Source: an uncultured bacterium
GTDB lineage: Bacteria; CSSED10-310; CAZUFC01
Reading direction: 5' to 3'
DNA: 64,000 nucleotides
NCBI GenBank assembly: GCA_964619725.1
Contig: CAZUFC010000004.1
Span: 75,420-139,419, forward strand
Within the stretch, counting starts at the first letter, position 1. Each line of letters starts with the position of its first letter. Below the pieces are notes generated by a model. That model was given only the letters and a program-made list of their open reading frames with translations. It ran no database searches and was not told the origin of the DNA. Both the position numbers and the translations under genes were made by a program. This document shows positions 1 through 64,000 of this stretch, piece after piece.

Positions 1-1
1 A

Positions 2-1054
2 AGCGACGGAATACTGATTTTTGATTTAAAGGGACGGCTTATCCATTGCAATTTTCCTGCAAGCAGGTTTTTAGAGCTTGAGAATCAGGAAGACGAGAAT
101 CTGACGAACGGACATTATAAGCAATTATTTGGTGATGTAAGAGATTTAACGACGATAATAGAATCGGGTTTACTGAATCGTAAGCTTGTGAAAGAGCGCA
201 CGGTGAGGTTGGGGAGCGAGAAGGATTCAAAGGAACTGTTGGTTTCATCGTTTTTTCCGGAAAATGAGCAATCGTCATTAATAGGTCTTGCTGTTTTGCT
301 CCAGGACAGTGAGCGATTAAATCAGGTGAGTCAGCGTATAAGAAGGACGGAGAGGCTATCTGCTGTCGGGAGACTGTCATCGGAAATTGCGCATGAGATA
401 CGCAATCCTCTCAGCGCAATGGGGATGAATTTACAGCTTTTGCAGGAAAAGTTATCGAAGATTCTCGAAGACATGACGTACGACAAAATCAGGAATCATC
501 TGAATGTTTTGGATTATGAATTAAAGCGATTGACGAACTTTTTAGAATATTTTACTCATATATCGCGAAAGCGTCCATTGCGATTAAAATGGGTGGATAT
601 TCACAAGCTGACGGACGGGGTATTAAAACTGATAAAACCCAATGCCGGCGAAAACAATGTTGACATCAAGAAGACTTATGCGCCGGCCTTACCCGCGACG
701 AGGTGCGATCCCGATCAGATACGCCAGGTGGTCTTAAATCTTATCAATAATGCTCTTTATGCTATGAGAGACGGGGGGACATTAAGCATCAGCACGGAGC
801 ATAATATAAAGAAGGATACGGTAGAAATCCACATCAAGGACACCGGCGTGGGAATTAAGGCGTCAGAAATGGACAAAATATTTGATTGGTATTACACGAG
901 CAAATCCGGCGGAACAGGACTGGGACTGGGTATTGCTCATCAAATAATCACGCGACACAAGGGGACGCTGGACGTAAAAAGTCGAGTCAATGAAGGGACT
1001 CGCTTTGTTATTGAATTGCCAGTCGCCGGTCCCTGGAGGCAGATGGAGGAGTAA
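2..1054 (+). CDS. PAS-domain sensor histidine kinase (5' end lies outside the window)
   Basis: The frame is open from base 2 (SDGILIFDLKGRLIHCNFPA, PAS-like). It has an H-box (AHEIRNPL), N-box (NLINNA) and G1/G2 boxes (DTGVGI, GTGLGL). Confidence 0.93.
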   Translation, partial: SDGILIFDLKGRLIHCNFPASRFLELENQEDENLTNGHYKQLFGDVRDLTTIIESGLLNRKLVKERTVRLGSEKDSKELLVSSFFPENEQSSLIGLAVLLQDSERLNQVSQRIRRTERLSAVGRLSSEIAHEIRNPLSAMGMNLQLLQEKLSKILEDMTYDKIRNHLNVLDYELKRLTNFLEYFTHISRKRPLRLKWVDIHKLTDGVLKLIKPNAGENNVDIKKTYAPALPATRCDPDQIRQVVLNLINNALYAMRDGGTLSISTEHNIKKDTVEIHIKDTGVGIKASEMDKIFDWYYTSKSGGTGLGLGIAHQIITRHKGTLDVKSRVNEGTRFVIELPVAGPWRQMEE

Positions 1055-1056
1055 TA

Positions 1057-2421
1057 ATGGGAGATGCCGACCGCGTATTAATTATCGATAATGAAGAGAA
1101 CATACGAACGGCTTTGAAGGAAGCTTTGGAGGAGGAGAATCTGGTAATTGATTCTGCCGAAAATGGAGAAACGGGTATCAAAAAAATTGAGACTGCGCCG
1201 GCCCCTTATAATGTAATCATCACAGATTTGAAAATGAAAGGCGTCGATGGCTTGAAGGTACTTGAATTTTCCAAAGATCATTCTCCTTTGTCGGATGTTG
1301 TGCTCATAACCGCGTACGGGACGATAGAAACTGCCGTTAAGGCTTTGAAGTTAGGGGCTTATGATTATTTAACGAAACCTTTGGATTTGATTCACTTCAG
1401 AAATGTCGTTAAAAAAATCCTGGAAAAACAGAATTTGCTCCGTGAAAACGTTGAATTAAAGCAAATCCTCGACATTAAAAGCGGCGACGGACTGGTCGTC
1501 GGATCAAGTAAAAAGATCAGAGAAGTTTATGACATAGTCGATCAGGTGGCGGACACGGACGTTACGGTATTAATTGAGGGAGAGAGCGGAACGGGAAAGG
1601 ATGTCGTAGCGAAAACGATCCACCGGCGAAGTTCCAGGCATGATAAGCCTTTTATAATAGTCAATTGCGGAGCTTTACCGGAAACGCTTCTTGAAAACGA
1701 ATTATTCGGTCATGAAAAAGAGGCTTTTACAGGAGCTACAGGCATTAAAAAAGGACGTTTCGAGCTGGCGGACGGAGGCACTTTATTTCTGGACGAAGTC
1801 TCTGAGATGGGGAAGAACAGCCAGATTGATTTTCTCAGGGTGCTGGAGGACGGAGTTATTCAGCGAATAGGAGGAACAACGCCGCTCAAAGTTGACGTAA
1901 GAGTAATTGCCGCTTCCAATAAACCTTTGACAGAGCTTTGCGAGCAGGACCTTTTTCGGGAAGACCTTTATTATCGTTTGAACGTAGTATCTATTAACAT
2001 GCCTTATTTGCGAGAGAGAAAAGAAGACATTCCTATCCTGGTGGAAGCTTTTCTGACGGAATTCGGCATAAAACACAAAAAAACAGATATTCAAGTTTCC
2101 GAGGAAACCATGAAACTGCTCACAGATTATCCCTGGCCCGGAAATGTCAGGGAATTGAAAAACTGTCTGGAAAGAGCCGTCATATTGGGTAAAGGCAATG
2201 AAATACTAGCAAAACATTTTCCTCCATCTTTGCAGGAATTTTATTTTCCGAAGCATAAAATAGAAATCGAGGTCGGCGCATCATTATCTGAAATTGAACA
2301 GGAAGTCATTTCAAAAACGTTGAAGGCTTTCAACGGACACAGAAGGAAAACGGCTGAGATTCTCGGCATCAGCTTACGTTCTCTTCAGTATAAGATTAAG
2401 GAATACAACCTTGAAGTATAA
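1057..2421 (+). CDS. Sigma54-dependent response regulator, NtrC/AtoC/ZraR family
   Basis: Receiver domain (TDLKM), Walker A GESGTGKD, EAFTGA loop, Walker B LFLDEV, WPGNVREL and a C-terminal Fis-type HTH. Starts 2 bp after the kinase stop. Confidence 0.95.
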   Translation: MGDADRVLIIDNEENIRTALKEALEEENLVIDSAENGETGIKKIETAPAPYNVIITDLKMKGVDGLKVLEFSKDHSPLSDVVLITAYGTIETAVKALKLGAYDYLTKPLDLIHFRNVVKKILEKQNLLRENVELKQILDIKSGDGLVVGSSKKIREVYDIVDQVADTDVTVLIEGESGTGKDVVAKTIHRRSSRHDKPFIIVNCGALPETLLENELFGHEKEAFTGATGIKKGRFELADGGTLFLDEVSEMGKNSQIDFLRVLEDGVIQRIGGTTPLKVDVRVIAASNKPLTELCEQDLFREDLYYRLNVVSINMPYLRERKEDIPILVEAFLTEFGIKHKKTDIQVSEETMKLLTDYPWPGNVRELKNCLERAVILGKGNEILAKHFPPSLQEFYFPKHKIEIEVGASLSEIEQEVISKTLKAFNGHRRKTAEILGISLRSLQYKIKEYNLEV

Positions 2422-2514
2422 GACGGAATTTGTTTCAGACTGATTTAATTTTCATTTTTGTCGATTCAGTGAAAATTACGGGATGGAGTCTATGCCGTTT
2501 CTTCGAGAAATGGA

Positions 2515-3867
2515 GTGATAGCAATCGATTTATTCGATAGACAGAAAAACATCGCCAAGATGAGAAATGCCCCTTTAGCGCATCGAATGCGTCCTCGAAA
2601 GTTGAATGAAGTATTAGGGCAGAGTCATCTGACGGGAGAAGGCAAGCCGTTGTATCTGATGTGCCGAAAAAAGCGGCTGTTCTCTGTAATTTTCTGGGGT
2701 CCTCCGGGTACGGGGAAAACGACTCTGGCGCGGTTGACAGCATCGGCAGTAAAGGCTGAATTTTTTACATTAAGCGCAGTCGCTTCAGGAGTTGCCGATC
2801 TTCGTAAGGTCATCGCCAGGGCAGAGGACAACTTGGCTGCCGGAGGCAGGAGAACCGTTCTGTTCATCGATGAAATTCACCGTTACAATAAATCTCAACA
2901 AAGTCTTCTGTTGCCGAACGTTGAGGATGGAACGATTACTCTGATCGGCGCGACGACCGAGAATCCGGCATTCGAAGTAATCGGTCCTCTTCTGTCAAGA
3001 ATGAGGATATTTCGGACAAAAGCGCTGGATGAGGCAGATTTACGCAACCTATTAAAGAAGGCTTTAACAGACAATGAAAACGGACTGGGCGCTTTTACTG
3101 TTCAGGCGGACAAAGCGTTTATTAAAGCGGTCGTAGACCGCTCTGCAGGCGACGCCAGGCAGGCTTTAAATTGCCTGGAGACGGCGGCTCAGTTGAATGC
3201 TGATTATGGACAGGGGAAAATCCATTTGACCATTGAAGATTTTGATAATTCAAGCGGTATTGACCGACCGCTGTATGATAAGGGGGGAGCGGAACACTAC
3301 CAGACTGCTTCTGCTTTCATTAAGAGCATCAGGGGTTCTGATCCTGACGCAGCTTTATTCTGGATGGCGAAGATGATAAAAGGCGGAGAAGACCCGAATT
3401 TTATCATGCGGCGATTGGTAATTGCAGCGGCTGAGGATATAGGAAATGCAGACCCTACAGCCTTGATACTGGCTTCTGCCGCTGCCCGGGCTGTCGAATT
3501 CGTCGGACTACCGGAAGCCGAGATCATTATGGCGCAGGCTGTAACCTATGCCGCCTGCGCTCCCAAAAGCAATTCATCGATTGTCGCCGTAATGAAAGCC
3601 ATGCAAGATGTTCAGAATGAATCCAACCCCCTGGAAGTCCCCGATCATTTAAAAGGGGGATATACGAAACTGGATAAAAATCAGGGCTGGGGCATAAATT
3701 ATAAATATCCTCATGATTTCGATCATGCATTCATCGAACAGCATTACTTCCCTGACGGCATGACGCCCAGAAAATATTACGAACCTTCCGACAGCGGTCA
3801 TGAAGCAGGCTTTAAACGCAAATTAGAAAAAAACTGGAAAAATCGCAAACGCGCATCAAATGATTGA
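2515..3867 (+). CDS. rarA: Replication-associated recombination protein A (MgsA/RarA)
   Basis: PLAHRMRP, GPPGTGKTT, FIDEIHRYNKSQQ, GATTENP, SAFIKSIRGSDPDAA, YKYPHD. Confidence 0.95.
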   Translation: MIAIDLFDRQKNIAKMRNAPLAHRMRPRKLNEVLGQSHLTGEGKPLYLMCRKKRLFSVIFWGPPGTGKTTLARLTASAVKAEFFTLSAVASGVADLRKVIARAEDNLAAGGRRTVLFIDEIHRYNKSQQSLLLPNVEDGTITLIGATTENPAFEVIGPLLSRMRIFRTKALDEADLRNLLKKALTDNENGLGAFTVQADKAFIKAVVDRSAGDARQALNCLETAAQLNADYGQGKIHLTIEDFDNSSGIDRPLYDKGGAEHYQTASAFIKSIRGSDPDAALFWMAKMIKGGEDPNFIMRRLVIAAAEDIGNADPTALILASAAARAVEFVGLPEAEIIMAQAVTYAACAPKSNSSIVAVMKAMQDVQNESNPLEVPDHLKGGYTKLDKNQGWGINYKYPHDFDHAFIEQHYFPDGMTPRKYYEPSDSGHEAGFKRKLEKNWKNRKRASND

Positions 3868-3940
3868 ATTCCCGCACAGGATAAGCAAAAAAGCGTCGAA
3901 GCGTTTCCTTAAATTATGAAGCATCGGTTTTCTGGAAGAA

Positions 3941-6247
3941 TTAATTCCGGTTGAAGAACTTTTTGAGTTTGGTCAGGTCTTTTGTAGAGGCGGGATCGTG
4001 CGGAGAAGGCTTCCTGGGTTTCCTGGGTTTGCGTTGCTGCTTTTTTGAGGGTTTAGGACGAGTCAGTGATTTCATACTAAGTGAGATTCTTTTAAGTTCC
4101 GGCTTTACTTCCAGAATTTTGACTTTGACGACATCTCCTACTGAGGCAATATTCTGAGGATTCTTTACGAATTCATGAGCCATTTCTGAAATATGAACCA
4201 TCCCGTCCTGATGAACGCCAAGATCGACGAATACTCCAAAATTGGTTACATTTGTTATTCGGCCTTCTAAAATCATACCGGCTTTCAAATCGTCGATATC
4301 CATAAGGTCTGCCCTGTATTCTGGAATTTTGAAATTTTTCCTGGGATCCCTGCCTGGTTTTTTTAATTCTTGTGCAATATCTCTGATGGTGGGCATACCT
4401 GTTTTTTCCGTCACGAAACGTTTTAAATCAAGTTCGTTGATTAATTTATTATTAGCAAGCAACTCCGTAACGGTCGAATTTGTCACCTTGCAGATGTCAT
4501 TAACGATTTCATAGGACTCTGGATGTATTCCAGTATTGTCCAGCGGGTTCTCGGCCTCTCTGATCCGAAGGAATCCTGCGGCGAGCTGGAAAGTTTTCGG
4601 TCCCAAACCTTGCACGTTTATAAGTTGAGAGCGGTTTATAAACTTCCCGTTTGTATTTCTGAAATCAACGATGGATGCGGCGATCGAATCGCTTAATCCT
4701 GATACGTACGAAAGCAGACATTTGGATGCTGTGTTTAACTCTACGCCTACGTAATTAACGCAAGATTCGACTACGCTGTCCAGAGATTTTTTTAAACGTC
4801 TCTGATTGACGTCATGCTGGTATTGACCGACGCCGATTGATTTGGGGTCTATTTTAACCAGTTCGGCCAATGGGTCCTGGAAGCGTCTGGCGATGCTGAC
4901 GGCCCCCCTGATTCCCGCATCAAGATCGGGCAGTTCTTCTCTGGATACGGCAGAAACTGAATAAACGCTTGCCCCGGCTTCATTGACGGTTACTACGGGC
5001 GGTTTCGGACCGGAAGACTCGCCATATGCTTTTTTAATGAATATGTCTGTTTCGCGAGAACCTGTTCCGTTCCCCATAACCAGCGCTTCAGGTTGATACA
5101 CACCGATGAATTTAGTGAATTCCTTCATAGCTTCAATTTCTTTTTCCTGGCCGGAATGAGGATAAATAATAGTATGCGACAGATAGCGGCCGGTCTCATC
5201 GACTGCTGATAATTTACAGCCCGTTCTCAATCCCGGATCAATGCCGACGACGCGGATGCCTCCGGCATGAGGCGAGAGCAGGAGTTTTCGAAGATTTTCG
5301 GAAAAAACCTTAATGGCTTCGCAATCGGCCCTTTCCTTCAGTTTGGTACGTACGTCGAGTTCGATTTGGGGCAATATTAATCTTTTGTAGGAATCTTTAA
5401 TGATGCCTAGAAGATAACTGCCGACATCCGGATCGGCTGTCGTAAGGAAGACTTCTTCCATGTAATCCATTGATTTTTCATGAGGAACCGACAAATGCAT
5501 TTTCAGGAAGCCTTCCCGGCATCCCCGTCTGATCGCCAGATATCTGTGAGAAGGAATAGATTCTAGAGGTTCGTTGTAATCAAAGTAATCCTTAAATTTT
5601 TTTCCTGCTTCCTTTTTCTCCTCAACAGCTTCCGAAACCACGGCGCCGTCTTTGTAGAAAAGCTCTCTCAGAAAACGTCGCACCTCTGCATTTTCAGACA
5701 TCCATTCAGCGATAATATATCCTGCTCTTTCGAGGGCTTTATTGACGTCCGGCGTTCCTTTTTCTTCGGAAACATATTTTTCAGCTTCCGACTTCAGATC
5801 AATTTGATCTTGTTCGGTCAATATTTTTTTTGCTAGAGGTTCGAGGCCCGCTTTTCTGGCATCTTTAGCCTTGCTTTTCTTCTTTGGCCGGAATGGGAGA
5901 TAAAGGTCTTCCAATTCCTGCTTCACGCGGCAATCTTCGATCGACTTTTTCAACAGAGGAGTCAGCAACCCTTTATTCTCAATCGTACTTAAAATTTTCT
6001 GTTTTCTTTCTTCCAGTTCCTTGAAATAATGGTATCGCGATTCGATGTTACGTATGGTTACTTCATCCATTGATCCCGTCATCTCTTTTCGATAGCGAGC
6101 AATGAACGGAATTGTAGCGCCTTCATCGAATAAACGGATAAGATTGTCGATGTATTTCCTTTTAGTTTCAAATTCCTGATCAAGCAATTCGACTGCTTTA
6201 TTTTCAATATCGGTTAAATTTTCCTTCTCCATGCGGTTTATCCTCAT
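3941..6247 (-). CDS. tex: Tex RNA-binding transcriptional accessory protein
   Basis: GATIPFIARYRKE, YqgF-like GIDPGLRTGCK, VSIARRFQDPLAELVKIDPKSIGVGQYQHDV, HhH motifs and a C-terminal S1 domain. Confidence 0.96.
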   Translation of the reverse strand: MRINRMEKENLTDIENKAVELLDQEFETKRKYIDNLIRLFDEGATIPFIARYRKEMTGSMDEVTIRNIESRYHYFKELEERKQKILSTIENKGLLTPLLKKSIEDCRVKQELEDLYLPFRPKKKSKAKDARKAGLEPLAKKILTEQDQIDLKSEAEKYVSEEKGTPDVNKALERAGYIIAEWMSENAEVRRFLRELFYKDGAVVSEAVEEKKEAGKKFKDYFDYNEPLESIPSHRYLAIRRGCREGFLKMHLSVPHEKSMDYMEEVFLTTADPDVGSYLLGIIKDSYKRLILPQIELDVRTKLKERADCEAIKVFSENLRKLLLSPHAGGIRVVGIDPGLRTGCKLSAVDETGRYLSHTIIYPHSGQEKEIEAMKEFTKFIGVYQPEALVMGNGTGSRETDIFIKKAYGESSGPKPPVVTVNEAGASVYSVSAVSREELPDLDAGIRGAVSIARRFQDPLAELVKIDPKSIGVGQYQHDVNQRRLKKSLDSVVESCVNYVGVELNTASKCLLSYVSGLSDSIAASIVDFRNTNGKFINRSQLINVQGLGPKTFQLAAGFLRIREAENPLDNTGIHPESYEIVNDICKVTNSTVTELLANNKLINELDLKRFVTEKTGMPTIRDIAQELKKPGRDPRKNFKIPEYRADLMDIDDLKAGMILEGRITNVTNFGVFVDLGVHQDGMVHISEMAHEFVKNPQNIASVGDVVKVKILEVKPELKRISLSMKSLTRPKPSKKQQRKPRKPRKPSPHDPASTKDLTKLKKFFNRN

Positions 6248-6567
6248 CTCCCATGAACGTTATCAGAAAATACAATTGGCATCGGGAAGACTGTTATCCC
6301 GATGAAGATTGAAGGTAGCAATTCACCTTCTTTTTTTCAAGCCCGCATTTGAAATTTCCGAGGTTCCGGCAATGAGCCTGATTTTTAAAGGTAATTCCCG
6401 GGTTAAAAGTCGTCGAGTCACCCGCATTTACCGAACGATGCCTTTACTGAAACCTGTTGAAACAGGTAAAGCCGGGAAGCGCGGTTCAGCCCGGTTTGAT
6501 TATTATCCTCTGCCTGGACTTGGAAATTTACAGTCAATCGGCAGATTGAACTTCAGGGCACATTTCA

Positions 6568-6597
6568 TTGACATGGGGATTGAGGAGAGTATATAAA
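6568..6597 (+). promoter_or_regulatory. Putative sigma70 promoter for the M16/glycan operon
   Basis: TTGACA at 6568 with TATAAA 18 bp downstream, about 35 bp before the ORF start. Confidence 0.5.
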
Positions 6598-6631
6598 GAT
6601 CATTCGGCCAAGGACGTGCACTCCTCGCTTT

Positions 6632-9355
6632 ATGGATCGAATGATGAAAAAATGGGAAATTTCAAATAATTACGGTTTGCTGCAAAACGTCAAAAAAATG
6701 CGTCTGAAGAATGGCTTGCAAGTGATAACAAAAGAGGATTTTTCATCTCCTTTAGTCGCTGTTTTTTTGACTTATAACGTGGGATCGAAAGATGAAAAAC
6801 CTGGCTTAACCGGTGTTTCGCATTTTATTGAACACATGATGTTCAAAGGAAGTAAAAATTTCAGACCGGGAGAGATCGACAGAATAACGCAGGAGTACGG
6901 CGGATACAATAATGCCATGACCTCGCCGGATTTCACGACTTATTTTTTCTCTTTCGTTTCTGACGGATGGAAAAAAGCCCTTGAAATCGAATCGGACAGA
7001 ATGGTGAATTGCCTTTTCGATCCGTTGGAGTTTCAAAGAGAAAGGCGCGTCATAATTGAAGAGTCGCTTATGTACCGGAACTATCCAGTAAATACGCTTT
7101 ACGAAAAGGTACATCAAAAAGCGTTTCTTGAAAATCCGTACAGAAATCCCGTGATCGGCCAGCTTGGTGATCTGCAGAATCTTGAATACAAAGATTTGTT
7201 TGAATTCTACAGACAAAAATATGTCCCGTCGAACGCTCTAATGGTGGTCGCCGGAAATGCCCTTCATACTGAAATAATGGAGACTGCTGAAAAATATTTC
7301 GGCACGCTTCCTTCTGGAAATGTAAAAGAAACGAAATTTCCGCAGGAACCCGATCAAAATAGAGAGCGATGCGTTACCATTAAAAAAGATGTGCAGATTC
7401 CGATTATTCATCTGGCATACAAAGCGCCTCGAGCCTTCAGTGATGATTTTCCGGCTTTGACGCTTTTGTCTTTCATTTTCTCTGAGGGAAAAAGTTCTGT
7501 GTTGTCGAAGATGCTGATTGAGGAGAAACAATCGGCATCTTCATTATTTACTCAGTACAGGGCTTCCTATCTGGACTCTCTTTTTGACGTTGTAATTTCA
7601 ATTCATCCGGAAATCGACTACAGAGAGGTGATCCGGGCTTTCGATGATACTGTAAGGACATTAGCTGTTGATTTAAAGGATTCGATCGTGGAAAAGGCTA
7701 AACATCAGATGGAGGCTGATTTTGTAAAATCGCATGAAAGAATCGAAGATCAGGCCGCTATGCTCGGAGAATGGGAATTGCTGGGGGGCATTGAAAACAT
7801 CCCGGATTTCATTAATCAATTAAAATCATTGACTGCCAGAGACATAAGGGCTGTTATACGCAAGTACTTCAAAAAGAAAAACCGGGTACGAGGAGTTTTG
7901 TTGCCTGAGAAGGCATCTCACAGGAAAACCGTCAGAAAAAAAGGCCCCTTCCGTGGGATCGTTTCCTACCCGGCTGATTCTGTAACACTGGATTCCCAAA
8001 AGAAAATTCAAGTTAAAAATGAAACGCCAGTCTCCTTTAATAACTTCCGAAAATTCAAAATTCTCAAACCGGATCAATTTACCCTTGATAACGGGTTAAA
8101 AGTCGTTACGCTGCATAGACCTGCCCTGCCGCTCATTACTTTAAAATTGCTCATGAATTTCGGCTCAGTCCTGGAACCCGACGACAAATCGGGACTGGCC
8201 TATATGACTGCACGGATGTTAAAAGAGGGAACGATAAACAGGAATGCAATGGAAACTGCCGAAGCTCTGGAAAGAGTGGGCGCCGATTTAAGCGCTCGCT
8301 CCGGCGCTCTGACTACACAAATTTCCCTTGAATCTCTTTCCAAGGATTTTGAATTAGGAATTGAAATTATCCTGGATATTTTACAGAATCCTGTTTTTGA
8401 TGAAGATGAACTGATTCACGAAAAGCAACTGGTTACAGACTCGATTAAAGGCAAGTTGGATTCTCCCAAGCATGTGGCATCTAGCTGGTTCAGAAGGCTT
8501 ATTTATAGAGGTCATCCTCTAAGCAGAGCGGTCGAAGGAGAAATTCAAACCGTCGAAGGCCTGACGAAATCAGATTTGATTGAATTTCATTCAACTTTTT
8601 ACAGACCCGACAATGCCTTTCTCGTGATTGTCGGAAACCTGGATAAAGGAAAGGAATATATTAATTTATTAAAAAAACTCGAATCCTGGACCGCTTCCGG
8701 GGTTACTGCCGCTCCGCCGCCCGAAGTCAGGACGGAAAGGAATTCATCCATCAAATGCATCGAAATGGATAAGGAGCAATTAAATATTTTCATGGGGCAT
8801 CTGGGTATAAAAAGGAATTCACCTTATTACACTCCTTTGTTTTTAATGGACAACATACTCGGCTGGTCTTCGGGGCTGACCGACAGAATAAATTCCAGGC
8901 TAAGAGAAACTGAAGGGCTGGCGTATGATGTCTACTCCCACATTACGGTTACCGCTTCAAAAGCGCCGGGAGTGTTTCAGGCTTTTATCGGCACATCTCC
9001 CGAAAATGCTTCAGTTGCAATAAAAGGAATAAAAGAAGAAATTCGAAATATCAGAAGAAATCCAGTCAATAATGATGAACTCACACGCGTAAAAAATTAT
9101 AAGCTTGGGACTTATCTCACTAATTTTGAGACAAATGGGGACGTAGCCAATTATCTGCTCGACGTTCTTTATTATAATCGTTCATGGGATTACAGAATCC
9201 AGTTCGTGGAGCGCATGAAATCTGTGACTCCGGAAGAGATACAGGAAGCTGCGCAAATATGCCTGGACGAGGACAACCATGTTATAGTCATGGCAGGTCC
9301 GATTCCTCCGGAATTCAAAAATGAAGTACACCGGGACATCAATTTAGATATATAA
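6632..9355 (+). CDS. M16 (pitrilysin-type) zinc peptidase with fused active and inactive halves
   Basis: HxxEH motif (HFIEHMMFKGS) and NAMTS in the first half. The second M16 half (LDNGLKV...SGLAYMTARML, RLRETEGLAY) lacks the Zn ligands. Confidence 0.92.
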   Translation: MDRMMKKWEISNNYGLLQNVKKMRLKNGLQVITKEDFSSPLVAVFLTYNVGSKDEKPGLTGVSHFIEHMMFKGSKNFRPGEIDRITQEYGGYNNAMTSPDFTTYFFSFVSDGWKKALEIESDRMVNCLFDPLEFQRERRVIIEESLMYRNYPVNTLYEKVHQKAFLENPYRNPVIGQLGDLQNLEYKDLFEFYRQKYVPSNALMVVAGNALHTEIMETAEKYFGTLPSGNVKETKFPQEPDQNRERCVTIKKDVQIPIIHLAYKAPRAFSDDFPALTLLSFIFSEGKSSVLSKMLIEEKQSASSLFTQYRASYLDSLFDVVISIHPEIDYREVIRAFDDTVRTLAVDLKDSIVEKAKHQMEADFVKSHERIEDQAAMLGEWELLGGIENIPDFINQLKSLTARDIRAVIRKYFKKKNRVRGVLLPEKASHRKTVRKKGPFRGIVSYPADSVTLDSQKKIQVKNETPVSFNNFRKFKILKPDQFTLDNGLKVVTLHRPALPLITLKLLMNFGSVLEPDDKSGLAYMTARMLKEGTINRNAMETAEALERVGADLSARSGALTTQISLESLSKDFELGIEIILDILQNPVFDEDELIHEKQLVTDSIKGKLDSPKHVASSWFRRLIYRGHPLSRAVEGEIQTVEGLTKSDLIEFHSTFYRPDNAFLVIVGNLDKGKEYINLLKKLESWTASGVTAAPPPEVRTERNSSIKCIEMDKEQLNIFMGHLGIKRNSPYYTPLFLMDNILGWSSGLTDRINSRLRETEGLAYDVYSHITVTASKAPGVFQAFIGTSPENASVAIKGIKEEIRNIRRNPVNNDELTRVKNYKLGTYLTNFETNGDVANYLLDVLYYNRSWDYRIQFVERMKSVTPEEIQEAAQICLDEDNHVIVMAGPIPPEFKNEVHRDINLDI

Positions 9356-9372
9356 ATTTAAAGGAGAGAGAA

Positions 9373-10488
9373 TTGAAAACAGTCGTACCGTTTATCGATC
9401 TTAAGAGCCAGTATGAAACTTTAAAATCGGAAATATGGGACTCATGGCAAAAGATTCTGGAAAACACGGATTTCATATTAGGGGAAGAGGTAAAAAAATT
9501 CGAGGAGGAATTTTCGGAATATCTGGATATCGAAAGAGGAATAGGAGTCGCCTCCGGGACTGATGCAATACATTTAGCTTTAAGGGCAATGGGAATAGGG
9601 GAGAATGCCGAGGTCATTCTGCAAGCGAATACATTCATTGCCACGGCTTTTGCTGTTTCTCAGGCCGGAGCCGTTCCCGTATTCGTCGATGTGAATCCGG
9701 AAACGCTTCAGATAGAACCGGATAGAGTAAAGGAGGCAATAAGCCCTCGAACGAAGGCGATAATACCGGTTCATCTCTTTGGCATGACGGCGCCGGTACA
9801 AGAAATATTAAACATCGCCGATCATTATGGTCTTTCTGTCATTGAAGATGCCTGTCAATCACATGGAGCGGAAATGAACGGTAAAAAAGCGGGTTCTTTC
9901 GCCCAGCTCGCCGCATTCAGTTTTTATCCGGGGAAAAACCTGGGAGCATACGGCGATGCGGGTTTCGTTGCCGTAAATGACGGCGAATTGGGCAAACGTA
10001 TAGAAATGTTAAGGAATTACGGCCAGGCGGAAAAGTTCAATCATCTGCATAAAGGGTTCAACAGCCGTTTGGATACGCTGCAGGCTGCTGTATTAAGAAT
10101 CAAACTGAGGAGACTTGAAGAGTGGAATGTAAACAGAAGAAAAGTCGCTGATTATTATCGGGAACGCTTGAAAAATACGAATGTAAAGCTGACCAAAGTT
10201 CCTGAAAATTGTACTCCCGTTTATCATTTGTACATCGTTCGAGTTTCTTCTCGAGACAAGATCAGGGAGGGGCTGAATGCATCGGGAATTCAAACGGGGT
10301 TGCATTATCCGTGCCCGATACATCTGCAGCCGTGTTACAGTGAGCTGGGCTATAAAAAGGGTGATTTCCCTGTTGCGGAAGAAGCCGCCGAACAGATGAT
10401 CTCTTTGCCTGTTTTTCCTGAAATGACTGAGGAGCAGGTTGATTATACAACGAGTAAATTGTTGGAATTAATTTCTGAAACGGCATAA
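9373..10488 (+). CDS. DegT/DnrJ/EryC1/StrS nucleotide-sugar aminotransferase
   Basis: VPFIDLK, SGTDAIHLAL, IEDACQSHGA, FSFYPGKNLGAYGDAG (PLP Lys). TTG start after AAGGAG. Confidence 0.95.
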   Translation: MKTVVPFIDLKSQYETLKSEIWDSWQKILENTDFILGEEVKKFEEEFSEYLDIERGIGVASGTDAIHLALRAMGIGENAEVILQANTFIATAFAVSQAGAVPVFVDVNPETLQIEPDRVKEAISPRTKAIIPVHLFGMTAPVQEILNIADHYGLSVIEDACQSHGAEMNGKKAGSFAQLAAFSFYPGKNLGAYGDAGFVAVNDGELGKRIEMLRNYGQAEKFNHLHKGFNSRLDTLQAAVLRIKLRRLEEWNVNRRKVADYYRERLKNTNVKLTKVPENCTPVYHLYIVRVSSRDKIREGLNASGIQTGLHYPCPIHLQPCYSELGYKKGDFPVAEEAAEQMISLPVFPEMTEEQVDYTTSKLLELISETA

Positions 10489-10499
10489 GAGGTGATGCA

Positions 10500-11519
10500 A
10501 TGATAAAAACCGCTATTATAGGATTGGGTCCCTGGGGATGTAATTATCTTAGAATATTCAGCAAATCATCTGCAGCCCGGTTGGTCGGCGTTGCTGATTT
10601 GCGCCCTGATCGTCTTGCCTGGGCCAGAGAAAATTATCCGGAAATTCCGGTTTATCAATCCAGCGATGATTTACTGGACAAGGAAAAAATTGATGCCGCC
10701 GTGATCTCTGTACAGGCTGAAGCTCATTATCCAATAATAAAAAAATCACTGGCGATGGGGCTGGATGTGCTTGCTGAAAAACCCATGACCATAAAAACGG
10801 AACAGGCGAGGGAGTTGTTGAATCTGGCTGAGGAGAAAAATTCCATTCTCATGGTCGGTCATACCTTCATGTTCAATGACGCTGTTCGCAAAATGAAAGA
10901 ATTTATTCAGAACGGAAGGATCGGAGATATTTATTACATGCATGCCGTAAGAACTCATCTCGGACCGATCAGAGAGGACGTCAATGCCGTTTGGGACCTG
11001 GCTGCTCATGATATTTCAATTTTTCATTACTTTCTGGATCATTTGCCGATAAGCGTGAGCGCTGTTGGAGAAGGTTTTCTGAAAAAGGAACGGGCGGATG
11101 TGGCCTTTATAACATTGAAGTATCCCGGGGGAGTCATTGGAAATATTCACGTCAGCTGGATCAATTCTAATAAAGTCCGTGAAGTCACTGTAGTGGGAAG
11201 CAAAGGTCGAATCGTCTTTGATGATTTGGATAATCTTGAAAAAATACGGATATTTGAGAAAGGAATATCAATCAATAAATCAGTGGACAATTTCGGCGAA
11301 TTTCAGTATTTGTTGAGAGACGGGGACATTGTGAGTCCCAAGCTGGAGCTGAAAGAACCCTTGAAGAATCAATGTTCAGAATTTATTCGAGCCGTTCAGA
11401 GCAGAAAGTCTCCTATTTCAGACGGTCGAATAGGGCTGATGGTGGTGGATGTGCTTCAGGCGGTCGAGGAATCGCTGAAAAACGACGGTTGCCCTGTTGC
11501 TCCGAGCGTAACGCGCTGA
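10500..11519 (+). CDS. Gfo/Idh/MocA oxidoreductase (nucleotide-sugar dehydrogenase-like)
   Basis: IIGLGPWG, EKPM and DLAAHD motifs; adjacent to the DegT-family aminotransferase. Confidence 0.9.
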   Translation: MIKTAIIGLGPWGCNYLRIFSKSSAARLVGVADLRPDRLAWARENYPEIPVYQSSDDLLDKEKIDAAVISVQAEAHYPIIKKSLAMGLDVLAEKPMTIKTEQARELLNLAEEKNSILMVGHTFMFNDAVRKMKEFIQNGRIGDIYYMHAVRTHLGPIREDVNAVWDLAAHDISIFHYFLDHLPISVSAVGEGFLKKERADVAFITLKYPGGVIGNIHVSWINSNKVREVTVVGSKGRIVFDDLDNLEKIRIFEKGISINKSVDNFGEFQYLLRDGDIVSPKLELKEPLKNQCSEFIRAVQSRKSPISDGRIGLMVVDVLQAVEESLKNDGCPVAPSVTR

Positions 11520-11522
11520 GGA

Positions 11523-12674
11523 ATGAAAGTAATGAGAGCCGAAAAAAGCGAATGGCCGGTTAATATTGACTGCCGGTGGTATATAGGAGAAAAGCCCTGC
11601 AGATTCCAAAGGCATTGTCGGGATTGCCCTCATTATTCGCCTATGGGCCTCAGGATAGTCATAATCAAATTCGGAGCGATGGGAGATGCATTAAGAACTA
11701 CGCCTATCCTCAGAGTAATCAGGGAAAAATATGATTCCGTGTATGTAACCTGGATTACCGATCAAATTTCTTCTCCCCTGCTTAAAAATAATCCTCTGAT
11801 CGACAGGCTGCTGGTTCATAATCTTGAGACCAGTTTGCTGATGCAGGTTGAAACTTTCGATAAATTGTACAATTTCGACAAGGTTCCTGCAGCGCTCGCT
11901 CTAGCTGAAATTATCAACGCGAAGGAAAAATTGGGATTTAAACTGAGTTCTGTCGGCACACTGGATATTTACAATCCCGATTCGGAGTATTCCTTGAGAT
12001 TGGGTATTGATGATCCGTTGAAGTTTTACCAAAATGAAAAGACCTATCAGGAAATAATCTTTGAAATGGCGGGGATGAATTATAATCGGGAGGAATACGT
12101 TTACGAATTATCGCAAGAGGATCGGCTTTACGCGGATGACTTCTTCAAAAGGCTTGGAATCTGTCCTGATGAGATGGTCATTGGGTTTAATACTGGATGC
12201 GGACCGGTTTTCGCTACGAAAAAATGGACGGAATCCGGCTTTATCGAGCTGGCTAAAATGATAAAAGAGGATTTTGACGTTAAAATACTGGTTCTGGGCG
12301 GACCGGATGAAGCTGAGAGGAACGAAAGAATCTCATCAGCCGTACCTGAGCTGGTCATCAATGCGGGAACGAATCATCCTATCAAAAAGTTTTCTGCCAT
12401 CGTGGAAAAATGTGATCTGCTCATTACCGGCGACACCGTAGCCATGCATTTGGCCATCGCATTAAAAACCGATGTTATCGGATTATTCGGTCCGACTTGT
12501 CCTCAGGAAATCGATCTTTATGGGAGAGGGGAGATACTTTTCACAGACTTCGAATGTGCTCCCTGTTATAAGAAAATATGTCATCATCACGTAAGTTGCA
12601 TGGAAAATTTAACGGCAGAACAGGTATACAAAGCTGTGTTGAGAAATCTTTCAGCCAGGCGAAGAATTCGATAG
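11523..12674 (+). CDS. Glycosyltransferase family 9 (heptosyltransferase-like)
   Basis: IKFGAMGDALRTTP, KKW, ITGDTVAMHLAIAL, LFGPT and C-terminal CAPC...C...CM. Confidence 0.9.
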   Translation: MKVMRAEKSEWPVNIDCRWYIGEKPCRFQRHCRDCPHYSPMGLRIVIIKFGAMGDALRTTPILRVIREKYDSVYVTWITDQISSPLLKNNPLIDRLLVHNLETSLLMQVETFDKLYNFDKVPAALALAEIINAKEKLGFKLSSVGTLDIYNPDSEYSLRLGIDDPLKFYQNEKTYQEIIFEMAGMNYNREEYVYELSQEDRLYADDFFKRLGICPDEMVIGFNTGCGPVFATKKWTESGFIELAKMIKEDFDVKILVLGGPDEAERNERISSAVPELVINAGTNHPIKKFSAIVEKCDLLITGDTVAMHLAIALKTDVIGLFGPTCPQEIDLYGRGEILFTDFECAPCYKKICHHHVSCMENLTAEQVYKAVLRNLSARRRIR

Positions 12675-14140
12675 TGAGAGATTTACCTGCAAACAACTGC
12701 CATAAATCAACTCATTCGGAATTTCTAAAACGTTACTATTCCAAAGTGATGGTATTGTTGCAGGTGATAATTGATTTTTCAGTATTTTTCATTTCTTTCT
12801 TTCTGGGCTATCATTTTTATCATCTCTTCGGCCTTTCTATAGGATTGGGGCAGGGTCCCCAACCTCTATCGCTTTATTTAAAATTATCCCTGATCGGCGC
12901 GTTTATCTTTCTGTTTATCTTCGAAAGATTCGGATTATACACTCTTCAATCCAGCATAATGAACATGGAGGAGATAAAGCGAATAATCAAGGCTGTGATA
13001 GTAGGAGCCATGCTTCTTTTCACGGTTCAGTTTTATTACCGCGACTGGACTTACTCTCGATTGATAATTTCTTACTCGCTGATTTTCCTGACGATCCTGA
13101 CGATTGCCGAAAGAGTGATCATATACAAATTGCAGCAGAAATCTTATGTGAAAGGGCGAGGCATACACAGGGTTCTTATTTACGGCGCGGGAGAAATCGG
13201 ACAGAGTTTAATGCGACGTTTGTATCAATCGCCTAAACTGGGAATGAAGGCGATCGGATTCATTGATGACGATCCTTCGAAGAAGAATATGGTCGTCAAC
13301 GGCATGAAGGGAAGCCCTGAGACGAGTTTGAAAGTTCTGGGCGATTATGATGATCTGTGCAGGATAATTCGCGATCATGAAATCGGCGAAGTTCTGATAG
13401 CAATGCCCTCAGCGTCGCCGAAAAAAATATATCAGATAATAAAAGTGTGTTCTGATCAGAAAGTGAAATTCAGTTTTGTACCTAACCTTTTTGATCTCAT
13501 GATTCAAAATGTGCAATTTGAAGAAATCGACGGAATACCGGTCCTTCGTTTAAAGGAAAGTCATACGAGTTACCTTTACAGAATCCTTAAGCGTACTTTC
13601 GATATTGTGTTTTCATGCACCATGCTGCTCCTGTTTTTGCCTTTTTTTCCCATTGTGGCGTATCTAATTGAGAAGGATTCGGAAGGTCCGATTTTCTTCA
13701 GACAAAAGCGTGTGGGAAAGGACGGAAAAATTTTCAACATCTACAAGCTGAGGACCATGAGATACGATTCGCCGAAATACATGAAGACTCCTGAAGACCC
13801 GAATGATCCCCGCATAACAAGGATAGGCCGTTTTCTGAGGAGATTCAGCATTGATGAAATCCCTCAATTCATCAACGTATTGAAAGGGGATATGAGCGTG
13901 GTGGGACCAAGGCCGGAAATGCCCTTTGTCGTTGAATCTTATAACGCTGCCCAGATGCAGCGACTGAAAGTGCGTCCGGGCATTACAGGAATCTGGCAGA
14001 TAAGCGCAGATCGGGCTTCACCGATACACGAAAATATCGATTATGACACTTATTACGCGGAAAACCAGTCCCTGCTGCTGGATTTCATCATAATCGTGTA
14101 TACGATCGTATCAGCCATTCGCGGCATTGGAGCGGTTTGA
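12674..14140 (+). CDS. Polyprenyl-phosphate sugar phosphotransferase (WcaJ/WbaP-like)
   Basis: Four N-terminal TM segments, Rossmann-like VLIYGAG, KRTFD, FRQKRVG, KLRTM, SIDEIPQ and VGPRPE. The start is probably the GTG overlapping the upstream TAG (ORF track gives 12578). Confidence 0.92.
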   Translation: MRDLPANNCHKSTHSEFLKRYYSKVMVLLQVIIDFSVFFISFFLGYHFYHLFGLSIGLGQGPQPLSLYLKLSLIGAFIFLFIFERFGLYTLQSSIMNMEEIKRIIKAVIVGAMLLFTVQFYYRDWTYSRLIISYSLIFLTILTIAERVIIYKLQQKSYVKGRGIHRVLIYGAGEIGQSLMRRLYQSPKLGMKAIGFIDDDPSKKNMVVNGMKGSPETSLKVLGDYDDLCRIIRDHEIGEVLIAMPSASPKKIYQIIKVCSDQKVKFSFVPNLFDLMIQNVQFEEIDGIPVLRLKESHTSYLYRILKRTFDIVFSCTMLLLFLPFFPIVAYLIEKDSEGPIFFRQKRVGKDGKIFNIYKLRTMRYDSPKYMKTPEDPNDPRITRIGRFLRRFSIDEIPQFINVLKGDMSVVGPRPEMPFVVESYNAAQMQRLKVRPGITGIWQISADRASPIHENIDYDTYYAENQSLLLDFIIIVYTIVSAIRGIGAV

Positions 14141-14214
14141 TACTAAAAAAGTTCTCGCTTGAATTAAACTTGTCGAACATTCAACGGCAAAGAAAAAACG
14201 ACGAAAGTATTGCA

Positions 14215-14718
14215 ATGGCAGTAAATCAACATTTAACAACAATAAAAACGGATTCGCCGGCCCATACTATAGACCTGGGTCGATTCATCGGTTCGAAACT
14301 CGACGCCGGAGATCTGATCGCTTTATTCGGTGATCTGGGCAGCGGGAAGACATGCCTGATCCGGGGAATTTGTTATGGATTGGAAATAAGTGATGAGGAA
14401 CATTTTTCGAGTCCCAGTTTTACTTTAATGAACAGATACGAAGGGCGTTTACCTATCTATCATTTTGACTTCTATCGACTTGCAGACGCGTCGGAAGTTT
14501 ACGATACGGGTATAGAAGATTTCTTCGACGGTGAAGGAGTCGTACTCATAGAGTGGGCGGATCGATGTCTTGAAATGCTGCCTGAAGAACGCCTGGAAAT
14601 ATCTATTGAATTTGGTTCCTCGGATGATAGCGAAACAAGAATCTTCAGATTAAATGTTAAACACGAATCCCACGCTCCAATAATAAGGGAATTGAGAGAT
14701 GTTTATTCTGGGAATTGA
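14215..14718 (+). CDS. tsaE: t6A biosynthesis ATPase TsaE
   Basis: LFGDLGSGKT, SPSFTL, YHFDFYRL, IEWAD. The ATG at 14215 is more plausible than 14137. Confidence 0.93.
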   Translation: MAVNQHLTTIKTDSPAHTIDLGRFIGSKLDAGDLIALFGDLGSGKTCLIRGICYGLEISDEEHFSSPSFTLMNRYEGRLPIYHFDFYRLADASEVYDTGIEDFFDGEGVVLIEWADRCLEMLPEERLEISIEFGSSDDSETRIFRLNVKHESHAPIIRELRDVYSGN

Positions 14719-15682
14719 AACCTCTTGCGACGATACCTCGGCTGCGGTCGTAGAAGACGGCCGGATAATAAAATCAAACGTCATCTCGAATCAGACGCTT
14801 TTTCACAAAGAATACGGCGGCATAGTGCCTGAAATAGCATCAAGAAAACATATAGAGAACATATTGCCTGTCGTATATGCCGCTTTGAAGGATGCAAAAG
14901 TCAGAGCGGAAGATTTATCAGCAGTCGCTGTTACCTTTAAACCAGGATTGATAGGGTCTTTGATCGTGGGAGTCGCTGCTGCAAAATCCCTCTCCTATGC
15001 CTGGAAATTGCCCTTGATAGGCATTAATCATCTTGAAGCTCACTTGTATGCCAATTTTTTCGAGAAACTCAAGTATCCCGAACAGCACCTGGCTTTGCTG
15101 GTTTCAGGAGGCCACACCATGTTGGTCCGAATAAATGATCAGGGGCAGTTCAGTATTGTGGGAGGAACGGTTGATGATGCTGCAGGAGAGGCTTTCGATA
15201 AGGCCGCAAAATTGCTTGGATTAGGATTTCCAGGCGGACCAATAATAGAATCGAAGGCAGCTAAAGGTGACCCGGAAAAAATAGTATTTCCTCAACCAAT
15301 GCGCGATAGCGGCGATTTCAACTTCAGTTTCAGCGGATTGAAAACAGCTCTGCGGAATTACCTTTTGAGGAATCCTGATTACGATTTGGTCGATGTCTGT
15401 GCAGGCTTTCAGAAAAGCGTTGTTGAAATATTAACCTTTAAAACTTTTAGAGCCGTTCGGGACCTTCATTTCAAAACAGCAGCCATCGCAGGCGGAGTGG
15501 CAGCTAACGGCGCTCTGCGGTCAGCATTTGAAAGAGAGGGAAAAATACGGGAATGCAGAGTAGTTTATCCGTCTCCAAAACTTTGCACGGATAATGCCGC
15601 AATGGTAGCCGGGCTGGCGTATCATAAACTTGCGGAAGGAATACGACATGATATGACCCTGAACGCTTATCCGTCATTTTAA
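14699..15682 (+). CDS. tsaD: t6A biosynthesis threonylcarbamoyltransferase TsaD
   Basis: ILGIETSCDDT, GGIVPEIASRKH, NHLEAH, VSGGHT, DDAAGEAFDK, FSFSGLKT, CTDNAAM. Confidence 0.97.
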   Translation: MFILGIETSCDDTSAAVVEDGRIIKSNVISNQTLFHKEYGGIVPEIASRKHIENILPVVYAALKDAKVRAEDLSAVAVTFKPGLIGSLIVGVAAAKSLSYAWKLPLIGINHLEAHLYANFFEKLKYPEQHLALLVSGGHTMLVRINDQGQFSIVGGTVDDAAGEAFDKAAKLLGLGFPGGPIIESKAAKGDPEKIVFPQPMRDSGDFNFSFSGLKTALRNYLLRNPDYDLVDVCAGFQKSVVEILTFKTFRAVRDLHFKTAAIAGGVAANGALRSAFEREGKIRECRVVYPSPKLCTDNAAMVAGLAYHKLAEGIRHDMTLNAYPSF

Positions 15683-15722
15683 ATTGAAGCATATCGTTAA
15701 TGCTGAATAAAAAACTTCTGCG

Positions 15723-17750
15723 ATGAAGATTATATTAAAATTGATGATTTTCTTTTCGCTAATTCTTTTCTATTCCGTATCCTCCTTTATTTCATTTGCT
15801 GAGGGCGTCTCATCATATCTGCCGGATGATCTTTACAAAATATCGGAGCTTTCTCAGGGAAAATCGAAAATTCGCGCAGGACAGGTTTCAAGTTTTGACC
15901 GCACGGGAGGAAATGATGATGGTTTCAGCGGGAAATATTCTTTTCTTCGAAGAGAAGGCGGAAAGTTGGTTTTAGCTGATCTGGAAGGTCCCGGCTGCAT
16001 CACCAGAATCTGGACGCCCACATTACTGGATAGAAACATCGAATTTTATTTTAACGAAGCTGAAGAGGCCGCTTTAATCATTCCATTCAGAAAACTGTTC
16101 GACGGTTCGTTTTTTCCTTTCATCTCTCCATCAGCGGAATCAGCATTGGGAGGTTACGTTTCTTATGTACCGATTCCGTTCAGCGAATCCTGCAAGGTTG
16201 CAATCGACAGCGAAAAAATGAATTTCTATCAGATAACGTATCATCAGTATGACGAACAACCCTTAGAATCATTTCCGTCGATTCCCGACGAAGAATACAG
16301 GAAGCATCATCAGATGTTTGAACTGAAAACTCTTTCTGCGATGAAAGGTGAATTCAGGCACGCTCGATCTGAAACGAGAGAGATTCCTCAAATGCTGCTG
16401 GCCCCGGGTCAGAAAGCGACATTGTGGGAATGCCACGGAGCTTATAAGATATTGAATATTGAACTGGAGTCGTCTGATTACGACGGCGGGGTATTGCGAG
16501 CTGTGATTTTGCGTATATTCTGGGACGGTTCGCCTTTGCCCGCAGTGGAAGTCCCGCTGGGTGACTTCTTCGGACAAGCTTTCGGCGAATCGGTTATTCA
16601 ATCATATGTTATTTCTTCAAAGCCCGGGTTCCGATGTTCTTTTCCCATGCCTTTTAAAAAGAAGGCCGTTTTTGAGTTGGATTACGAACAGAATTATCAT
16701 GATCAGTTCGACAAGTTACTGGTCCTGTCAGGTGAGGTAGCCGTTCAACCGATAAATCCTGAACAGATGAAAAATGAGAAATATTTCCATGCCGTCTGGA
16801 GGAGAGAGAATCCCACGACTAAGCATTTGCCTTATTCTATCCTCGATGTGGAAGGATCGGGGCATTTCGTCGGTTTTCAACTGCAGTGCACGGGGAAAAT
16901 ACCGGGATTATTGGAATATTTCGAGGGCGACGAACGTATTTTCGTCGACGGAGAATTAGCCATTCATGGAACTGGATCGGAAGATTGCTTTAACGGAGGT
17001 TGGTATAATATCACCGGGCGTTGGGATCATCAGCAGAATTTGCCTTTGTACGGCTGCACACGCTTCGATCTCAGCGCTTCGCAAACCGGCGCCTATAGAT
17101 GGTATATAGGCGATTTCGTCCCCTTCTCCAGGAGCTTTCGCATGGAAATCGAACACGGTCCCGTTAACAACAACATCTTAACGGATTATTGCTCAACCGC
17201 ATACTATTACGAAGCTTCTCCTGCTGGTAACGGCAAAAAAATACCTGGCCTGGATGAAAGATCAATCATGGCGCCTGATTTGTTGGTTTTCGAAGGAGAA
17301 CAATTGCCGATACCCCAATGGTCTTTCACAGGGCCCCCCGTCGACAAACCCGCGGTCGACAAAGAAAAATGGAGCCAGGCAAGATATTTGCGATTAAAAG
17401 GCGACGGCAAATGCCCCTTAGGTTATGAATACATTATGACCGTCGTTGAAATCGAAAAGGAAGACGATTATGAAGTCCAAATATTTTATGCTGCAGGACA
17501 GGAATTCGGTTCCGTGCAGCTCTTCCTCGACGGATTTGCCTTCGGCCCCAAAATAAACTGTTTCTCTGAAAAATTTCAAAGAAAAGGTCCCATTTCTTTG
17601 GGCATCAAACATTTTCAAAAAGGTAATCACATTTTTGAATTCAGAATCTTTTCAGAGAATAAAGAAATCGGGAAACATCACTTCGGTTTGGATAAAATAG
17701 AATTCAAACGTCTGCGCCACAGATTGCTGAACGATCCTAAGAAAAAATAA
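15723..17750 (+). CDS. Secreted DUF2961 (GH172-like) protein with a C-terminal beta-sandwich domain
   Basis: Signal peptide; SSFDRTGGNDDG, GPGCITRIW, PLGDFFG, FPMPF, EGDERIFVDG, HGTGSEDCFNGGW and IEHG are typical of DUF2961. Confidence 0.8.
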   Translation: MKIILKLMIFFSLILFYSVSSFISFAEGVSSYLPDDLYKISELSQGKSKIRAGQVSSFDRTGGNDDGFSGKYSFLRREGGKLVLADLEGPGCITRIWTPTLLDRNIEFYFNEAEEAALIIPFRKLFDGSFFPFISPSAESALGGYVSYVPIPFSESCKVAIDSEKMNFYQITYHQYDEQPLESFPSIPDEEYRKHHQMFELKTLSAMKGEFRHARSETREIPQMLLAPGQKATLWECHGAYKILNIELESSDYDGGVLRAVILRIFWDGSPLPAVEVPLGDFFGQAFGESVIQSYVISSKPGFRCSFPMPFKKKAVFELDYEQNYHDQFDKLLVLSGEVAVQPINPEQMKNEKYFHAVWRRENPTTKHLPYSILDVEGSGHFVGFQLQCTGKIPGLLEYFEGDERIFVDGELAIHGTGSEDCFNGGWYNITGRWDHQQNLPLYGCTRFDLSASQTGAYRWYIGDFVPFSRSFRMEIEHGPVNNNILTDYCSTAYYYEASPAGNGKKIPGLDERSIMAPDLLVFEGEQLPIPQWSFTGPPVDKPAVDKEKWSQARYLRLKGDGKCPLGYEYIMTVVEIEKEDDYEVQIFYAAGQEFGSVQLFLDGFAFGPKINCFSEKFQRKGPISLGIKHFQKGNHIFEFRIFSENKEIGKHHFGLDKIEFKRLRHRLLNDPKKK

Positions 17751-17804
17751 AATTCAGGCGACGGCCGAACTTCGAAATTCTGACTTTAATCGAACTGCCA
17801 GGCA

Positions 17805-19430
17805 TTAATCCGTTTTTCTGTGATAGACCGCAAAATCTTCTATGGCGGTAATTCGTTTATAATCAGACTCCAAATAATCATAAAGCTCCGGGAAATTTCG
17901 TAATTGCACTTCAGAGGTGAACAGTTCCAAATCATTCCTATCTCTCTTCAACACCAGAAAAAGCTCAGGCTTGTTCTTTTTTAATTCCTCGATGCATATC
18001 CGTCTTCGCTTTGTTTTGTTCCATTCGATTACCGAAAGGGGATAATCAAAAATGAACCGGGAGGCAGGTCGGCGGTCGCTTAGAGCATAAACAAGAGGTT
18101 CATATCCCCAGATGAAAATTTTTTCTGAATCCTGGACTTCCTTTTTGATATAATCAGCTACGAGCACATCAGCATAATAATTAAAATCATTGAGTCCCCA
18201 CCTGAATCGAGAATAAAAAATTTTTCGACTCAGTTCTCCTTTATAGTAGTCCCAATATCCCTGAGATTTGTAATATCTTGAATGAAATGCCGTATAAGGA
18301 ACCAAAGAGGCCGCAAATAAAGCGCAGAATAAATATTTCAGAAAAGACGAATAAGGTCTGCGGGTTAATTGCATTATCCAGTTTTGTCCGAGCGATGCCA
18401 TTATCGCCAGGGGTAAAACGATATTCTGGTAGTGATACAGCCAGAATTTTCTTTGAACGAATACGCTGCAAAGAACAGCGATCCACCATAACAGGGGGAT
18501 TGCTGCGTATCGTATGTCAACGGAACGCCTTCCGGCAACTAAACCGATGATTCCCAGTAAAGACAAAATGTAGAGAGGAAACAAATAGGGGAAAGCAAAC
18601 AGTATTCTCGGCCATAGTGGGAGCGTACCCATAGAAATTGACCCGGCGCTTGAATGATAAAGATTGAAAATTATCGTCGCTTCGACGAATTCGGACAGAA
18701 TGCCGGCAAAATAAAGTAATGGAAAAAAGAGCATCCAAAGAAAGGCACAACCAAAACAAAACCAGAAGAGGGATTTTAACTTGTTTGTTTTTCCATGAAT
18801 TGCTGCTGCAGCCATACAAACCGGAACGAGAAGGACGGCGGTGGTTTTTGCCGTAAGGGCCAGGCTGATGCATAATCCTGCCAGAAATTCATTGAAGTAA
18901 ATCCAATGGCCTTTTTCAACCCTGCGGGTTCTTCTTAAAATCAACAATAAGCTGCATAACATGAAAAAGTCGATTAGAATTTCAGCTTGCAGTCGATTCC
19001 AGTAGCCTCCGAAGGGTAGCCTGTTGAAAAATATCAGATAAAGGAAAAGAGCGAATAAAGAGAAAAAATGTTTCTTTATCGGACGCTTTTCGAAATCTTC
19101 GGCCGGATAAATCAGTCGCAGCAAGACGCCGCTCAACTTGTACAGCAAAATTCCATTGAGCAGAACGATGATTATTTCCATTATTGTTATTCCGATAAAA
19201 TCATGAAAGAACACTTGAGCGACCATGTAAACAAAATACACGCACGGAGGTTTATGATCCCAAATATCCTGGTAAGGTTTTTCACCATTAAGCATGCCTT
19301 CTGCGACCACCCAGAAAACTCCCTGATCTCTTCCAGGAGGTTCAATTAAATCCGGCATACGAATCAATACTCCGAACAACAGAATGACCATGAATATTAA
19401 ATTCAGTTTCAGATGTGATTTTTGGTTCAT
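17805..19430 (-). CDS. GT-C fold membrane glycosyltransferase (ArnT/PMT-like)
   Basis: Many TM helices; RDQG...PYQDIWDHKPP loop after the first TM; HY motif; IFIWG in the C-terminal domain. The start may be 19430 or 19484. Confidence 0.8.
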   Translation of the reverse strand: MNQKSHLKLNLIFMVILLFGVLIRMPDLIEPPGRDQGVFWVVAEGMLNGEKPYQDIWDHKPPCVYFVYMVAQVFFHDFIGITIMEIIIVLLNGILLYKLSGVLLRLIYPAEDFEKRPIKKHFFSLFALFLYLIFFNRLPFGGYWNRLQAEILIDFFMLCSLLLILRRTRRVEKGHWIYFNEFLAGLCISLALTAKTTAVLLVPVCMAAAAIHGKTNKLKSLFWFCFGCAFLWMLFFPLLYFAGILSEFVEATIIFNLYHSSAGSISMGTLPLWPRILFAFPYLFPLYILSLLGIIGLVAGRRSVDIRYAAIPLLWWIAVLCSVFVQRKFWLYHYQNIVLPLAIMASLGQNWIMQLTRRPYSSFLKYLFCALFAASLVPYTAFHSRYYKSQGYWDYYKGELSRKIFYSRFRWGLNDFNYYADVLVADYIKKEVQDSEKIFIWGYEPLVYALSDRRPASRFIFDYPLSVIEWNKTKRRRICIEELKKNKPELFLVLKRDRNDLELFTSEVQLRNFPELYDYLESDYKRITAIEDFAVYHRKTD

Positions 19431-19766
19431 ATCAGGATGTTCTGTTCTAATGGAATCATTCCGAATCCCTGCTGATCGGCGCATTCCCTCATTGGCACAA
19501 ATTCATAATAACAGTCCGGCTGTTTTTTTCAATCAAAAATGCTGTCATATTTTTCATGAGTTTCTATTGACAAACGGTGAGTTTTTCCAAAGCCGGCGTC
19601 AGCTTACTGTTTTTCTCCATTACCCTCTGAGTAATATGCCTTCCCGGCAAATTTCGGTTTTAAACTATAACTTTTTTCGATATATTAAAGGGGGAAACGC
19701 TGAATCGCTTTGTGGACGTATGCATTTCAGAAAAGTTTAAACTATCGCAACCAAAGGAGAAGCAAA

Positions 19767-20504
19767 TTGCTGATTTTAGCTGTCGATACGGCCACCCGTT
19801 GCAGCAGCGCAGCGCTGCTCGACGATGATCTGCCTTTAGCTGAAGAGACGGTCTTATCGGCTCACACACACTTGGCGAATTTAATGCCTTCAATAGACAG
19901 GCTTCTATCAAGAATTGACGCTGATATTAAAGATATTGATTTGTTCGCTGCTGCAGCAGGACCCGGCTCATTTACGGGGTTGAGAGTAGGAGTAACGACA
20001 ATAAAAACACTGTCCTTCAGTCTAAAGAAACCTGCTTTGGGAATATCCACGCTGGAGGGATTAGCATGTAATGTTCGCGAGCACGCGGGATTTATAGCGC
20101 CGATGATCGATGCAAGAAAAAAAGAAATATTTGCAGCTCTTTATCAATCGAACGGCAGAGAATTACGCCTGTCTGCAGGTCCTTTCGTAGAACCTGTTGA
20201 GAAATTCATCGCTCGAATCGAAAAACCGGCTCTTCTCGTCGGCAATGCAATAGATGCATATAAGCGCCGAATAGCCGATTGCGAATCCGATGCATTGACC
20301 TTAAGCGACAGAGATCGCAGCATACATCACGCTTCCAGTATAGGGCGCCTGGCATTTAAACGTTTTGAAGCAAAAAAAGAGGAAACTGTTTTTGAATGGA
20401 GTATGGAATATTCAAGTAATGTAAATCCCGTATATGTCAGACGGCCGGAAGCTGAAATCAATAGACTGAAAAGAAAAGAAAAAAATGAAAAAAACTCTTT
20501 ATAA
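19767..20504 (+). CDS. tsaB: t6A biosynthesis protein TsaB
   Basis: ILAVDTAT, GPGSFTGLRVG, IDARKKE, PVYVR. TTG start at 19767 after AAGGAG. Confidence 0.94.
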   Translation: MLILAVDTATRCSSAALLDDDLPLAEETVLSAHTHLANLMPSIDRLLSRIDADIKDIDLFAAAAGPGSFTGLRVGVTTIKTLSFSLKKPALGISTLEGLACNVREHAGFIAPMIDARKKEIFAALYQSNGRELRLSAGPFVEPVEKFIARIEKPALLVGNAIDAYKRRIADCESDALTLSDRDRSIHHASSIGRLAFKRFEAKKEETVFEWSMEYSSNVNPVYVRRPEAEINRLKRKEKNEKNSL

Positions 20505-21495
20505 CGGTTTTCTGCAACAATACGCGGTAAAAAGAAATCTGGCTTTCAACAAATCAAGGCTATCATCTTTTGGAAAACTAAAAGGAACTGTTGCTGGAGC
20601 TAACGTTGAAATTACATGGACCGATCGTCTGCCGGGTTATGCTGGAAAGCAAGGCAGAAAATCTAAAAAGGAATATTTTACACGCGTCGCCGTCTATTTC
20701 TTCGGCGGATTAGCGAAAAAAAAATTGGAATCATCTTCTTTTCTTCACGTGACAAATGATCCCGAAAGTTCATCTTACGTTATTGAATATAATCCACGCT
20801 ATTTTCATAAAGAAAACGAACAACTGGAGACGCTCCTTAACGAATTTGAATGGTCTGATCATATTATCGACATCAGCCTGTTTCCGGCGACTGAGAAAAC
20901 CCGAAGTCAAGTCATCATTCATCATGAAGGACTGGTGCAAAGATCGGAGCTGCTGGACAAATTGTTGAAAATCGCTCTTTACATAACATCGGTCATGACG
21001 GGCGAACATTTTTCAGAATACAGTTTTGAATTGATCGAGCCGGTTTTCAAGCCTGTGAAGAAGCGGCGATCAGCGGCTGCATTCATCATCATTCTGGTAT
21101 GCCTTATCGCTTTAGGGGCTTTTGTTTTCTACAACAAAGAAAAAATAAAGGAATCTGGTTTTTATGAGAATCTGCGACAAATAAACTTGCCTTTCGCCGG
21201 TTTTCAGTCAAGGCCTGAACAGGCGCGGCAAGATTTACAAGAGTTGGTCAATTTATTGAACGAGTATTTTCTGAATAATCAGAATGTTTATCCTGACTCA
21301 TTGGCGACAATGATTCCTGAATACATTGAGGAAATCCCGAAAGACCCGTGGGGAGCTGTTTACAATTACAGGAAATTCAACGAGACCGAATACGTTTTGT
21401 ATACATTCGGAAAAGACGGCAGGCGAGGCGGAGAAGATGCGGCCCGGGACATAATAGTGGACAGCGGAATAATCATGGAAGAAACGAACCAGTAA
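20485..21495 (+). CDS. Membrane-anchored protein with a C-terminal type II secretion GspG-like domain
   Basis: About 195-aa N-terminal domain, one TM segment, then YP.SL...IPKDPWG..Y.Y...LYTFGKDGRRGG...DI, which is the GspG C-terminal signature. Confidence 0.65.
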   Translation: MKKTLYNGFLQQYAVKRNLAFNKSRLSSFGKLKGTVAGANVEITWTDRLPGYAGKQGRKSKKEYFTRVAVYFFGGLAKKKLESSSFLHVTNDPESSSYVIEYNPRYFHKENEQLETLLNEFEWSDHIIDISLFPATEKTRSQVIIHHEGLVQRSELLDKLLKIALYITSVMTGEHFSEYSFELIEPVFKPVKKRRSAAAFIIILVCLIALGAFVFYNKEKIKESGFYENLRQINLPFAGFQSRPEQARQDLQELVNLLNEYFLNNQNVYPDSLATMIPEYIEEIPKDPWGAVYNYRKFNETEYVLYTFGKDGRRGGEDAARDIIVDSGIIMEETNQ

Positions 21496-21507
21496 AATTG
21501 GATAATT

Positions 21508-21549
21508 AAAAAAAAGAAGCCTGACCATGTATGGCAGGCTTCTTCTTTT
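21508..21549. terminator. Bidirectional rho-independent terminator
   Basis: AAGAAGCCTG/CAGGCTTCTT stem flanked by an A-run and a T-run, between convergent genes. Confidence 0.8.
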
Positions 21550-21558
21550 CGTGATTCA

Positions 21559-22809
21559 TTACAGCCCATATTGAGCGATTATTTCTTTTTTGTCTTTGCC
21601 TAGAATATCGTATTTCTTGCCGACTTTGATGAATGCTTCAATGGCTTTGTCGAGGTGCTCACGGGTATGAACGGCTGATATTTGAGTCCTGATTCTAGCT
21701 TGACCTTTGGGAACGACGGGAAAAGCGAAGCCGATGACGTAAATGCCTTCGTAATAAAGGTCTCGGGCCATATCCTGAGCGAGTTTAGCATTGTAAAGCA
21801 TAATAGGAGCGATGGGGTGAATTCCCTCTTTTATATCGAATCCGGCTTCAGTCATTTTTTTCCGGAAATACATCGTATTTTCTTCCAGAATATCTCTTCT
21901 TTCAGTAGTTTTGGTTATAATGTCCATAACGGCATTAGCGGCTGAAACGACGACAGAGGGCATTGAATTGGAAAAGAGATAGGGTCGCGCTTTTTGTCTG
22001 CATAGTTCGACGATTTCCTTCCGGCCGCTGACGCATCCTCCGGCCGCACCGCCTAATGCTTTGCCGAGCGTAGTGGTTATGGCATCTATCCTGCCTAAAA
22101 CTCCGAAATGTTCATGCGTTCCGCGCCCCTTCTTACCGACGAAACCTGTGGCGTGTGAATCGTCAACAAGTACCATGGCGCCGTATTTTTCTGCCAGATC
22201 GCACATTTCGTCCAATTTCGCCAGGTCACCGTCCATAGAAAAAACGCCGTCTGTTATGATCATGCTGAATCGACAATCTTCTTTGGCTTCTTTTAATTTC
22301 TTTTCCAGATGTCGCATATTGGAATGCTTATACACATAGTGCTGCGCCTTACACAATCGCATTCCATCTACTATGCTGGCGTGAACCAGCTTGTCTGCAA
22401 TCATGGCATCTTCAGGTCCCAGAACGGCTTCAAACACGCCTGCGTTGGCATCCATGCACGAGGGAAATAAAATTGTGTCTTCAGTGCACAAAAAGTCCGT
22501 CAGTTTCTTTTCTAAGGATCGATGAATGTCCTGCGTCCCGCAAATGAAACGAACCGAAGACATTCCATATCCTCTTTCGTCCAATCCTTCATGGGCCGCT
22601 TTAACAACATCGGGATGACTGGATAATCCTAAATAATTATTCGCACAGAAGTTTATAACAGTTTGCTTCGGAGCTCCCTTGGGGAATTCCACCTCGATGT
22701 CTGCTCCTTGAGGTGAATGGATGAAGCGTTCTTCTTTAAATAGCCCCTGTTCTTTTATGCTGTCCAGTTCTCCTTGAAATGTGTTCCTGATAGTATCTGG
22801 ATAAGCCAT
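21559..22809 (-). CDS. kbl: Glycine C-acetyltransferase (2-amino-3-ketobutyrate CoA ligase)
   Basis: NFCANNYLGLS, GMSSVRFICGTQDIH, HASIVDG, TDGVFSMDG, DDSHATG, TLGKALGG (PLP Lys), RPYLFSN, ARIRTQ. Confidence 0.92.
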   Translation of the reverse strand: MAYPDTIRNTFQGELDSIKEQGLFKEERFIHSPQGADIEVEFPKGAPKQTVINFCANNYLGLSSHPDVVKAAHEGLDERGYGMSSVRFICGTQDIHRSLEKKLTDFLCTEDTILFPSCMDANAGVFEAVLGPEDAMIADKLVHASIVDGMRLCKAQHYVYKHSNMRHLEKKLKEAKEDCRFSMIITDGVFSMDGDLAKLDEMCDLAEKYGAMVLVDDSHATGFVGKKGRGTHEHFGVLGRIDAITTTLGKALGGAAGGCVSGRKEIVELCRQKARPYLFSNSMPSVVVSAANAVMDIITKTTERRDILEENTMYFRKKMTEAGFDIKEGIHPIAPIMLYNAKLAQDMARDLYYEGIYVIGFAFPVVPKGQARIRTQISAVHTREHLDKAIEAFIKVGKKYDILGKDKKEIIAQYGL

Positions 22810-22863
22810 CTTTCCTCCTTCATAGATTTCATTCAGGAAATTTCGCTAAAAAAATCATTAAAC

Positions 22864-23133
22864 TTATTTTAGTTGATCTTCAGGTACGTACTCCTTTAAA
22901 AGCTCTATAATGCTGTTGACGGAGTCGAAAGCGTCGGGGGTCGCTTTAGCATCAGGTATCTGGATTTTGAATTTTTTCTCAAGATACGTTTTCAAAGAAA
23001 CCATGGAGAAGGAGTCGACGATTCCGCTTGAAATAAGAGGCGTATCCGCCTCGATATCCATTTCATCATCATCATCTTCTTCTTCAAGATATTCATCCTC
23101 AATGTATTCAATTATTTCATCTTTTAAGGCCAT
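22864..23133 (-). CDS. Acyl carrier protein
   Basis: 89 aa and very acidic, with a phosphopantetheine attachment motif (PLISSGIVDSFSMV). Confidence 0.9.
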   Translation of the reverse strand: MALKDEIIEYIEDEYLEEEDDDDEMDIEADTPLISSGIVDSFSMVSLKTYLEKKFKIQIPDAKATPDAFDSVNSIIELLKEYVPEDQLK

Positions 23134-23155
23134 AATTCACGTCTCCTTTCGTAAT

Positions 23156-24856
23156 TTATTCTTCTTCAAGTGTTGAAGTGTCCCCGATGGGTTCACCAGT
23201 TTCTTTTGCCCTTAGAAGCCGCCGCATAATTTTCCCGCTTCTGGTCTTCGGAAGAGAAGGAACGAATTCTATTTCCTGGGGCATAGCCAATGGAGAGAGC
23301 CGTTTTCGAATATGATTCATGATCGAAAGTTCCATATCATCGTCGTGTTCGAATTCCGGTTTAAGCGCGATGAAAGCCTTGACTACTTCCATATTTATCG
23401 GATCGGGTTTTCCGATGGCGGCGGATTCGGCGACAGCCGGATGCTCCAGCAACGCTGATTCAATCTCAAAAGGACTGACCAGATGACCGCCGGTATTTAT
23501 AACGTCGTCATCACGGCCGACGAACCAGAAATAACCCTCCTCGTCGATTCGGCTTCTGTCGCCGGTTATGTACCAACCGTTTTTAAATTTTTCTTTGTAC
23601 ACGTATTCATTTTTCCAATAGTTGCGAAACATGGAGGGCCATTTCGGTTTGAGAGCCAGTAATCCCAACTGACCGGCCTTTTCCACAGGCTCATACGTTT
23701 TAGGCTTTAAAACGGCAGCCTCTATTCCGGGAAACGGTTTACCCATCGAACCCGGCTTAATCTTCATGCCCGGATAATTCGCAATCATGATGCTGCCGGT
23801 TTCTGTCTGCCACCATGTGTCATGGAAAGGCAGACCGTATGCTTCCTCAGACCATACTACGGCCTCGGGATTTAACGGTTCTCCCACGCTGCACAAGTGT
23901 CTCAACGATGACAGATCGTATTTTTTGATTATCTCTTTCCCTTCACGCATGAGCAGGCGGATAGCCGTCGGAGCGGAATACCAGACTGTTATTCTATGCT
24001 TCTGGATGGCCTCATACCACCTTGAAGGAAAAAAACCGCTGTCGAGGACATACTGAGTAATTCCAAGGCTCCAGGGTCCGATTATTCCGTATGAGGTTCC
24101 TGTTACCCAGCCCGGGTCTGCTGTACACCAATAAATGTCGTTTTCATCCAGATCGAGAACCCATTTCGTCGACAGATATTGAGAAAAAATTGAACTGTGA
24201 ACGTGCAAAGCCCCTTTCGGCTGTCCCGTTGTTCCCGATGTGTAATGAAGGACAGAAGGCGTTTCTTCATCCGTTTCGCATATATCGAAATGTTCCTTCC
24301 TGGGCGCAGCTTCCACTGAAAAGGGAATTTCTTTTTCCTTTAAGGTTTTTTCGCCGGCATCGATAACGATTATATGCTTTAAGTCAGGCAGCTTCTCTTT
24401 TATCGGTCTGACCTTCCTCAACAATTTTCGCATCGTAATGATTACATTGGCCCCTGAATTTTCTATCCTCGTCAATAATGATTCCTCACCAAAGGCCGAA
24501 AATAGCGGAACCACAACACAACCGTTCTTTAATATTCCTAAAAAGGAAATATAAAGCTCCGGGACCCTGTCAAGATATAGACATACTCGCTCGCCTTTGT
24601 TTACGCCGAGTTCTTTAAGCAAATTCGCGAATGCGTTGCTGTAATATCGCAGGTCGTTGAAGGTGTATTCTTTTGACTCTCCCTTGAAGTTTTCCCACAA
24701 TAATGCCTTTTTTTCTCCGAGTCCGAGCTCGCATATTCTGTCGCTGCAATAATACCCTATATTGATGGATTCGCCTGGTTTATAATTCAGTTCGCGCTTG
24801 GCAATGTCCCAAGAGAAGTTTTTTCTGGCTTCTTCATAATTACCGATGTTGTTCAT
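23156..24856 (-). CDS. acsA: AMP-forming acetate--CoA ligase (AcsA-like; may act on the ACP)
   Basis: YTSGTTGQPKG, WCTADPGWVTG, VGEPLNP, DTWWQTETG, GRDDD, LPKTRSGKIMRR. Confidence 0.88.
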   Translation of the reverse strand: MNNIGNYEEARKNFSWDIAKRELNYKPGESINIGYYCSDRICELGLGEKKALLWENFKGESKEYTFNDLRYYSNAFANLLKELGVNKGERVCLYLDRVPELYISFLGILKNGCVVVPLFSAFGEESLLTRIENSGANVIITMRKLLRKVRPIKEKLPDLKHIIVIDAGEKTLKEKEIPFSVEAAPRKEHFDICETDEETPSVLHYTSGTTGQPKGALHVHSSIFSQYLSTKWVLDLDENDIYWCTADPGWVTGTSYGIIGPWSLGITQYVLDSGFFPSRWYEAIQKHRITVWYSAPTAIRLLMREGKEIIKKYDLSSLRHLCSVGEPLNPEAVVWSEEAYGLPFHDTWWQTETGSIMIANYPGMKIKPGSMGKPFPGIEAAVLKPKTYEPVEKAGQLGLLALKPKWPSMFRNYWKNEYVYKEKFKNGWYITGDRSRIDEEGYFWFVGRDDDVINTGGHLVSPFEIESALLEHPAVAESAAIGKPDPINMEVVKAFIALKPEFEHDDDMELSIMNHIRKRLSPLAMPQEIEFVPSLPKTRSGKIMRRLLRAKETGEPIGDTSTLEEE

Positions 24857-24920
24857 TTATCAAGACTCCTTTTTGATTTGAAGCTGAAGATAGGTTCAGA
24901 TCGCGTTTGGAGCGGTTTCT

Positions 24921-25979
24921 TTATTCTTCACCCGGCATGGGATAAAAAACTATTTTAGATGAGCTTCTTGTTGGGTCCGCAGCAAGCTCAAGGCCTTCTA
25001 TCGCTTTTGAAAACGGCATCGTATGAGTTATTACGGGGGTCGGATCCACAAGTTGATTGTTTAACAATCGGCTGATCTGTATCCAGGTCTCAAACATCTT
25101 ACGACCGTTAATGCCGATTATATTGGCTCCCTTGAAGATTATATTATTCGCCAAGTCAAACTTGATCGGCTCAGGAGGTATGCCGAACGCAGTGTAAGAC
25201 CCTCCGCGTCTCAACATCGCAAAGGCGTCCGCAACTGCTTTCTCGTTGCCCGCCATGTCCAATACTACATCTACTCCGCCGTTTGTGCTCTCAAGTATTC
25301 GTTCAATGTAATCCTTCTCTTTCATTACATTATATGTGTAATCAGCTCCCATCTTCCTGCAAATGTCGAGATTGAAATCCTGCATACCAATATTGTAAAT
25401 CTTCGCTGCTCCCACAGCACGAGATATCCCGACGGCAAAAGCCGCAATCGGTCCGTCGCCCACTACGCCTACTCGCTGCAAAGATACACGACTTTCCATA
25501 ACTGTGTATGTCGCATTGCCGAACGGTTCCTGAATGGATGCTATCACTGGAGAAAGTGATGCAGCGTTTTTCCAGCAGCATACCTCCGGAACGGTTATGT
25601 ATTCGGCAAAACTTCCATTCCTGTCTACACCCAGAATCTCGACGTTTGAACATATATGCATCTGTCCCGTTAAGCATTGAAGACAATTTTGGCAGGGAAT
25701 ATGGGTTTCACCCGAAACATAATCACCTATCTTGATGTTTCTGACGCCCGAACCAATCTCCACCACTTCGCCTGCGAATTCATGTCCGAGAATTTGCGGG
25801 GTTTTAATGCGACTTTGAGACCATTTATCCCAAGTGTATATGTGAACGTCGGTTCCGCATACAGATGTCGCTTTTATTTTAATCAAAGCTTCATTTTCAC
25901 CCGGAATGGGTCGATCAACCTCAACCATCTCAGCTCCATAATCGGGCTTTAGCTTCACTATCGCTTTCATCTTTTTCAA
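24921..25979 (-). CDS. tdh: L-threonine 3-dehydrogenase (Zn-dependent MDR family)
   Basis: CGTDVHIYTWDKWSQSRIK, GHEFAG, VSGETHIPC..C..C.......C, EPFGNA, GINGRKMFETW. Confidence 0.85.
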   Translation of the reverse strand: MKKMKAIVKLKPDYGAEMVEVDRPIPGENEALIKIKATSVCGTDVHIYTWDKWSQSRIKTPQILGHEFAGEVVEIGSGVRNIKIGDYVSGETHIPCQNCLQCLTGQMHICSNVEILGVDRNGSFAEYITVPEVCCWKNAASLSPVIASIQEPFGNATYTVMESRVSLQRVGVVGDGPIAAFAVGISRAVGAAKIYNIGMQDFNLDICRKMGADYTYNVMKEKDYIERILESTNGGVDVVLDMAGNEKAVADAFAMLRRGGSYTAFGIPPEPIKFDLANNIIFKGANIIGINGRKMFETWIQISRLLNNQLVDPTPVITHTMPFSKAIEGLELAADPTRSSSKIVFYPMPGEE

Positions 25980-26092
25980 TGCTTTACTCTCTCCTTTTTA
26001 AATATTTTTGCTTTCTTCGAAATTTGCTTATTAATTCATCAAAAGACAAGATCATTACCGCTTGCGTTGCAGCGACCCTAAATCAAAAAGCG

Positions 26093-26383
26093 TCAGAATT
26101 TTACCAGCGAGCCGTCCACGAGTATCTCGTCGATTATGCCGACAACTACCGTTCGCACCGGCGCTCTCTTGTTATCAAGGATAAGTCGTGCTGAATTGCC
26201 TTCGTCAAGAACCAGAACCGTATCTCCGATACCGGCATCCACTTCACTGCATAAAGCCATCTGAGCGTCGCCGGTCTCGTTCAATTCCCTGTCTAAACGT
26301 CGTACAAGCAACATCCTGTGATTTTTCAGTTCCGGGTGCTTAGCTGTCGCCCAAACATTTCCTACTACCCTCGCTACAAACAC
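26093..26383 (-). CDS. Microcompartment vertex protein, BMC-P (EutN/CcmL)
   Basis: MFVARVVGNVWATAKH...DAGIGDTVL...AR...VVGIID. Confidence 0.92.
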   Translation of the reverse strand: MFVARVVGNVWATAKHPELKNHRMLLVRRLDRELNETGDAQMALCSEVDAGIGDTVLVLDEGNSARLILDNKRAPVRTVVVGIIDEILVDGSLVKF

Positions 26384-26385
26384 TA

Positions 26386-26655
26386 TTACACCTCATTAAA
26401 ATCAGCGCCGTCAATAATCCCTACGATTGCGGCATCAACCGCCGGAACTGTTTTGTAGGATACAGCCGCCTCACGCGAACCCACATAAAACACGAACTCC
26501 TTATAACCCGCTCCTACAGTGTCTATAGCCACGATCGGGTCTCCCCGGGGATTCCGTTTCCAATCTGTCGGCTGCAATAAAATCAACTTCAAACCCTCTA
26601 ACGGCTCATCCTTCCTGGTTGCTACTACACGGCCAATAACGATTCCTGGCTTCAT
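26386..26655 (-). CDS. Microcompartment vertex protein, BMC-P (EutN/CcmL)
   Basis: VIGRVVATRK...AIDTVGAG...SREA...VDAAIVGIID. Confidence 0.92.
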   Translation of the reverse strand: MKPGIVIGRVVATRKDEPLEGLKLILLQPTDWKRNPRGDPIVAIDTVGAGYKEFVFYVGSREAAVSYKTVPAVDAAIVGIIDGADFNEV

Positions 26656-26658
26656 ACC

Positions 26659-26976
26659 TTATTTCTTTCCGAAATACTCCTGAGTTCGTGACTTATCGAA
26701 GACGATGCGGCCGTCACGCTCAATTAAATCCACTATCGCCATGATTGCACAGTCACAAGGAGACCCCTCCGTTAATGAGGTTTGTCTCGCTGACGAACCG
26801 GAGGCGAACAATATCAATTCTCCCTCTCCGGCGCCTACAGCATCGACTGCCACCAGAACCGTTTCTGATGGTTCAAAATTAAGGTCAACCGGCTGGATAA
26901 TCAACAGCTTCCGGCCGCCTATTCTTTCTTCTTTTTGCGTCGCTACGACATTTCCTATTACTATGGCAAATTTCAT
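26659..26976 (-). CDS. Microcompartment vertex protein, BMC-P (EutN/CcmL)
   Basis: VIGNVVATQK...VAVDAVGAGEGE...GSSAR...DCAIMAIVD. Confidence 0.93.
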   Translation of the reverse strand: MKFAIVIGNVVATQKEERIGGRKLLIIQPVDLNFEPSETVLVAVDAVGAGEGELILFASGSSARQTSLTEGSPCDCAIMAIVDLIERDGRIVFDKSRTQEYFGKK

Positions 26977-27292
26977 TTGTTCCTCAAGTGTTCAGCGAAA
27001 AAAAACACCGAAGGAATTTACCATATGGGTCTCCGGGATGTCAATGCCGTTCGTTTTTAATCTCATATTTACACTTTTCTTTTGAAAATATTATGAGTCG
27101 CTCCGGTTTCAGACATCAACCGATTCAGAAGGACGTTTGGACCTCTTTAAAGCGACATCCGCAAGACGAATAAATCACACCGACATTTACTCACAACCCA
27201 AAGAGAATTTAAATCCTTTTCCTGTTAAAACGGAATTTCCGGCCGTCCCTAAGCTGAAAACTGAAATGAAAGGTTTAATTGATGATATTAAA

Positions 27293-27414
27293 AATCAATG
27301 GCTTATAAAATAGTCAAGCATTACTGAAAGTTAGAGATACAAATGAAAGACAATGATAGAATGCACAGTTTTTCCACAAAGTAATCACAGGTTTTCCACA
27401 GACTTTGTGAAAAA
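27293..27414. promoter_or_regulatory. IHF site plus DnaA-box cluster
   Basis: AATCAATGGCTTA (WATCAANNNNTTR) at 27293. TTTTCCACA at 27370 and 27392 and reverse TTTTTCACA at 27406-27414, with weaker boxes at 27359 and 27381. Confidence 0.55.
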
Positions 27415-27455
27415 TCATAAAACTTCAAGTTATTTCAAGAAAAATTGGAGTGAAG

Positions 27456-27813
27456 AGGGGGGAAACGGAATTTAGTAATTTGATATTTCATCATAAGTTA
27501 GGCATCACCGATAATGATTGCGAAAATCGATGTTTCATTTTACCCCACCCGACAGAGTCAACCCTACGTCCCTGTCGAATCTTTACCGGAGCCGTTGCTC
27601 ATAAAACGGGAGACAGATTTTATACCGTTTCCCCCCTGATCTTAAGGATTGCAGAATTGTTTGTTCAGAAGGTGAATCGGACAAGAAGTGTCCGCGATCG
27701 AACAGAAATTCGCACCCTCAATCGAAGAGTCAAGGGTTCCACTCAACCGCTATAATGGGAAGCAATAAAGGCGCCAGACGTACAGATTCAACTCTCAATA
27801 GTTCTCTGTACGT
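27456..27813 (-). ncRNA. Candidate structured non-coding RNA, family unassigned
   Basis: A perfect 13-bp long-range stem (27456-27468/27625-27637) encloses three hairpins, with four more hairpins upstream. Four stem mismatches read as G-U pairs only on the minus strand. Confidence 0.5.
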
Positions 27814-27877
27814 TAAAAGCAGTGAAATAAAACTGATAAAAAGTCGTGAGCTGTTGGGTGGAACTGTTCGTTTTCGT

Positions 27878-28915
27878 TCATATCTTTATAACTGCATCAT
27901 CTTCTGCATTCTTTATTTTTTGAAACGCGTAAAGGCTTTTCATGAATCCGAAGGGAATGAACACTGTGGGAAGATCGGCCAGTCCGTAATGAGGGATTTG
28001 AGCGTGAAAAGCTACATCACCGACAGCAATAATGAAATAAGGGACAAAAGCGACCGCCATCGACCAGAATATCCAACTCAGGGCTCGGATTTCGATTCTT
28101 GATAATTTAGTTTTAAAGTTTTGGAGGAAGGAGATGACTCCGCCGAGGAAAAAGACGAACCAGAGGAGAAAACCCAGTATCATTAGGTTCATTTCAAATA
28201 AGAGAGCGTTTTTTCCTTTTCTAAGAATGATCAGATTCATTATTTGCGCTGACGAGAATAAAAAGAGCGACGGCAGATAAATCCAGAATTGGAAACGAGG
28301 AAATCTTCTTAGCCAGTTCACTTTTCTTGGAAAAAGCAGGAAGAAATGAAAGAAAAGGACCGGCAGCGTATAGAAAATAAAGAGATAGACAGCCCTGTAG
28401 GCTTCGGAAAGAACAGTTGAGGAGAATCTTGGAGGAGCAGTTTTAAAAAAGCAGAAACCAGTGCAAAGCAGGAAAAAGAGAATCCCGAGTTTTTTTTCCG
28501 GCGGATTCAGAAATACAAAAACACCAACCGCCAGAAAAAGCAAGCCGACGATGTTGTTTATCGAGCGCTCCAGTACGGCATGCGCGGGTAAGGACTGAAA
28601 AGTTAAAGGAATTTCCAGGATATCATCTTGTCTTTTAACCTTGTAAACGACAGTATCGCCGACCTGGAAATTTCTTCCTATCTCAATAATGTTTTTGAAA
28701 TTGTCGACCGGTTCGCCGTTGACTTCAACTATTTTATCGTTTTCCATAAAACCCGCTTTTGCAGCCGGACCAGAAGGTTCAAGGTTTTTGATAAGGAAGC
28801 TTTTTTCTCCAGACCGGGACCAACCGGCATATGGAAACGAGAATGAATCAATGATTCCTGCGCCCGAGATAATCGTCAGAATCAGAACGGCGGCAAAAAC
28901 AGTAATTTTTTTCAT
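27878..28915 (-). CDS. PDZ-domain multi-pass membrane protein with no output domain
   Basis: N-terminal TM/signal, PDZ domain (PSGPAAKAG...DKIVEVNG), then about 7 TM segments including the HFFLLFP motif. The ATG at 28915 follows the tsaC stop. Confidence 0.7.
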   Translation of the reverse strand: MKKITVFAAVLILTIISGAGIIDSFSFPYAGWSRSGEKSFLIKNLEPSGPAAKAGFMENDKIVEVNGEPVDNFKNIIEIGRNFQVGDTVVYKVKRQDDILEIPLTFQSLPAHAVLERSINNIVGLLFLAVGVFVFLNPPEKKLGILFFLLCTGFCFFKTAPPRFSSTVLSEAYRAVYLFIFYTLPVLFFHFFLLFPRKVNWLRRFPRFQFWIYLPSLFLFSSAQIMNLIILRKGKNALLFEMNLMILGFLLWFVFFLGGVISFLQNFKTKLSRIEIRALSWIFWSMAVAFVPYFIIAVGDVAFHAQIPHYGLADLPTVFIPFGFMKSLYAFQKIKNAEDDAVIKI

Positions 28916-28919
28916 TTCT

Positions 28920-29591
28920 CTACTTCGCATGGAATTGATTTGTTTTACCTCCAATAGCGGATTCAATGTCGGTTTTGGTCACAGGACCGTTTCTCAATAT
29001 CAAGGGCGGTCGACGTGTGATATCCAGGACAGTGGAAGAGCGGCCGAGACTGCACTTACCGGCATCGAAAATTTGTATCCCCTTTTCGATTGCAAATGAG
29101 TTAGTCAAATCGGCGGCGCTTTTTGCCGGTTCCTCACCTGAGAGATTAGCGCTGGTGACTACAAGAGGAAAACCGGTTTCTTTGAGAAGATAAAGGCAGA
29201 ACAGTTCATCTGGAATTCTAATTCCTAATCGTTTTTCCGGACCCGTCAGCCATTCAGGAACGTTATTCGCTGCCCTGCATATCATCGTCAGAGGTCCTGG
29301 CCAGAATTCTTTCATAATTTTTTCTGCAAAATTTGGGAGGGCAGACGTTAATCTTCTCGCTTCAGCGATGTCGTGCACTTGCAGGGGAAGCTTGTTCGTA
29401 ATTTTCCTGTTTTTAATTTTATAAATTTTCATGACAGCAGCTTTATTTCGGGCATCGGCCGCTAACCCGTAAACCGTTTCTGTCGGTATGACGATGAGCA
29501 TTCCTCTTTCCAGCAGGCTTGCAGCAAACCTGATGATATTTCTCTCCGGTTTTTTCCGGTCGACTTTTATTATATCTGGAGGGTGATTCAT
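28920..29591 (-). CDS. tsaC: L-threonylcarbamoyladenylate synthase TsaC/YrdC
   Basis: PTETVYGL, K.R...KLP, FWPGPLT, GIRIP, TSANLSG, SSTV. No Sua5 C-terminal domain. The start is uncertain (29591-29627). Confidence 0.92.
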   Translation of the reverse strand: MNHPPDIIKVDRKKPERNIIRFAASLLERGMLIVIPTETVYGLAADARNKAAVMKIYKIKNRKITNKLPLQVHDIAEARRLTSALPNFAEKIMKEFWPGPLTMICRAANNVPEWLTGPEKRLGIRIPDELFCLYLLKETGFPLVVTSANLSGEEPAKSAADLTNSFAIEKGIQIFDAGKCSLGRSSTVLDITRRPPLILRNGPVTKTDIESAIGGKTNQFHAK

Positions 29592-29781
29592 TTTTGGGAA
29601 TTCTGAGTAATTATTAGACTTCATCAAGCTTCGTTGAAGCTTGAGTTTGCGTTTGTGATTTTAACAAGAAACGATTGATGCGGCAAGAATTCAAATCGTT
29701 TTTACGATTTTTCCCGAGAAATGACTTAAGGCCTATATTGCTGCTTGCATGTTTCAATTCAAAATAATATATTCGACAACT

Positions 29782-30672
29782 ATGAAGGAAGTTCAGCATA
29801 AAACGGTCTGTTTGATAGGAGCGGGAAAAGTCGGTTCCACATTGACATATCATTTGGTTCAAGGGAAATATAGGCTGAAGTCTTTATTCGACATCGACAA
29901 CGACAAGGCAAACGTTCTGATTAAGAAAATCAAGCAGGGAACCGTATTCGATAAAGCTTCCGAAGCCGTTAAGGGATGCAATTTGATTTTGACGGCAACC
30001 CCGGATACAGAGATACCGCAAATCGCCCGGAGCATAATTGCAAGCGTTGAACCAGGCAGTATAATCATGCACGCATCAGGAGCCCTGCCGGCGGCAATAT
30101 TAAATCCTGACGATCGGAGAGACGTGCATGCCGTTTCTCTTCATCCTCTTTTCAGTTTTCCCGAATTGATCAAGTCGCCTGAATCGCTGCGAGGGATTTG
30201 CTTCGCTATAGAGGGTGATGTTGAAGGCGTGAAAGAAGCGGCGGCGATTGCAGAAATTCTTGGTGGAAAATACATAATAATCGAAACGAATAAGAAGGTT
30301 TTATATCACACTGCAGCCGTTTTTTCAGCCAACTTTACCGCCCTGATGCTGTGGATAAGTCAAATTCTGTTGCGTTCTCTTGATATTGAGGAAGATTTCA
30401 TAAGAGAAGGAATCGGGCAATTAGCAGGAGGGGTTTTGGAAAATTTCCGGAAAGACGGGGCGGAAAAAGCTTTGACGGGGCCACTGGTCAGGGGAGATGC
30501 TGAAGTAATTGAGAAACATCTTGCGACTTTAAAGCGCAACAATCCGGAATTCCTGGAGACCTATGGAACACTATCGCTTGAAATCATAAATATGCTTCGT
30601 TCTCAAGGAAACAGAAAAAGCGAAACTTTCGATGCGATTGAAAAGCTGATTAAGGAATTTAGTCAGAAGTAA
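29782..30672 (+). CDS. Rossmann-like plus DUF2520 protein (PanG-like ketopantoate reductase family)
   Basis: IGAGKVG, TPD, HASGA, SLHPL, YHTAAVFSAN, ALTGPLVRGD...H. Confidence 0.85.
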   Translation: MKEVQHKTVCLIGAGKVGSTLTYHLVQGKYRLKSLFDIDNDKANVLIKKIKQGTVFDKASEAVKGCNLILTATPDTEIPQIARSIIASVEPGSIIMHASGALPAAILNPDDRRDVHAVSLHPLFSFPELIKSPESLRGICFAIEGDVEGVKEAAAIAEILGGKYIIIETNKKVLYHTAAVFSANFTALMLWISQILLRSLDIEEDFIREGIGQLAGGVLENFRKDGAEKALTGPLVRGDAEVIEKHLATLKRNNPEFLETYGTLSLEIINMLRSQGNRKSETFDAIEKLIKEFSQK

Positions 30673-30984
30673 TAAATCTGCAGATCAACGCCCGGCTGAA
30701 ATCTCGTCAAGGAAACCTAATCTTTTCAGGTTCATTCAGCAAATAAAAAATACGATCCAGTATTACAGGAAAAACCCATCTTGCGAGCAGAAAAGAATTA
30801 GAACCGCAAAAGACTCGAGTCCAACTCGTTTCTTTTGCAAAAAGGAAAGAACAAATAGGGTGCGAGTGTAATTTTTCTTGTTTTTTATGGAACATCCATA
30901 ACCCCCCGGATTAAACAATGCCTCTTAGCGATCAATCTGAGGGGTTATGGACGTCATACGTTGATGCGACAGCAGACATCCTGT

Positions 30985-32367
30985 TCAGAAGAGTTTAAAT
31001 TTCTTTTTCTTTTTTGAATCTTTTATGTCGTCCGATTTTTTATTCTTGTCGTCCTTCGCTTCTTTTCTATCGATATTCTTTTTGGGAGCTCTGTCAATGT
31101 TTTTGTCTTTTTGTCTCATTTCCCGCTTTTCTCGTTTCTGAGGTTTCCTTTGAAATTGTTTTCTTTTTTCCTGGTTTTCGCGGGGCGCTAATTTAGGTCG
31201 TCTGTAATCCGGTCTTGTTTGAATATGGGGTTTGGAATCTCCTGGACGTGAAAAATTAGTTTTAGGATTATACTGGGAGTCCAAATTTCGTTTTTGATTT
31301 TCTTTGCTTTTCGGGATTTCGTATTCCAGGTTTCTTTTCGACCTATCGCCCTTCAATGACCTCGAATCGTCGTAATATCGCTGCTTTTTTGATTGTTCTA
31401 AGTCACGCGAACCGCCATCCTGTGTTTTTCTGTGATTTATTGATTTTTTTTCGGCACGCTTCTTGATATAGGTTTTTTCAATTTTGGGACTTATTTTTTT
31501 GATCTGGTTCAGTTGGTCTTTCGGTCTTACGATTTTTACGGAGCGGCCGTTGACTTTTGTCGTTTCGATGTTAGTGTCGACTTTTTCGAAACGCTTATCG
31601 GTCGCTCTTTCTATCATAGATTTTGCTGGAGGTTCTGAACTGTATTTGCTTTCGTTGAAGTATCGTTTGAGAGCCGCATTCTGTCCTGGAGTTTGAGCCA
31701 CATCAATGATATTGGAATTTCCGAACTGCTGCTTGGTTACAAAGGTCCAACCTTCGTATTGAACTTCATGAGGATATGCCATAGGATAGTTTCTCTTCGA
31801 GTAATCATCACGGTCTCTGCGCCTGCCGTCCCAGCCTCTCCTGCTGTATTCGCCGTGATATCCGGAATAACTGTAGCTGCTGTAGTAACTGCGAGGAGGC
31901 AACGGTCCCCATCCTATGTATACGGAAGCAACGCGCCATGTCACCCAGGCCGGACTCCATTCGTAACCCGGAACCCAAATCCAGCCGTAATAGGAATCAT
32001 ATATCCAATTGCCGTAATGGTGCGGGATGTAGCCCCAAGGTTCGTACGACATCCAATACCAGCCGTAGTCAGTCCATATCCAATAACCGCATGAGTAGGG
32101 TCTCCAGCCTGATTCAACATAGGGTACCCAGACTCTTCCGTAGGAAGGAATATAAACCCAATATCCATAACCTTCCAGAGCCGTTTGAAAACTGAAATCC
32201 GCGTGACTGTAAGAGCGTGAACTGCCATACCAGAAATCATGATCGAAATGAAAAGATACCGGGCCGGCATCAAAACCGAAATACCATCCGCCGGCTTCCA
32301 CATTCCTCGAAGCGCCGGCGATCAGCGCCGTCGAAAACATTAATGAGAGAATAAGTAATTTTTTCAT
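30985..32367 (-). CDS. Exported DUF6600-like Trp/Tyr/Gly-rich protein with a charged low-complexity tail
   Basis: Strong AGGAGG RBS and signal peptide MKKLLIL; L..YG.W...W.PY..G.W...W.SYEPWG....HYG.W...WSPAWV.W...GW.PLPP; K/R/D-rich C-terminus. Confidence 0.8.
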   Translation of the reverse strand: MKKLLILSLMFSTALIAGASRNVEAGGWYFGFDAGPVSFHFDHDFWYGSSRSYSHADFSFQTALEGYGYWVYIPSYGRVWVPYVESGWRPYSCGYWIWTDYGWYWMSYEPWGYIPHHYGNWIYDSYYGWIWVPGYEWSPAWVTWRVASVYIGWGPLPPRSYYSSYSYSGYHGEYSRRGWDGRRRDRDDYSKRNYPMAYPHEVQYEGWTFVTKQQFGNSNIIDVAQTPGQNAALKRYFNESKYSSEPPAKSMIERATDKRFEKVDTNIETTKVNGRSVKIVRPKDQLNQIKKISPKIEKTYIKKRAEKKSINHRKTQDGGSRDLEQSKKQRYYDDSRSLKGDRSKRNLEYEIPKSKENQKRNLDSQYNPKTNFSRPGDSKPHIQTRPDYRRPKLAPRENQEKRKQFQRKPQKREKREMRQKDKNIDRAPKKNIDRKEAKDDKNKKSDDIKDSKKKKKFKLF

Positions 32368-32432
32368 TTGAATCCTCCTTTCAAAGATCGTGATTATCTT
32401 TTCCCTCACGAAATCAAAACCGACATTTAAAT

Positions 32433-32478
32433 ATCAAATACCGTGCCGGCTCATCTGAATAAAACTAATTCATTGATT
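32433..32478 (-). promoter_or_regulatory. Putative sigma54 promoter with an IHF site
   Basis: Minus-strand CGGCACGGTATTTGAT (-24 GG; -12 GA variant) at 32448-32433, and AATCAATGAATTA (IHF consensus) at 32478-32466. Confidence 0.55.
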
Positions 32479-32823
32479 TTAAATGATATTATCCTCACAG
32501 CTCGCAGTTCCCGTTGCAGGCGAATTCGTCCTCTTTTAACAACAGACATGTATTCTTGAGAGGACAGAATGAGCATATTAATCGTTGACAGAACTGAGCG
32601 GCCTGAATAGAGTGAAAACCCTTAAATCCGGGAATCAAGGAGGCACATTCGCCCCGGTTTTAAGCTCTTGATGAGCTTACGTGATAAAACAATGCATCGA
32701 ATCTTAAAAAGAATTCAACAATACGGCAAAATTGAACTTGGCAAGAAGTCGTTGATTTGCTAAAAATTTGTAGATCGGTTTCGCTTCCGACGGGAAACCG
32801 AATTTTTGGATTAGGAGCAAAAA

Positions 32824-34602
32824 ATGAAACGAACAGATTATTGCGGTCATTTAAGAGGAACAGACGAAGGACGTTCTGTATTTTTAACGGGTTGGGTAAG
32901 AAAAAGCAGAATTCTGGGTAATTTGATTTTCATAGATTTATGGGACCGTGAAGGTATAGTCCAGATAGTATTCGATCCCGGCGTATCCGCGGAATTGCAC
33001 GAAAAGGCCGGGTCTTTGAGGAGGGAATACGTCATCGGCGTAGCGGGGAAGGTGCGGAAGAGACCCGAGGGTATGACGAATCCTGAGATGAAAACGGGCG
33101 AAATTGAAGTCCTGGTCGATGAGATGGAAATATATTCGATTTCATTAACACCGCCTTTTCATCTTTCGGATAAAACGGAAGCCTCTGAAGAATTACGTTT
33201 AAAGTATCGGTTTTTAGATTTGCGAAGAAAGAAAATGATGAAGAATCTGATTCTTCGACACAACATATCCAATTCTGTAAGAAACTGTTTGCATGAACAG
33301 GGATTCATTGAAGTTGAAACTCCTTTTTTCACCAGGTCGACGCCGGAAGGAGCCCGGGATTTTCTGGTGCCGAACAGAATACATAAGGGATACTTTTATG
33401 CCTTAGCGCAATCTCCTCAATTGTATAAGCAACTGATGATGGTGGCGGGAATAGATCGTTACTATCAGATTGCAAGGTGTTTTCGGGATGAAGATTTACG
33501 CGGCGATCGGCAACCTGAGTTTACGCAGATTGATCTGGAGATGTCCTTTATAACTGAAGAGGATATTTTTGAAGTGGTGGAAAAGATGATAAGCGATATA
33601 TCGAAAACAGCGCTTGAGAATGAAATCTCGATTCCTTTACCTCGAATGACATACAAAGAGGCGATGTCCAGATATGGAACCGACAAACCGGATATTCGAT
33701 ACGGTATGGAAATTTTCGAAGCGAATGATGTTTTCGGGAATTCCGAATTTAAACCTTTCAAACGGACGCTCTCTCAAGAAAGTGGATTGATTGCCGGTAT
33801 AAACGTAAAGAGTGCTGCAGACGAATATTCCCGAAAAAAACTGGATGAATTGACCGAACTGGCTAAAAAGCAGGAAGCGCCCGGACTTTTTTGGATAAAA
33901 TTCATGGCTGACGGTTCAGTAAAATCTTCCTTCGCCAAATACGCCGGACAAACGGAGATGGATTCTCTGAAGAAGACTGCCGAAGCGGAGCCGGGAGATT
34001 TGGTTTTACTGATAGCCGACGATATCTTCAGAACCAGAAAAACGCTTGGAGCGCTGAGGATTGAGTTGGCGCGTCGCAGAAAAATGATTCCTAAAGGCGA
34101 ATACCGTTTTCTATGGATAACTGAATTTCCGCTGTTTTCCCCGGAATCTACCGGAGACAGGCTGGATTCGGAACATCACCCTTTTACAGGTTTTATCGGA
34201 GATACTCCCGATTCTTTAAAAAAAGATCCTCTGAGCATTATTTCCCGATCGTATGATTTGGTTTTAAACGGAGTAGAATTGGGAAGCGGAAGCATAAGGA
34301 TTTTCAGGAAAGACTCTCAGCAAGCGATTTTCGATCTCCTTGGAATCAGCAATGAGGAAGCCAGGTCGAAATTCGGATTTCTGCTGGATGCTTTTGATTA
34401 TGGGCCGCCCCCGCACGGCGGGATCGCCTTGGGACTGGACCGTCTTATAATGATTTTCGCCGGGATGGATAGCATCAGAGACGTTACCGCTTTTCCCAAA
34501 ACGCTTAATATGACCTGTCCTTTAACCAATTCCCCGGCGCCGGTCAGCGAAGAGCAACTGAAAGAATTAGGATTATCCCTGGATGTTGATGTCCCGCAAT
34601 AG
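32824..34602 (+). CDS. aspS: Aspartate--tRNA ligase
   Basis: RTDYCG, RLKYRFLDLRR, STPEGARDF, LAQSPQLYKQ, CFRDEDLRGDRQPEFTQ, HHPFT, PPHGGIALGLDR. Confidence 0.98.
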   Translation: MKRTDYCGHLRGTDEGRSVFLTGWVRKSRILGNLIFIDLWDREGIVQIVFDPGVSAELHEKAGSLRREYVIGVAGKVRKRPEGMTNPEMKTGEIEVLVDEMEIYSISLTPPFHLSDKTEASEELRLKYRFLDLRRKKMMKNLILRHNISNSVRNCLHEQGFIEVETPFFTRSTPEGARDFLVPNRIHKGYFYALAQSPQLYKQLMMVAGIDRYYQIARCFRDEDLRGDRQPEFTQIDLEMSFITEEDIFEVVEKMISDISKTALENEISIPLPRMTYKEAMSRYGTDKPDIRYGMEIFEANDVFGNSEFKPFKRTLSQESGLIAGINVKSAADEYSRKKLDELTELAKKQEAPGLFWIKFMADGSVKSSFAKYAGQTEMDSLKKTAEAEPGDLVLLIADDIFRTRKTLGALRIELARRRKMIPKGEYRFLWITEFPLFSPESTGDRLDSEHHPFTGFIGDTPDSLKKDPLSIISRSYDLVLNGVELGSGSIRIFRKDSQQAIFDLLGISNEEARSKFGFLLDAFDYGPPPHGGIALGLDRLIMIFAGMDSIRDVTAFPKTLNMTCPLTNSPAPVSEEQLKELGLSLDVDVPQ

Positions 34603-34755
34603 ATTGTTGGTTGAAAAAGCGATGCCGGAAATATGCATTTTACTCCCTGGAAAAGGATTTTTAGAATTATATTTCCTTTTCAGGGAGCTCATTGTTTTCT
34701 TGACACGATAAATCACTGATGTTAGAAAAAAATGGGAGGCTGCTGAAATAGAAAT

Positions 34756-35736
34756 ATGGGTGATAATGACGAAATAGCGACCGTAAAGCTGCCCATCACC
34801 AGGAATTTTCATTTTCCACTGCTTTTCGGTCAACAATGCAATCATCAAAAACTCCTCGAAAGATCATTCAATGTAATAATAAGTCCTGGCGAGAATAATA
34901 TTTCGATCAAGGGCAACAGGGAAGCTGCGGAGAGGGTAGCGGCGATATTGAGAGAACTGGAGTCGCTGGCTTCGGAGGGGTATCCCTTATCGGAAAAGGA
35001 TGTATCGCTGATCATTAAAAAATTTGGAAAGGAGCCGACGCAACGTCTGCGTGAGGCCCTTTTCGACACGATACTGATTTCTTCCACAAAAAGGAAAATC
35101 TTTCCCAAGACTCCCAATCAAAAAAGTTACATTGACGGCATTCGAAATTACGATCTGGTCATTGCAATCGGACCTGCCGGAACCGGGAAGACCTATCTTG
35201 CGATGGCCATGGCTGTTGCGGCTTTACTGAAAAAGGAAGTGGTCCGCATTATATTGGCGAGACCGGCAGTTGAGGCGGGGGAATCATTGGGTTTTCTGCC
35301 TGGAGATATGTACCAGAAAGTAAATCCTTATTTGCGACCTTTGTATGACGCCCTTTATGACATGCTGGACGTAGAAAAGGCCAATCGGCTTGTGGAGCGG
35401 GGTTCTATTGAAATCGCCCCTATAGCTTATATGAGAGGCCGCACCTTGAACGATTCTTTCATCATTCTCGATGAGGCTCAGAATACTACGCCGGAACAGA
35501 TGAAAATGTTTCTTACGCGGTTAGGATATAATTCCAAAGCCGTAATTACCGGCGATATAACGCAAATTGACCTGCCCAGAGACAAGATCAGCGGTTTAGT
35601 TCAGATCAGAGAAGTGCTTGCGGGAATTCCCAGAATACATTTTATCGAATTCAACGAAAAAGATGTCGTCAGGCATGATCTTGTGCAGGCCATTGTAAAA
35701 GCCTATGAAAAATACGAAGCCAAAAAGACCAAATAG
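34756..35736 (+). CDS. phoH: PhoH-family ATPase (YbeZ)
   Basis: GPAGTGKTYLA, RPAVEAGE.LGFLPGD, MRGRTL, DEAQN, GDITQID. Confidence 0.96.
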   Translation: MGDNDEIATVKLPITRNFHFPLLFGQQCNHQKLLERSFNVIISPGENNISIKGNREAAERVAAILRELESLASEGYPLSEKDVSLIIKKFGKEPTQRLREALFDTILISSTKRKIFPKTPNQKSYIDGIRNYDLVIAIGPAGTGKTYLAMAMAVAALLKKEVVRIILARPAVEAGESLGFLPGDMYQKVNPYLRPLYDALYDMLDVEKANRLVERGSIEIAPIAYMRGRTLNDSFIILDEAQNTTPEQMKMFLTRLGYNSKAVITGDITQIDLPRDKISGLVQIREVLAGIPRIHFIEFNEKDVVRHDLVQAIVKAYEKYEAKKTK

Positions 35737-38104
35737 CTTCGAAAAAAGAAAAGTATTCTATAAAAGGCTGCTCAGGCGTCTTAATTCCGTCATGCCGTCG
35801 GAGAAATGGCGCAAAAGAATCACTGCGCTTCTCACGGGATTAATCATTACGCTTATCATTATTCCTTCTCGAACCCCTTCTATTCCTGATTTTCGAGTCG
35901 GTGAAATCGCCCCTAAAGACATTCGGTCGATATACCATTTTTCTATTGAAGATAAGGAAACGACGGAGAAAAGAAGAGACGAGTCTGCGTCAAAAGTTAG
36001 ACCGATTTATGATTTCGACAGCTCGTATGCTGAAATGACGGCTGATTCTGTAAGGCAGTTCTTCAGAGAAGGCAGGATTAGGCTTGTTGAGGAAGAGAAA
36101 GTTCATGAAGAAGAACAGAGGCCGGAATCTCAACAGGAAGAAAGGCAGCAAGAGCAGATAGAGATGACCCCGGCAGCAGATGAGGAATCCGGTGAACCCG
36201 GCGAGCAAGGTCGGGAGATTTATAAAAATTTAACGGAGAGGTATAAAATTCCGATTTCGTACGAACAGTATGAAATCATTAAATCGACTGGATTCGATCG
36301 TTTACTGGAGAACAGAATAGTTGAATTGTTGAATCTCATTTTCAATATCGGCGTAGTGGATAATAAAGCTATGTTAATTCTCGAAGGAACCGAGGGAATT
36401 AAAAAAAGAAATACTCAAACGAATTATAGGACGCGTGTTACCGATCTTGAACGTTTTCTGTCCATGGAAGAAGCTAGAAAGCGCGTGGAAAGAGAAGCCC
36501 AAAGAATATTTCCCCTGGATGATCAAAAAAGAAAGATAATCGTTGAAATGGTCACAGGTTTCCTTAAACCCAATCTTTCTCCTAATTTGGTGTTGACTAA
36601 AAAAATCAGACGGGAAGCTCGAGAAGAGGTCAGCCCAGTCTTTTTTCAGGTTAAAAAAGGAGAAATGATCGTCAGGGAAGGAGATCGCATCAATGAAGAA
36701 GATGTCGCAATTTTAAGGCATTTAAAGAAAATGAGGCAGTCAGGTAATGTTGAATTGAATTTCGCTGGATACTTTTTAGTCGTTATTCTGATATTATACG
36801 TTTTCCAGGCCATTGTCGAAAAAGTGACGGGCGAGAATAAATTTCCTGATAAAACGTTTAACGTCATTTGCGTGATCCTTGTACTGGGAATTCTGACTCC
36901 CAGGATATTCATTTTTTTATCGGAATACGTGGCTGATGCTGCAGAAAAATTTCCTTATAATTCAGTCCATTCTTATTATTTTGCAGCGCCCTATGCCCTG
37001 GGGCCATTAATAATTGGTTTTCTGGTGAATCTGCCCGTAGCGGTTATTTCATCAGTAGTCTTCGGACTGATGAATTCTCTCGCCGTTGGAACAGACCTGG
37101 AAATAGGACTTTTTGCAACAATCGGCGCTCTTTTCGGATTGCTGGGGATACCTCGATACAAACAAAGGACCGTAATTTTATTCAGCGGTTTGCTTGTAAG
37201 TCTCGCCAATATAGGATTACTCACTGCTTTAAATCTTTCCAGAGACTTTACCTCGATTCTGTTAGGATCGTTCGAAATTTTGTGCGGAATAATAGGAGGA
37301 TTGCTCACTGCTTCAATAGCGATGGTGATAATCCCCGGTCTGGAAAGTCTTTTTCAGATATCCACGGATATGCGTCTCCTGGAATTATCCAACTCAGAAC
37401 ATCCTCTTCTCAAAAAATTGGCGCTTGTAGCTCCGGGAACTTATCATCATAGCATTATGGTCGGCACCCTGGCTGAAGCCGCTGCGGAAAAAATCGGGGC
37501 TAATACTTTGTTGGCAAAGGTCGGAGCTTATTATCACGATATCGGTAAAATCTCCAAACCCCTTTATTTCATCGAAAATTGTCCGCATGCGAAAAGACGT
37601 CACGATAACCTCGCCTCGCACCTCAGCCGGCTGATTCTCATTTCTCACGTGAAAGAAGGCGTTGAAATGGCTAAAAAACACAGATTGAGCAAAGAGATAA
37701 TCGATATCATTCAGCAACATCACGGCACAAGTTTAATTTCTTATTTCTATCGAAAAGCGATAGAAACGGAATCGCCTAAACAGTCTTCTGTAAAAAAAGA
37801 AGACTTTAGATATCCGGGCCCCAAGCCCAAGACCAAAGAAGCGGCTATCGTACTGTTGGCCGATTCGGTCGAAGCAGCCTTCAGAGCTCAATTTAACTCA
37901 AATCCCAATACTTTTAGGGAATTGATACGAAAAATCACTAACGAAAAATTCCTGGACAGACAGTTCGATGAAAGCAATCTTTCCTTTAAAGAGTTTACGA
38001 AAATACATGATGCGCTGTTTCAGACCTTGTTGAAGTATAATCATCAGCGAATCCCTTATCCTGAAGAACCTGCAGAGGATAAGAAGATTCAGCGAATCAT
38101 ATGA
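35705..38104 (+). CDS. 7TMR-HD phosphohydrolase (PgpH-like cyclic di-AMP phosphodiesterase family)
   Basis: Extracellular 7TMR-HDED domain (VKKGEMIVREG), 7 TM segments, APGTYHHS, YYHDIGK, HHGT, FRYPGPKP, LADSVEAA. Confidence 0.92.
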   Translation: MKNTKPKRPNSFEKRKVFYKRLLRRLNSVMPSEKWRKRITALLTGLIITLIIIPSRTPSIPDFRVGEIAPKDIRSIYHFSIEDKETTEKRRDESASKVRPIYDFDSSYAEMTADSVRQFFREGRIRLVEEEKVHEEEQRPESQQEERQQEQIEMTPAADEESGEPGEQGREIYKNLTERYKIPISYEQYEIIKSTGFDRLLENRIVELLNLIFNIGVVDNKAMLILEGTEGIKKRNTQTNYRTRVTDLERFLSMEEARKRVEREAQRIFPLDDQKRKIIVEMVTGFLKPNLSPNLVLTKKIRREAREEVSPVFFQVKKGEMIVREGDRINEEDVAILRHLKKMRQSGNVELNFAGYFLVVILILYVFQAIVEKVTGENKFPDKTFNVICVILVLGILTPRIFIFLSEYVADAAEKFPYNSVHSYYFAAPYALGPLIIGFLVNLPVAVISSVVFGLMNSLAVGTDLEIGLFATIGALFGLLGIPRYKQRTVILFSGLLVSLANIGLLTALNLSRDFTSILLGSFEILCGIIGGLLTASIAMVIIPGLESLFQISTDMRLLELSNSEHPLLKKLALVAPGTYHHSIMVGTLAEAAAEKIGANTLLAKVGAYYHDIGKISKPLYFIENCPHAKRRHDNLASHLSRLILISHVKEGVEMAKKHRLSKEIIDIIQQHHGTSLISYFYRKAIETESPKQSSVKKEDFRYPGPKPKTKEAAIVLLADSVEAAFRAQFNSNPNTFRELIRKITNEKFLDRQFDESNLSFKEFTKIHDALFQTLLKYNHQRIPYPEEPAEDKKIQRII

Positions 38105-38117
38105 GTAGATAATAATT

Positions 38118-38639
38118 GTGGACGAATCTCGAAAAATCAATTGCGTTGTCGACGTGGTGCAGGATGAAGAGAGCTTATTGATCGATTACAAAAAATTAAA
38201 AGCATTCATCGTCGACATTGCCGGAATTTTACTTTTAGATTCCATAGAAGTCTCAATCCTTTTGACGAATGATGAACGAATTAAAAAAATAAATTACAAA
38301 TATCGAAATATAAACGAAAAAACCGATACCGTCTCTTTTCCGCAGTTTGAAAAAAATGATTTGAATCAGTTATTGAAACAAAAAGCAAACGGCCTCGAAG
38401 TGACTCCTCCGATTATCCTGGGAGACATCGTAATCTCTCTGGAAACCATAAGAAAAAGCGCAGGACCTGATTTACAAAAATTAAACGCTGAATTCAAATT
38501 CATTCTCATTCATTCGTTTTTGCATTTGCTGGGTTATGATCATGCAGGAACAAAAGAAAGCCTTGAGATGAAACGAATGGAAAATAAATTGATCGCTGAA
38601 TTAAAACATTACGACCAAATTGTAAAATCGTACTCATAA
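38118..38639 (+). CDS. ybeY: rRNA maturation factor YbeY
   Basis: N..YR..N..TDTVSF, LGDIVIS, HSFLHLLGYDH. Confidence 0.95.
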   Translation: MDESRKINCVVDVVQDEESLLIDYKKLKAFIVDIAGILLLDSIEVSILLTNDERIKKINYKYRNINEKTDTVSFPQFEKNDLNQLLKQKANGLEVTPPIILGDIVISLETIRKSAGPDLQKLNAEFKFILIHSFLHLLGYDHAGTKESLEMKRMENKLIAELKHYDQIVKSYS

Positions 38640-38651
38640 GGAGGGCTTTAG

Positions 38652-39923
38652 TTGGAGGATTTACACTGGTTTGTCATTCTGTTGATCCTCTCAGGAATCT
38701 TCGCATATTACGAGATGCTTTTTAAAATCTTCTCTCGCGTGAAAATACGTTCCATGTTACAGGGAGAGATAGAGGAGAGAGAAAAGAATCTGAAAGAGAC
38801 ATTCGATTCGAGACTGCTTCAAATTTCCGTTCAGCTCGCTTTAATTCTCGTAAACATCCCCGTCGTCATATGGTTTTTTATTGTCGCGGAAGATTTAATA
38901 ATGAAAAATACGTTTCTGTGCCGATTGACTGCTTTCGGTTCCGCTTTTATCGTTCTCGCAATCTTGAACGTATTGTTGCCGGCTGCGTTGGTAAGAAAAA
39001 AAAGGTCCCAATTCACCGCTCTGGAAATTTATTTCCTTAAATTGGTTCATTATGTTTTTTGCCTGTTCAGCAAACCCATCTGGAAAATCATTATCTGGGC
39101 TCGATCCTTGAACAGCTTTCAGGAAGACTTCGATGCCTCAAAACAGGAAATGGAAACAGAAACCATTATCGACGTCGGAGAAGAAGAAGGCTTAATAGAA
39201 GAAAATCAGAAAAAACTGATGAACAGCATAGTGGAATTCTCCGAAACGGTCGTACGAGAAATTATGGTTCCCAGAACTGATATGTCCTGCATAGAGGTTT
39301 CTTCAAATCTGGATGATTTCAGAAGACTAATCATTGATACGGGTTATTCGCGTTTCCCCGTGTACGAAGGTAAAATCGATCACGTTATCGGAATCGTCAA
39401 TGCCAAAAATCTGTTCGCCTATTGGGAAGCGGAAAAACAATCCGCCTCCATTAAAGACTTTATGCGGCCCCCTTACTTCATTCCTGAAACGAAAAAAGTA
39501 ACCGATCTGCTCCAGGAATTCCAAAGAGAAAAAATTCACATGGCTATCGTCGTTGATGAATACGGCGGCGTCGAAGGACTGGTTACCCTTGAGGATATAC
39601 TTGAAGAAATAGTGGGCGAAATACAGGATGAATTTGATCATGAAACCGACACCTTGAAAGTGATCGATAACAACACGATTATTGTCGATGCAAGAATCAA
39701 CATTGAAGAAATTGAAGACTTTTTCTCTGTTTCCTTCCCGGAAGAGGACTATGAAACTGTAGGAGGCTTCATATTTCAGCAGACAGGAAAAGTCCCCGTG
39801 GTCGGAGAACAAATCCGCTTTAAAAGCTTGCTCTTTTCCGTGGATAAAGCCGATGACCGGCGCATTATATCCGTGAAAATACACAAAGTCGAAAAAGTTG
39901 ATGAAGTCAAAAGAAATGAATAG
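38652..39923 (+). CDS. Hemolysin/CorC-family CNNM-CBS protein
   Basis: N-terminal TM domain, VREIMVPR, GYSRFPVY, VVDEYGG..GLVTLEDILEEIVGEIQDEFD, and the CorC_HlyC motif YETVGG. Confidence 0.92.
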   Translation: MEDLHWFVILLILSGIFAYYEMLFKIFSRVKIRSMLQGEIEEREKNLKETFDSRLLQISVQLALILVNIPVVIWFFIVAEDLIMKNTFLCRLTAFGSAFIVLAILNVLLPAALVRKKRSQFTALEIYFLKLVHYVFCLFSKPIWKIIIWARSLNSFQEDFDASKQEMETETIIDVGEEEGLIEENQKKLMNSIVEFSETVVREIMVPRTDMSCIEVSSNLDDFRRLIIDTGYSRFPVYEGKIDHVIGIVNAKNLFAYWEAEKQSASIKDFMRPPYFIPETKKVTDLLQEFQREKIHMAIVVDEYGGVEGLVTLEDILEEIVGEIQDEFDHETDTLKVIDNNTIIVDARINIEEIEDFFSVSFPEEDYETVGGFIFQQTGKVPVVGEQIRFKSLLFSVDKADDRRIISVKIHKVEKVDEVKRNE

Positions 39924-40875
39924 CGCATCGAACGCTGATCATGATAAATCATTGCCGGAAGAGCAGCTTTTGCAAAACTCATCAGGATTTCGATCAGGAT
40001 TCATCAGCATTGTCGGCCGGACAAATGTGGGAAAATCAACCCTTCTTAATCGCATACTTGAAAAAAAAGTTTCAATAGTTTCAGATAAATCCCAAACGAC
40101 AAGACGGCTGATACAAGGAATACTTACTAAAAGCAATGCCCAAATAATCTTTATCGATACCCCGGGTTTCCATAAAGCGAAACACTCCTTGAATAAATAC
40201 ATGATGAAAAAAGCGGCTGAATCCGTCTCAGGTGTCGATGCCGTCGCTTATGTCATTGAACCTTATGAAAAAATCGGACCGGTCGATTCAGAAATTATCT
40301 TTCATCTTAAAAATTCCGACCTTCCCGTCTTGCTTTTAATCAATAAAATTGATCTCATTCCAAAAACCAACCTCTTGAAAATTATCGAAAAATACAATAA
40401 CGCTTTCCAGTTTAAAGAAATAATTCCCATATCTGCTCTCAAAGGTGACAACGTTTCACGCCTGGGCGAATCTCTGATCTCCACTCTCCCTCCTGGTCCC
40501 TTATACTTTCCAGAAAATACCATCACCGATCAGTCAGACCTGTTTTTCTTCTCTGAAATTATCAGAGAAAAAGCGCTTCGTTATACTTATTCAGAATTGC
40601 CGCACTGCATCGCAGTCAAAATACAAAACTGGAAACAAGACGAAAATAATAACGTCGACCTCATTAATGCCGTCATCTTCGTCGAAAAGCATTCTCAAAA
40701 AGTCATCGTCGTAGGAAAAGGCGGAAATAAAATCAAACAAATCGGTTCGGCTGCCAGGCAGGAGCTTGAGTTCTTCCTCGGCAATAAAGTTTTCCTTAAG
40801 CTTTGGGTTAAAGTAAGAAAAAATTGGCGAAATGATCAGAGCTGGATGAATATTCAAGGTATAACTGCCGTTTGA
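39916..40875 (+). CDS. era: GTPase Era
   Basis: GRTNVGKSTL, QTTR, DTPG, NKID, ISAL, KH domain (GKGG...IG), LWVKV..NWR. Confidence 0.96.
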   Translation: MNSASNADHDKSLPEEQLLQNSSGFRSGFISIVGRTNVGKSTLLNRILEKKVSIVSDKSQTTRRLIQGILTKSNAQIIFIDTPGFHKAKHSLNKYMMKKAAESVSGVDAVAYVIEPYEKIGPVDSEIIFHLKNSDLPVLLLINKIDLIPKTNLLKIIEKYNNAFQFKEIIPISALKGDNVSRLGESLISTLPPGPLYFPENTITDQSDLFFFSEIIREKALRYTYSELPHCIAVKIQNWKQDENNNVDLINAVIFVEKHSQKVIVVGKGGNKIKQIGSAARQELEFFLGNKVFLKLWVKVRKNWRNDQSWMNIQGITAV

Positions 40876-40910
40876 TTTCATAAAAAAGTTTCAAGGCTGA
40901 GCCAGGCAAA

Positions 40911-40958
40911 CCACTAGATTATGTATGCTGCTTCAATGTTCCATACTATATATCGTGT
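40911..40958. promoter_or_regulatory. Tandem NrdR-box-like palindromes
   Basis: CCACTAGATTATGTAT (40911) and ATACTATATATCGTGT (40943) against the consensus acaCwAtATaTwGtgt, 32 bp apart start to start. Confidence 0.55.
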
Positions 40959-41028
40959 ATAAAGTTGTAAAATTTAGCTAAGTTTTTATAAAAAAAGAAA
41001 AAAATTATGCCGCAGGCTCATTTCCGGC

Positions 41029-41057
41029 TTGACAACGCCCATGAAATGGTATAGATT
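41029..41057 (+). promoter_or_regulatory. Putative sigma70 promoter of the mraZ/ftsA-like pair
   Basis: TTGACA-N17-TAGATT. Confidence 0.55.
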
Positions 41058-41165
41058 GGAATACAGAACCTGAATTTCCCATTTATAGGCATTTCAATGT
41101 GGGGCGGGAAAGAGGTTCAATTTCCTTTACCGACAAGTCCGTTAATTTTTTCAAAGAAGGAAGCG

Positions 41166-41579
41166 ATGGCCGCATTTTTCGTGGGAACATATCGCCACGG
41201 CATTGATGAAAAAGGCAGAACATCGATACCCTCGAAATTCAGGCAGGCTGTGGAGGAAAATGCGGGGAACAAGCGATTGTATTTATTACCCAAAGAGGAA
41301 CACTTAGAGGTTTATACGAGCGATTTGCTGGAAAAGATAACGGAAGGATTCGATCCTCAGAAGTTATTCGATAAGAAGAATTTAATTGAGATGCGCGAGA
41401 AGGCGCGAAGATATGTTGAATTGAGTTTCGACAAGCAGGGTCGCATAAGTTTGCCCGAAAATTTCAGGCAATGGTTCAAGGATGAAGAAGAGGTTGTTTT
41501 TATTGGATGTTTTCAAATATTCGAGATATGGCCGAGCGTGAGCTGGTCGAAGAATCGAGCCGAGGGCATTGAAGAATAA
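41166..41579 (+). CDS. mraZ: MraZ-family transcriptional regulator
   Basis: F.GTY.H.IDEKGR..IPSKFR and a second repeat D.QGRI.LP...R...V..IG....EIW. The ATG at 41166 follows GAAGGA. Confidence 0.85.
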   Translation: MAAFFVGTYRHGIDEKGRTSIPSKFRQAVEENAGNKRLYLLPKEEHLEVYTSDLLEKITEGFDPQKLFDKKNLIEMREKARRYVELSFDKQGRISLPENFRQWFKDEEEVVFIGCFQIFEIWPSVSWSKNRAEGIEE

Positions 41580-41591
41580 GGGGGAATAATT

Positions 41592-42920
41592 ATGTTCAGG
41601 AGCGTATTGAGGAGGCGTCGAGAATTAAAGCTTCGTCAATTTTTAGAAAATGCTGAATTGTCATGTGAAAGGAACGTAGCCGGTTTAAGCATAGGTGACG
41701 GAGAGCTAAGCATGGCGATTTGTCGAATGCAAGATCATAAGGGGATGTATCCATTGGCTTACAGTAAAGCCAAGCTGGGCTTAGGTCGGCATTACATACC
41801 GTCGCTGGACGATATGACGGCGGCGATACAGAATTGTTTCGATCGAATCCGGATGCATTGCAGGATGAATTTCAGTCGTTTTTATCTTGGCATACCGTCC
41901 TGGGACATCAGTTATCATGAAACCGGCGTAGAGATACCGATAGAGGGAGAGGTATCCCGGATCAATGAAAAGCATGTTGAAAGGTTGATGGACAAGATAA
42001 GAAAGAATTCAATTCCTGAGAGTTATGTAGTGTTGGACATTATACCCCGTTATTTTGTTTTGGACGACAAGCGGAGTGTAAGGGATCCCGTGGGCATGCA
42101 TGCGGAGAAGTTGAGTTTGCAGGCTTTATTGATATGCGCTGACGTGGGACTTGTGAATACGATATTGGAATGTCTTCAGAAATTAGGAATCCGGGTCGAT
42201 CAAATGGTATCGGCTCCAGTAGCGGCGTCAACGGGAACGTTAAGCGAGGAGGAGAGGGAAACGGGCGTTGTTCTTGTAGATGTAGGACAGATGAGCGCTT
42301 ATTGCAGCTTTCATTATCATCGTCAGATGTTCAACATAACCGCTGTCGATATGGGAGGACATCGTATTTCCGAGAACATTTCAAGGAGCATAGGTACAAG
42401 TTACTTAGAACTGGAAAGGATTGTTCAGGGTAAGGAGCAATGGATGCTTGACGATTCTGTGGATTCAAGAGCGTTTTCGGATTCGATGACAAGATATCCT
42501 TTGAAGACTGTATCGACGTCTCAATTTCATGAGCTGATCAAATTGTCTTCAGAGGAAATGGCTTCTTTATTATTCGAGAATTTGAATGTAGCTCAGGGAC
42601 ACATGGATTTTGCTACTGCCGGGATCGTCTTCATAGGAGAAAACTATCTTTCATTGAAGGGAATTTACGAGGTTACCAAGAGCCGGTTGGGTATGCCCAT
42701 AAGAATCGGCAATCCTCAAAATATCAGCGAATGTCGAAACGGGTTTATCGATCCTTCTTATGTCCGTCTGTCAGGATTAATCATGCACAGTTGGTTCAAC
42801 AAATCCTTCGAGCATTACTATTTAAAGAAATACTACGAATCTCCGGTTCAATATTTACACAAGGAGTACCGGACTATTTTAAAAACGAAGTTAATCGGTT
42901 TTATTCAAAACCGTTTTTAA
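41592..42920 (+). CDS. FtsA-like protein with degenerate nucleotide-binding motifs
   Basis: SHS2/1C insert (IP..F.LD...V.DP.GM....L), L.EEERE.GVVLVDVG, GG..I...I, P.RIG.P and a C-terminal amphipathic helix. The phosphate and adenosine loops are altered. Confidence 0.8.
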   Translation: MFRSVLRRRRELKLRQFLENAELSCERNVAGLSIGDGELSMAICRMQDHKGMYPLAYSKAKLGLGRHYIPSLDDMTAAIQNCFDRIRMHCRMNFSRFYLGIPSWDISYHETGVEIPIEGEVSRINEKHVERLMDKIRKNSIPESYVVLDIIPRYFVLDDKRSVRDPVGMHAEKLSLQALLICADVGLVNTILECLQKLGIRVDQMVSAPVAASTGTLSEEERETGVVLVDVGQMSAYCSFHYHRQMFNITAVDMGGHRISENISRSIGTSYLELERIVQGKEQWMLDDSVDSRAFSDSMTRYPLKTVSTSQFHELIKLSSEEMASLLFENLNVAQGHMDFATAGIVFIGENYLSLKGIYEVTKSRLGMPIRIGNPQNISECRNGFIDPSYVRLSGLIMHSWFNKSFEHYYLKKYYESPVQYLHKEYRTILKTKLIGFIQNRF

Positions 42921-42931
42921 AGATACGAAAT

Positions 42932-43798
42932 TTACAGGGATAAAAGTCCGCCGATTTCAGCTTTTCCGAATTTCAAAACAACATAATTTTTGGGGAGTAA
43001 CCCGTATTTTTTGAAGAAACGATAACCTTCGATGGACATAATGCGGGATATAACCAGGTCAGCGGCTTTTTTGTTTCTGGAGTAATTCGTCTTGTAAATA
43101 TCTAATGTGCCGATCCGAGGGACTTTGAAGAAATCGCCGGCCAAAGGGTCAATGATATCGACTGCGGATTTGAAGATTCGGTGAAGGCTTCTCCAGCCTA
43201 TACCCACATCGGCTTTTCCAGAAGAAATTTTTGCGACCATATCGATTTCATCGCGACAGAGAACTGTTTTGTCTTTAACGTCCTGGAATGAAATACCGTT
43301 TTCTTCCAGTATTTCCAGTGAAAAAGCGCCCAGATCACAGGAGTTTTTTTCGACAAGAGCGAGTCTGACGTTTTTTTCTAGGATGTCTTGTATGCGGGAT
43401 ATGCGGGTTGGATTGCGTTTCTTTATAATAAGCGCGGGAAGGAGGTAAACGGGCGTGGAACGTGAGGAGATGTCGATCAGTCCTTTTTCCATGAGGGGAT
43501 AGTAATAATCCGGGGAGGAAGTTATCAGTATGTCGCAAGGTTTTTTTTCGGATATATTGTTGAAAATGACCGAGTTGTCAGCAGGATGAATTTTCGATTC
43601 TACGTCGGAATTGAATTGAAGCTTGCTTTGAAAATCTTCCAGAGGATACCTTGCAATGTTATCGATATAGCAGTGAATGATGCCTGGGGGAATGACCGGC
43701 GCGATAATGCGGCTAAGAAACGGATCGCTGAAAAAAGAAAGAGACAAAAAAAACAAGCCGGAAAATAAAAAAACGATGAAATTTTTCTTCTTTCTCAT
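42932..43798 (-). CDS. Divergent ModA-like substrate-binding protein
   Basis: Signal/TM segment; DILIT.S, LI.K.NP..I....D.....VRLA......G, G.ADVGI.W, FI.S.EG...F..YG resemble the molybdate SBP family. Confidence 0.6.
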   Translation of the reverse strand: MRKKKNFIVFLFSGLFFLSLSFFSDPFLSRIIAPVIPPGIIHCYIDNIARYPLEDFQSKLQFNSDVESKIHPADNSVIFNNISEKKPCDILITSSPDYYYPLMEKGLIDISSRSTPVYLLPALIIKKRNPTRISRIQDILEKNVRLALVEKNSCDLGAFSLEILEENGISFQDVKDKTVLCRDEIDMVAKISSGKADVGIGWRSLHRIFKSAVDIIDPLAGDFFKVPRIGTLDIYKTNYSRNKKAADLVISRIMSIEGYRFFKKYGLLPKNYVVLKFGKAEIGGLLSL

Positions 43799-43838
43799 AA
43801 TATTTAGAGCAATTCAGAAGAAAATCCTAAGTTTTCGT

Positions 43839-44423
43839 TCAGATGAAATCTCTAAAGAGTTCCGGACGAGGACCAGGAATAACTACTTTATTGACGAGGA
43901 CGCCTCTTGCGCCGGCAAGTTCAGCCCCGGCGTTTATTGAAGACTGCACGGCGGCCACATCTCCGGTCAGCAACAAATACCCTTTTCCGCCGATAGCCAT
44001 GCAAACGTGAACCCGGAAAAGTTTAACCATGGCAGCTTTTGCTGCAGCATCTGCGCTTTCGATGATGGAGGCGGCCGAGAAGGTTTCAATGATACCCAGA
44101 GCCTTCATATCTTCCAGTTCCAGAAGTGAAGTACAGGTGATGGCCGGAAAAATATCCGGATGAACATTCGGAATAACAAGGCTTTCAATGATCTCAGCTC
44201 CTCCGGTTTGAACGCCTGCTCTGACTGAAGACTCTACCGGACCCACCATTCCGCCCACAATAACGATATATTTTCCGGAACAAACCGTACGGGCTGTAAT
44301 AAGCGTAACTTCAGCGGCTTTAAGCATGGCATCTTCTGATTCATAACCGGCAGCAATACTTGATAATTCAATCATACCGATCGCTGTAAGCGAATATCCC
44401 TTCGTTTCACTCTCATTTCTCAA
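43839..44423 (-). CDS. pduT: Tandem-domain microcompartment shell protein, PduT-like BMC-T
   Basis: AIGMIELSSIA.G...D.MLK, TVCSGKY (retains the Fe-S ligand Cys), ALGIIET, ADAAAKAA, IGGKG, GDVAAV. Confidence 0.9.
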   Translation of the reverse strand: MRNESETKGYSLTAIGMIELSSIAAGYESEDAMLKAAEVTLITARTVCSGKYIVIVGGMVGPVESSVRAGVQTGGAEIIESLVIPNVHPDIFPAITCTSLLELEDMKALGIIETFSAASIIESADAAAKAAMVKLFRVHVCMAIGGKGYLLLTGDVAAVQSSINAGAELAGARGVLVNKVVIPGPRPELFRDFI

Positions 44424-45762
44424 TTCTAATCTCCTTGTTGTCGATATGAACTACTTTTCCAGAAATTGATGCGTGAACAGGCGCTCCCAGTGCATCGGCG
44501 GGAACATCGGCAATTAATTGCCCTTCCTTTACCGTGTCGTTCTTTTTTACTATGGCTTGAGCAGCAACGCCTATGTGCATTTTCAGGGGCAGAACGACAC
44601 GGTCGCATTCCATCTTGTGCTTCATCAGCGGTCCTGTATTTGAATAATCCGCCAAGCCCAATTGTTGAATAATCTTCTTCAAAGGAGCGCGTCTTTGCTT
44701 GATCAAGGGGTGAGGTTCCGAAAGCGGATAGCTCTGTTCGTATTTTAAGCCTGCATTCTGCGCTTCTTCTTTGAACATTATACTTACATTGCGCGGGTCC
44801 AGGTTTTCAGGACAAGAGAACATGCTGCACAAATTACAACCGCTGCAAAACAGATTGTGAGCCGTGTAACCTTTCTCCCATCCTTTAAACATTAGAGCAC
44901 GCATAGATAAATGGGGTTGAATGGGATGTCCGACAAGATATCGGGGACATAGCTGAGTACAAAAAACGCATTGATCGCATGCTGATTGACTTAATTTCCT
45001 CGAATGCTCCAGCGGTCTTCGGTACCTCCGTATCAGCGGATGATCGACTGGAAAAACCAGAATAGCTCCGCATGTTTTGGTTACGGGTGTCGCCGCATCT
45101 TCCACCAGATTGCCCATCATCACGCCGTCGGATAGAATTTCATACGGTTCGTCCAGGTTCAAACTACCAGCAAATTTCAGGACATCCTCCATGAGCATTC
45201 CCAGCGGCACTTCCACGGTAAATGGATTTTCCACCGCGCCGCCCACGGTCAGAAACTTCGAAGTGACAGGAACATTCCTGCTTACGTTGTATACCGTCTC
45301 CACATTCTGGACGATCGCACCGACATCAATGGGCAAACCTCCCGGCGGAATAGCTTTACCCAGGATTTCATGTACCATGATGACTTCATCGCCTGCAGGA
45401 TAAAAATCATCAAAAGGATAAATCTCCATCTCATCGGGAATCATCGCTTCAAGCTTTTCTATCAGTTCCTCGTTTTTTTTCTTTATTCCCAGCACAGACC
45501 TGGAAGCTCCCACCATGCTTTGTATGGTCATCATCCCAGATAAGACCTCCAGCATGTAATTTTCCAGTATCTGCTTGTCTTTATGCAGAAGCGGTTCGCA
45601 CTCAGCCGCGTTTAATATCAGGACATCAGCCCAGTTTCGCAGCTTGGCGTAAGTCGGAAAACCAGCCCCGCCGGCTCCGACGATTCCATTTTTGCGTATT
45701 GATTCGACGGTAACTTCCGGATTTGTCGAAACTCTCTCTGCGCCTTCTATTCTATTCATCAT
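44413..45762 (-). CDS. pduS: PduS/RnfC-like flavin Fe-S oxidoreductase
   Basis: GIVGAGGAGFPT..K, NAAECEPLL..D, YPAGDE, NVET, an SLBB domain, two CxxCxxCxxxCP motifs, and a C-terminal sandwich domain (PL.MHIG...HASISG). Confidence 0.9.
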   Translation of the reverse strand: MMNRIEGAERVSTNPEVTVESIRKNGIVGAGGAGFPTYAKLRNWADVLILNAAECEPLLHKDKQILENYMLEVLSGMMTIQSMVGASRSVLGIKKKNEELIEKLEAMIPDEMEIYPFDDFYPAGDEVIMVHEILGKAIPPGGLPIDVGAIVQNVETVYNVSRNVPVTSKFLTVGGAVENPFTVEVPLGMLMEDVLKFAGSLNLDEPYEILSDGVMMGNLVEDAATPVTKTCGAILVFPVDHPLIRRYRRPLEHSRKLSQSACDQCVFCTQLCPRYLVGHPIQPHLSMRALMFKGWEKGYTAHNLFCSGCNLCSMFSCPENLDPRNVSIMFKEEAQNAGLKYEQSYPLSEPHPLIKQRRAPLKKIIQQLGLADYSNTGPLMKHKMECDRVVLPLKMHIGVAAQAIVKKNDTVKEGQLIADVPADALGAPVHASISGKVVHIDNKEIRIEK

Positions 45763-45786
45763 TACTTTCAGTATTTCCCGCTCAAA

Positions 45787-47481
45787 CTAAAGGTTTGTAA
45801 AATTGGGCCCGCTGCCTCCTTCGGGAGGTTCCCAAATTATGTTATTGTATGGATCAACAATAACGCAAGTCTTGCAATGGAGACAATTGGAAGGATTAAG
45901 TTTCAGTTTGAATCCATCCTCGGAATCACATTCATTTTCGTAGACCTGCGCCGGACAAAATCTTAAACAGGGATTCCCATATTCCCTGAAGCATTTTGTC
46001 GAACATATTTCTTCATTAATCACGCTGATATGAGAAGGCTGATCTTCCTCATGCGTAATACTTGCGTTGTATACGTCAGTGAGTTTGTCGCAAGTCAGCT
46101 CGCCGTCCGGTTTAAAATCGTTCTTATCGTTTTCACGACTTTCTTTTCTCTCCGCCGACTTAACCATTCTGGAATTATCAGGCGAAATCGGCAGTCTGTT
46201 TTTCAAACCTCTTCCGCCGAGAAGCCAATGTAATCCGGCTTTGGCGACGCCATAATAGACGCCTTTCTCGAAACATTGCCGGAAATTTCTTGAGCCGTAT
46301 AGTTCTTTTTCGATCCAACTTTCCTGCATTTTTTTATTGAAATTTTCCTGCAGCCCGATGGAATAATCATCATTCAACATTGCATCAAAAACGGCCTCGG
46401 CAGCTATCATTCCGGATTTAATCCCTATGTGAACGCCCTTGAGGCGTCTCGGGTTCAGTAATCCTGCTGCGTCGCCGATAACCAGAACACCCTCTACAGG
46501 CGATTTTGTAACTGAATAGTACCCGCCTTCGGGAATGGTTTTGGCGCCGTAGTAAAGGTTTTCTCCGTTTTCGAGTAATGAGCCGATCAAAGGATGAGTT
46601 TTGAACAGTTGAAAACGCTGATGAGGGTCCAGATAAGGATTTTTGTAGTCTAAACCGACAGCCAGCCCGATGCTTGCCAGATTATTGTCCATAAAATATA
46701 TGAATCCGCCGCCATAGGGATTGTTGCCCAGCGGCCACCCAAAAGTATGAATTACTCTCCCCGGACTAACCTTCTCATCAGACAGCTTCCAAACTTCTTT
46801 AATGCCTACAGCATAAACCTGGGGATTTTTCTCGTCTTCCAGATCAAACTTCTCTTTTAATTTGTCCGTAAGCGAACCTTTGCTTCCTTCACCTAAAATC
46901 GTTATTTTTGAGTGAATATCAGTTCCAGGCTCGAAATTGCTTTTCCGTTTGCCATTCTTGTCGATTCCTTTTGCACCGGTTCTTACTCCAATTATTCGTT
47001 CAGATGAATAGAGAAGCTCATTCCCGGAAAATTCCGTTAAAATTTCAACGCCTTCCTCTTCAGCGATTGAGCCCATCCATTTCATGAATTTGTTTAAAGA
47101 CAGGATGTAATGGCCTTTATTTTGGAGAAAAGGCGGAGCGTAGGGCAACCTGAATTTGTTTTTTTCCGTGAGAAAGTATACGAGGTCTTCTTTTACGACC
47201 GTTTCCCGGGGGAATCCCCGTTCTTGATATTCCGGGACCAATTCCTGCAACGAACAAGGATCAAGCACGGCTCCTGACAAACTGTGGGCCCCGATATACT
47301 TGCCTTTCTCAATAACCATTATCAAGGGCTCTTCTATCTGTTGTCCCTTTATTTTTCCTTCGTCGACTGATTTGTTGTGTTTTTTAATGAGTTGAGTTAA
47401 ATGAAGGGCGCCGGCGATGTTGGCAGGGCCGCCCCCGACAAACAGCACGTCAACGTCAAAAATTTCGTTTTCGACGGACAT
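45787..47481 (-). CDS. Electron transfer flavoprotein-quinone oxidoreductase (ETF-QO)
   Basis: DVLFVGGGPA, EKG..IGAH.LSGA, GIKEVW, YGGGF.Y, GDAAG, KGVH, HEEDQP.H, RFCPA.VYE, NCLHCKTC...DP..NI.W.PPEG. Confidence 0.94.
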   Translation of the reverse strand: MSVENEIFDVDVLFVGGGPANIAGALHLTQLIKKHNKSVDEGKIKGQQIEEPLIMVIEKGKYIGAHSLSGAVLDPCSLQELVPEYQERGFPRETVVKEDLVYFLTEKNKFRLPYAPPFLQNKGHYILSLNKFMKWMGSIAEEEGVEILTEFSGNELLYSSERIIGVRTGAKGIDKNGKRKSNFEPGTDIHSKITILGEGSKGSLTDKLKEKFDLEDEKNPQVYAVGIKEVWKLSDEKVSPGRVIHTFGWPLGNNPYGGGFIYFMDNNLASIGLAVGLDYKNPYLDPHQRFQLFKTHPLIGSLLENGENLYYGAKTIPEGGYYSVTKSPVEGVLVIGDAAGLLNPRRLKGVHIGIKSGMIAAEAVFDAMLNDDYSIGLQENFNKKMQESWIEKELYGSRNFRQCFEKGVYYGVAKAGLHWLLGGRGLKNRLPISPDNSRMVKSAERKESRENDKNDFKPDGELTCDKLTDVYNASITHEEDQPSHISVINEEICSTKCFREYGNPCLRFCPAQVYENECDSEDGFKLKLNPSNCLHCKTCVIVDPYNNIIWEPPEGGSGPNFTNL

Positions 47482-47580
47482 CAAAATTCTCCTTTAAACA
47501 GTTTTTGAAAATCGGCATCATTTTCCAAATATAATTTCCTTTTTTGTTCGGATAATCAGCAAAAGCTGGATTATCGCGTC

Positions 47581-47610
47581 ATTATGAAAGCGTGAATCCT
47601 TATTTGTCAA
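47581..47610 (-). promoter_or_regulatory. Putative sigma70 promoter of the ETF-QO/pduS/pduT operon
   Basis: Minus-strand TTGACA-N18-CATAAT, about 100 bp upstream of the start. Confidence 0.5.
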
Positions 47611-47714
47611 GCAAATTAACCGCAAATCTCTGGACATTCTTCCCAAATCGTTATATAGATCAATAATGGAGAAATTCGTAACGACCATAACCAGTATATT
47701 TTCTTTTTCCCAAA

Positions 47715-48149
47715 ATGAGTAAAAAAATCGCAGAATTTTTCATAGACAATTTCGATGAACTGGTTCACAAGACGCATGAGCGTTTCGCTGAACGGGAATT
47801 AAAGTCCTATCTGCAACTCGAAGACAAGGAACTCAAATCACGAATCAGGAAATTCTGCATAGCCGTTTTTCAATCACTGCAGCACGATAATATCCTTCCT
47901 GTCATCAAATATGCGCAGGAGTTCAGCAGCGACCGGATCAGACAGGGTTACAGATTAGAAGACATTCAGATGGCTATGAATTGTACCGAAGAGAGCATGA
48001 TGTCGTTAATCGCTGCGAAAGTTGAGGGAGAGGCGAGTTTAAAATATATAGAAAATGTGGGGATGATAATGAGAATTGCTCATAATGCCGTTTCCAAAGT
48101 TTTTCGTGAAAATACTCGTGTTAGAAAAGGCGGAGAATCTGATTTTTAA
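47715..48149 (+). CDS. Hypothetical helical protein (RsbRD-N/globin-like sensor fold suspected)
   Basis: 144-aa helical ORF containing the pattern R..QG..L.DI..A. Confidence 0.55.
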   Translation: MSKKIAEFFIDNFDELVHKTHERFAERELKSYLQLEDKELKSRIRKFCIAVFQSLQHDNILPVIKYAQEFSSDRIRQGYRLEDIQMAMNCTEESMMSLIAAKVEGEASLKYIENVGMIMRIAHNAVSKVFRENTRVRKGGESDF

Positions 48150-48234
48150 GTTGAGTGATCTGTTAATAGAGAAAGAAATGTAAGGCGACGACGAGATTAT
48201 TTTTTATAATTAAACTTTTAGTAAAAGGGAAGTT

Positions 48235-48378
48235 ATGATCGAGTTAATCAGAAAAAGTTTGTTGTTCAGCATAGGTGCAGCGGTAATGATGAAGGATAAA
48301 GGCGAAGAGGTGATAAAAAAGCTGATTGAGAAAGGCGAGGAGTATACTTCGAGAGATATTCATAAAAAAACGCCGTGA
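48235..48378 (+). CDS. 47-aa phasin-like small ORF (possibly truncated)
   Basis: RBS AAGGGA; MIELIRKSLLFSIGAAVMMKDKGEEVIKKLIEKGEEYTSRDIHKKTP. Shorter than any ORF in the supplied track. Confidence 0.55.
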   Translation: MIELIRKSLLFSIGAAVMMKDKGEEVIKKLIEKGEEYTSRDIHKKTP

Positions 48379-48407
48379 TTTTGAGAAAACACGGCGTTTT
48401 AATTTTC
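48364..48407. terminator. Bidirectional rho-independent terminator
   Basis: AAAACGCCGTG/CACGGCGTTTT stem with A and T tails, between convergent genes. Confidence 0.75.
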
Positions 48408-48425
48408 CTGTCTGCTCGAATCAGT

Positions 48426-51400
48426 TTACTCTTTTTTCAAGAAGTCATATTCGATGTTTTTGAAGTCAAAATCGAGTTTTTCCAGTTGTTGGTAAATGTG
48501 ATATCTGGCGAGAACGTCTTTCTGGGCTAATTCGAGAAGCGCTGAAGCGCGATCCGGCATGGAAGCTTTGAGGGTTCGGTATCTGATTTCTTTATAGATG
48601 TAGTCTGCCATGGAGATGGAAGGGGTTTTGCTGTCGATCTGCAGAGGATTTTTGCCTTCATCGCTGCGTCGCGGGTCGAAACGATAGAGAATCCAATGAC
48701 CTGAATCAACCGCTCTTTTTTGTTGTTCCAGACTTTTTGTCATATTGATGCCATGTGCTATGCAATGAGCGTATGCAATCAAGATCGACGGTCCGTCATA
48801 ACTTTCCGCTTCAGCAAAAGCTTTAACCGTCTGATTCATATCGGCGCCATAGGCGATTTTTGCGACATAGATATTTCCGTAAGTCATAGCCAACATGCCC
48901 AAATCTTTTTTAGGCAATGGTTTGCCGGCCACAGCAAATTTCGCCGTCGAACCTCTGGGAGTCGCTTTTGACATCTGTCCGCCCGTATTTGAGTAAACTT
49001 CCGTATCCAGAACCAGGAGATTGACGTTTTTTCCGGACGCCAGGACATGATCGAGACCGCCGTAACCTATATCGTATGCCCAGCCGTCTCCGCCGATGCC
49101 CCAAGTCGATTTTTTCACGAGGTAATCCGCCAGAGAGTAAAGATGTTCGTCTTTCGATTTGATCAGTCCCTTAAGCTCTTCGACTCTTTTTCTCTGATCG
49201 TTTATATCTTCGTCAGTTTTTTGCTCGGAATCCAGGATAGCTTGTTTGAGTTCGGCCGGAACATCAGCTTCTTTGAGCAATCTTTGAGCGGTTTCGGTGA
49301 ATTTATCGACGGTTAAACGGAATCCCAACGTTATTTCAGCGCAATCCTCAAAGAGACTGTTCGTCCAGGCCGGTCCACGTCCGTCAGCTCCTTTGGTATA
49401 CGGGGTTGTAGGTAAATTTCCGCCGTAAATGCTCGAACAGCCGGTTGCATTGCTTAAAATGGCCCGGTCGCCGTACAATTGAGTCAATAATTTTATATAA
49501 CACGTTTCTCCGCATCCTGCACAGGCGCCTGAGTATTCGAACAAGGGGCGAATCAACTGGCTGCCTTTTACTGTCGTTTTTTTAATCAGTTCCGGACTCG
49601 TTTCCGGTAAACTCAGGAAGAAATCGTAATTATCTCTTTCGTCGTCGCGCAGTTTAAGTTGATCCTTCATTTCCAGAGCCTTATTTTTCGGAGGACACAC
49701 TTCAACGCATACTCCGCAACCCACGCAATCTTCCGGCGCCACCTGAACCGTGTATTTCATCCCTTTGAACTGTTTGCCTTTTCCGTCAACGCTTTTGAAA
49801 GTCGGAGGAGCGCCATTCAGATTTTCTTCATCATAGTATTTCATTCTTATGGTCCCATGAGGGCAAACCATCGAACAAAAACCGCACTGAATGCAATTTT
49901 CCGGTTTCCATACTGGGATTTCTACTGCTACGTTTCTCTTTTCATATTGAGTGGTTCCCGTAATAAACTGTCCGTTTGCGGGCATTTGCGATACTTTTAC
50001 TTCATCTCCTTCTCGTCGGATGATTTTCGCTGTAACCTCCTTGACAAAGTCAGGAGTATGTTCCGGGACCGTCGGAGGCATTTCAATTTCGCTGTTTGCT
50101 TCATTCGGATAATCAACCTCGTAGATGTTTTTCAAAGCAGCATCAACTGATTTCAAATTCATGTCGACTATGTTCTGCCCTTTGCTGCCATAGGTCTTCT
50201 TGATGAATTTGCGGATCAATTCTATCGCCTCATCTTCCGGAATAATGCTCATTATTTTGAAGAATGCTGTCTGCATGATTATGTTGATGCGGCTTCCCAG
50301 TCCCAGTTCCTCTGCTAAATCATAAGCATTAATGACATAGAACTTCGCCTTTTTGTCAATGATCTGCTGTTGAACTTTTTTCGGAAGATGATCCCAAATT
50401 TCATCCCGTCCGAACGGACTGTTCAAAAGGAAATAACCTTCCTCCTTCAGATATTGGAGCATGTCGAATTTTTCGAGAAAAGAAAAATTATGACATCCCA
50501 AAAACTGTGCTTCATCGCACAAATAAGGACTGCGTATCGGTTTTTTTCCGAATCTCAAGTGACTTACAGTAACGGCGCCTGATTTTTTGGAATCATATTG
50601 GAAATACCCTTGCACGTTGTAATCCGTAGCTTCGCCGATGATTTTAATTGAGTTTTTATTTGCTCCCACCGTACCGTCCGATCCCAATCCGTAGAACATA
50701 GCCTGGAAAGCGTCTAAACTTCTGTTCCTGTAGGATTTGTCCCATTCCAGACTCGTGCCGGTAACGTCATCATAAATTCCCATGGTGAAGTGATTTTTGG
50801 GTTCATCTTTTTCCAGATTGTCATAAACGGCCATAACCATGCCGGGAGTGAATTCTTTGGAGCTCAACCCATACCTTCCGCCGATCACGGTGGGGTTCCG
50901 TTCAAATTTCGCCCATCCCGCATCCGCTGCTTCGGTGACGGCGGTTGAAACATCAAGATAAAGAGGTTCGCCGGTTGAACCCGACTCTTTCGTCCGATCA
51001 AGCACAGCAATCTTTTTTACGGTAGTCGGCAATGCATCTATAAAACGCTCGACGGAGAAGGGACGATACAGGCGGACCTTAATCATTCCTATCTTCCGAT
51101 CATTATGCACCTGGTCTTCGACAGTTTCATGCACGGTTTCCGCTCCAGAGCCCATTACGACAACGATGTTTTCAGCCTCCGGATGGCCCACATAATCAAA
51201 AAGCCTGTATTCGCGTCCCGTCAGCTTCTTGAATTTATCCATATATTTTTGAACTATTTCAGGCGCTTTATCATAGAAAGGATTCACGGTTTCCCGCCCC
51301 TGGAAATAAACGTCCGGATTCTGACTGGTTCCGCTGATCATCGGATGATCCGGCGACAGACCGTTATTTCTGTGCCTGATGACAAATTCATCCTCAATCA

Positions 51401-51983
51401 TTTCTTTCATGATTTCCTTGGTTACATTATCAACCTTACTGACCTCATGAGACGTCCTGAAACCATCGAAAAAATGAAGGAATGGAAGCCGGGCTTCCAG
51501 CGAAGAAGCTGTGGCGATAAGCCCCAGGTCAAGGACTTCCTGTACGCTTCCTGAAGGGATCATGCAGAAACCTGCAGCCCTGGTCGTCATTACATCGGAA
51601 TGATCGCCGAAAATCGATAGAGCTTGGCAAGCAATGGATCGCGCTGCGATGTGAAATACAGTCGGAAGCAACTCTGCAGCGATTTTAAACATATTAGGAA
51701 TCATCAGCAGCAACCCTTGCGATGCCGTGTAAGTAGTCGTTAAAGAACCGGTAGCCAAGGCTCCGTGAACTGCAGCAGATGCGCCGCCTTCTGATTGGAG
51801 TTCAGAGACTTCAGGTATAGTTCCCCAGATATTGGTTTCGCCTGCAGCAGATTTCGCATCTGAAATTTCCCCCATCGCTGAACTAGGCGTGATCGGATAT
51901 ATTGCAATGACCTCATTGCACGCATGTCCGATGGTAGCTGCAGCAGTGTTGCCGTCAATAATGATTTTACTTTGATTCGTCAT
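48426..51983 (-). CDS. nifJ: Pyruvate:ferredoxin (flavodoxin) oxidoreductase
   Basis: YPITPSS, QSEGGA, TASQGLLLM, FFDGFRTSHE, GLGSDGTVGANKN, two ferredoxin motifs, ACAGCGE, NATGCSSIYGG, GGDGWAYDIG. Confidence 0.97.
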   Translation of the reverse strand: MTNQSKIIIDGNTAAATIGHACNEVIAIYPITPSSAMGEISDAKSAAGETNIWGTIPEVSELQSEGGASAAVHGALATGSLTTTYTASQGLLLMIPNMFKIAAELLPTVFHIAARSIACQALSIFGDHSDVMTTRAAGFCMIPSGSVQEVLDLGLIATASSLEARLPFLHFFDGFRTSHEVSKVDNVTKEIMKEMIEDEFVIRHRNNGLSPDHPMISGTSQNPDVYFQGRETVNPFYDKAPEIVQKYMDKFKKLTGREYRLFDYVGHPEAENIVVVMGSGAETVHETVEDQVHNDRKIGMIKVRLYRPFSVERFIDALPTTVKKIAVLDRTKESGSTGEPLYLDVSTAVTEAADAGWAKFERNPTVIGGRYGLSSKEFTPGMVMAVYDNLEKDEPKNHFTMGIYDDVTGTSLEWDKSYRNRSLDAFQAMFYGLGSDGTVGANKNSIKIIGEATDYNVQGYFQYDSKKSGAVTVSHLRFGKKPIRSPYLCDEAQFLGCHNFSFLEKFDMLQYLKEEGYFLLNSPFGRDEIWDHLPKKVQQQIIDKKAKFYVINAYDLAEELGLGSRINIIMQTAFFKIMSIIPEDEAIELIRKFIKKTYGSKGQNIVDMNLKSVDAALKNIYEVDYPNEANSEIEMPPTVPEHTPDFVKEVTAKIIRREGDEVKVSQMPANGQFITGTTQYEKRNVAVEIPVWKPENCIQCGFCSMVCPHGTIRMKYYDEENLNGAPPTFKSVDGKGKQFKGMKYTVQVAPEDCVGCGVCVEVCPPKNKALEMKDQLKLRDDERDNYDFFLSLPETSPELIKKTTVKGSQLIRPLFEYSGACAGCGETCYIKLLTQLYGDRAILSNATGCSSIYGGNLPTTPYTKGADGRGPAWTNSLFEDCAEITLGFRLTVDKFTETAQRLLKEADVPAELKQAILDSEQKTDEDINDQRKRVEELKGLIKSKDEHLYSLADYLVKKSTWGIGGDGWAYDIGYGGLDHVLASGKNVNLLVLDTEVYSNTGGQMSKATPRGSTAKFAVAGKPLPKKDLGMLAMTYGNIYVAKIAYGADMNQTVKAFAEAESYDGPSILIAYAHCIAHGINMTKSLEQQKRAVDSGHWILYRFDPRRSDEGKNPLQIDSKTPSISMADYIYKEIRYRTLKASMPDRASALLELAQKDVLARYHIYQQLEKLDFDFKNIEYDFLKKE

Positions 51984-52084
51984 ATAACCACTCCTTTAAC
52001 TCTTTTCGAGCATCCCAAAACAAGAAAATCTTGTCGCATTCGAAATCAGTCGCCGGCCTCGCGTCCGGCGAAACAAACGAGTAA

Positions 52085-52113
52085 AAGTTAGAACTACAAT
52101 TTCTTTATGTCAA
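52085..52113 (-). promoter_or_regulatory. Putative sigma70 promoter of nifJ
   Basis: Minus-strand TTGACA-N17-TAACTT. Confidence 0.45.
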
Positions 52114-52253
52114 GTATAATAATTCTTCAAGTATCGGGGCATTATTTTTTTAGGGCGGTTTTTGTCCATAACGGCGATTTTTCCGAATGCCAGGTCAGGC
52201 TTCGGATTTTCTCAGTCAGCGTATAACCAGACGGCATTCGAATACGTTCTGTG

Positions 52254-53573
52254 CTATTTCTTCAGGGAAGGGCTTTCCGAAGCAGCCATCAGCAAACCCA
52301 GGATAACAAAATTGGTTATCAGGGAACTTCCTCCTCTACTTATAAACGGCAACGTAACGCCGGTGACCGGCAATAGTTTTATCACGCCCCCGATATTGAT
52401 GAAAACCTGGACAATAAGGATCGACGTCAATCCGATTATAGTCAACCGCGTAAACTGAACTCTGGCATCAGAAGCGATTTTAAAACATCGAATGCAGAAC
52501 ATAAGATAAACAGCAATAACGGCCAAACACCCTAAATAACCCAACTCCTCTCCGATAGCGGCGTATATGAAATCCGTGCTGACCACCGGTATTTTCTCAG
52601 GATTTCCCATGCCGAATCCCCGGCCCAATATCCCGCCGGAGAAAAGTGCGGACAAGGACTGGATGCTTTGCCAGCCTGCCCCGGTAGGATCGCTGAACGG
52701 GTCCTTCCATACTTCGATCCTTAACCGACCATGACTGAAGAAATAATACACGAACCGTCCTATTCCATATGTGCCGAAAGCGCCTAAAACCACATATCCG
52801 AATTTTCCCGTGGCCGTGTAAAACAAAATTATCAGCACAGCCGTAAATATGGCTATCATGCCGATGTCACGTTGAAAAAGAATTAAAAACTGCGGAACGC
52901 TCCATATCAATAAAAACTGAAGAACCCTTCCGGGGCGGGGAAGAGGAATCCCTAAAAAACTCCTGGAAAAATCCGCTGCATAACGGCTCAAATATCCTGC
53001 GAGAAAAATAACCAATAATACTTTTAAAGCCTCCGTGGGTGTGGTTAATCCCGGTCCGAACCGCGCTCCTCTATAGGTCACTCCCATACCCACTACAAAT
53101 CCTAAAATCAATACGGAGAGAATGGCGGAAATCCATGAAAACTTTGATAATCGTTGAAATCGGTGTCCCCTGAACAATATGAAAACGAAAAGCATGCAAA
53201 GGAATGATACGATATAAATGATGCTTCGTTCTCCCAGCATATTCTCCATAGAAAAAATCTGCATACGGAGTTGCGCAAGAATGCCGATACCAAGCAGAAA
53301 AATCGTTGCCGGCAGCAGCAAGAGGTCTCCTCGGCATTTCAAGATAACCAGGAGAATGTGAAGAAGAACGGCAGATATGATATAGGCGGAAACGAGAAAA
53401 AAGGCGTTTCTGGAGAAGGTCATTCCCTGGGCATGCCTGACGAGCGATAAAATAAAGAAACCGATGAAAATGAGTATGCAAATTTTTTTCAGCAGAAGGC
53501 GTTCGATTTTTCTGTTTTTGAAAATATCCTTGATAGGGTTCGGCTTTTTTCTACCGGCCTGGTTTTTCATCAT
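52254..53573 (-). CDS. SEDS-family peptidoglycan polymerase (RodA/FtsW)
   Basis: P.E..K, QRDIG, R...W.DP, GG..G.G.G.G, TDFIYAAIGEELG, P.TGVTLPFIS.GGSS. Confidence 0.93.
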   Translation of the reverse strand: MMKNQAGRKKPNPIKDIFKNRKIERLLLKKICILIFIGFFILSLVRHAQGMTFSRNAFFLVSAYIISAVLLHILLVILKCRGDLLLLPATIFLLGIGILAQLRMQIFSMENMLGERSIIYIVSFLCMLFVFILFRGHRFQRLSKFSWISAILSVLILGFVVGMGVTYRGARFGPGLTTPTEALKVLLVIFLAGYLSRYAADFSRSFLGIPLPRPGRVLQFLLIWSVPQFLILFQRDIGMIAIFTAVLIILFYTATGKFGYVVLGAFGTYGIGRFVYYFFSHGRLRIEVWKDPFSDPTGAGWQSIQSLSALFSGGILGRGFGMGNPEKIPVVSTDFIYAAIGEELGYLGCLAVIAVYLMFCIRCFKIASDARVQFTRLTIIGLTSILIVQVFINIGGVIKLLPVTGVTLPFISRGGSSLITNFVILGLLMAASESPSLKK

Positions 53574-55183
53574 TTGAAGTATCCCTTGTTAATAGCTGAA
53601 AGGAGCAATTCACGTGCCATAGGCAAAGCTGATCGGGAGCCATATCCGCCCCGTTCGATTATAACCGACCAGGCGACGAGAGGGTTGTCAGCCGGAGCGA
53701 AACCGATAAACCAGGAGTGGGATTCGCCGTGAGGATTTTCCGCTGTCCCGGTTTTACCGGCGCAGGTCAATCCCTGAATCCTCATTTTTTTTGCCGTACC
53801 TCTCAATACGACCTCTTTCATTAAGTTTCTCAGTTCGTCAATTTTCGTTTCTCCCGGAGTTTTTCCCATGATAAGGCTGTCGGGATGCTCATTATTAAGC
53901 CAGAGAGAAGGTATTATCCCACGGCATCCGACAGCGGCTGAAACGAGAGCCATATGGATAGGCGTAACGTAAACGGGTCCCTGTCCTATAGACATCAGAG
54001 CCAGACCTTCCAAATTATTTTCCGCCAGTCTCGGAACATGACTCCGCTTAACAGGGATCGAAAACCCCGGATGTTCAGGGTCTATGCCGATGGAATAGGA
54101 GCGATTGAACAAAAAATGTTCTGACATTCTCCACAATTTCTCAGGCCCCATCCTGACGCCCATCTGAGCGAAAAAGACATTGGACGAAAAAATCAGGGCA
54201 TCTTCTAAAGAAAGTTCTCCGTATCCATGCCAATCCTCACCTCTGTCTTTATATTCATAGTATTCGTGATCTCTGATTCTTTTAGCGCCGGGAGCTGGAG
54301 AGTAACCCTGGGGCGTACAATTTATTAATCCGTCAAAACCGTCTTTCATAGCTGCTGCAGCGACGATGATTTTAAAGGTCGATCCCGGCGGATATATTCC
54401 GGCGATTGCCCGATTCAGGAAAGGAGCTTTCTTTTCTTCGTCTTTGAAACATGTTTCTGAAAGGTTACCGGGATCGAATCCCGGTGAGCTGTATAACACA
54501 AGAATATCGCCTTCAGGTATTTTCAAAAGGACTGCCGCACCGCTGCGACCATCCATGAGCTGATGGGATTTTTTTTGAAGTTCCAAATCGAGCGTCAAAT
54601 GCAAGTCATTGCCTTGCATAGCATCATGTTTGAAAGCATTTCTGAAAAACGACCGGATTTCTTTCAGACTTCTAAGCGTACGACCCGCCAGATAAGATTT
54701 CATTAATTTTTCGAGTCCGGCGCTGCCGAATCTATAATGATCATATCCCAGAATATGACAGGTCGCGTCCCCACCGGGATAACGGCGTCTGTATATCCCA
54801 TCCTTCAGCACGTCTTCGGCCATCACAGAACCATGACGATCATAAATCGTGCCGCGTTTCAGATGATGAGCAGGATTCGGATAACGGATGGAATATCGCT
54901 TCATTGCATTTATCAATGGGCCATAAGTGAATCCGAAAAGATGCCAGTATGCCTGGTAGAGCGCCAAGCCTATGAAAAGCGCCACAGCGCTGAGCGACAG
55001 TATCCGAGGAATCCGGTTTCCTTTAAGCTGTTTGCGTGACTTTTTCCGTTTGCCCGAATAGGAATAAAAGGATTTGACTATGAAAAAGAGGTAAATAAAA
55101 AAAAGAACGATAAGCGGTTTTATTATATAAGGAAATATTGTCGGTGAAAACAGCCAGTCAGATAGTGTTTTTGTGCTGTTCAT
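53570..55183 (-). CDS. Class B penicillin-binding transpeptidase (PbpA-like)
   Basis: RGTIYDR.G, R.YP, GLE, YPPGSTFK (SxxK), SSN (SxN), GKTGTAE (KTG), HSWFIGFAP. Confidence 0.92.
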   Translation of the reverse strand: MNSTKTLSDWLFSPTIFPYIIKPLIVLFFIYLFFIVKSFYSYSGKRKKSRKQLKGNRIPRILSLSAVALFIGLALYQAYWHLFGFTYGPLINAMKRYSIRYPNPAHHLKRGTIYDRHGSVMAEDVLKDGIYRRRYPGGDATCHILGYDHYRFGSAGLEKLMKSYLAGRTLRSLKEIRSFFRNAFKHDAMQGNDLHLTLDLELQKKSHQLMDGRSGAAVLLKIPEGDILVLYSSPGFDPGNLSETCFKDEEKKAPFLNRAIAGIYPPGSTFKIIVAAAAMKDGFDGLINCTPQGYSPAPGAKRIRDHEYYEYKDRGEDWHGYGELSLEDALIFSSNVFFAQMGVRMGPEKLWRMSEHFLFNRSYSIGIDPEHPGFSIPVKRSHVPRLAENNLEGLALMSIGQGPVYVTPIHMALVSAAVGCRGIIPSLWLNNEHPDSLIMGKTPGETKIDELRNLMKEVVLRGTAKKMRIQGLTCAGKTGTAENPHGESHSWFIGFAPADNPLVAWSVIIERGGYGSRSALPMARELLLSAINKGYFK

Positions 55184-55213
55184 CAATGGATCGCTTTTCG
55201 AAATAACTCCTCA

Positions 55214-56176
55214 TCAGGAAAGAGGAACGGAAGCGAACTCGCCGATATTTCGAAAATGCCGATAACGCTGTTCAAGAAGCTCTTCTTTTCTGAAATCCGA
55301 TAGTTCATCAAGCGCCTTCAAAAGGACTTCTTTTATCATATCAGCGGCATCTTCCCACTCGCGATGAGCGCCGCCGGGAGGCTCCGGGATGATCCCATGT
55401 ATGATGCCCATCTCGTAAAGGTCTGCTGCGCTGATTTTTAATTTTTCCGCAGCAGCGGATGCATACACTCTGTCTTTCCACAAAATCGCCGCACATCCCT
55501 CCGGAGAAATTACAGAATAAACGGCATTCTCCTGCATGTAGATTCTATCGCCTATGCTTATCCCCAATGCTCCTCCGCTTCCGCCTTCTCCTGTTACCAA
55601 AACGATGATCGGAACGGTCAGCATCGACATTTCAAGCAGGTTCAAGGCAATGGCCTCAGCCTGCCCTCTCTCTTCGGCTCCCTGACCGGGATAGGCTCCC
55701 ATAGTATCAATGAAACAAACTACCGGACGCTTGAATTTTTCCGACAATTTCATTATTCGCAGAACTTTACGATATCCTTCAGGATGGTTCATGCCGAAAT
55801 TCCTTCGAATGCTCTCCTGCGTACCCCTTCCTTTATGTTGAGCAACGACTGTTATTTGTCGCCCCTCGATCTTTGCCGGTCCCGCTACAATCGAAGCGTC
55901 ATCGCCGAATCTCCTGTCGCCGTGTAATTCCAGAAAATCATCCATTATTCTTTCTATGTAATCCATGGGATTAGGACGATCCGAGTGCCTGGCGATTAAT
56001 ACTCGCTGCCACGGACCAAGATGATCCACGATGTTCTGGTACATCAAGTCGATCTGGTCTTCAAGAGATTTGATCTGATCAGCCAGCGACTCATCTCTTT
56101 CCGTCAATTCTCTTAATTGTTTCAACTTATATTCCAAATCTTTGATCGGCTTTTCAAATTCTAGAGATTCCTGCAT
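55214..56176 (-). CDS. accA: Acetyl-CoA carboxylase carboxyltransferase alpha subunit
   Basis: LEFEKPI, ELHGDR, RNFGM..PEGYRK, IDT.GAYPG..AEERGQ, GEGGSGGAL, YSVISPEGCA. Confidence 0.97.
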   Translation of the reverse strand: MQESLEFEKPIKDLEYKLKQLRELTERDESLADQIKSLEDQIDLMYQNIVDHLGPWQRVLIARHSDRPNPMDYIERIMDDFLELHGDRRFGDDASIVAGPAKIEGRQITVVAQHKGRGTQESIRRNFGMNHPEGYRKVLRIMKLSEKFKRPVVCFIDTMGAYPGQGAEERGQAEAIALNLLEMSMLTVPIIVLVTGEGGSGGALGISIGDRIYMQENAVYSVISPEGCAAILWKDRVYASAAAEKLKISAADLYEMGIIHGIIPEPPGGAHREWEDAADMIKEVLLKALDELSDFRKEELLEQRYRHFRNIGEFASVPLS

Positions 56177-56308
56177 TCTGTTTCACTTCCTTAGGTTTGT
56201 TGAGATGTTCTTCATTCATCCCCCGCCGGAACGGAAGAGTTCATGAAAATATCTCACATCATGTGCACCCGGTTCAAGGGCTTTCTTTCCGTTGTTCTTT
56301 CATTGATT

Positions 56309-59300
56309 TCAGTTGAACCGGACGACATCGCTGCCTGCGGCATTTTCTATTTTATTGAATAGGTCAGGGATGCCGGGATCGACATGGAAATCCGAGCATA
56401 CTTCCATGAGTACATTTTTAATATGATTTCCCGGGGGATAGCATAAATTAAAATATACCGGACATTCGCCTGAGCAATCCTGAAAAATTTCCCTTAACTG
56501 ATCCAAGTTTTTGGAAGTAATGTCGCTGACGGGGAGATTAATGGTTATTCTGTTCAGAAACATCTGCCTTGCTTCTTCCAGAGTAATGATTTTTTCGGCG
56601 ACGACCGTTATTCCTTTATCGTTTTTTTCCGCGTACCCTTTGGTTATCAAGGGTTTTTCTAAACTCAGCAAATGTCTGACCTCCTTGAAAAGGGAAGGCG
56701 GAATCATGACTTCGAATAGACCCTCCAAATCCTCAAACATAGCGAATGCCATCAGTTCGCCTTTTTTGCTCTGTAACTTTCTCAATTTTGATATAATTCC
56801 CGCCAGCCTCACAGGGGCTTTTCCTTCCAGCTCTTTGAGCTGTTTGCTTGAGGAATGCACATAATGCTTCAATTCATTTTCTATGGACAACAGAGGATGC
56901 CCGGTAATATAGAAACCGACGCTTTCCTTTTCCGCAGACAGCAACTCGGATTTGCTCCATTCCGGCATGTCAGGAAGAGACCTGTCGACGGTTTCGTCTC
57001 GAAAAGAAAAACCGCCGAACAAACTTCTCTGGCCTAGCTCGCGGTCCTTTTGAAATTTTTGTCCGATGCTCATAGCTCGATCCAGTATGGCGATCAATTG
57101 AGACCTTTTAGCGCCGAAAGAATCGAAAGCGCCGCATTTTATAAGGCTCTCTATAACGCGTCTGTTGACGGATTTCAGGTTCACCCGTTCGCAAAAATCA
57201 AACAGGGATTCATATTTGCCGTCCTTCTTTCTTGATTCAATAATCGATTCAATGGCGGCATCGCCGACATTTTTCACCGCCGCCAATCCGAATCGAACAG
57301 CATTGCCGACGACAGTGAAATCATGGAGACTTTCATTAACGTCCGGCGGTAATATTCTGATATTCATATTGCGGCATTCGTTAATGAAATTGACTATTTT
57401 ATCAGTATTTCCCATGTCTGAAGCCATGAGCGCGGCCATGTATTCCAGGGGGAAATTGGTTTTCAAATAGGCCGTCTGGAAAGCAATATAGGCGTAGCAG
57501 GCCGCATGGGCTTTATTGAAACCGTAACCTGCGAACGGCTCAATGAATGAAAAGATTTTTTCCGCTACTCTCGTATCAATGCCGTTTTCAGCAGCGCCTT
57601 TCACAAATTTAGCCTTCTGCTTGACCAGTTCCTCAGTCTTCTTCTTGCTGATCACTTTCCTCAAAATATCGGCCTCGCCGTAACTGAAACCGGCTATGGC
57701 GCGGGTCATCTGGAGCACCTGTTCCTGATATACCGCTACTCCATATGTGCTTTTCAATATCGGTTCCAGAAGATTGTGGGGATATTCAACAGCGGCTTTA
57801 CCGTATTTTCCGTCAATGAATTTTCCTATCCATTCCATAGGACCAGGGCGATATAGGGCCACCATGGCAATCAAATCTTCGAATTTGTTGGGTTTCAATT
57901 GTATCAGGTATTCCCTCATCCCGCCGCTTTCAAGTTGAAATACGCCCACTGTTTCCCCACGGCCCAGCAGTTCATATGTTTTTTTATCATCCAGCGGAAT
58001 TTCGTTAGGATTAAGCGTGATGTTTTTCGTTTTTTCTATAATCTTAACGGCTTTGTCAATAATGGTCAGATTTCTCAGACCCAAAAAATCTATCTTCAGC
58101 AACCCGATTTTACTGATGTAATCCATCGAATATTGAGTTAAAGCCAGATTGCTCTCTGATTTAGGATCATACGCCAAAGGCACGTAGTCCGTCAGGGCTT
58201 CCTTTGAAATAACTACGGCTGCGGCGTGCGTCGAACAGTGCCTTGCCAGTCCTTCAAGCGCCATTGACGCCTTGATTAATTTATCCACCCTATCGTCGCC
58301 GCTCATCATTCTTTTTAACTCCGGCTCCTGTTTCAGCGCATCCTTGATGGATATTTTCAACGTCTCCGGAACCAGCTTGGCTATGCGATCCACTTCACTA
58401 TAGGAAAAATCCATCACTCTTCCGACATCTCGTATTACAGCACGGGCAGCCATCGTTCCGAACGTTATTATCTGAGCGACATGGCTGTGGCCATATTTTT
58501 CGACGACATACTGAATGACTTTTTCCCGCTTATCCTTGCAAAAATCAATGTCGATGTCCGGCATGCTGACTCTTTCGGGATTCAAAAAACGCTCGAAAAC
58601 CAGATCATATTTTAACGGATCAAGGTCCGTTATCCCCAAAGTGTAACTGACCAGACTGGCCGCAGCGGAACCCCGACCAGGGCCCACCGGGATATTGTTC
58701 CTTTTGGCGTAATTGATGATGTCCCAGACGATTAAAAAATACTCCGCAAATCCCATCCCGATGATTATTTCCAATTCTTTTTCCAGTCTCCTCTTATATC
58801 TTTCGATCTGCTCCGCTTCATTAATGCCGTTCTGCTCCAATCTGTTTTGCAACCCCTCGTCCGTCAGTTTTTTTAAAAAATCAACGCCCGTGTATTCGGG
58901 AGGAAGCTCGAAACTCGGCAGAATACTCTTCTGAAAATTCATTTTAACATGACAGCGCTCCGCGATTTCTACCGAATTGGATACCGCATCGGGAACCTCT
59001 GAAAATAATTCCCGCATCTCATCCGGACTCTTGAAGTAAAACTCCTGCGAACTGAATTTCATTCTGTCGCGGTCCTGCACTTTTTTCCTGGTTTGGATGC
59101 ATATCAGCATATCCTGAAATTCGGCATCGGCTTTTTCCAAATAGTGGCAATCATTTGTGGCGATTAAGGGAATCGAAAGGTCTCGAGCTAATTTTATTAG
59201 CATTGGATTGACTTTTTTCTGTTCTTTCAATCCATGATCCATTAATTCAATATAAAAATTTCCCTTACCGAAAATATCTTCAAATTTTCCCGCCTGCTCA

Positions 59301-59776
59301 TACGCTTCTTTTTCCTTGCCTTCCAGCAATAATTGCGGGATAAGACCCTTAAGGCACCCGGAAAATCCTATCAAACCCTCAGCGCACTCCGAAAGCGCTT
59401 CGAAATCTATCCGCGGCTTGTAATAAAATCCTTCTATGAAAGAAATGCTGCTTAACTTGTTCAACTTCTTGTGGCCGGTATTGTTCTCTGCCAAAATCGT
59501 TAAATGATACAGACTGCTCTTGCCCGATTTACCGCTTTTTTTATGCCTGGAACCCTTAACCATGTAAAATTCAGAACCGATTAAGGGCTTGATTCCCTTT
59601 TCCATGGCCTTCGTATAAAAATCGACAGCGCCGTATAAATTCCCATGATCCGTGACCGCCACTGCCGGCATATTGAATTCCGCCGCCTTGTCGATCAAAT
59701 CGCTTGTCCTGATGGCGCCGTCCAACAGACTATATTCAGAATGCACATGCAGATGAATGAAATCCGCTTTTTTCAT
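56309..59776 (-). CDS. dnaE: DNA polymerase III alpha subunit
   Basis: FIHLHVHSEYSLLDG, GPGRGSAA, FERFLNPERVSMPDIDIDF, KIDFLGL, YGFNKAHA. No intein seen. Confidence 0.98.
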   Translation of the reverse strand: MKKADFIHLHVHSEYSLLDGAIRTSDLIDKAAEFNMPAVAVTDHGNLYGAVDFYTKAMEKGIKPLIGSEFYMVKGSRHKKSGKSGKSSLYHLTILAENNTGHKKLNKLSSISFIEGFYYKPRIDFEALSECAEGLIGFSGCLKGLIPQLLLEGKEKEAYEQAGKFEDIFGKGNFYIELMDHGLKEQKKVNPMLIKLARDLSIPLIATNDCHYLEKADAEFQDMLICIQTRKKVQDRDRMKFSSQEFYFKSPDEMRELFSEVPDAVSNSVEIAERCHVKMNFQKSILPSFELPPEYTGVDFLKKLTDEGLQNRLEQNGINEAEQIERYKRRLEKELEIIIGMGFAEYFLIVWDIINYAKRNNIPVGPGRGSAAASLVSYTLGITDLDPLKYDLVFERFLNPERVSMPDIDIDFCKDKREKVIQYVVEKYGHSHVAQIITFGTMAARAVIRDVGRVMDFSYSEVDRIAKLVPETLKISIKDALKQEPELKRMMSGDDRVDKLIKASMALEGLARHCSTHAAAVVISKEALTDYVPLAYDPKSESNLALTQYSMDYISKIGLLKIDFLGLRNLTIIDKAVKIIEKTKNITLNPNEIPLDDKKTYELLGRGETVGVFQLESGGMREYLIQLKPNKFEDLIAMVALYRPGPMEWIGKFIDGKYGKAAVEYPHNLLEPILKSTYGVAVYQEQVLQMTRAIAGFSYGEADILRKVISKKKTEELVKQKAKFVKGAAENGIDTRVAEKIFSFIEPFAGYGFNKAHAACYAYIAFQTAYLKTNFPLEYMAALMASDMGNTDKIVNFINECRNMNIRILPPDVNESLHDFTVVGNAVRFGLAAVKNVGDAAIESIIESRKKDGKYESLFDFCERVNLKSVNRRVIESLIKCGAFDSFGAKRSQLIAILDRAMSIGQKFQKDRELGQRSLFGGFSFRDETVDRSLPDMPEWSKSELLSAEKESVGFYITGHPLLSIENELKHYVHSSSKQLKELEGKAPVRLAGIISKLRKLQSKKGELMAFAMFEDLEGLFEVMIPPSLFKEVRHLLSLEKPLITKGYAEKNDKGITVVAEKIITLEEARQMFLNRITINLPVSDITSKNLDQLREIFQDCSGECPVYFNLCYPPGNHIKNVLMEVCSDFHVDPGIPDLFNKIENAAGSDVVRFN

Positions 59777-59830
59777 TTTATATTCTCCTCGCTTTATCGC
59801 GGTCGTCTTTTTATTCGGGTTCCTTCGAAA

Positions 59831-62800
59831 TTACGCCAGTTCAGCAGCCGGCTCCCGCGTCCTGGCCCGCTCCCTCAACTTGACTGAAAGAAGTTTGGAA
59901 ATTCCAGGCTCTGACATCGTTATCCCGTAGAGGACATCCGCTGATTTCATTGTCATTTGATTGTGAGTTATCAGGATCACTTGCGAATAATCCGACAGCT
60001 CCTGAACGTAATTCACGAAACGATCCACGTTGCTCTCATCCAGAGGAGCGTCCACTTCATCGAACATCAGAAACGGACTGGGCCTGTAATTAATCAATGC
60101 AAAAAGCAGCGCTAAAGCCGTCAAAGCCTTCTCACCTCCGGACATCAGACTTAAATATTGTAGTTTTTTACCAGGAGGCATGGCAACTATGTCTACTCCG
60201 GATTCCAGCAAATTTTTCTCATCAGAAAGGATCAGATCAGCCTCTCCGCCGTTGAAAAGACGCTGAAATACCTCCCGAAAATTAGCCCGTACGGCTTCGA
60301 AGGTTTCCTTGAATTTCGATATGGTCGTTCGATTTATCCTGGCCACCGTTTTCTGCAGATTTTCCAGCGATTCCTCCAGATCAGTCTTTTGCTGCGTCAG
60401 AAATTCATGCCTTTCGTTCACTTCGTTGTATTCGTCTATTGCCCCTAAATTAACATCCCCGATTCTTTCCATCTTGCTTTTGAGGTCCTCGATCTGTTCG
60501 GCAATTTCTTCCAGGCTTTCTTCTGACGCTTCCATGCCCTTGAAAAGTTCTTCCGGCTGACTTCCAAATTCCATCCGAATTTGCTCTGATATATTATCAA
60601 CCTTCGCCTGCTGCTCAGCTTTCCGTACCTTCTTTTCCTGGAGATCGTTGAATACTTTTTCCCACTCTTTCTTTGCCGTTTTTAACCGGCGCTTGTTTTC
60701 AATTATTTTGTCTTCCCTTTTCGTCAATTCGTCGGAATTCTTCCGCTTTATCTCTTCCAATTCATCCAACTTTTGAACGGCGTCCTTATTTTTCTCTTTA
60801 ATCTGAATGATTTCCATTTCCAGATTCTTTTTATCTTCTACACGATCCTGTTCTGTTTTATGCCTCTGTTTTATTTTATGTTCCAGGTATTCTAAACGAC
60901 GCTCTCCTTCGCGCTTTTCTTTCCCCGTGGAATCTATTTTCTCCTCAAGCGAAGCCAAAACGACTTTTTTGGCCGTTTCTTCTTCTCTTAACTCCTCAAT
61001 CAGTCTTCTGTCCGATTCTGTTTTTCTATTCAGTTCATTCATTCTTTCAGTGATATCGTTTTTCTCCTCCATAAGACTTTCTACGGCATCTTCCTGACTT
61101 TTCGCGCATCTGCTGCATTCGTTTTTCTCCTCTTCCAGCATCTCCAGAGTTAAATTGTAATTCTGCTTTCTGGTTTCCAAACTTTCGATTATTTTGTCGA
61201 TGTGAGCGGAATCCTTCTCTATTTCGACTTTTTTTATCTGGAAATTTCTTAGTTCCTGTTCCTTGCTGTTAAAGAGATCATTCAGATCGTGCAGGACGCT
61301 TTCAATTCCCTCTTTACGGGCTTCTATTTGCACTGCCGCACTGTCGGCATTTTGAATTTCAGCTTTCAACTCTTTAATACGCCGCTTTTGCGCCAAATAT
61401 CCGAAATCTTCCGCCGATATTTTTCCTGCGGTCAGAGAACCATCGGAACGGATTACTTCCCCCTCAACAGTTAGAAAAGTGAGGTTTCCATTTTTTCTTT
61501 CCCTCAAGTTCAACGCGGTTTCAATGTCTTCAACGATTATAACGTCTTGCAGAAGGCGCTTGACGTGTTCGCGGAAGTTTTCTTTGGCCGATACGAATTT
61601 GCATGCAGAATCAATGACTCCCGGCTCATTCGACAGCTCCTCATGAGACGCCGGTTCCTCAGGCAGTCCGCTTACTGCTTTTCTCCACAGAAACGTGGAG
61701 CGTCCTAAATTTTTCTGTTTTAAAAATTCAATCGCCTCAAAAACGTTTTCACGATCACGTAAAAGGATGGTGTATATCCTGTCTTCCAGTATGACCTCTA
61801 TCGCTTTTTCAAAACGGGGGTCAACTTCAATCGAATCTCCCAATATTCCAACAATGCCCTGCAAATTCGATTTCTTCAATAATGCGCGTACCCCCGGGCC
61901 GATACCTTCCATCTTTCTGCGAATTTCCTCCAGGGAGTCCTTACGGGATTTGGCTGCCTGAAGCTTCGCTTGAACTTCATTCAACATAGCCGCAGCCTCA
62001 TCCCTTTCTTCCTCTTTATCGGCTATCTTTTCCCATAACTCTTCCTTTTCTCCTCGGACTGTCTCCTCACGAGCGAGCAATTCCTGGTATTCTCTTTCTT
62101 TTTCTTCCCTGGAATTATTCAAATGAACCGTTTCTTCGTTTAAAAGCCTTCTCTCCTTTTCCGATTTTTCAATGTCGCGTTTAACGGCGTTCATTCGAGC
62201 TTTCATTTCATTCATATTGTTCCTGGATTCAGCCAGCTCCGATTCCTTACCCAATAATACAGCCTTCAAATCCTCAATTTTTTCCTCCACATCTCTTATC
62301 CGCACTTTTTCTTCAGTTATCTTTCTCTGTATTTCCTCCGACTCGCTTCGCACCTCTTCCAGCTTACGCTTTAATTCCTTAAGCGCTTTGACGCCGTCAA
62401 TCAGCAGACGCTTCTGTTCCGCCAACTCTTCCTGCATGGTCTGCAATTCATCACGCTCACGTCGCTCGGAATCTTCTATATCCTCTATTCTCCTCTTCTT
62501 ATAAATGATATCGGTTTCTCGCATCTCGATATCGCGCTTCAATTTATGATATTCCCGCCGGTAATCGTTCTGAACCCTCTCCAGTTCCTCAAATTCCAAC
62601 GTTACGCTCTCCAGCTCATTCTCCAACAGATTCACTTCCGAAGTCTTTTCCGTCTCAATCCGCGTCGCTTCTTCTAAAAAATTTTCACATTCCCCTAATC
62701 GCTTCCGGAAATTCATATACTTCGTTCCAGAAAAAATCAGTCTTTTCTTCTTTAATTCTTCGCCGGCTTTCTTATATCGACGCGCTTTTCTGACCTGACG

Positions 62801-63421
62801 CTTCAGTGACCTTAAACGCTTGCTTACTTCACTATGCAAATCATTTATGCGTAATAAATTGTCGCGGGTCCTCTCCAGCTTCTTCAATGCTTCAGCCTTC
62901 CTGATCTTATATTTATAAATCCCGGCCGCATTATCAAATAAACTCCGCTTGTCCTCAGGCTTTGAATTCAAAATGAAATCTACTTTGCCCTGCTCGAGTA
63001 TCGAATAAGTGTTTTTTCCCACGCCCATATCCGCAAATAACGCCACAATATCTTTTAAACGACAATTCGTCTTATTGATCGAATACTCGCTGTCACCAGT
63101 ACGATACAATCTTCGCGTTATCGTCAGCTCTCGGTAAGATAACGGCAAATCTCCGTTCGTATTCTGAAAATGCAGGGATACTTCCGCGTATCCCGACGGT
63201 CGCTTTCCAGAAGCCCCATTGAAGATCACGTCTTCCATCTTGCCGCCCCTTAGTGATTTCGCGCTCTGCTCTCCGAGCACCCATCTTATCGCATCCGCTA
63301 TATTGCTTTTGCCGCAACCATTGGGTCCTACTATCGCCATTATTCCCTGCGGTACGTATATCTCCGTCCTCTGAGCAAATGACTTGAATCCCTTCAAACT
63401 TATCTTTTCAAAATTTATCAT
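59831..63421 (-). CDS. smc: Chromosome segregation protein SMC
   Basis: GFKSF, GPNGCGKSN, coiled coils, hinge domain, MSGGEK, FDEVDAPLD, ITH. Confidence 0.97.
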   Translation of the reverse strand: MINFEKISLKGFKSFAQRTEIYVPQGIMAIVGPNGCGKSNIADAIRWVLGEQSAKSLRGGKMEDVIFNGASGKRPSGYAEVSLHFQNTNGDLPLSYRELTITRRLYRTGDSEYSINKTNCRLKDIVALFADMGVGKNTYSILEQGKVDFILNSKPEDKRSLFDNAAGIYKYKIRKAEALKKLERTRDNLLRINDLHSEVSKRLRSLKRQVRKARRYKKAGEELKKKRLIFSGTKYMNFRKRLGECENFLEEATRIETEKTSEVNLLENELESVTLEFEELERVQNDYRREYHKLKRDIEMRETDIIYKKRRIEDIEDSERRERDELQTMQEELAEQKRLLIDGVKALKELKRKLEEVRSESEEIQRKITEEKVRIRDVEEKIEDLKAVLLGKESELAESRNNMNEMKARMNAVKRDIEKSEKERRLLNEETVHLNNSREEKEREYQELLAREETVRGEKEELWEKIADKEEERDEAAAMLNEVQAKLQAAKSRKDSLEEIRRKMEGIGPGVRALLKKSNLQGIVGILGDSIEVDPRFEKAIEVILEDRIYTILLRDRENVFEAIEFLKQKNLGRSTFLWRKAVSGLPEEPASHEELSNEPGVIDSACKFVSAKENFREHVKRLLQDVIIVEDIETALNLRERKNGNLTFLTVEGEVIRSDGSLTAGKISAEDFGYLAQKRRIKELKAEIQNADSAAVQIEARKEGIESVLHDLNDLFNSKEQELRNFQIKKVEIEKDSAHIDKIIESLETRKQNYNLTLEMLEEEKNECSRCAKSQEDAVESLMEEKNDITERMNELNRKTESDRRLIEELREEETAKKVVLASLEEKIDSTGKEKREGERRLEYLEHKIKQRHKTEQDRVEDKKNLEMEIIQIKEKNKDAVQKLDELEEIKRKNSDELTKREDKIIENKRRLKTAKKEWEKVFNDLQEKKVRKAEQQAKVDNISEQIRMEFGSQPEELFKGMEASEESLEEIAEQIEDLKSKMERIGDVNLGAIDEYNEVNERHEFLTQQKTDLEESLENLQKTVARINRTTISKFKETFEAVRANFREVFQRLFNGGEADLILSDEKNLLESGVDIVAMPPGKKLQYLSLMSGGEKALTALALLFALINYRPSPFLMFDEVDAPLDESNVDRFVNYVQELSDYSQVILITHNQMTMKSADVLYGITMSEPGISKLLSVKLRERARTREPAAELA

Positions 63422-63950
63422 GATCCCTTTCCTCGAGTTCTCCTCCCTCTTCGGAAATACTATTTTTTATGAAATTTGTAAAGGAAAAACGAATTTAAAA
63501 TAAAGAAAAAAAATGCACAAATTGCGCGGCTTATCGCTTGTCGAAGTTGCCTTTTAACAAACAGTTAACTCATCAAGTCATAGATACGGGAAAAAACAAG
63601 AGGCTTTTAAAACATTTATAATCAATAATTTATTCTTTAAAAACTTTCTTTTTATTTTTGTTTTTCGTTCATACATTTACTGGATGGTAATTTAAGCGGA
63701 AAGCGCTTCATTTTCTTTGCATTTTTTTTCTTTATTATTTTATCCGGGGTTTAAAATAAATTTTGAAAAAATAACGAAGAGCTTTTTCCGCTGTGTGTGG
63801 ATCCAAGTAAAACCAATTAAAAATGAAGGTCCCGGAAATTAATTACCCCAATACGGCAATGGAATTATTAAACAAAATGGACGTCTTAATGCGGAAAACG
63901 AGAAATTCACCCCATAGAAAATTTTAAAAAAAATAAGCCGCCCCCTTGAC

Positions 63951-64000
63951 TGCGTATTCCGGTGAAAGTTGCCGGCGATTCTGGAAATAAGTTTACCACC
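63951..64000. mobile_element. Terminus of an IS21-family (IS408-like) element, cut by the window edge
   Basis: Starts TGCGTATTCCGG and repeats an ATTC(C/T)GG...AAGTT...CC unit, resembling the TG-ended multi-repeat termini of IS21-family elements. No transposase lies within the window. Confidence 0.6.

Follow-up and report, generated by a model that had tools for sequence, protein, structure and literature searches.

Which role a carrier protein and an acetate ligase may play between tdh and kbl is the question raised by a cassette found in the DNA of an uncultured bacterium (genome G000). The stretch analyzed, hereafter the window, spans 64,000 nucleotides. The canonical Tdh-Kbl pair (PDB 1fc4, 7v58), made up by members of the same two enzyme families, turns threonine into glycine and acetyl-CoA and needs neither an acyl carrier protein (ACP) nor a ligase, whereas the cassette has both. 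Its components are:

25979..24921, minus strand: tdh, ORF of 352 aa
24856..23156, minus strand: ligase (AcsA-type), ORF of 566 aa
23133..22864, minus strand: ACP, ORF of 89 aa
22809..21559, minus strand: kbl, ORF of 416 aa
21508..21543, minus strand: intrinsic terminator 3' of kbl

The initial annotation had described four co-oriented genes 22-64 bp apart and a single terminator, and both ORF calls and direct inspection of the sequence bear this out. Gaps measure 64, 22 and 54 bp in the order tdh/ligase/ACP/kbl. The terminator is made up by AGAAGCCTG, an 11-nt loop, CAGGCTTCT and a T run reaching 21508; its stem of 9 bp is G+C-rich, residues 21543-21535 pairing with 21523-21515. It was not listed by the terminator scanner used because the 11-nt loop exceeds the loop limit of 8.

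The Tdh protein scores 384.1 bits against NF003808 (cut-off 380) and 393.9 bits against TIGR00692, under the cut-off of 458.35. All five PDB entries matched at E<=1e-50 are L-threonine 3-dehydrogenases, 2d8a/2dfv being the best (329.5 bits). Tdh is 63% identical to the Tdh encoded directly 5' of the ligase in locus L086, and carries the residues G-D-G-P-I-A, with Gly at the D/E position of aligned NAD-type TDHs. GxGxxA and Gly replacing the NAD-ribose acid mark a module-linked subtype found in the window, L086, L092 and L028, distinct from canonical NAD-type Tdh; most module-linked Tdh types retain the acid. The combination of GxGxxA with a missing NAD-ribose acid is what we take to be an NADP-like signature; the basic residues often accompanying NADP binding are missing in the window's Tdh. 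Judged from its sequence, the window's tdh is a zinc MDR-type L-threonine 3-dehydrogenase, of the subtype whose cofactor signature is NADP-like.

In profile searches the ligase exceeds the cut-off for NF003313, acetate-CoA ligase (796.3 vs. 729 bits), and it scores 578.9 bits against PDB 9g79, a 572-aa acetyl-CoA synthetase. Residues V251, T252, V324 and W349 of the pocket align with V310, T311, V386 and W414 of the PDB 2p2f chain, and acetate-sized pocket residues are kept in 69-70 of the 70 cluster ligases aligned. The catalytic Lys in PKTRSGKIMRR is also kept; pocket and Lys are both common to AcsA-type acetyl-CoA synthetases (NF003313, PDB 9g79). Comparison of pocket and CoA site revealed no residue change marking loss of CoA use. 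Leu at the R526 position had been considered as such a mark, and was rejected since it is common to non-cluster AcsA-type ligases.

The stand-alone ACP matches PF00550 (25.1 bits, cut-off 20.8), and the serine noted at first within a DSF motif is found in D40-S41-F42, Ser41 being the predicted phosphopantetheine site. The protein is strongly acidic (pI 4.05). In the stretch G37..K48 (GIVDSFSMVSLK), 11 of 12 positions are invariant and I38 nearly so (35 sequences). The top NCBIfam match, an OlsHI-type ACP, yields 51.7 bits, far under the cut-off of 130, and matches to DltC models are weak (E 1.8e-8, 34.2 bits vs. a cut-off of 68). The family includes 4059 protein clusters at E<=1e-10, which are named only 'acyl carrier protein', by a DltC-type name, or 'hypothetical'.

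Kbl scores 617.9 bits against TIGR01822 (cut-off 493), as high as canonical Kbls with the same model (610-631 bits), and matches the solved Kbls 7v58 and 1fc4 at 488.5 and 478.3 bits. All 81 ACP-adjacent Kbls, with one mislabelled row, form a single clade with support 100, recovered again by IQ-TREE on 55 rows under both LG+G4 and a mixture model (SH-aLRT 100). The window's Kbl falls inside this clade, and carries its marks, a C-terminal tail (GKxKxEIIxxYGL), V142, F115, P116, C270, R304, R140 and N340. Tail residues K407 and G415 are found in 82/82 members, the tail being missing from 40 of 42 other Kbls. R140 and R304 were gained in the clade, and position 142, adjacent to the cofactor-stacking His, is V in the clade, N in 42/42 other Kbls. 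The tail, N142V, L270C, L304R and other changes thus separate these proteins from canonical Kbl. By tree position and residues, the window's kbl product is a glycine C-acetyltransferase of the ACP-linked clade, here called KblA.

The order ligase-ACP-Kbl was found in all 13 other ACP-holding genomes of a 40-genome sample, and recurs in most of 80 further loci, so that chance does not account for the layout. Linkage was surveyed at 92 ACP loci from many phyla, loci with enough DNA serving as denominators. Kbl lies directly 3' of the ACP in 82/86 loci (84/86 after correcting two ORF-calling artefacts), the ligase directly 5' in 67/82 (71/82 after correcting four overlap artefacts). The ligase resides 1.4-4.3 kb from the ACP in five more loci; none was found within 7 kb upstream of the ACP in 6/82. 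Tdh-like genes were found in 15 of the 66 loci with wide flanks, several Tdh subtypes recurring beside the module in distant phyla. Carrier genomes G024 and G029 (98-100% complete) hold no MDR-type Tdh; 2 of their 8 unassigned epimerase-family ORFs were checked for an SDR-type Tdh. The recurring unit is the three-gene set ligase-ACP-Kbl, not the four-gene set, and tdh is an optional neighbour of it. Of the tdh-acs-acp-kbl linkage that the initial annotation proposed to survey, the last three genes proved conserved across the loci surveyed, and tdh did not. The ACP was found in at least 580 species genomes (tblastn-confirmed stretches), and the module resides in the FCB group and other anaerobes, not in Proteobacteria.

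Further genes may be associated with the module. AcpS (PF01648, holo-ACP synthase) is found in 19 of the 66 wide-flank loci and, among Acidobacteriota, in 7 of 14, often directly upstream of the module, and a 233-aa AcpS-ACP fusion occurs on two contigs. Natural in-frame ligase-ACP fusions of 659-660 aa, in which the ligase is full-length, were found in several assemblies (P0127 on 5 contigs, P0137 on 4 contigs, P0133 and P0136 in NCBI records). The fused forms have the domain order of DltA-DltC and of NRPS A-T didomains, in which ligase precedes carrier; the cargo of these is an amino acid, whereas that of the module would be acetate, and its ligase belongs to the Acs branch. Conserved linkage, the Kbl clade, AcpS neighbours and fusions all support the earlier notion of an ACP dedicated to ligase and Kbl. 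Compared to AcsA-type acetyl-CoA synthetases, the module ligase differs in preceding a dedicated ACP and in being fused to it in nature, and its acceptor may be the ACP. We propose that it is an AcsA-type AMP-forming acetate ligase acting as an acetyl-ACP synthetase.

No description of the ligase-ACP-Kbl layout was found in a literature search, in line with the initial annotation, which knew of no characterised system of this kind; the logic has a precedent. In Rhodobacteria (Caulobacter CC_1165, CC_1163, CC_1162), AasR is described as acylating only AcpR, and serine palmitoyltransferase as preferring acyl-AcpR (PMC9386255). The genes described there likewise group an alpha-oxoamine synthase with an ACP of its own and a ligase of the ANL family, and AasR too had been annotated as an acyl-CoA synthetase (PMC9386255). 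The system described handles long-chain fatty acids and serine to give a sphingolipid base; the module features an acetate-sized pocket and Kbl. The two also differ in that the module's ACP matched no AcpR model, and in taxa, Proteobacteria there, the FCB group and other anaerobes here.

In the main reading, the AcsA-type ligase, AMP-forming and acetate-specific, would make acetyl-AMP and load its acetyl group onto the ACP's phosphopantetheine arm, instead of or besides CoA. The thioester partner of KblA would be acetyl-ACP/holo-ACP (glycine + acetyl-S-X <-> 2-amino-3-ketobutyrate + HS-X), and a linked Tdh, as in the window, would connect the keto acid with threonine. The favoured direction would be synthetic (acetate + ATP + glycine + NAD(P)H -> threonine), the ACP providing a private, ATP-charged carrier pool, alongside the catabolic Kbl-Tdh pair that depends on CoA and lies next door in many carriers. 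We infer all three, acetylation of the ACP by the ligase, use of the ACP by KblA, and direction; taken together, they are somewhat probable. Also counted in favour are the C-terminal tail of KblA, its gained R140 and R304 beside a strongly acidic ACP, and an acetate/succinate channel gene (PF01184) adjoining the module in L028, L048, L069, L113 and L218. The earlier proposal that the ligase loads the ACP and Kbl condenses the acetyl group with glycine gains from linkage, Kbl clade, AcpS, fusions and pocket; the optional status of tdh, with no MDR-type copy in G024 and G029, weakens it. The E. coli Tdh-Kbl pair is said to form threonine when reversed in vitro.

Four points were counted for the synthetic direction. 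AMP-forming ligases normally activate acetate, and acetate kinase exceeds the cut-off in 5/5 carriers tested, acetate formation being therefore already served. The window's Tdh subtype has the NADP-like signature, and a second Kbl, outside the ACP-linked clade, resides in 31 of the 66 loci with wide flanks. No homoserine dehydrogenase turned up in 5/5 carriers tested, G000 included, which bears on the aspartate-independent route proposed earlier. Other results count against this direction. ThrC is missing in 5/14 carriers (5/13 without G000) and in 6/27 non-carriers, G000 having three ThrC-like matches over the cut-off. IlvC and TrpB are also missing in the five carriers tested, which are broad auxotrophs, and the check for absence of thrB/thrC does not discriminate for this reason.

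The same ACP chemistry might run in the catabolic direction, Tdh oxidising threonine, KblA and holo-ACP yielding glycine and acetyl-ACP, and the ligase working in reverse (acetyl-ACP + AMP + PPi -> acetate + ATP + holo-ACP), which would harvest ATP and free the carrier. We regard this as unlikely, yet it has several points on its side. The auxotrophic carriers must import amino acids, and could equally degrade threonine. A DAO-family FAD oxidase found right 3' of kbl in WOR-3 loci L070, L091, L103 and L104 fits glycine breakdown, the NAD-type acid is kept in most linked Tdh types, and the acetate channel gene is near the module in some loci. The AMP-forming acetyl-CoA synthetase of Syntrophus aciditrophicus reportedly runs in reverse. 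In contrast, acetate kinase already provides an ATP-yielding exit from acetyl thioesters, the benefit of a carrier protein in cleavage is left unexplained, and many loci hold the second Kbl, which in Ignavibacteriaceae adjoins a high-scoring NAD-type Tdh fit for that job. The NADP-like signature of the window's Tdh also argues against it.

Alternatively, ligase and Kbl might be CoA-dependent like their close relatives, the ACP serving in regulation, as a scaffold, or for another acyl or aminoacyl cargo; lying between the two genes would then not make it the acetyl carrier. Both enzymes exceed the curated cut-offs of CoA-dependent families without diagnostic loss of CoA-binding residues, the ligase sharing 57% identity with L142, an ordinary AcsA-type gene outside such clusters, and the similarity of Kbl to CoA-dependent Kbls likewise counting against the main reading. 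The cluster ligase is the sole Acs-like gene found in G000 and the only one in 13/14 carrier genomes, so it may simply be the acetyl-CoA synthetase of the cell. The adjacency of ACP and Kbl across many phyla, a Kbl clade tied exclusively to the ACP, AcpS beside the module, and fusions with the domain order of adenylation-carrier didomains make this improbable.

An additional reading, compatible with the others, stems from genes lying upstream of tdh, unmentioned in the initial annotation:

26976..26093, minus strand: EutN/CcmL triplet (microcompartment vertex genes; PF03319 95.7, 84.6 and 81.8 bits), 113 bp 5' of tdh
27015..27044, minus strand: weak promoter-like site 5' of the first EutN gene (TTGACA-18-TAAATT with TG, 10/12 matches)

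Promoter-like sites in the region (10) are not above chance, 11.7 being expected from shuffles. From eutN3 to tdh the scanner (loop limit 8) listed no terminator-like site, and a single transcript possibly covers triplet and tdh. The Tdh step of this genome and its phylum might be tied to a microcompartment, Tdh, and here the whole cassette, acting in or with it, and the ACP being a non-leaking thioester carrier. Five related genomes (G003, G005, G007, G008, G013) feature the same triplet, directly followed by a Tdh-like MDR gene of ~395 aa, with a 4-bp overlap in G005. This MDR is 56-58% identical to that right before canonical Kbl in G040; G000 has no orthologue, and the window's tdh occupies its place. 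G000 has its remaining shell genes at scattered sites, a BMC-P triplet and shell genes over several loci being also described for FRAG-/SPU-type microcompartments, as is DeoC aldolase beside BMC-H, found in G000 on contig C63 (PMC8217296). The main text of that paper does not contain 'threonine', and triplet plus Tdh-type gene is not described there (PMC8217296). A link to the compartment is nonetheless as improbable as the preceding alternative: EutN is found in 0/66 other module loci and is missing altogether from carriers G009-G012, G017, G024 and G029, neither the window's Tdh nor the ~395-aa MDR has an encapsulation-peptide-like terminal extension, and the latter, instead of being a Tdh, might be the alcohol dehydrogenase of the compartment.

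Least probable is that acetyl-ACP and 2-amino-3-ketobutyrate are made en route to products other than threonine (aminoacetone by spontaneous decarboxylation, or derivatives like pyrazines or aminopropanol), or that KblA takes another acyl group or amino acid, as the scarcity of linked Tdh-like genes, the two nearly complete carriers with no MDR-type Tdh, and the changes N142V, F115 and P116, which could alter specificity, might suggest, since KblA fits the Kbl model as well as canonical copies, the ligase pocket is acetate-sized, Tdh subtypes recur by the module in distant phyla, and G024 and G029 might have an SDR-type Tdh.

The module is widespread yet unstudied, in uncultured anaerobic bacteria. 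If the reading in which the ligase acetylates the ACP and KblA uses it is true, these organisms would make or break threonine by way of a carrier protein.

The genes of the operon lie on the minus strand of the window, behind three genes for EutN/CcmL vertex proteins (BMC-P):

26976..26093, minus strand, three EutN/CcmL vertex genes (BMC-P triplet), 113 bp upstream of tdh and on the same strand
25979..24921, minus strand, tdh, MDR-type (zinc-type) L-threonine 3-dehydrogenase, 352 aa
24856..23156, minus strand, AMP-forming ligase, 566 aa, 796.3 bits on NF003313 (AcsA-type acetate-CoA ligase; cut-off 729)
23133..22864, minus strand, small acyl carrier protein (ACP), 89 aa, PF00550
22809..21559, minus strand, kbl, 416 aa, 617.9 bits on TIGR01822 (cut-off 493)

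The tdh, ligase, ACP and kbl genes are spaced by 64, 22 and 54 bp in turn, and a clean hairpin with a T run is found 3' of kbl. ORF coordinates and hairpin thus confirm the four co-oriented genes with short gaps and a terminator described in the initial annotation, and its gene names agree with the curated-model scores. The layout as a whole holds in part: the order ligase-ACP-Kbl is conserved in other genomes, a Tdh-like MDR is found in only 15 of 66 loci with wide flanks. A promoter-like site 5' of the EutN triplet is at chance level, the region having 10 such sites vs. 11.7 in shuffled sequences. No Rfam family matches anywhere in the window at gathering scores, matches over 25900-27950 are at chance level only, and ten module loci yielded SRP RNA and one tRNA, no riboswitch being found. 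The stretch 5' of the first EutN gene (26977-27877, about 900 bp) holds neither a minus-strand ORF of at least 60 aa nor an Rfam match even at E<=1. The window also encodes, at 48426-51983, a pyruvate:ferredoxin oxidoreductase made as a single chain of 1185 aa, which fits an anaerobic metabolism centred on acetyl-CoA.

The conserved unit is ligase-ACP-Kbl, hereafter the module. Of 40 other genomes sampled around that of the window (G000), 13, belonging to several families and phyla, have the ACP, and all 13 retain the order ligase-ACP-Kbl, at 52-79% identity. A scan with the ACP alignment, over one genome per species, gave at least 580 confirmed stretches, the best 80 of which come from Ignavibacteriota, Aminicenantes and other Acidobacteriota, WOR-3, Zixibacteria, KSB1, Calditrichaceae, Chrysiogenales, Riflebacteria and others. 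The module is present in an Ignavibacterium album MAG (L087). Neighbors were counted over 92 ACP loci, the denominators being the loci with enough DNA or with wide flanks. In 82 of 86 loci the gene directly 3' of the ACP is kbl, two of the remaining four being artefacts of ORF calling; the ligase is directly 5' in 67 of 82. Four of the ligase misses are overlap artefacts, in five loci the ligase is displaced by 1.4-4.3 kb, and in six it was not found within 7 kb, unrelated genes such as those for succinate dehydrogenase subunits residing upstream. A second Kbl accompanies the module in 31 of the 66 wide-flank loci, an acetate/succinate channel in four, EutN in none. Among 251 Acidobacteriota genomes sampled separately, the ligase is present at E<=1e-150 in 29, a tally which includes one genome flagged as unpublished (G194); 12 of the 14 Acidobacteriota loci examined carry ligase-ACP-Kbl, seven with AcpS in front.

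Further variation was observed around the module. In five loci of Aminicenantes and Chrysiogenia with a displaced or missing ligase (L067, L074, L080, L085, L088), an ORF of 118-171 aa with no Pfam match is found just upstream of the ACP. A DAO-family FAD oxidoreductase with weak similarity to SoxB and ThiO directly follows kbl in the WOR-3 loci L070, L091, L103 and L104; in L103 and L104 tdh is also found upstream of the ligase, with AcpS between the two in L104, resulting in a five- to six-gene operon. In L090, L093, L101 and L112 a Tdh-like MDR of about 408 aa, featuring a long insert in the catalytic domain, directly precedes AcpS-ligase-ACP-Kbl-Kbl (in L101 AcpS went undetected), and is a further Tdh subtype linked to the module.

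The ACP matches PF00550 with 25.1 bits (gathering cut-off 20.8), and its D40-S41-F42 residues (D-S-x motif) are invariant in 35 sequences. AcpS adjoins the module in 19 of the 66 wide-flank loci and is fused to the ACP on two contigs (P0122 and P0138 in the protein collection); G000 has one AcpS-like gene, on contig C19. AcpS neighbors and AcpS-ACP fusions indirectly support a role of the protein as a putative 4'-phosphopantetheine carrier. At E<=1e-10 the protein collection has 4059 clusters of this ACP, whose names are limited to acyl carrier protein, DltC-type or hypothetical. Membership in the OlsHI-associated ACPs (NF052616) was rejected, the score being 51.7 bits vs. a cut-off of 130; this lead was dropped as irrelevant, since OlsH requires neither ACP nor CoA according to PMC12493201.

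The ligase is 57% identical to an AcsA-type gene residing outside such clusters, and scores 578.9 bits against the solved 572-aa synthetase 9g79. Its residues V251, T252, V324 and W349 align with V310, T311, V386 and W414 of the PDB 2p2f chain, which shape the acetate pocket of the enteric enzyme; each of the four is retained in 69-70 of the 70 ligases from such clusters. In 13 of 14 genomes carrying the module's ACP (carriers) no Acs-like gene was found besides the cluster ligase, and likewise in G000. The equivalents of R191, R194 and R584 in the window's ligase are R147, R150 and R517, but are not diagnostic for CoA as the acceptor, because 9g79, the solved AcsA nearest to it, has other residues there. 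Leucine at the R526 equivalent was considered as a switch between CoA and ACP and discarded: all 70 cluster ligases have it, and so do the AcsA-type genes of L142 and L157, which lie outside such clusters. Residue comparison with solved and non-cluster relatives revealed no substitution marking the loss of CoA use.

The strongest link of this putative acetyl-ACP synthetase to the ACP is provided by natural fusions, all evidence for which comes from the protein collection. Full-length ligase is fused in frame to the ACP in proteins of 659-660 aa, which form two clusters derived from NCBI, JGI and Logan assemblies; one record, from a Vicinamibacterales MAG, is annotated as acetate-CoA ligase. 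The fusions share their domain order with adenylation-carrier didomains. In unfused relatives the ligase and ACP genes are often in one frame, 12-72 nt apart, and the loss of one stop codon is therefore sufficient to join them. Because of this common frame, the long matches found in Acidobacteriota all contain stop codons. No stop-free ligase-ACP fusion was found in the 251 genomes of this phylum. The long form P0121 appears to be a frameshift artefact; P0123 and P0131, made up by the ACP plus patchy Kbl, are ambiguous.

Kbl proteins linked to the ACP are set apart from other Kbls. The tree included 124 sequences, those with fewer than 330 aligned residues or less than 45% identity to the window's Kbl being left out (L134, L135 and the BioF-like L115_8570 among others). 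All 81 ACP-adjacent Kbls, plus one mislabelled row, form a single clade (KblA) with support 100; outside of it fall 38 second copies and five Kbls from genomes lacking the ACP. The same split was obtained with IQ-TREE on 55 rows (28 of the 82 clade rows, 22 of the 38 second copies, and all five others), SH-aLRT being 100 under both LG+G4 and a mixture model, the latter run as a quick search. H143 (in LVHAS) and K250 (in TTTLGKALGG), presumably the cofactor-stacking histidine and the PLP-binding lysine of the window's Kbl, are invariant in 35 clade members and align with the same residues of solved Kbls. Changes fixed in the clade are N142V, beside the stacking histidine, Y115F, S116P, L270C, L304R, R140 and D340N. 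A C-terminal tail of 13 residues is conserved in all clade members, including those from genomes with no detected EutN, and is absent from 40 of 42 other Kbls. On serine palmitoyltransferase (SPT) models the window's Kbl scores 232-322 bits, all under the cut-offs, vs. 617.9 bits as Kbl. In the phylum of the window Kbl was found only in genomes also holding the ACP, and 8 of 14 carriers have no Kbl besides the ACP-linked copy. Genomic context and clade marks suggest that ACP, not CoA, may be the thioester partner of KblA.

The Tdh of the window is over the cut-off of NF003808 (384.1 vs. 380) and under that of TIGR00692 (393.9 vs. 458.35), and its five PDB matches at E<=1e-50 are threonine dehydrogenases without exception. 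It features G-D-G-P-I-A instead of GxGxxG, and a glycine where the solved 2d8a and 2dfv have glutamate. Binding of the NAD ribose relies on an acidic residue at the end of beta-B, whose loss along with an altered GxGxxG is NADP-like; the cofactor motif of the window's Tdh is accordingly read as a putative NADP-like signature. GxGxxA and glycine in place of the acidic residue of NAD-type Tdh are also found in the Tdh adjoining the module in L086, L092 and L028. MDR-type Tdh was not found in two complete carriers, G024 and G029. A search for SDR-type Tdh in these two genomes gave 20 epimerase-family matches; 17 ORFs were scanned, eight had no assignment, and two of these eight, compared with PDB entries, look like sugar-nucleotide enzymes.

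In G000, genes for BMC-H, BMC-T and BMC-P shell proteins are all present, scattered over several loci. Besides the triplet preceding tdh they include:

contig C63, 289-573, BMC-H, beside a DeoC aldolase
window, 43839-44423, tandem BMC-T, beside a PduS-like protein (joint span 43839-45762)

The tandem BMC-T gene overlaps that of a PduS/RnfC-like flavoprotein (Complex1_51K, RnfC_N, Fer4), followed by an ETF-ubiquinone-oxidoreductase-like gene (43839-47484); this arrangement suggests a redox module which may be tied to the scattered microcompartment genes. At the start of contig C63 (L172, 289-2894), BMC-H is followed by the DeoC-family aldolase and a pyrimidine nucleoside phosphorylase, a gene set reminiscent of SPU-type (sugar-phosphate) microcompartments. 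A triplet and scattered shell genes are features of FRAG-type microcompartments, as reported in PMC8217296, the main text of which does not mention threonine. The same BMC-P triplet is found in five more genomes (L205-L208, from G005, G003, G007 and G008, respectively, and G013, contig C187), directly followed by an MDR of about 395 aa which scores 233-254 bits on the Tdh model; in G005 the two overlap by 4 bp. The MDRs of G003, G005 and G007, the three compared, are 77-78% identical to each other and 56-58% identical to the MDR which in G040 immediately precedes a canonical Kbl; their identity to the window's Tdh is only 29-34%. As no orthologue of this MDR was found in G000, two unrelated Tdh-like genes hold the same place after the triplet. 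No terminal extension resembling an encapsulation peptide was seen in the alignment of the window's Tdh. The triplet-Tdh link is confined to one phylum, and does not belong to the module in other groups.

The initial annotation had proposed a carrier-protein-dependent route from glycine and acetate to threonine, and the evidence on its direction is mixed. Acetate kinase is over the cut-off in 5/5 carriers tested, and homoserine dehydrogenase was found in 0/5 carriers vs. 14/14 control genomes; both were counted for synthesis, as were the NADP-like Tdh subtype adjoining the module and the second Kbl outside the clade, some copies of which lie beside NAD-type Tdh. KblA and the second copy recall the split between ACP and CoA in fatty-acid synthesis and breakdown. 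Counted against synthesis were the DAO-family oxidase following kbl in WOR-3 loci, the two complete carriers lacking MDR-type Tdh, three ThrC-like matches in G000, and the failure to find IlvC and TrpB in the same five carriers, which therefore look like broad amino-acid auxotrophs. The five are G000, G009, G017, G024 and G029, three of them 98-100% complete, and the control genomes all gave matches. Absence of ThrC does not distinguish carriers from other genomes: it is missing in 5 of 13 carriers (G000 excluded) and 6 of 27 non-carriers, an anticorrelation which is not clean and is confounded by broad auxotrophy. A search covering the TIGR00191 type of thrB gave no match over the cut-off in the five carriers. 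Given these opposing lines of evidence, we commit to a predicted ACP-dependent acetyl transfer, and only lean to the putative synthetic direction. The full scheme, in which an Acs-family acetyl-ACP synthetase, a private ACP, an acetyl-ACP-condensing Kbl clade and an NADPH-type Tdh would carry out ATP-driven synthesis of threonine from glycine and acetate, supplying threonine in many uncultured anaerobes that lack homoserine dehydrogenase and wired to microcompartment shell genes in one phylum, is put forward tentatively, and we consider it rather doubtful as a whole. Such a route would mirror the fatty-acid rule, ACP for synthesis and CoA for breakdown.

The module follows the logic described for AasR, AcpR and serine palmitoyltransferase in PMC9386255, here with acetate, glycine and Kbl. 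Both systems cluster an alpha-oxoamine synthase with its dedicated ACP and ANL ligase; the cargo of the AasR/AcpR/SPT type is a long-chain acyl group and its amino acid serine, whereas the module features an acetate-sized pocket and Kbl as the synthase. A full-text literature search retrieved no account of a Kbl linked to an ACP, nor of any Kbl that takes acetyl-ACP as its substrate.

Textbooks describe Tdh and Kbl as CoA enzymes, and the genes of the module, now annotated as acetyl-CoA synthetase, acyl carrier protein and Kbl, are read as ordinary catabolism. The module is widespread, and the claim made for it can be directly tested with three or four soluble proteins. If true, its ligase would be the first enzyme of the Acs branch to charge an ACP, and its Kbl the first to use acetyl-ACP, a new kind of substrate for both families within a large and phylogenetically wide Kbl clade. 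If the route is synthetic, it would provide a short route to threonine from glycine plus two carbons, which would interest pathway engineers. The reconstruction of threonine, glycine and acetate metabolism would change for Ignavibacteriota, Aminicenantes, WOR-3, Zixibacteria, KSB1 and related uncultured groups.
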